Part shown: piece after piece, positions 1 through 22,921 of the stretch
Layout of the letters: every line of letters starts with the position of its first letter
Position numbering within the stretch: position 1 is the first letter of the stretch
Source: Candidatus Bathyarchaeota archaeon
GTDB taxonomy: Archaea > Thermoproteota > Bathyarchaeia > TCS64
NCBI GenBank assembly: GCA_043826455.1
Contig: JBDRQD010000071.1
Span: forward strand, 1 to 22,921
Length of the DNA: 22,921 bases
Direction: 5' to 3'
The notes under the pieces: generated by a model
What the model saw: the letters and a program-made list of their open reading frames with translations, nothing else
Databases searched by the model: none
What the model was told of the DNA's origin: nothing
Position numbers and translations under genes: made by a program

Positions 1-59
1 CTCGGCCACTCCGGGTCGTAGTCCACTATCACGACCCTGACTTTTGGAGCCACGCTCAT
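1..59 (-). CDS. GrpB/UPF0157-family nucleotidyltransferase-like protein, N-terminus only (runs off the window)
   Basis: Manual translation of the minus strand from ATG at 59 gives MSVAPKVRVVIVDYDPEWP. The 'IVDYDPEWP' motif is the typical GrpB N-terminus. Divergent from the EamA gene. Confidence 0.7.
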   Translation of the reverse strand, partial: MSVAPKVRVVIVDYDPEWP

Positions 60-114
60 CCCTACTCCTACGCGTGCTTATGTTTTATACATTGATGCGC
101 GCATCCATGGATGT

Positions 115-990
115 ATGGAGGATAAACCCGGGTTCTCCCCCAACCTGGCTATTCTGGTGAGCATCGCCGCGGTGTCCACGGCGTCCATCCTCATACGGTT
201 GAGTGAGGCGCCTCCTATCACCATAGCGGCCTACAGGATGGTACTCTCCACCCTCATCCTGGCGCCCTTCTACGTGAGGGGCGGGGGCCTGAAGGGGCTT
301 AGGGACATGGATGGGAGACGACGCCTCAGCCTCGTAGCCATAGGCGTGGTCCTGGCGGTCCACTTCGCGTCGTGGATCACCAGCCTCAGCCTCACCAGCG
401 TCGCCAGCTCTGTGGTCTTCGTCCACATTGACCCCATCTTCGTGGCGCTGGTGAGCCACTTCCTCCTGGGGGAGAGGGTGACGCGGAGGACGGCCCTAGG
501 TATAGTCATTGCCTTGGCGGGGGCCACCCTCATCGCCCTGGGGGACATGGGGGCGGGGGCCGGAAGCCTGTACGGGGACGCTCTGGCTCTTGTTGGGGGC
601 GTCATGCTGGGCATATACATCCTCGGGGGCAGGCACTTACGGCAGAGCTTGGACCTGGTCTCCTACGTGACCCCCGTCTACGCCACTGCCGCCCTGGTGC
701 TGCTGGCGGCGTCTGTGGTCCTGGGGGTCCCCCTGACGGGTTACCCCGCCTTCGAGTACATCATTTTCTTGGCAATAGCCGTGGTCCCCATGATCTTCGG
801 GCACACTGTGTATAACTGGGCGCTCAGGTATGTGTCCGCGCCCATAGTGTCCCTGAGCCTTCTGGGGGAGCCCGTGGGGGCCAGCCTCCTGGCGTACCTA
901 ATCCTGGGGGAGGCGCCGGGCCAGATGGTGGTCCTCGGCGGCGCTGTGACCCTGGCCGGGATACTTGTGAGCGCCTACAGGCCGGAGTAG
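115..990 (+). CDS. DMT/EamA-family transporter
   Basis: 291 aa with about 10 hydrophobic segments and two EamA repeats (HF..WITSL..TSVASS; GHTVYNWALRYV...LGEPVGA). TTTTATA lies at 83-89 upstream. Confidence 0.92.
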   Translation: MEDKPGFSPNLAILVSIAAVSTASILIRLSEAPPITIAAYRMVLSTLILAPFYVRGGGLKGLRDMDGRRRLSLVAIGVVLAVHFASWITSLSLTSVASSVVFVHIDPIFVALVSHFLLGERVTRRTALGIVIALAGATLIALGDMGAGAGSLYGDALALVGGVMLGIYILGGRHLRQSLDLVSYVTPVYATAALVLLAASVVLGVPLTGYPAFEYIIFLAIAVVPMIFGHTVYNWALRYVSAPIVSLSLLGEPVGASLLAYLILGEAPGQMVVLGGAVTLAGILVSAYRPE

Positions 991-1141
991 AGGCTGATAC
1001 GATGCGTCACCAACAAAACACGTCTATTTTAGCTAACTTTGACGCGTTGAAGCTATTCTCCCAGAAGGTTTAAAGGAATCACAGCCCGATTCTACGCCAA
1101 TAGCAGACGAACGAGTAGCCCCGACGCCTGAGTGAGTTCTA

Positions 1142-2398
1142 TTGGACGCGAACGTCATCGTAATCCTCGTATCCCTCGCCCTGTTCTTGGCCTACGTCAG
1201 CGGCGTAATATTCACCCACACGGGGGTCCCGGACACCGTGTGGCTGATAGGGTTTGGCGTCCTCTTCGGGCCGGTCATGAACCTGTTCAACGCTGACCTC
1301 CTGAGGCCCATGGCCCCCATCCTGGTGCTGATGGCGTTGAACCTGCTCATGTTCGAGGCTGGCATGAACCTGGACCTCAAGACATTCAAGGAGACCATGC
1401 GGAAGTCCAGCGCCTTGGCGGCCTGTACATTTCTCCTCACCACGGCGTCGGTGGGGTACCTCCTGCACTACATCATGCCTCAGTACTTCAACTACACGCA
1501 GGCGCTCCTGTTCGGTGCCATGATCGGCGGCACCAGCACCTCCACGGTTCTGGGAATCCTTGGCAGCATGCAGAGGTACAGCTCAAACATAGGGGACACC
1601 CGGAGGTTCCTGGTGCTGGAGTCCATCGTGTCTGACAGCCTCTGCATCGTCACCGCCATGACCCTCATGCGCATCATACTGTCGCCCAGTATCCCCCTCA
1701 ATGACGGAATTAAGGACATCGTCTTCGTCTTCACGGTCTCCATATTCATAGGGTTCTGTGTGGGGGTACTCTGGGTCCAGATACTGGACCTCGTCAAGAA
1801 CAGGCCCTTCAACTACATAATGACCATCGCGGCCCTCTTCGTCGCCTACATTGTGAGCGAGGAGATGGGGGGCCCCGGCGCCGGGAGCATAGCCGCCCTG
1901 GCCTTCGGTATTACCCTCACCAACTACCCGCTCCTAGCCAAGCGTTTCGGGCTCCGGGAGAACGTTCGGGTGGAGATGAGGCGGCTGAGGTCCTTCCACG
2001 AGGAGATCACATTCCTCGTCAAGTCCTTCCTGTTCCTCTTCGTGGGGCTGGAGATCACCTTGAACGCCGAGTACCTCTTCCTCGGGCTGGGCATCACGGC
2101 CCTCATAGGAGCGGTGAGAGTAGTGTCCGTGTACATCACGGACTCCATTGTGGACATAAGTGATCTGGAGGTCAGGGTCTCACGACTGATATTCAGCAAC
2201 GGGTTGACCGCCCTCGTCATATCCCAGCTCCCCCTGGTCATAGAGATGCCGCACATGTATTTCCCGGACCCCAAGATATACGTGGACTTGGCTGTCCCCA
2301 TAGTCATGGCCACATCCATGTTCGGTTCCCTGTTCGGCCCGCTGTTTCTGGGGAAGAAGGCCGCCCCTGAGGCCAAGCCCGAGCCGGCCACAGGATAG
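1142..2398 (+). CDS. Cation:proton antiporter (CPA1/NhaP-like)
   Basis: 418-aa polytopic membrane protein with a TTG start. Motifs: GVPD..WLI.FG...GP, LMFEAG, LESIVSD, FH.EITFLVKSF.F.FVG. Confidence 0.88.
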   Translation: MDANVIVILVSLALFLAYVSGVIFTHTGVPDTVWLIGFGVLFGPVMNLFNADLLRPMAPILVLMALNLLMFEAGMNLDLKTFKETMRKSSALAACTFLLTTASVGYLLHYIMPQYFNYTQALLFGAMIGGTSTSTVLGILGSMQRYSSNIGDTRRFLVLESIVSDSLCIVTAMTLMRIILSPSIPLNDGIKDIVFVFTVSIFIGFCVGVLWVQILDLVKNRPFNYIMTIAALFVAYIVSEEMGGPGAGSIAALAFGITLTNYPLLAKRFGLRENVRVEMRRLRSFHEEITFLVKSFLFLFVGLEITLNAEYLFLGLGITALIGAVRVVSVYITDSIVDISDLEVRVSRLIFSNGLTALVISQLPLVIEMPHMYFPDPKIYVDLAVPIVMATSMFGSLFGPLFLGKKAAPEAKPEPATG

Positions 2399-2438
2399 TA
2401 GGTTTCTTATCTCACACAGCCAGACAGTATTGATCTTC

Positions 2439-3650
2439 ATGGCTGACACTGATAGCCTCAAGAAAAGCGTCCAGATGGAAGTGGACGCCCTGATGCCCCA
2501 GCTGAAGAAGCTGAAGGACGATATTGGAGAGAACCCTGAGCTCGGAAGCGAGGAGCACAAGTCCAGCAAGCTCCTGGTGGAGGAGCTGAGGAGACACGGG
2601 TTCAAGGTGGAGCACCCCTTCTGCGAGATGGACACTGCCTTCAAGGCGGTCTACAAGGGTAAAAGAGGGGGACCCGTCATCGCCATCCTGTGCGAGTACG
2701 ACGCCCTCCCGGGCGTAGGCCACGGCTGCGGCCACAACATAATCGGGACAGCCGGGGTTGGAGCCGGTATAGCGGTGAGCAAACTCATGAAGGACCTGCC
2801 TGGGGAGATATGGGTCGTGGGCACGCCCGCCGAGGAGGGCCACGGCCCCTACGGCGGAGCCAAGGTCAGGATGGTGAACGCTGGCGTCTTCGAGGACGTG
2901 GACGTCAGCTACATGATCCACCCCATGACGGGGACTTCCATGGTGACGGGTAACTTCCTGGCCGTCTCAGGGGTAGAGATAGTGTTCAAGGGTAAGACGG
3001 CTCACGCGGCGGCGGATGCCCACAACGGTTTGAACGCCCTCAACGCGGCCGTCCTAACCTACATGGCCATCCACGCCAACAGGCAGCAGCTCCGCCGCGA
3101 CGCCAACGCCGTGGTACACGGCATCATCACGGAGGGGGGTCTGGCAAGCAACATCATCCCCGATAGGGCGGCCCTCAGATTCGGGGTGAGGAGTAGCGAC
3201 ACCAGCTACGTGCCCACCCTGGTGGAGATGGTGGTGAACAGCGCCAGGGGCGCGGCCATAGCGACGGGGTGCACCATGGAGCACACGGTGTCCACGGGGC
3301 TGAAGTCCAACCTCCATAACAAGAAGCTGGAGAGCCTCTACACGGAGGCCTTCGACGATCTGGGCCACGAGTACAGGGACCCCGTTGAGGTTGCAGTCAT
3401 GCCCCCCGGGGGGAGCACAGACTTCGCGGACGTGACCCACGTGGTACCGGGTATTCACCCCATGGTGGGGATAACCCAGGAGGAGATGACTATGCACAGC
3501 AGGGAGTTCGCAGCGGCCACAATGACCCCGGGCGGGGACAAGGGTCTGGAGATTGGCGCCAAGGCCATGGCTATGGTCACGGTGGAGATACTGACAATAC
3601 CCGGGCTGCTGGCGGAGATCAAGAAGGAGTTCGAGGAGAGGCGCCTCTAA
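2439..3650 (+). CDS. M20 metallopeptidase/amidohydrolase (ACY1L2/PM20D2/AbgB-like)
   Basis: Motifs ENPELGSEE, EYDALPG.GHGCGHN, GTPAEEG, MIHP, GKTAHAA, GSTDFADV, H.REFA. The ATG at 2439 is preferred over the TTG at 2430. Confidence 0.92.
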   Translation: MADTDSLKKSVQMEVDALMPQLKKLKDDIGENPELGSEEHKSSKLLVEELRRHGFKVEHPFCEMDTAFKAVYKGKRGGPVIAILCEYDALPGVGHGCGHNIIGTAGVGAGIAVSKLMKDLPGEIWVVGTPAEEGHGPYGGAKVRMVNAGVFEDVDVSYMIHPMTGTSMVTGNFLAVSGVEIVFKGKTAHAAADAHNGLNALNAAVLTYMAIHANRQQLRRDANAVVHGIITEGGLASNIIPDRAALRFGVRSSDTSYVPTLVEMVVNSARGAAIATGCTMEHTVSTGLKSNLHNKKLESLYTEAFDDLGHEYRDPVEVAVMPPGGSTDFADVTHVVPGIHPMVGITQEEMTMHSREFAAATMTPGGDKGLEIGAKAMAMVTVEILTIPGLLAEIKKEFEERRL

Positions 3651-3660
3651 CCCCTTTTAT

Positions 3661-4248
3661 GTGTCATTTCCCCAATCATATCTCATGCCTGAGCCCTTCT
3701 GGGTCAAGCCGCGGTTAGTCAGGCTCCGCGACGGCACGGCTGTAACGCTGCGCCCCGAAGAGAACCGGGACCTGGAGCCCACGTGGAGTATGTTCTCGTC
3801 ACTATCAAAGGACAGTCTACGTTTCTTGCCTATCCAGTTTACCCGGGATAGGGTGGAGGGCTGGTTCAAGGACATCAACTACGAGCGGGCCCTCCCCATC
3901 CTCGCTTTCGTGAAGACGCATGAGGGCGAGAGGATGATAGCCTCCGCGACCCTCGTCTTCAACCAGGCACCCCACGTCAGACACGTGGCCCAGTTCGGGA
4001 TCACCGTCCACGACGACTACCAGAGCAGGGGGCTGGGTACGATCCTGACGCAGTACATGGTTGACATAGCCAGGGAGAGGGGCGTCAAGAAGGTCAGCCT
4101 AGAGGTCCTGGTGGAGAACGAGAGAGCCATAAAGGTATACGAGCGCTGTGGCTTCAAGAAGGAGGGAAGGCTAGAGAAGGCTAGCTGGCACTACCTAACC
4201 AATGCCTTCTGCGACGAATACTTGATGGCCCTGATCCTGGAGGGCTAG
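3661..4248 (+). CDS. GNAT-family N-acetyltransferase
   Basis: Acetyl-CoA-binding motif VHDDYQSRGLGT and N.RAI.VYERCGF.KEG. Start uncertain (GTG 3661 or ATG 3685). Confidence 0.9.
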   Translation: MSFPQSYLMPEPFWVKPRLVRLRDGTAVTLRPEENRDLEPTWSMFSSLSKDSLRFLPIQFTRDRVEGWFKDINYERALPILAFVKTHEGERMIASATLVFNQAPHVRHVAQFGITVHDDYQSRGLGTILTQYMVDIARERGVKKVSLEVLVENERAIKVYERCGFKKEGRLEKASWHYLTNAFCDEYLMALILEG

Positions 4249-5267
4249 TTCTCCAGCCACTCCAGTACCTCGGGGACCCCCACCAGGCTGTCGCCGGGCT
4301 GCACCACAGGGTTCTGCCTTATGGTGAACACGTAGCCGTCCTGGGGCGCCTTCAAGCGCTCCAGCACCTCGAAGGTGCGGGGGCTGTAGACGTAGCCCAC
4401 CTCCTGGCCCTTCTCTACGGTGTCCCCTAGCTTCACAGTGGGGATGAAGACGCCCCCCTTCTGGCTGTGAGCCGCGTACACCTTGGGGTCGGCCCTCCAC
4501 TTGAGCTTCACCTGCTTCCGCGGCAGCTTCACCTTGCCCTTGATGATGCCCAGGTCGATCATGATGTTCTTGAGGCCCTGGTAGGCGATGCCCACGGTCT
4601 CCTCGTCGAAGTAGCCGTGGCCGCCCAGCTCAGGGACGATGGCTGGGACGCCCTTGTCCACGCAGCATGCCCTCAGCGTCTTTCGTCCTCCGTAGGGCTC
4701 CGTCTCCACGTAGAGGATGGGGGCGCTGAACAGCCTGGCCATCTCCTCCGACCGCTGGGCTGTCTCCTGGGGCGCCTTTTCGGAGACGCCGTCGGCCTCG
4801 TAGAAGACCCAGGCCGGGCAGTAGAGGCTGGCAGTGTGGAGGTCCACCACTTCGTCGGCGTGGATGACCAGCTCGGTCCATATCCTGTGGGCCATCCTCT
4901 CGGTGAGTGTGCCGTCGGGCCTGCCGGGCCATATTCTGTTCATGCCCCCGGGCTGGGGGTCGAACATGGTGGCCCTTGTCTTCTCCCTGAAGGCCAGGGG
5001 GTTGGGGAGACAGTAGATCAGTGTGCCCCTTATCTTGGCTGGGTCCAGCTCCGCCATCAGCCGCCTGATGCCCTCCAGGCCCATGATCTCTGAGCCGTGC
5101 TGGGCCACCTGGACGTACAGGGTCTTTCCGGGCATGGAGCCGTGGAGGACGGTGTAGGGCACCTCCAGGCTTTGTCCGTCGGGCCAGAAATCGGGGAAGG
5201 ATAGAACGCTTCTCTTCAGCTCGCCGGGTCCTACGGTTAACCCGGCCACCGTGACGGGTTCACTCAT
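4245..5267 (-). CDS. Succinylglutamate desuccinylase/aspartoacylase (M14-like) family protein
   Basis: Zn ligands QHGSE and DLHT, NR motif (MNRIWPG), catalytic VPELGG, and a C-terminal biotinyl/lipoyl-like barrel (VKLGDTVEKGQ...APQDG). Confidence 0.9.
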   Translation of the reverse strand: MSEPVTVAGLTVGPGELKRSVLSFPDFWPDGQSLEVPYTVLHGSMPGKTLYVQVAQHGSEIMGLEGIRRLMAELDPAKIRGTLIYCLPNPLAFREKTRATMFDPQPGGMNRIWPGRPDGTLTERMAHRIWTELVIHADEVVDLHTASLYCPAWVFYEADGVSEKAPQETAQRSEEMARLFSAPILYVETEPYGGRKTLRACCVDKGVPAIVPELGGHGYFDEETVGIAYQGLKNIMIDLGIIKGKVKLPRKQVKLKWRADPKVYAAHSQKGGVFIPTVKLGDTVEKGQEVGYVYSPRTFEVLERLKAPQDGYVFTIRQNPVVQPGDSLVGVPEVLEWLEN

Positions 5268-5310
5268 GATGAATCCTTGAAACCTTCACCCGTAGAGTAT
5301 TAGAGGTTTC

Positions 5311-5814
5311 TCAGGTGGGCCGCCAGTGGATGCTCTTGGATGTGGTGTACCTCTGCTTTACCTGGAAGCCCATGCCCATGCTGACTATCTCGGGGACGAC
5401 CAGGTCCCTGAACCTTTCGCTGGGATGCCCCAGTTCGATGCCTTCGCATTCGGGGTCCAGGTACAGGTAGAAGGTCTGGCCGCGGAAGGTGACGGCGCCG
5501 TTGTCGCCCCTCTTGTACACAGGCTTGTTGTGTATCCTGAAGGGGAAGAGCCTGCACGCTGTGGGTTTGGTTCCTTGGAGGGTGCATATCCACCTGCCCA
5601 TGAGGGGCTTCTGGAATACGCATCGGCCGTCTGGCTGGTTCCTGAGGTAGGCTTTACCGAGGCCGTACTCCAGGACGCCGGGGCCGTAGAAGTTGGTGAC
5701 GTTCACCATCTCATCCATCTTGAGGGGCACACGGTAGCCTACGCAGCAGTTGCCACAGGCCCTACAGTCCCAGCTGTTCACCTCGGTCCAGGGAACCAGT
5801 GCGCTCTTCCTCAA
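5311..5814 (-). CDS. YkgJ-family cysteine-cluster (CxxCxxCC, Fe-S/Zn) protein
   Basis: CRACGNCC ... RCVF ... CTL..TKPTACRLFPF ... C. TTG start, with a TATA-like TATATA about 30 bp upstream. Confidence 0.85.
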   Translation of the reverse strand: MRKSALVPWTEVNSWDCRACGNCCVGYRVPLKMDEMVNVTNFYGPGVLEYGLGKAYLRNQPDGRCVFQKPLMGRWICTLQGTKPTACRLFPFRIHNKPVYKRGDNGAVTFRGQTFYLYLDPECEGIELGHPSERFRDLVVPEIVSMGMGFQVKQRYTTSKSIHWRPT

Positions 5815-5945
5815 TTTGGTCTAAGGGCTAAGGTATCGGGGGGCTATATATGTACCGCATCCACGAGGCCGGGGCTTCTCGGGTATAACGGCTGCCGTTT
5901 CCATTCATTTAAAAGTTTCAAAGCGGAAATAATGGGTGATAACCC

Positions 5946-6521
5946 ATGAAGAAGCTAAAGGGATCAAAGACCGAGAAGAACCTGCTGAAGGCGTTCGCAG
6001 GTGAGAGCCAGGCCCGTGGCCGGTACACCTACTTCGCCAGCCAGGCCAAGAAGGACGGCTACGAGCAGATACGGGCCATCTTCCTCGAGACGGCTGAGAA
6101 CGAGCTGGAGCACGCCAAGGTCTTCTTCAAGCACCTAGAAGGCGGAGAGGTGGAGATCACCGCAAGCTACCCCGCCGGCAAGATAGGCACCACAGAGGAG
6201 AACCTCCTGGCAGCGGCCGACGGCGAGAAACTGGAGTGGGGGATCCTGTACCCAGACTTCGCCAAGACCGCCAAGGATGAGGGCTTCGATGAGGTGGCTG
6301 AGTCCTTCACAGAGATCGGCGAGGTGGAGGAGGAGCACGAGAAACGGTACCGCAAGCTCCTAGACAACGTGAATAAGGGCACCGTCTTCAAGAGAAGCAA
6401 GGAAGCCAAATGGAAGTGCCGCAACTGCGGATACGTCCACCACGGTAAGGAGGCTCCGGACGAGTGCCCAGCCTGCAAGCACCCCAAGAGCTACTATGAG
6501 CTGATGGCCGAGAACTACTAA
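5946..6521 (+). CDS. rbr: Rubrerythrin
   Basis: AFAGESQA..RY, E..NE.EHA and E..HE.RY di-iron motifs, plus a C-terminal rubredoxin CRNCGY...CPACKHP. Confidence 0.97.
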   Translation: MKKLKGSKTEKNLLKAFAGESQARGRYTYFASQAKKDGYEQIRAIFLETAENELEHAKVFFKHLEGGEVEITASYPAGKIGTTEENLLAAADGEKLEWGILYPDFAKTAKDEGFDEVAESFTEIGEVEEEHEKRYRKLLDNVNKGTVFKRSKEAKWKCRNCGYVHHGKEAPDECPACKHPKSYYELMAENY

Positions 6522-6529
6522 CATAATCT

Positions 6530-6540
6530 ATTCTTTTTTC
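6530..6540 (+). terminator. Probable archaeal oligo-T terminator of rbr
   Basis: ATTCTTTTTTC immediately after the rbr stop codon. Confidence 0.5.
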
Positions 6541-6554
6541 ATTATATGCAAGAG

Positions 6555-6904
6555 CCACTGATACGCGGAAGCATCTCACCGAAGTAAAAGCATGAAGTAT
6601 AAGATGGAATTTTTTTCCGCCTTATACCCTCTAGGACGGTATAAGCCACCAGGCTGAAAACGATACACACGCTATCCACCCGGTAGACCCGAGGGGGGAG
6701 GGGGGGTAGAGCAAGAAAAACCAGAAACAGGTACCCCGCGCCAAAAGGAGCCACAGAACCGGTCCGATGCGATCCCATTCTATGCAAAAACGTCGTCCAT
6801 TCCACACAGAAACACGGTCTATTCAGCACATAAAACACGGCGCAGAGTAAGCGACCTGATGTGCAAAAAAGGTAGGGAGGTATCAATTATTGGAGAATTT
6901 TTCA
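6555..6904 (-). repeat. Dispersed non-coding repeat element, copy A (reverse complement of ~22133-22478)
   Basis: Manual alignment: 6770-6819 matches 22218-22267 at 47/50 and 6611-6645 matches 22395-22429 at 34/35. The G-string 6691-6714 matches the C-string 22323-22344, and 6856-6884 matches 22154-22183. All blocks are collinear. Boundaries are approximate. Confidence 0.9.
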
Positions 6905-7042
6905 CCCATAAAGGGAAACCCACCCAGCGAGGGCCACTCGGCTGACCATGACACCAAACCCGGAACAGAGGCCTCCAATCCTCTACAATCTTGGCTACTA
7001 CCCAAGGCTTCAGGGGCCCGCTATCAAACATGTGAGTTGACT

Positions 7043-7061
7043 AAAAACAATCCAAAAAAAA
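7043..7061 (-). terminator. Probable oligo-T terminator of ileS
   Basis: The minus strand reads TTTTTTTTGGATTGTTTTT about 45 bp after the ileS stop. Confidence 0.5.
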
Positions 7062-7106
7062 GTATGACCGGCCACTGTCATCCCCGGCCCGGAGAAGAGG
7101 ATGAGG

Positions 7107-10100
7107 CTACCTCTTCACGACCCCCAGTCTCACCCTAAGACCGTCGATCTCATAGTCCTGAGCCGCTGAGCCCGCCGGGGCCTCGCCCCTCACCAGCTCA
7201 TCACTCAGAGTCTCAGCCATAATATACTCAGCCTCGTCCTCGAAGACCTCATCCACCTCGGGGCTGCCCCGGAAGTAGGTAACTATGTGGTCGTCAATGT
7301 CGAAGTCGGCCTCCTTCCGCAGCGCCTGCACCCTGCGCACTATGTCCCTGGCCAGGCCCTCAGACTCCAAGTCCCCGGAGATCACCGTGTAGACGCCCAC
7401 CAGCATGCCGTTATCGTCCACCACCGAGTACAAGCCGTGGGGCACCGAGACCAACTCCACCTCGTCGGGCAGCACCTCGACAGGCCCACCGTCCACCATC
7501 ACGGTGACCGGCTCACCCTCGCTGAAGGCCCTGGCCTCAGCCGAGCCCAACGCCCTGACGGCGGCGGCCACCAGCGGGTAGACGCGGCCGTGCTTCCGCC
7601 CCAGCTTGGCGGGCAGCGGGTTCACCGTCAGGCTCTGCAGGAGACCCCGGTCTGTGGAGGCCCGCAGCTTCTTGACGTTCAACTCCTCGCGGACCAGGGC
7701 CGAGACCCTGTCCAAGCGGGCCAGCTGCGCCTCAGGCACCACCGCCACGGCTTCAGAGAGGGGCTGCCGGAGCTTTATGTTGGCCTGACTCCTGGCCGCC
7801 CTGCCCATGCTGCTCAGGCTCATGGCCAGATCCATCTCGGCCATCAGCTCAGCGTCCAGCATACTTGCGTCGGCCTCAGGCCACCTGCAGTGGTGTACGC
7901 TCTCAGGCAGACCCGGCTCAACAGGCCTCACCATCCTCTGGTAAAGGGCCTCAGACAGGTGAGGGGTGACCGGCGCCATCATGTACACCACCGTCTTCAA
8001 GCACCTGTACAAGGTGCTGTAGGCGGCCCTCTTCTCGTCGTCGGCCTCCGTCTTCCAGAACCTGCGGCGACTGCGCCGCACATACCACTTGCTGAGGGCG
8101 TCCACGAACCTGTTTATCTCGTTGCACGCCGCCATGGCGTCGTAGCCGTCCAGCGCCTCTGAGACCCTCATAAGGGTCTGCTGCAGCTTGGAGAGTATCC
8201 ACCTGTCCAGATGCGACAACGTCTTCGGCTGCTGGTCGGGTGTCCACCGGTCCAGGGTAGCGTACTGGTAGAAGAAGTTGTACACGTTGAGCAGCGTCAT
8301 GAAGAAGAGGCGCCTCACCTCCTTAGCCCTCGTGTAACCGAAGAAGACGTTGTTCTCCGGCTTGCTGCCCATGAATATCCACCGCACCACGTCCGTCCCC
8401 ATGTTCTCCGCGGCCTCCTCAAACCAGATGGCGTTCCCCCAGCTCTTGTGCATCTCCCGGCCGTCCTCGGCCAGCACCTGGCCGTGACCCAGACACGTCA
8501 GGTAAGGGGTCCTCCGCTCCAGGATGGTGCTCTCAGCCAGCATGGCGTAGAACCAGTTCCTGAACTGGCCCGGGAACGACTCCACTATGAAGTCTGCCGG
8601 GAACCACTTGTCCCAGTACTCCCTGTCCTGCCTGTACTGGATTGTGCTGAAACCCACTATGCCGGCGTCCAGCCACGGGTTACCAACGTCGGGTATCCGC
8701 GAGGCAACGCCGCCGCACTTCTCGCACCTGATCTTCACGGCGTCCACGTAGGGCCTGTGGGGGCTGTGACCCTCGAACACGTCCCAGCCCTCCACGGCAC
8801 GATCCTTCAGCTCCTCCTTGCTGCCTATGACATCGAACCAGCCGCAGCCGCACCTCCAGATGGGTAGTGCGAGGCCGTAGTACCGTTTCTTGCTGATCAT
8901 CCAGTCGTCCATGTTGCGGAGCCAGTCCAGCTCGCGCTTCAATCCGAACTCGGGTATCCACTGCACCTGTTTGGCTGAGTCTATTATCTGGTACCTGAGG
9001 TTCCTGTCCTTCTCCTCTGGTGTGACCTGGTCCTCGGGCTTGTCCAGCTTCTCCCCCATGTCTATGAACCACTCGCTGACATACCTGAAGACAAGCTCGG
9101 AGTCGCATCTCCAGCACACGGGGTATCTGTGGGTGTACTTCTGGGTCCTGTAGAGGAGGTTCTTCCTGCGGAGGTCCTCGAATATGGGATCAGCCGACTC
9201 GTAGACGTGGGTGCCCGTGAGCCACCCGAACCCGTCTATGATGACGCCGAACTCGTCCAGTGGCGCTGGGGCCGGAAACTTGTAGAGTTTCCCTAGCTGT
9301 AGGTCCTCCTTGCCTGCGCCCGGGGCTATATGGACTATGCCTGTACCCTCCTCCTCGCCCACAGAGTCCCACATGATGACCCTGTGGGCGTCGGGGACAC
9401 CCATCTCCCGGATCAATGGCAGCTCGTCGTAGGGTCCGTGGTACCTCCAGCCATCCATCTCCGCGCCCTTAAGCTCCTCCAGCACCTCCAAGTTCCTCTG
9501 GTCCTGTATGGCCGACTTGAGGGCCCCCTTGCTGAGGTACAGGACCTCGTCCCGGTACCGGACCTTCACGTATGTGAGGCCCGGGTGCACGGCCGCGGCC
9601 ACGTTGCTGGTGAGGGTCCACGGGGTGGTGGTCCACATGAGGAGGGCGCCCTCCCTGTCCCTGAGCCTGAACAGGACGTAGACGCTGGTGTGGGTGAGCT
9701 CCCGGTACCCCTCTGTGACTATCTCGTGCTGGCTGATGCCTGTACTGCACCTGGGGCACCAGGGCATAGCATCAGCTCCTAAGTATATCCAGCCCCGCTC
9801 GTGGCAGCTCTTCAGCATCCGCCATATCATGTAGTTGTTCTCGTCGCTGAAGGTGTAGTAGCTACCCCCCAGCTTCGGCATGCCCAGCTGCCCCACAAGC
9901 CACTCGGCGGTGCCCTTCACGGGGCCCCCACTGCCGACGTACGTGGTCTCCTTCATGGGGTTCTCCAAGGCGTCTGATAGCTTCCTCAGCTCCTCGGGGC
10001 TGTTCCAGTCGGTCCACATGCCCAGCCTCATGGACTGCTCGGTCTGGATGGCCGAGTACTTGAGCACCCGCTGCTTACACTTCTTCACGAACTCGGCCAG

Positions 10101-10445
10101 CCCATAGGCCTCGATGTCCAGCTTGGACTTGAAGCCCAGCTCCTTCTCCACCTCCACCTCCACCCACAGGCCCTGACAGTCAAACCCATTCTGGTTCCGC
10201 ACCTCATAGCCCCTCATGAACCGGTACCGGGCGAAGAGGTCCTTATAGGTGCGGCCCCAAGCGTGGTGGACCCCCATGGGGTTGTTGGCAGTGATGGGGC
10301 CGTCGATGAAGCTCCAGCTGAGCCTGTTCTCCCTTTCCTGTATCTCGACTCTCTTCCAGTAGGCGTTGGTCCTGTCCCAGAATTCCTGGACCTCGTTCTC
10401 GAGCTTGGCTATGTCCACTTTGCTGTCTAGGGGCCGGTAACTCAT
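7107..10445 (-). CDS. ileS: Isoleucyl-tRNA synthetase (type 2-like, non-canonical signature motifs)
   Basis: 1112 aa. DGPITAN..MGVHH (HIGH site), WTTTPWTL..N editing motif, GTGIVHIAP, H.YPVCWRC, DWMISKKRYYG, EMHKSWGN (KMSKS site), WYVRRSRRRFW and EGLARDIVRRVQ.LRK. GGAGG SD upstream. Confidence 0.97.
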   Translation of the reverse strand: MSYRPLDSKVDIAKLENEVQEFWDRTNAYWKRVEIQERENRLSWSFIDGPITANNPMGVHHAWGRTYKDLFARYRFMRGYEVRNQNGFDCQGLWVEVEVEKELGFKSKLDIEAYGLAEFVKKCKQRVLKYSAIQTEQSMRLGMWTDWNSPEELRKLSDALENPMKETTYVGSGGPVKGTAEWLVGQLGMPKLGGSYYTFSDENNYMIWRMLKSCHERGWIYLGADAMPWCPRCSTGISQHEIVTEGYRELTHTSVYVLFRLRDREGALLMWTTTPWTLTSNVAAAVHPGLTYVKVRYRDEVLYLSKGALKSAIQDQRNLEVLEELKGAEMDGWRYHGPYDELPLIREMGVPDAHRVIMWDSVGEEEGTGIVHIAPGAGKEDLQLGKLYKFPAPAPLDEFGVIIDGFGWLTGTHVYESADPIFEDLRRKNLLYRTQKYTHRYPVCWRCDSELVFRYVSEWFIDMGEKLDKPEDQVTPEEKDRNLRYQIIDSAKQVQWIPEFGLKRELDWLRNMDDWMISKKRYYGLALPIWRCGCGWFDVIGSKEELKDRAVEGWDVFEGHSPHRPYVDAVKIRCEKCGGVASRIPDVGNPWLDAGIVGFSTIQYRQDREYWDKWFPADFIVESFPGQFRNWFYAMLAESTILERRTPYLTCLGHGQVLAEDGREMHKSWGNAIWFEEAAENMGTDVVRWIFMGSKPENNVFFGYTRAKEVRRLFFMTLLNVYNFFYQYATLDRWTPDQQPKTLSHLDRWILSKLQQTLMRVSEALDGYDAMAACNEINRFVDALSKWYVRRSRRRFWKTEADDEKRAAYSTLYRCLKTVVYMMAPVTPHLSEALYQRMVRPVEPGLPESVHHCRWPEADASMLDAELMAEMDLAMSLSSMGRAARSQANIKLRQPLSEAVAVVPEAQLARLDRVSALVREELNVKKLRASTDRGLLQSLTVNPLPAKLGRKHGRVYPLVAAAVRALGSAEARAFSEGEPVTVMVDGGPVEVLPDEVELVSVPHGLYSVVDDNGMLVGVYTVISGDLESEGLARDIVRRVQALRKEADFDIDDHIVTYFRGSPEVDEVFEDEAEYIMAETLSDELVRGEAPAGSAAQDYEIDGLRVRLGVVKR

Positions 10446-10633
10446 ACAAGTCCTCCATTTTGAATGAAATTAAGCCTTTTCTGTGTCCGCTGGGGTTTAA
10501 ACCAGAATTTTACGGTCACCGGACACCTGAGGCACCAGAGGTATGACTTAATTTAGTGAATAAAAACGTATGGGTGGGTTAACATACAACGTTTAAGGGA
10601 TGACAGACGATCCAATCATGAGGTGGCTAACGG

Positions 10634-11662
10634 GTGAACGATGAGGCCGCTCTTCTAGACTGGCTGCTGGAAGCCGATGACCCCATGGTCAGGTACAACA
10701 CCCTGGTGAACATACTCAACAAACCCGTGGACTCAACAGAGGTGTCGGAGGCTAGCCGAGCCATGATGTCGTCGAGGCCTGTCTCAGCGATCCTCAGAGG
10801 GCTCGAGACTGGTATCACAGATAAGGAGGCCGCGGCCAAGTGGGGAGAGCCTGCAGCCACGGCCGGGTACGTCCCCAAGTACAAGGGCGCGGTCTGGAGG
10901 CTCATCTTCCTGGCTCAGGCGGGAGCAGACCCCGAGGACCCCAGGGTGGCGGAGCTCTGCCAGCATATTCTGAGGCACGCCTACTCGGAGAAGCATGGGA
11001 CGTTCGCGGTGAGCTTCAGAACCAAGAAAGGTTATAATGACGCCCTGATGCCGTGTTTCATGGGCAACATGGTTTGGAGCCTCTGCGCCATGGGCTACGG
11101 AGAACAGCCTGATGTGAGAAACGGCTTCCGGTTCCTCGTGGAGCACCAGAGGTTCGACGACGGATACTGGAAGACGCCCAACACCTACCCCTATAGGGGG
11201 CGGGGAGACAGGTGCTGGGGGACCCACACCTGCTACTGGGGCGTCACCAAGCTCCTCAAAGCCATGACGGTGGTGCCTGACTCCTACTGGACTGTGGAAG
11301 CTCTGGAAGCGAAGAGGAAAGCCGTAGAATTCGTCCTTCTACACAGGCTCATCTGGAGTAGCCACGCCCCAGACAGGCCCGTCTCGACCAAGACCACCAA
11401 CCCGACAAGGCTGACGACCCCCCTGACCTACTACGACGACGCCGTGGAGATCGCGTCAAACCTGCTAGCCCTCGGAGTCCAGCACGAGGCGATAGACTCG
11501 ACTATAGAGTACGTCAAAGATAAGGCGTGCATGAACGAGAGATGGGCGGCGGATAACACCCCCGGCCCCCTGGACGCACCCTTCGCCAGGAAGGGGCGGG
11601 AGAGCAAGTGGGTGACGTACCGGGTGCTAAGATTGCTCAAGCTGGCGAACATGCTGAAATAA
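10634..11662 (+). CDS. Conserved hypothetical protein, prenyltransferase/squalene-cyclase-like (alpha/alpha) toroid fold
   Basis: 342 aa with host-like codon usage. WLLE.DDP.VRY..L, Y.PKYKG.VW.L..LA..GAD, QW-like QRFDDG.W, HTCYWG..K.L and SKWVT match a widespread uncharacterised family (from recall). Confidence 0.6.
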   Translation: MNDEAALLDWLLEADDPMVRYNTLVNILNKPVDSTEVSEASRAMMSSRPVSAILRGLETGITDKEAAAKWGEPAATAGYVPKYKGAVWRLIFLAQAGADPEDPRVAELCQHILRHAYSEKHGTFAVSFRTKKGYNDALMPCFMGNMVWSLCAMGYGEQPDVRNGFRFLVEHQRFDDGYWKTPNTYPYRGRGDRCWGTHTCYWGVTKLLKAMTVVPDSYWTVEALEAKRKAVEFVLLHRLIWSSHAPDRPVSTKTTNPTRLTTPLTYYDDAVEIASNLLALGVQHEAIDSTIEYVKDKACMNERWAADNTPGPLDAPFARKGRESKWVTYRVLRLLKLANMLK

Positions 11663-11728
11663 TGACCGGTAACCCCATTACAGGTAACATTAATTATCCC
11701 AGCACAGCCCTATTAGACGGTGCATTAA

Positions 11729-12880
11729 TTGACGACTGAAAGGGAGCTATTAATGATCCCGGGACCCACCATAGTGTCCCCCCGGGTGCTCCGGGCCCTA
11801 TCCAAGCCCATCCTCAGCCACGTGAGCGGCGAGTTCGTGGACGGCTACGCCGAGGCCCTCAGCCTCCAGAAACAGCTATTCATGACGGAGGGCACCCCCT
11901 TCATGCTCAGCGGCAGCGGCACTCTAGGCATGGAGGCCGCCATAGCCAACCTCATGGAGAAGGGAGACAAGGTCCTCTGCGTGGAGAACGGCTACTTCGG
12001 CGAGAAGTGGGAAGAGGTGGTGGAGACCCACGGAGGAGTCGCTGAACGCCTCAGATTCGAGTGGGGCGACCCAGTGAACCTGAAGACGCTGGAGGAGAAG
12101 CTCAGCAGCAACGAGTACAAGCTGTTCACCGTGGAGCACGTCGACACAAGCACAGGCATCGCCAACCCCGTCGACAAGATCGGCAAGCTGGCCAAGAACA
12201 CCGACGCCCTGTACGTGGTGGACAGCGTCTGCGGCCTGGGCGGCATGCCCCTCAAGATGGACCAGTGGAACATCGACTTCTGCCTCACGGGCAGCCAGAA
12301 GGCTCTGGGCGCTCCTCCGGGGATCAGCCTCTTCTGCCTCAACCAGAAGGCGTGGGACGCGGTGGAGAAACGCAAGACAATGCCCACCGACTACTATGTT
12401 AATCTGAAGAAGTGGAAGCCCGTCATGGACAACCCCCGAGGCTACTTCGCCACTCCCGCCGTCGGCAACGTCCTAGGCATGCTGGAGGCCCTGAAGATAA
12501 TCTTCGAGGAGGGCCTGGAGGCCAGGTGGGCGCGCCACAAGAAGTTCAGCGAGGCCTTCCAGGCAGGCGTCAAAGGCCTGGGGTGGGGCAGCTTCCCCGC
12601 CAAGGGCTACGAGGCTCATACGCTGGCTGTGCCCAAGGTCCCTGAGGGCGTTGACGACGCCAAGATGAGGGGCCTGATGTATCAGAAGTACGGTGTGGTC
12701 ATCGCCGGCGGCCTGGGCAAACTGGGAGGCAAGACTGTGCGCATCGGCCACATGGGCAGCGACATGGTGAACGACCTAGTGGCTACGATGGCCTCCATGG
12801 AGATGTCCCTGACTGAGATGGGGCACATCTCTGACCCAGGAAAAGCTGTAGGCGCCATGATGAAGGTTTTCGCCAAATAA
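11729..12880 (+). CDS. Class V PLP aminotransferase (alanine/serine-glyoxylate or serine-pyruvate type)
   Basis: LLMIPGPT, GSGTLGMEAA, HVDTSTG, VVDSVC, PLP-lysine motif GSQKALGAPPG, RIGHMG. TTG start. Confidence 0.95.
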   Translation: MTTERELLMIPGPTIVSPRVLRALSKPILSHVSGEFVDGYAEALSLQKQLFMTEGTPFMLSGSGTLGMEAAIANLMEKGDKVLCVENGYFGEKWEEVVETHGGVAERLRFEWGDPVNLKTLEEKLSSNEYKLFTVEHVDTSTGIANPVDKIGKLAKNTDALYVVDSVCGLGGMPLKMDQWNIDFCLTGSQKALGAPPGISLFCLNQKAWDAVEKRKTMPTDYYVNLKKWKPVMDNPRGYFATPAVGNVLGMLEALKIIFEEGLEARWARHKKFSEAFQAGVKGLGWGSFPAKGYEAHTLAVPKVPEGVDDAKMRGLMYQKYGVVIAGGLGKLGGKTVRIGHMGSDMVNDLVATMASMEMSLTEMGHISDPGKAVGAMMKVFAK

Positions 12881-12884
12881 GCCC

Positions 12885-12900
12885 ATTTTTTATATTTTTT
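12885..12900 (+). terminator. Oligo-T terminator after the aminotransferase
   Basis: ATTTTTTATATTTTTT directly after the stop codon. Confidence 0.55.
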
Positions 12901-13105
12901 AAATACAAAATTCATTAAAACCTAGATATCCAATTTCAAATATGCTAAAATCGATTACAGTGACCGGGTTACACTTAGCTCGGTGAATTGTTTGAAGTTC
13001 AGCCAGGAAAGGCCGAGAGCGAAGGGTGTCACCAGGAAGAAAGACAAACTGGATACAGCATCAAAAAAAGCTTTCCCATTAACGAGACACCGGGAACGAC
13101 CTGAC

Positions 13106-13942
13106 TTGGATAAAAAACCAAGAGTCACCCGCCTCAGGGACAACCCCGACTACAAAGACCTACTCCAAATATGGCCAAAGATAGTCGAATACATAGGCCT
13201 CAGCGAGTACGAGTCCAAAGTATACCTAAGCCTAATAAACCTAGGAACAGCAGGCGCCCGCAAACTAAGCCTCAACTGCGACGTCCCAAGAACTAAAGTA
13301 TACGGAACCCTCAAGAAGCTCATAGACTACGGCCTCGTCGTAGAGATACCAGGCCACCCCAAACAATTCGCCCCCTCCAACCCAGGGGAGTCCTTCAACA
13401 CCATCCTCAACATCACCAAGGAGAAGGCCACAGACTTCGACAACATCATCAAGAAACTGGACGAGGTCCACGAGAAACGCAAAGAGATACTAGGCCCCGA
13501 GAAAAAACTCATCTGGTTCCTGAACAAGGAGCACAACATCAAAGGCAAGTGCAACGAGATCATCCGCCAATCCGAGGAGGAGCTCAACATCCTCACCACC
13601 GAGGACGGCCTCGAGATCCTCTTCAACGCCGCCCACCGCCTCCTAGACGAGATGCTGGAGAGCGGCGTCGAGATAAAGCTCTACAGCCCCCTAGACCCCA
13701 AGGTGAACCCCCTGGCACGGGAACTAAGCTACATATACCAAGTCAAACAGGTGGAGATGGAGACCCCCATACTCTTCATCAACAGCGACAACAAGCGCTT
13801 CATCCTAGCCAAACTGGCCCCCAGAGGAGCAGAGAAGCCTATAGAGTCAGCCATGTTCACCGAGGACAAGGACCTCCTGGACCTGGTCCACCTCCTCCTC
13901 GTGGACGGCCAGAAACAGCTCCTGAAAACCATGCAAGCCTAG
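13106..13942 (+). CDS. TrmB-family transcriptional regulator
   Basis: GLSEYESKVYLSL...VPRTKVYGTLKKL.DYGLV winged HTH plus a C-terminal PLD-like effector domain (I.QSEEEL.I ... I.SDNK). The ORF is open from 12983, but the in-frame TTG at 13106 is the more plausible start. Confidence 0.88.
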   Translation: MDKKPRVTRLRDNPDYKDLLQIWPKIVEYIGLSEYESKVYLSLINLGTAGARKLSLNCDVPRTKVYGTLKKLIDYGLVVEIPGHPKQFAPSNPGESFNTILNITKEKATDFDNIIKKLDEVHEKRKEILGPEKKLIWFLNKEHNIKGKCNEIIRQSEEELNILTTEDGLEILFNAAHRLLDEMLESGVEIKLYSPLDPKVNPLARELSYIYQVKQVEMETPILFINSDNKRFILAKLAPRGAEKPIESAMFTEDKDLLDLVHLLLVDGQKQLLKTMQA

Positions 13943-13952
13943 GGGACCCACC

Positions 13953-14432
13953 TTGAGCCCGAACCAGGGGGACCCGGAAATAGCCCAGATCATAGAAAGC
14001 CTCGGACAGGGACCAAAGGTGATGCTCATCCAGGTAGACGGCACAGACATCAAGGAGAAGCTCACCCAGACCAACCTCCACGTATGCACCCAGACCCTGG
14101 ACAGCCTCCTCACCCTGGACGAGGCCAGGTTCACCGAGAAGCTCATGGATAAAGACGTCATCCTCTTCACAAGGCTCCAGAAAGGCTGCAGGCTCCTAGA
14201 CAAGGTGACCAGACAAGTCATCGAAAGCCACCTGGGACGAACAGGGGCCACCCTACTATCCCAGCTGCAGAACCACGAGAAAGGCCCCCTCAGCCACCAC
14301 CACCTTATGACCAGGCTCGAAGCCACCATAGGCTCAGGGGCAGGAGCCATCCGGCGAGCCGTTGCCAAGGCCCTCTACCACGAGCTCAGGTCAAACCCAG
14401 GAGCACTACAGAATTGCGCAACGACAGAGTAG
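13953..14432 (+). CDS. Hypothetical protein with a C-terminal helical domain resembling DUF3227-type archaeal signalling-associated domains
   Basis: 159 aa, sandwiched in an operon-like arrangement between trmB and the kaiC-like gene. The C-terminus LEATIGSGAGAIRRAVAKALY resembles the 'L..ifG.GA..I...i.k.LY' pattern. The family call is from recall only. Confidence 0.55.
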   Translation: MSPNQGDPEIAQIIESLGQGPKVMLIQVDGTDIKEKLTQTNLHVCTQTLDSLLTLDEARFTEKLMDKDVILFTRLQKGCRLLDKVTRQVIESHLGRTGATLLSQLQNHEKGPLSHHHLMTRLEATIGSGAGAIRRAVAKALYHELRSNPGALQNCATTE

Positions 14433-15829
14433 AGACCGGAATAACACACCTGGACGCCGCCCTCCAGGGCGGGCTCCCTCGAGGCAGCCTCACCCTAGTC
14501 GCCGGCAACCCCGGCACAGGGAAAACCATCCTATGCGGAGAGTTCCTCCACAAAGGCGCCTCCTGCGGCGAGAGCTGCCTCTACGTGAGCCTCAGCGAGG
14601 GAAGAGACAGCTTCCTGGAGTACATGGGACGCCTGGGCCGCGACTTCACTGACCCCCAGACCCGGAGCCACCTGGACATTCTTGATCTGGTCTCCGTCAA
14701 GGAGGAGGGCCTGGACATCCTCATGGAGATGATCATCACCCGCGTGGACACCCAGCGGGTCCAACGACTGGTCGTAGACAGCTTCACGGCCCTCAGCAAC
14801 GCCCTCACCGCCTCCATAGACGCCAGAGTCACCCTCCACATCCTCAGCAAGATCCTGGGCCAGGCCACCTGCACCACACTGCTCGTCACCGAGGTCCCCA
14901 CAGGCACCAGCCGGCTCGGCATGGGCGTCGAGGAGTTCGTCGCCGACGGCATCATAAGCCTCCGCCGCAGGGTGGTCAACGGCTCCACCCTCAGGGAGCT
15001 GGAGATAACCAAGATGAGAGGCACCCTGGTGGAGAGGCCCCTCCACCTCTTCACCCTCCACGGGGGCTTCAACGCCTTACCCCCCTTCCAGCCGGCGGAG
15101 ATCAGCCAGCCCAGGCCCTACACGCCCAGGCCCGACAGAGAAGACACCTACAGCACCGGCAACCAGCAGCTGGACACCCTCACAGGGGGCCTGAGGCGGG
15201 GGGACACCGTCTACGTGGATATGGGGGATAGCGTCCCCCCCATGGTGCCCGCCCTCCTGGTGGGGCCCCTCCGCTCAAACTTCCTCGCCCAGGGCCGGGG
15301 CGTCCTCTTCATGCCTCCCGGCGGCGAGAACCTGGACAGGATCCACAGGTTCGACCAGCAGTTCGCCCTAGGGCCCAGGGCAGCCAAGCTGGTCCGGATC
15401 GCCACCGCCCCCAACAACCAGGGAGGCCGCCCACCGGAGCTCGCCCTGGACCCCAGGGACCCCGACGCCGCCCTGCGGGCCTGGGCCGACTCCGAGGAGG
15501 AGCTCAGCAGAGAGACCGGCGGCCCCCTCCTGAAGATAATATACGTGGACAGCCTCCGGACATGCCTGCCCCACGCTGACCACAGAAGGTTCCTAGACCA
15601 CCAGTCCATGAGGGCTAGGGACGCGGGGGGCCTCCTGGTCCTCCTGTCCAGACCTGGGGACGATCACCTGAGGCAGCACGCCGGCAACCTGGCCCACACC
15701 CACCTGCAGGTCACAAACCATGAGGGAGTAATGCTGCTGCAGGGAGTCAAGCCGAGGACCCCCCTCCACGCAGTGGCTCAGGACCCGGCCCAGGGCCACC
15801 CGTCCCTCAGCCTGACACCCATCTACTAG
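14414..15829 (+). CDS. KaiC/RAD55-family ATPase with a degenerate second (GvpD-like) RecA domain
   Basis: N-domain: TGI..LD..L.GGLP.GS..LVAGNPGTGKT, YVSLSE, LVVDS, EEFVADGII.L, LEITKMRG. C-domain starts STGN..LD.L.GGL..G but has no GxxGxGKT. Confidence 0.88.
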   Translation: MRNDRVETGITHLDAALQGGLPRGSLTLVAGNPGTGKTILCGEFLHKGASCGESCLYVSLSEGRDSFLEYMGRLGRDFTDPQTRSHLDILDLVSVKEEGLDILMEMIITRVDTQRVQRLVVDSFTALSNALTASIDARVTLHILSKILGQATCTTLLVTEVPTGTSRLGMGVEEFVADGIISLRRRVVNGSTLRELEITKMRGTLVERPLHLFTLHGGFNALPPFQPAEISQPRPYTPRPDREDTYSTGNQQLDTLTGGLRRGDTVYVDMGDSVPPMVPALLVGPLRSNFLAQGRGVLFMPPGGENLDRIHRFDQQFALGPRAAKLVRIATAPNNQGGRPPELALDPRDPDAALRAWADSEEELSRETGGPLLKIIYVDSLRTCLPHADHRRFLDHQSMRARDAGGLLVLLSRPGDDHLRQHAGNLAHTHLQVTNHEGVMLLQGVKPRTPLHAVAQDPAQGHPSLSLTPIY

Positions 15830-16056
15830 AGCGGCTGCCTGAGGGCCCCGGCTACCTCCTCGTCGGAGGCGTCCCTCTGGACGCTCACCGCCTCGTCCAG
15901 GGGCACAAGGTGGCTCATGTTCACCCGCCTCCTCCTCACCTCTGGGCCCGCCACCACCACATAGTTGCGGTCGATGACGTCCACGATGACGCACCTGGCC
16001 CCAGCCTCGCGCCCCTTTAGCTTCAAACAGACACGCCCGATATCGTAAGCCGACAA
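15826..16056 (-). CDS. rpl14e: 50S ribosomal protein L14e
   Basis: IGRVCLKLKGREAG..CVIVDVIDRNYVVV.GP.VRRRRVN..HL.P. TTG start at 16056 preceded by a GGTGA SD-like sequence. Confidence 0.93.
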   Translation of the reverse strand: MSAYDIGRVCLKLKGREAGARCVIVDVIDRNYVVVAGPEVRRRRVNMSHLVPLDEAVSVQRDASDEEVAGALRQPL

Positions 16057-16061
16057 CGTAC

Positions 16062-16607
16062 TCACCTGCACCCCAGGTATTCGGCCACCACGTTTTTAAG
16101 GATTCGCGAGACCGCGGCGGCGTCGAAGACACCCGTGTTCACCACCAGGTCGTAGACGCTCAGGTCGTCCAGGTCCACGCCGTAGAACTCCCTGAACCGC
16201 ACCAGCTCGTTGGCCTCCCTGAACCGGGTCTCCTCCAGCACCTCGGCTGTGGGCCTGCCCTCCCTCTCAGCTATGCGCCTGACCCGCTCCTCCAGGGGGC
16301 AGGACAGGTAAATGCGGAGGTCGGCCCCATCGGACATCCAGCCGCTGAGGGTGGCGTCTATGACCACCCCACCCCTCGCAGCCTCCTCCCTGGTACGCCT
16401 GTCCAGGTAGTTATCGAAGTCCCGGTCATCTGACGCCCTCCTGCTGGCCTCCTCCAGGGTGAGGCCCAGCTCCCGGGCCCTCTCCCTGAAAAGGGTGCCC
16501 GCGGAGACGTAGCGGAGGCCCAGCTCCTCGGACAGCAGCTTGGCCTGGGTGCTGCGGCCCGAGCCGTGGGGCCCCGCCACCGTCACCACAAGCCTCTTGG
16601 GGTCCAA
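16062..16607 (-). CDS. cmk: Cytidylate kinase (archaeal type)
   Basis: VTVAGPHGSGRST, YVSAG.LFRE.A, RV.RIA.RE, RF.EFYG.D..DLS.YDLV.NT. Canonical position upstream of rpl14e. TTG start right after the DUF106 stop; the ORF-track extension to 16787 overlaps DUF106. Confidence 0.9.
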   Translation of the reverse strand: MDPKRLVVTVAGPHGSGRSTQAKLLSEELGLRYVSAGTLFRERARELGLTLEEASRRASDDRDFDNYLDRRTREEAARGGVVIDATLSGWMSDGADLRIYLSCPLEERVRRIAEREGRPTAEVLEETRFREANELVRFREFYGVDLDDLSVYDLVVNTGVFDAAAVSRILKNVVAEYLGCR

Positions 16608-16609
16608 CT

Positions 16610-17113
16610 CTAGTCCTCTGGGTCTATCTCGAAGCTGAGACCGAACAGCCTGTTGAGGATGATGTTGAAGCTGAGGCTGCAGAGGAGGTACCAGCTGATG
16701 AAGCTGAACTCCTTGGGGACCCATGGGAACTCGAAGGGGAAGTAGGCCACCACTGTGTCCCCGAAGAACCTGCCCAGGGTCGGCCATATGAGCAGGAGGG
16801 GTATGGTGAAGAAGAGGCTGGACTTCATCCTGTCCATGCTGATCTTGCTCTGCTGAGCCATGAGCTCCTGCTGCCGTGTCTGGGCCTTGCTGATGCGCCT
16901 CTGGTTGCCACTCTTGGTGGCGTCCATGAGCTCACTCCTCACCCTGTGGCTTTCGATGGTCAGCTTCTTGTAGGCGTCCAGGTCCATGCTGCGGACGCCT
17001 ATGAAGCTGGTGGTGATGCCCAGCGCGAATGATATGACCATGATGGCGAAGGGCGCGTAAGGCGGCGACGCGAACTGGCTCAACTCCAGTGCAGCTTGGC
17101 TCAGATAGATCAT
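16610..17113 (-). CDS. EMC3/TMCO1 (DUF106) Oxa1-superfamily membrane insertase-like protein
   Basis: TM, coiled-coil, TM, TM layout with a C-terminal WYLLCS motif. Conserved archaeal context next to cmk. Confidence 0.85.
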   Translation of the reverse strand: MIYLSQAALELSQFASPPYAPFAIMVISFALGITTSFIGVRSMDLDAYKKLTIESHRVRSELMDATKSGNQRRISKAQTRQQELMAQQSKISMDRMKSSLFFTIPLLLIWPTLGRFFGDTVVAYFPFEFPWVPKEFSFISWYLLCSLSFNIILNRLFGLSFEIDPED

Positions 17114-17165
17114 CGTGATGGCACCTTGTCGTAGGTAAAAGAGCCATGGGTATAAAAAAGTGGTC

Positions 17166-18700
17166 CTATTCCTCCTCGGTGAGGAGCTGGCAGAACCGTC
17201 TCCAGCTGAGGCAGATGGTTTTGGGGTGAGCCGCCTTGGCCTCGTCCAGCTTAGATACCGCCGTGTTGTGGGGGGCGCTCAGCACCTCCTCGGGCCTGGA
17301 GTAGGCCAGGTCGTTGATCTCCTTCATGGCGCTTATGAAGGCGTTGAGGGCCTCCACCGGCTCCGACTCGGTGGGCTCGATCATCAGGGCCTCGGGCACT
17401 ATCATTGGGAAGTAGGTTGTGGGCGCGTGGAGGCCATAGTCCAGCAGCTTCTTGCTCACGTATAGGGCGCTGACGCCCGTGTCGTTCAGCATGGGGCCCG
17501 CGCTCAGCACGGCCTCGTGCTTCCTGGGCTTCATGGGGTCGTAGGTGAGCTCGTAGCCCTTGGCGTCCTTCAGCTTCCTGGCTATATAGTTGGCGTTGAG
17601 GACTGAGAGCTCGCTGCTCTCCTTCAGGCCCTCTCCGCCCATGGTCACCATGTATGTGTACGCCTTCAGGGCCACGTTAACGTTGCCGTGGAAGCCGTGG
17701 ATGTTGCCTATGGTCTTAGGCCTGTCCCAGTCCAGCCTGTACTTGCCGCCCTTCTCCACGATATCTGGGACGGGCAGGTACTCGGCAAGCACTTCCTTGA
17801 CGCCCACGGGGCCGCTGCCTGGGCCTCCGCCGCCGTGGGGCGTGCTGAAGGTCTTGTGGAGGTTGCTGTGGATGATGTCGAAGCCCATGTCCCCGGGGCG
17901 GCACCAGCCCATGATTGCGTTCAGGTTAGCCCCGTCGTAGTACATGAGGCCCCCCGCGTCGTGGATGACCTCACTGATCTCCTCTATCTGGTTCTCGAAG
18001 ACGCCGATGGTGTTGGGATTCGTGAGCATGAGCCCGGCTGTCTGGGGACCCACGGCGGCGTTCAGCGCCTCTAGGTCTACGCAGCCGTCGGGTCCGCTGG
18101 GTATCTCAACGGTCTTGAAGCCGGCCATGTGGGCCGACGCCGGGTTGGTGCCGTGGGCGCTGTCAGGGATCACTACCTCGGTGCGCTTATCTAGCTCGCC
18201 GCGGTCCTTGTGGTAAGCCCTCATGAGCATGATGCCTGTCCACTCGCCGTGGGCTCCGGCCGCGGGCTGCAGAGTGGCGTCGTCCATGCCGGTTATGTCC
18301 AGGAAGTAGCGTTTGAGGTTATACAGTATCTTCAGTGTCCCCTGGGTGGAGCCCTCGGTCTGCAGGGGGTGAAGGTTCAGTATCTTGGGGTGAGCCGCCA
18401 GAACCTCGTTGATGACGGGGTTGTACTTCATGGTGCAACTGCCCAGCGGGTAGATCTTGCCGCTGTTCACACCGTAGTTCATCTGGCTCAGATGGATGTA
18501 GTGGCGGAGTACCTGGATCTCGCTGACCTCCGGGAGGCCTGGGATGCTCTTCCTGAGCATGGTCTCGGGGACCAGGTCCAGGGGGTCCACTGAGCTGCTT
18601 ATCTCGGGCTCCACCGGCGGGATCAGGTATCCCACTCTGCCCTCGTTGCTGAGCTCGAAGATCAGGGGCTCCTTCCAGTCGGCCTGTCTAAAGTTCACGG

Positions 18701-18704
<4 letters not shown>
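17166..18704 (-). CDS. gcvPB: Glycine dehydrogenase (decarboxylating) subunit 2
   Basis: YPLGSCTMKYNP, QPAAGAHGE, SAHGTNPASA, YYDGANLNA, PLP-lysine NLHKTFSTPHGGGGPG, MIEPTESE. ATGA overlap with gcvPA. Confidence 0.97.
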
Positions 18705-20083
<1,379 letters not shown>

Positions 20084-20197
20084 ACCTGTTCCTCCAAATA
20101 TGATACTATTCCATGTGAGCCACCAATAGATAATTCTACCCCATCCGTGGGTGGACTTAAATCGAGGAAGTGTAACGTAGACCTACAGTGAGTCTAG

Positions 20198-20380
20198 ATG
20201 CCATCAGTGGAAATCGATCGCAGCGCGTGCATAAACTGTAAAACCTGTGTCTCCACGTGCCCCATGGGGGTGTATGAGGACCAGGAGGACCAGGTAGCAG
20301 TCGCCGCCCCACAAGAGTGTATAGCCTGCATGGGGTGCGTCGCGGCCTGCCCCGCCCAATGCATCACTGTTGTCGAGTAG
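20198..20380 (+). CDS. 2x[4Fe-4S] ferredoxin
   Basis: 60 aa with two CxxCxxCxxxCP motifs (CINCKTCVSTCP; CIACMGCVAACP). Confidence 0.95.
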   Translation: MPSVEIDRSACINCKTCVSTCPMGVYEDQEDQVAVAAPQECIACMGCVAACPAQCITVVE

Positions 20381-20416
20381 AACCTGTTTTAACTCTGCAA
20401 GCGGGACCTATTTTCC

Positions 20417-21625
20417 ATGGAGCTTAGAACCCGCGTCTCCAATTGGGTAGACGACAATAGTGACCAGTGCATCAAGTTTCTACAGGAGATGATCGCAATT
20501 CCCAGCCCGAGCCACGATGAGAAGCAGGTGGCCGAGTTCATAGCTTCCAGAATGAGGGAGTACGGCTACGATTCAGCAGTCGTCGACGGGCTCCACAACG
20601 CAATGGGGGTCATCAAAGGCGCGGGCGGGTGCAGAAGCCTCCTGTTCAACGGCCACATAGACCACGTGCCCGTGGGGCAGATGCCTGACCCCTACTCTGG
20701 CCGGGTGATGGACGGGTCCGCCTTCGGATACGAGGGCGAGGTGGTATACGGTAGGGCCGCGTCGGACATGAAGGCGGCTGTCGCGGCCATGGTCCTTGCG
20801 GGTAGAGCCCTCAAGGAGCTCGGGGTGAAACTCAAGGGAGACTACAAGGTGGCCGCGGTGGCTCAGGAGGAGACGGGAGGGGTAGGCACCATGTCCACCA
20901 TCGTGGACAGCCTGTTCCTGGCCGACGTTGTTCTGATCGGTGAAGCCACCAACATGCAGCTGGCCCTCGGCCACAGGGGTAGCATGAAATTCGGCGTCGT
21001 GGTTAAGGGCAGGAGCTGCCACGCCAGCGCCCCTGAGAGGGGCGTCAACGCCCTGTACAAGGCCGTGAAGATGATCCAGCGGATACAGGACGACCTGGTT
21101 CCCCGGCTGCCAACCCACCCCATTTATGGTCGCGTCAGCCTGGCGGTCACCCAGATTGATGTCACCCCCAAGGCCTCCAACGTGGTCCCTGAGCGCTGCC
21201 AGTTCTGGATCGACTGCAGAAACCACCCCGACTATCCGGCCGAGAAACTGTACGCCGATCTTAACAAGATGATCAGCGACCTGAGGGACGAGGACCCCGA
21301 GTTCGATGCCACGGTGCTGCCAACGCCTCTGATAAACGAGAGGACCTTCACAGGCTTCTACACGGACCCCGAGAAGCACCCTGTGGTAAAGGAGACTGCC
21401 AGCGCCATCAAGGAGATCTACAAGGCGCCCAGACAAGGGATCTGGACCTTCGCCACAGACGGCAGAATCTACTCCCACCTGGGCATACCCGTCATAGGCT
21501 TCGGTCCGGGGGAGGAGAAGTACGCCCACACCCAGGACGACCACGTGAGGGCCCAGGACTACCTAGACGCCGTGAAGGTGTACGCCTGGTTGGCGTGCAC
21601 TATTTGCGGCGTCTGCGAAAGCTGA
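20417..21625 (+). CDS. M20 family metallohydrolase (ArgE/DapE/YgeY-like)
   Basis: NGHIDHV, GRAASDMK, QEE, GEAT, G.SCHAS.PE.GVNA, TDG, GFGPG.E.YAH..D. Confidence 0.92.
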   Translation: MELRTRVSNWVDDNSDQCIKFLQEMIAIPSPSHDEKQVAEFIASRMREYGYDSAVVDGLHNAMGVIKGAGGCRSLLFNGHIDHVPVGQMPDPYSGRVMDGSAFGYEGEVVYGRAASDMKAAVAAMVLAGRALKELGVKLKGDYKVAAVAQEETGGVGTMSTIVDSLFLADVVLIGEATNMQLALGHRGSMKFGVVVKGRSCHASAPERGVNALYKAVKMIQRIQDDLVPRLPTHPIYGRVSLAVTQIDVTPKASNVVPERCQFWIDCRNHPDYPAEKLYADLNKMISDLRDEDPEFDATVLPTPLINERTFTGFYTDPEKHPVVKETASAIKEIYKAPRQGIWTFATDGRIYSHLGIPVIGFGPGEEKYAHTQDDHVRAQDYLDAVKVYAWLACTICGVCES

Positions 21626-21658
21626 TAAACCCAAGACAACATTCATCATTGAAGGGGC

Positions 21659-22051
21659 ATGTCGGAGCAGAGGTCAAAAGTAAAGGACCTGACCACATAC
21701 AGCAGAAGAGTGAACCTGGTGGCTAAGATTGTGGAGATGGGGGAGCCCCGGGAGGTCTCCAGCAGCAGCGACGGCCAGCTCCACCAGGTAACCGAAGCCC
21801 TCATAGGGGACGAGACGGGCTCCGTCCTCCTCACCCTGTGGGACGAGAACTCGACGAGGTTCAAATCAGGCGACGTGGTGGAGATAGATAACGGCTACGC
21901 CGGCACATTCAAGGGCCGGCTGCGGCTCAACATCGGTAGGTACGGCACAGTAGACAAGACCAGCAGCGACATTAAGGTTGTGGACACCGAGAACAATCTC
22001 AGCGAGAGAGAGTACAGGGACACCTACAGGGGAAGAGGCCGCAGATACTAG
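21659..22051 (+). CDS. ssb: Single-OB-fold single-stranded DNA-binding protein (crenarchaeal SSB/RPA-like)
   Basis: VKDL.....VN..AKIV..GEPREV, IGDETGS..LTLWD, GDVV.I.NGY...F.G.L.LNIGRYG, and an Arg/Gly-rich tail. Confidence 0.88.
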   Translation: MSEQRSKVKDLTTYSRRVNLVAKIVEMGEPREVSSSSDGQLHQVTEALIGDETGSVLLTLWDENSTRFKSGDVVEIDNGYAGTFKGRLRLNIGRYGTVDKTSSDIKVVDTENNLSEREYRDTYRGRGRRY

Positions 22052-22074
22052 CCCACCCTAATTGATCCAGAGGG

Positions 22075-22088
22075 TTTTGTTTTTCTTT
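22075..22088 (+). terminator. Oligo-T terminator after ssb
   Basis: TTTTGTTTTTCTTT about 25 bp after the stop codon. Confidence 0.5.
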
Positions 22089-22132
22089 GGTTTGGCAGCG
22101 GGTCTTGCCTGAGCTGGTGTCCCGTCTAATAA

Positions 22133-22478
22133 TGAAAATATTCTCCATTATACGATACCCCCCTACCTTTTTTTACACATCAGCCGCTAAATGGCGCTAT
22201 TCCTGATGCGTTAAAATGACCGTGTTTCTGTGTGGAATGGACGGCGTTTCTGCATAGAATGGAATCGATAAGGAGCGTTTCCAGGCCTCCTTTCTGCGTG
22301 GGGAGGCCGTTTCAGGTTCACATTGCTCTACCCCCTCCCCCCTCTATGGGGCAGAGTGCTGGCGTGTAGGATGATACGTGTATAGCCTAGTGTCCTTATA
22401 CCGTTCTAGAGGGTATAAGGCGGAAAAAATCTCCTACTTCACGCTTTCCCTTCGGCGAGACACCTCCTCGTCCTCGCT
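22133..22478 (+). repeat. Dispersed non-coding repeat element, copy B
   Basis: Collinear diverged match to the reverse complement of ~6555-6904 (see copy A). Contains the palindrome CCTTATACC-N9-GGTATAAGG at 22394-22420. Confidence 0.9.
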
Positions 22479-22641
22479 CATGAGCCGGGAAAACATGGAA
22501 AATCGTAGTCCTCTTGAGATTTACACCAAGCCCAAATCATTGACCAGGAAAACCTGATTTTCTGAGAACCACAACATTAACCTTAAAAATGCTTATTCTA
22601 GCCACAAGAAACAAGCTCTGGAACCCAAGAGATAAAGAGGG

Positions 22642-22921
22642 CTAGGCTCGGTAGACCACCTGACCGCCCACGATGGTCGTAAGCACACGGATGTCTTTGA
22701 TCTCCTCAACAGGACAAGAAAGTATGTCCCTGTCCAACACTATGAGATCAGCCAACTTACCAGGCTCCACACTTCCCAGCAGACCCTCATCCTTACCCAG
22801 GTAAGCCCCGTTCCAAGTATACACCCATAATGCGTCCATGACGCCTATAGCCTCCTCGGGCCCAACGACTCTACCGCTGCTCGTCCTCCGCGTCACAGCC
22901 TCATATATCTGCACGAAGGGG
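22642..22921 (-). CDS. Amidohydrolase_3 (YtcJ-like) metal-dependent hydrolase, C-terminal part (start lies beyond the window)
   Basis: AVTR......GPEEAI....AL..YT.NGAY......GS.EPGKLAD.IVLD.D......I....V..T..GG..VY is the typical YtcJ C-terminus. Confidence 0.88.
   Translation of the reverse strand, partial: PFVQIYEAVTRRTSSGRVVGPEEAIGVMDALWVYTWNGAYLGKDEGLLGSVEPGKLADLIVLDRDILSCPVEEIKDIRVLTTIVGGQVVYRA

Follow-up and report, generated by a model that had tools for sequence, protein, structure and literature searches.

A modular repeat family in a Bathyarchaeota genome: very probable MITEs with IS5-type ends

Two intergenic gaps of the window, i.e., the 22,921-nucleotide stretch of Candidatus Bathyarchaeota DNA analysed here, each harbour one copy of a repeat that, judging from its DNA, is very probably a MITE, in which IS5-type inverted ends enclose non-coding modules and which would represent a new, large and modular family. 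This identification is based on TIRs, on TSDs, on the comparison of an empty with a filled site and on ends that match those of an IS5-family element. As a MITE, the element is ordinary in kind; it is the particular family that is new, and a literature search found neither the repeat family nor its IS5 partner in print. The genome carrying the window (G000) is represented by an assembly of 2.95 Mb, and its relatives are labelled here G006 to G070. Genes were called with a home-made hexamer model, so starts and short genes are approximate.

A preliminary description of the window had claimed two homologous elements in opposite orientation, and both copies were recovered by BLAST (73.7% identity over 353 bp, E = 5e-48). 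The gaps in which they lie (585 and 590 bp) are indeed the longest two between called genes of the window, and a 50-bp block with 47/50 identical positions and an A-tract/palindrome block with 34/35 were both reproduced exactly. It was also borne out that the copies have no common reading frame, the longest stop-free frames being of 95 and 114 codons in copy 1 and of at most 49 codons in copy 2. The location initially given for the copies was correct and only their extent was too narrow: copy 2, complete from the left to the right TIR, spans 444 bp (22070–22513, reverse strand) and has no intact target duplication (flanks TCAA and TGGA), and copy 1 (6522–6983, forward strand) has a degenerate left end, so that its start is approximate, and a right-end remnant at 6975–6983.

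The element is organised as a left TIR, about 90 bp, a T-tract with palindrome 1, a G-string, a 150-bp core, one to three 93-bp units and a right TIR. In copy 2, on the reverse strand throughout, the partly degenerate left TIR (22498–22513) is followed by the T-tract and palindrome 1 (22395–22429; 8-bp arms and a 9-bp spacer, with two covarying alleles), the G-string G6AG5 that opens the core module (22331–22342), the most conserved 50-bp core block (22218–22267), which has TIR-less homologues genus-wide, the 3' unit (22125–22183) and the right TIR (22070–22085). The corresponding parts of copy 1, on the forward strand, are the T-tract and palindrome 1 at 6611–6645 (the palindrome itself at 6621–6645), a G6AG7 string at 6693–6706, the 50-bp core block at 6770–6819 and the 3' unit at 6856–6914. 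Each 93-bp unit consists of an anchor and an imperfect palindrome, repeated with a spacing of 92–98 bp (76 bp in one case); in copy 2 an A-tract/G-tract anchor (22154–22183) precedes a palindrome of about 11+6+11 bp with approximate bounds, and in copy 1 the anchor covers 6856–6884 and the end of the palindrome is approximate. The TIRs are about 16 bp long, and 14 of 59 loci, window copy 2 among them, have two recognisable ends. Variants keeping both ends measure about 110, 270, 420–460, 530–545 and 630–657 bp, and left-left composites of the element also occur. Two of the latter are inverted (L063:100-520 and L064:2660-3080), and in L063 the flanks too are inverted duplicates, a fold-back that is possibly an artefact of assembly or amplification. 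In contig C60 of G000 (29507–32275), the left end of one copy is interrupted by about 2.8 kb of DNA that includes two genes and has a short direct repeat where it joins the copy; G029 lacks this insert.

The claim that the two copies belong to a genome-wide family proved right. An HMM of the family, built from 34 near-full copies, gave 79 hits in 59 loci of G000 and none in the reversed genome; the true number of loci is somewhat below 59, because several of them are halves at contig ends. With 19.7 kb of 2.95 Mb, the family makes up about 0.7% of the genome; it breaks assemblies and is apparently located at rearrangement points. No overlap with called genes is found at 54 of the 59 loci, and the remaining five overlap weak calls only. 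Pairwise identity among 33 copies ranges from 66 to 94% (median 76%) and reaches at least 90% in only 2 of 528 pairs, which argues against a recent burst. Related genomes were matched in 18 of 61 cases, with near-full-length copies mainly in G029 and G013, and the ends-only form matches 9 of 401 genomes of the class. Exact-pattern scans yielded nine loci in metagenomes, all of them non-autonomous forms, eleven in a genome collection, ten without a core-HMM match, and three in viruses, none with such a match. Two candidate members (L037 and L113) were discarded as chance matches within genes. A 270-bp copy (L131) comes from a record presented as a bacterial MAG, and its contig may have been mis-binned.

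Insertion is documented by the flanks. Among the 14 bounded copies of G000, six have exact 4-bp TSDs and a seventh has one of 5 bp, and permutation of the flanks gave a mean of 0.42 exact 4-bp TSDs, with six or more in 0 of 10,000 permutations. The other seven bounded copies carry no duplication, and neither window copy retains one. Outside G000, a TSD is present in four of eight bounded copies, two of these being orthologous to G000 sites. Contig C16 of G000 contains a single TATA, and the filled counterpart in G029 contains TATA joined to the left end and the right end joined to TATA; the two flanks of this filled site are on different contigs, which implies that recombination or mis-assembly is involved. 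Similarly, a G013 copy (L040) has a 5-bp duplication, and the same site is empty in G000 (C75). TIRs together with 4-bp TSDs point to DDE chemistry.

The likely source of this chemistry was found with a 16-mer pattern made only from the MITE ends, which was run over 71 genomes of the archaeal family and led to the retrieval of 20 matching regions. Among the matches listed, exact inverted 16-mer pairs 1,236 bp apart flank a transposase in G070, similar pairs exist in G015, G006 and G021, and the 20 regions include five complete ISs of 1,179–1,236 bp (L174, L175, L176, L184 and L185) and two partial ones. All four of the four proteins match the IS5 family transposase model NF033581 (transpos_IS5_4) with 215–234 bits, against a cut-off of 140, and their domains are DUF772 (PF05598) and DDE_Tnp_1 (PF01609); 4-bp TSDs were observed in two of four IS copies. 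The consensus left end of the MITE resembles the IRL of this IS over about 26 bp, and a similar resemblance, of about 19 bp, links its right end to the IRR, so that the asymmetry of the ends is retained. The preliminary description had recognised no IS-end type in the element, a statement that these IS5-family ends overturn; they agree instead with one of the roles it had listed, that of a non-autonomous mobile element. The MITE thus has the same IRL and IRR and the same 4-bp duplication as the IS5-family IS of this archaeal family, but lacks a transposase. No interior homology between the two was detected (best core-HMM match, E = 0.12), which indicates that the element is no simple internal deletion of these ISs.

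The partner transposase was matched in 28 of the 71 genomes. In G000 it is represented by two fragments only, both on contig C32, one of which retains its IRL; G029, G013, G008 and G019 gave no match. An intact cognate transposase was thus not seen in any of these five assemblies, which are incomplete and which contain the best copies of the element. A search inside G000 for an autonomous partner, with HMMs of the ends and de novo TIR pairs, likewise recovered no intact element. Five DDE_Tnp_1 ORFs of G000 were rejected as partners, their ends being different wherever ends are visible, and the search for other transposase domains in five genomes gave one sub-cut-off match to PF13751 and none to PF13546. 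The element would likely have spread through an IS5-family transposase acting in trans, and it is presumably immobile at present, because only a broken transposase remains in the G000 assembly. G026, G015 and G025 contain a sister MITE of 100 bp (seven copies in six regions, L177–L182), which shares the IS5 TIRs and has a different interior, and 4-bp duplications accompany five of these seven copies.

Archaeal MITEs in which only the ends resemble the partner are described as common (PMC3852290). Those related to ISMma12, ISMac15, ISMba19 and ISMbu10 share 15–17 bp TIRs with their IS5-family elements, lack an ORF, reach tens of copies and have a similarity to the partner that is confined to the ends; the present element is larger than these four (mostly 420–660 vs. 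140–252 bp; PMC3852290). It also differs from archaeal IS5-family MITEs in its variable number of tandem palindromic units, in an interior that is common to TIR-less host repeats and in the exchange of blocks between copies.

These peculiarities reside in the interior. Elsewhere in the genus and family, genomes also contain the core, palindrome 1 and the 3' units alone or reordered, without termini, and the modules accordingly look older, by sequence comparison, than the TIR-bounded form; the interior may have been captured from an older TIR-less host repeat system. When the alleles of five blocks were compared in 33 copies, all four combinations were observed in eight of ten block pairs, the two exceptions being adjacent blocks. 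Four full-length orthologous pairs of G000 and G029 are only 74–84% identical, with allele swaps, and two 270-bp orthologous pairs are 92–93% identical; for whole loci the identity is 86–93%. The site of copy 1 is occupied in G029 too, with different module alleles, and several copies in relatives join flanks that lie apart in G000. From these patterns we infer recombination between copies, which apparently now evolve mainly through block exchange; gene conversion would account for both the mosaicism and the flank swaps, and homoplasy could contribute to the four-allele result, mis-assembly being likewise a candidate. The preliminary description had reported conserved blocks between diverged spacers and concluded that the blocks are under selection. 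The pattern holds, and the conclusion is weakened, because block-wise exchange between copies can yield the same pattern. Streptococcal BOX elements are likewise mosaics of palindromic units, with a bias towards convergent gene ends and an association with recombination. BIME/REP sequences are also alike in their mosaic arrays of palindromic units, their bias towards convergent gene ends and their tie to recombination (PMC3184786, PMC3733652). Unlike BOX and BIME/REP, the present element is bounded by DDE-type TIRs and TSDs, has no G-U bias and has no link to a RAYT that we could find in G000. Three features are left unexplained by the MITE model: the paired palindromes, the TIR-less core present throughout the genus and a weak downstream strand skew.

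The skew brings in a second modular repeat system, consisting of modules B, C and D, as opposed to the MITE, denoted here as family A. In G000 it occupies 71 loci (e.g., C74:2207-2618 and C60:1431-1581; 55 hits for the C module), often beside tRNA genes, module B being a C7TC6 string with a long inverted repeat. It heads islands of about 1–2 kb in which one strand is rich in A+C: at fourfold sites, A+C amounts to 0.96 and 0.83 within 150 bp, vs. 0.58 and 0.42, and fades over about 2 kb. The G6AG7 string is common to the second system and to family A, with opposite relation to the skew, and G-strings outside both families show little skew (0 to −0.07, 33 sites). One copy of the second system is situated just downstream of a cdc6-wHTH operon. 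In the window, a degenerate family-C module (7030–7085, PWM score 10.8) lies between copy 1 and ileS, a possible C/D-type remnant was noticed by eye only at about 22560–22630, between copy 2 and the amidohydrolase gene, and relatives have a C module at both sites without family A. A further island (12881–15500, +0.37 declining to about 0 over 2.5 kb) starts at an AT-rich gap before a TrmB-family gene, where no module of families A, B, C or D was detected. In the ileS orthologues of six genus members (L151–L155 and L157), fourfold G+T is 0.69–0.88 across the 3' half, and repeat-like sequence downstream of these genes suggests further skew-heading modules.

A related gradient was encountered within the ISs. 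In the five copies of the partner IS (L174, L175, L176, L184 and L185), fourfold A+C passes from 0.81 at the IRL to 0.15 at the IRR, and in five other DDE_Tnp_1 genes (L031–L034 and L073) it drops by 0.34–0.58 from the first to the last third, compared with 0.05 ± 0.12 in 440 ordinary genes, with the caveat that related ISs are not independent. G+T predominates on the strand whose 3' end lies at the terminus, as would be expected from deamination of resected 3' tails, and the inward gradient from both IS ends suggests that the skew process is a mutation process tied to DNA ends. This inward gradient in the IS5-type transposase genes of the lineage is a new observation, and the literature search returned nothing relevant on such skew effects. 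By linking the skew islands to DNA ends it makes the mechanism testable, and it is a more useful result than the MITE itself.

Other explanations of the element were weighed against this background. That each copy encodes a structured non-coding RNA, a role that had been put forward initially, is highly improbable. Palindrome 1 is 95% paired, with a covariation of 0.109 vs. 0.026 when shuffled, the 3' units contain 379 Watson-Crick cells of 552 vs. 270 when permuted (for the 46 of 62 unique units that stay in register), and the fold of copy 2 has a z of −2.1 on one strand; however, the palindrome covariation rests on few inherited alleles and G.T pairs do not exceed A.C pairs (9 vs. 17; 43 vs. 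59), and covariation lacking strand bias fits symmetric double-stranded DNA sites or self-correcting palindromes. Moreover, Rfam returned three matches at E = 0.26–0.48, none on either copy, the consensus fold of the alignment is merely −14.15 kcal/mol with an unfavourable covariation term, and the mean fold z over 24 copies is −0.93 and −1.01 on the two strands, so that the long stable RNA stem-loop that is common but not obligatory in MITEs is not seen either. An RNA would also leave the TIRs and TSDs unexplained. In the two RNA runs inspected, the organism is barely represented, by short low-depth contigs that speak neither for nor against a transcript. A replication origin or initiator-loading site of the ORB/G-string type, also proposed at first, is extremely improbable: haloarchaeal ORBs do end in G-strings (PMC3528665) and the element has one, but here GGAAAC follows the G-string, opposite to the ORB-like order described in that source. 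The single Cdc6_C match of the genome (C60, gene 1920–3092) has an upstream gap of 87 bp and its nearest HMM-detected copy about 29 kb away, the skew does not change sign across copies, and the copies are dispensable, being present or absent between relatives; an ORB-like pattern had 0 matches in the window, a weak test given that only 0.06 were expected. Very slight, too, is the probability of a CRISPR leader with mini-arrays or of a REP/BIME moved by an HUH (RAYT) transposase. The tandem 93-bp units with their constant anchor, and GT(A/G)G near the foot of the unit hairpin, as in the GTAG REPs of PMC3733652, speak for it; against it, a handful of palindrome types recur in the variable parts, where a CRISPR array would have unique spacers, no cas1 was found in G000, the lone Y1_Tnp match of G000 is on a contig without a copy (C11), and the TSDs and TIRs indicate the DDE chemistry already mentioned. 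The TSDs, the palindrome types and the missing cas1 largely refute this reading.

A different case is the notion, compatible with the MITE explanation and not exclusive of it, that the IS5 ends are a vehicle and the interior consists of functional polar chromosome sites, with a G-string and palindromes that would be bound by protein, at which exposure of one strand as ssDNA or recombination starts; the MITE would then spread mutator/recombination hotspots. We consider this unlikely. It draws on the presence of the core, the palindrome and the 3' units in TIR-less form, alone or reordered, in the genus and family, on palindrome arms that covary as double-stranded DNA sites would, and on the skew: over 1 kb downstream of family A, in 51 loci free of other detected modules, A+C at fourfold sites is in excess by +0.068 (orientation-flip test, P = 0.001), declining from 0.08 to 0.02–0.03. 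Several TIR-less relatives show +0.2 to +0.37 downstream, and in all seven cases where a copy lies no more than 3 kb from the second repeat system, the two have the same orientation. On the other hand, filled and other alleles at eight loci show no significant shift (114 vs. 92 downstream), the three cleanest pairs giving 32/29, 6/11 and 9/12; downstream skew is absent at copy 2; the excess in distant relatives is restricted to same-strand genes (+0.2 vs. +0.01 to +0.04, with baselines borrowed from G000); and an excess of about +0.03 over 3 kb on both sides fits oriented insertion into DNA already skewed. The skew beside copy 1 exists also in G008 and G013, where there is a family-C module and no family-A copy, and since a degenerate family-C module separates copy 1 from ileS, the footprint there was not accepted as proof of a family-A effect. 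The palindromes and the G-string may bear a resemblance to dif, attC, KOPS, Chi and mitochondrial CSB II. It is rather unlikely that IS5 ends captured polar modules that start one-strand exposure and carried them to about 50 new places as a mobile recombination or mutator hotspot, with a process of this lineage, acting at DNA ends and at such modules, that would leave long 3' single-stranded tails, which gain C>T and A>G changes over 1–2 kb and invade sister copies. If true, mosaicism of the interior, swapped flanks, skew islands and the gradient inside the ISs would all go back to this single mechanism. That the captured modules act on the chromosome at all is likewise held to be a minor possibility; should they start the skew process, the element would be a mobile mutator or recombination hotspot.

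The gene content of the window is archaeal. A rubrerythrin gene and ileS flank copy 1 with their convergent 3' ends, and copy 2 has an Ssb-like OB-fold gene on one side and an amidohydrolase gene on the other. Genes are present on either side of 51 loci, 18 of which lie in convergent, 28 in co-directional and 5 in divergent gaps, i.e., an enrichment in convergent gaps (OR 3.3, P = 2e-4) and an OR of 0.4 for divergent ones (P = 0.055), relative to gaps of any length. A cassette-like array in G000 (C31:7327-9576; also L021 and L118) consists of two antitoxin-like + PIN gene pairs interspersed with modules; since it occupies the same locus in G013, it counts as one event. Of the 22 PIN genes, four have a copy no farther than 500 bp away, vs. 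3.9% of all genes (P = 0.01). Mobile insertion cassettes are known in which unrelated DNA is moved by IS ends in trans. In the MITE-bounded integron mobilisation unit treated in PMC3184786, too, IS ends move unrelated DNA in trans, as proposed here; unlike in such MITE-bounded cargo units, the usual cargo of the present element is non-coding. Transport of cargo can only be presumed for the C31 structure, as no TIRs were identified around it. In G013, a HEPN/nucleotidyltransferase pair adjoins the PIN array.
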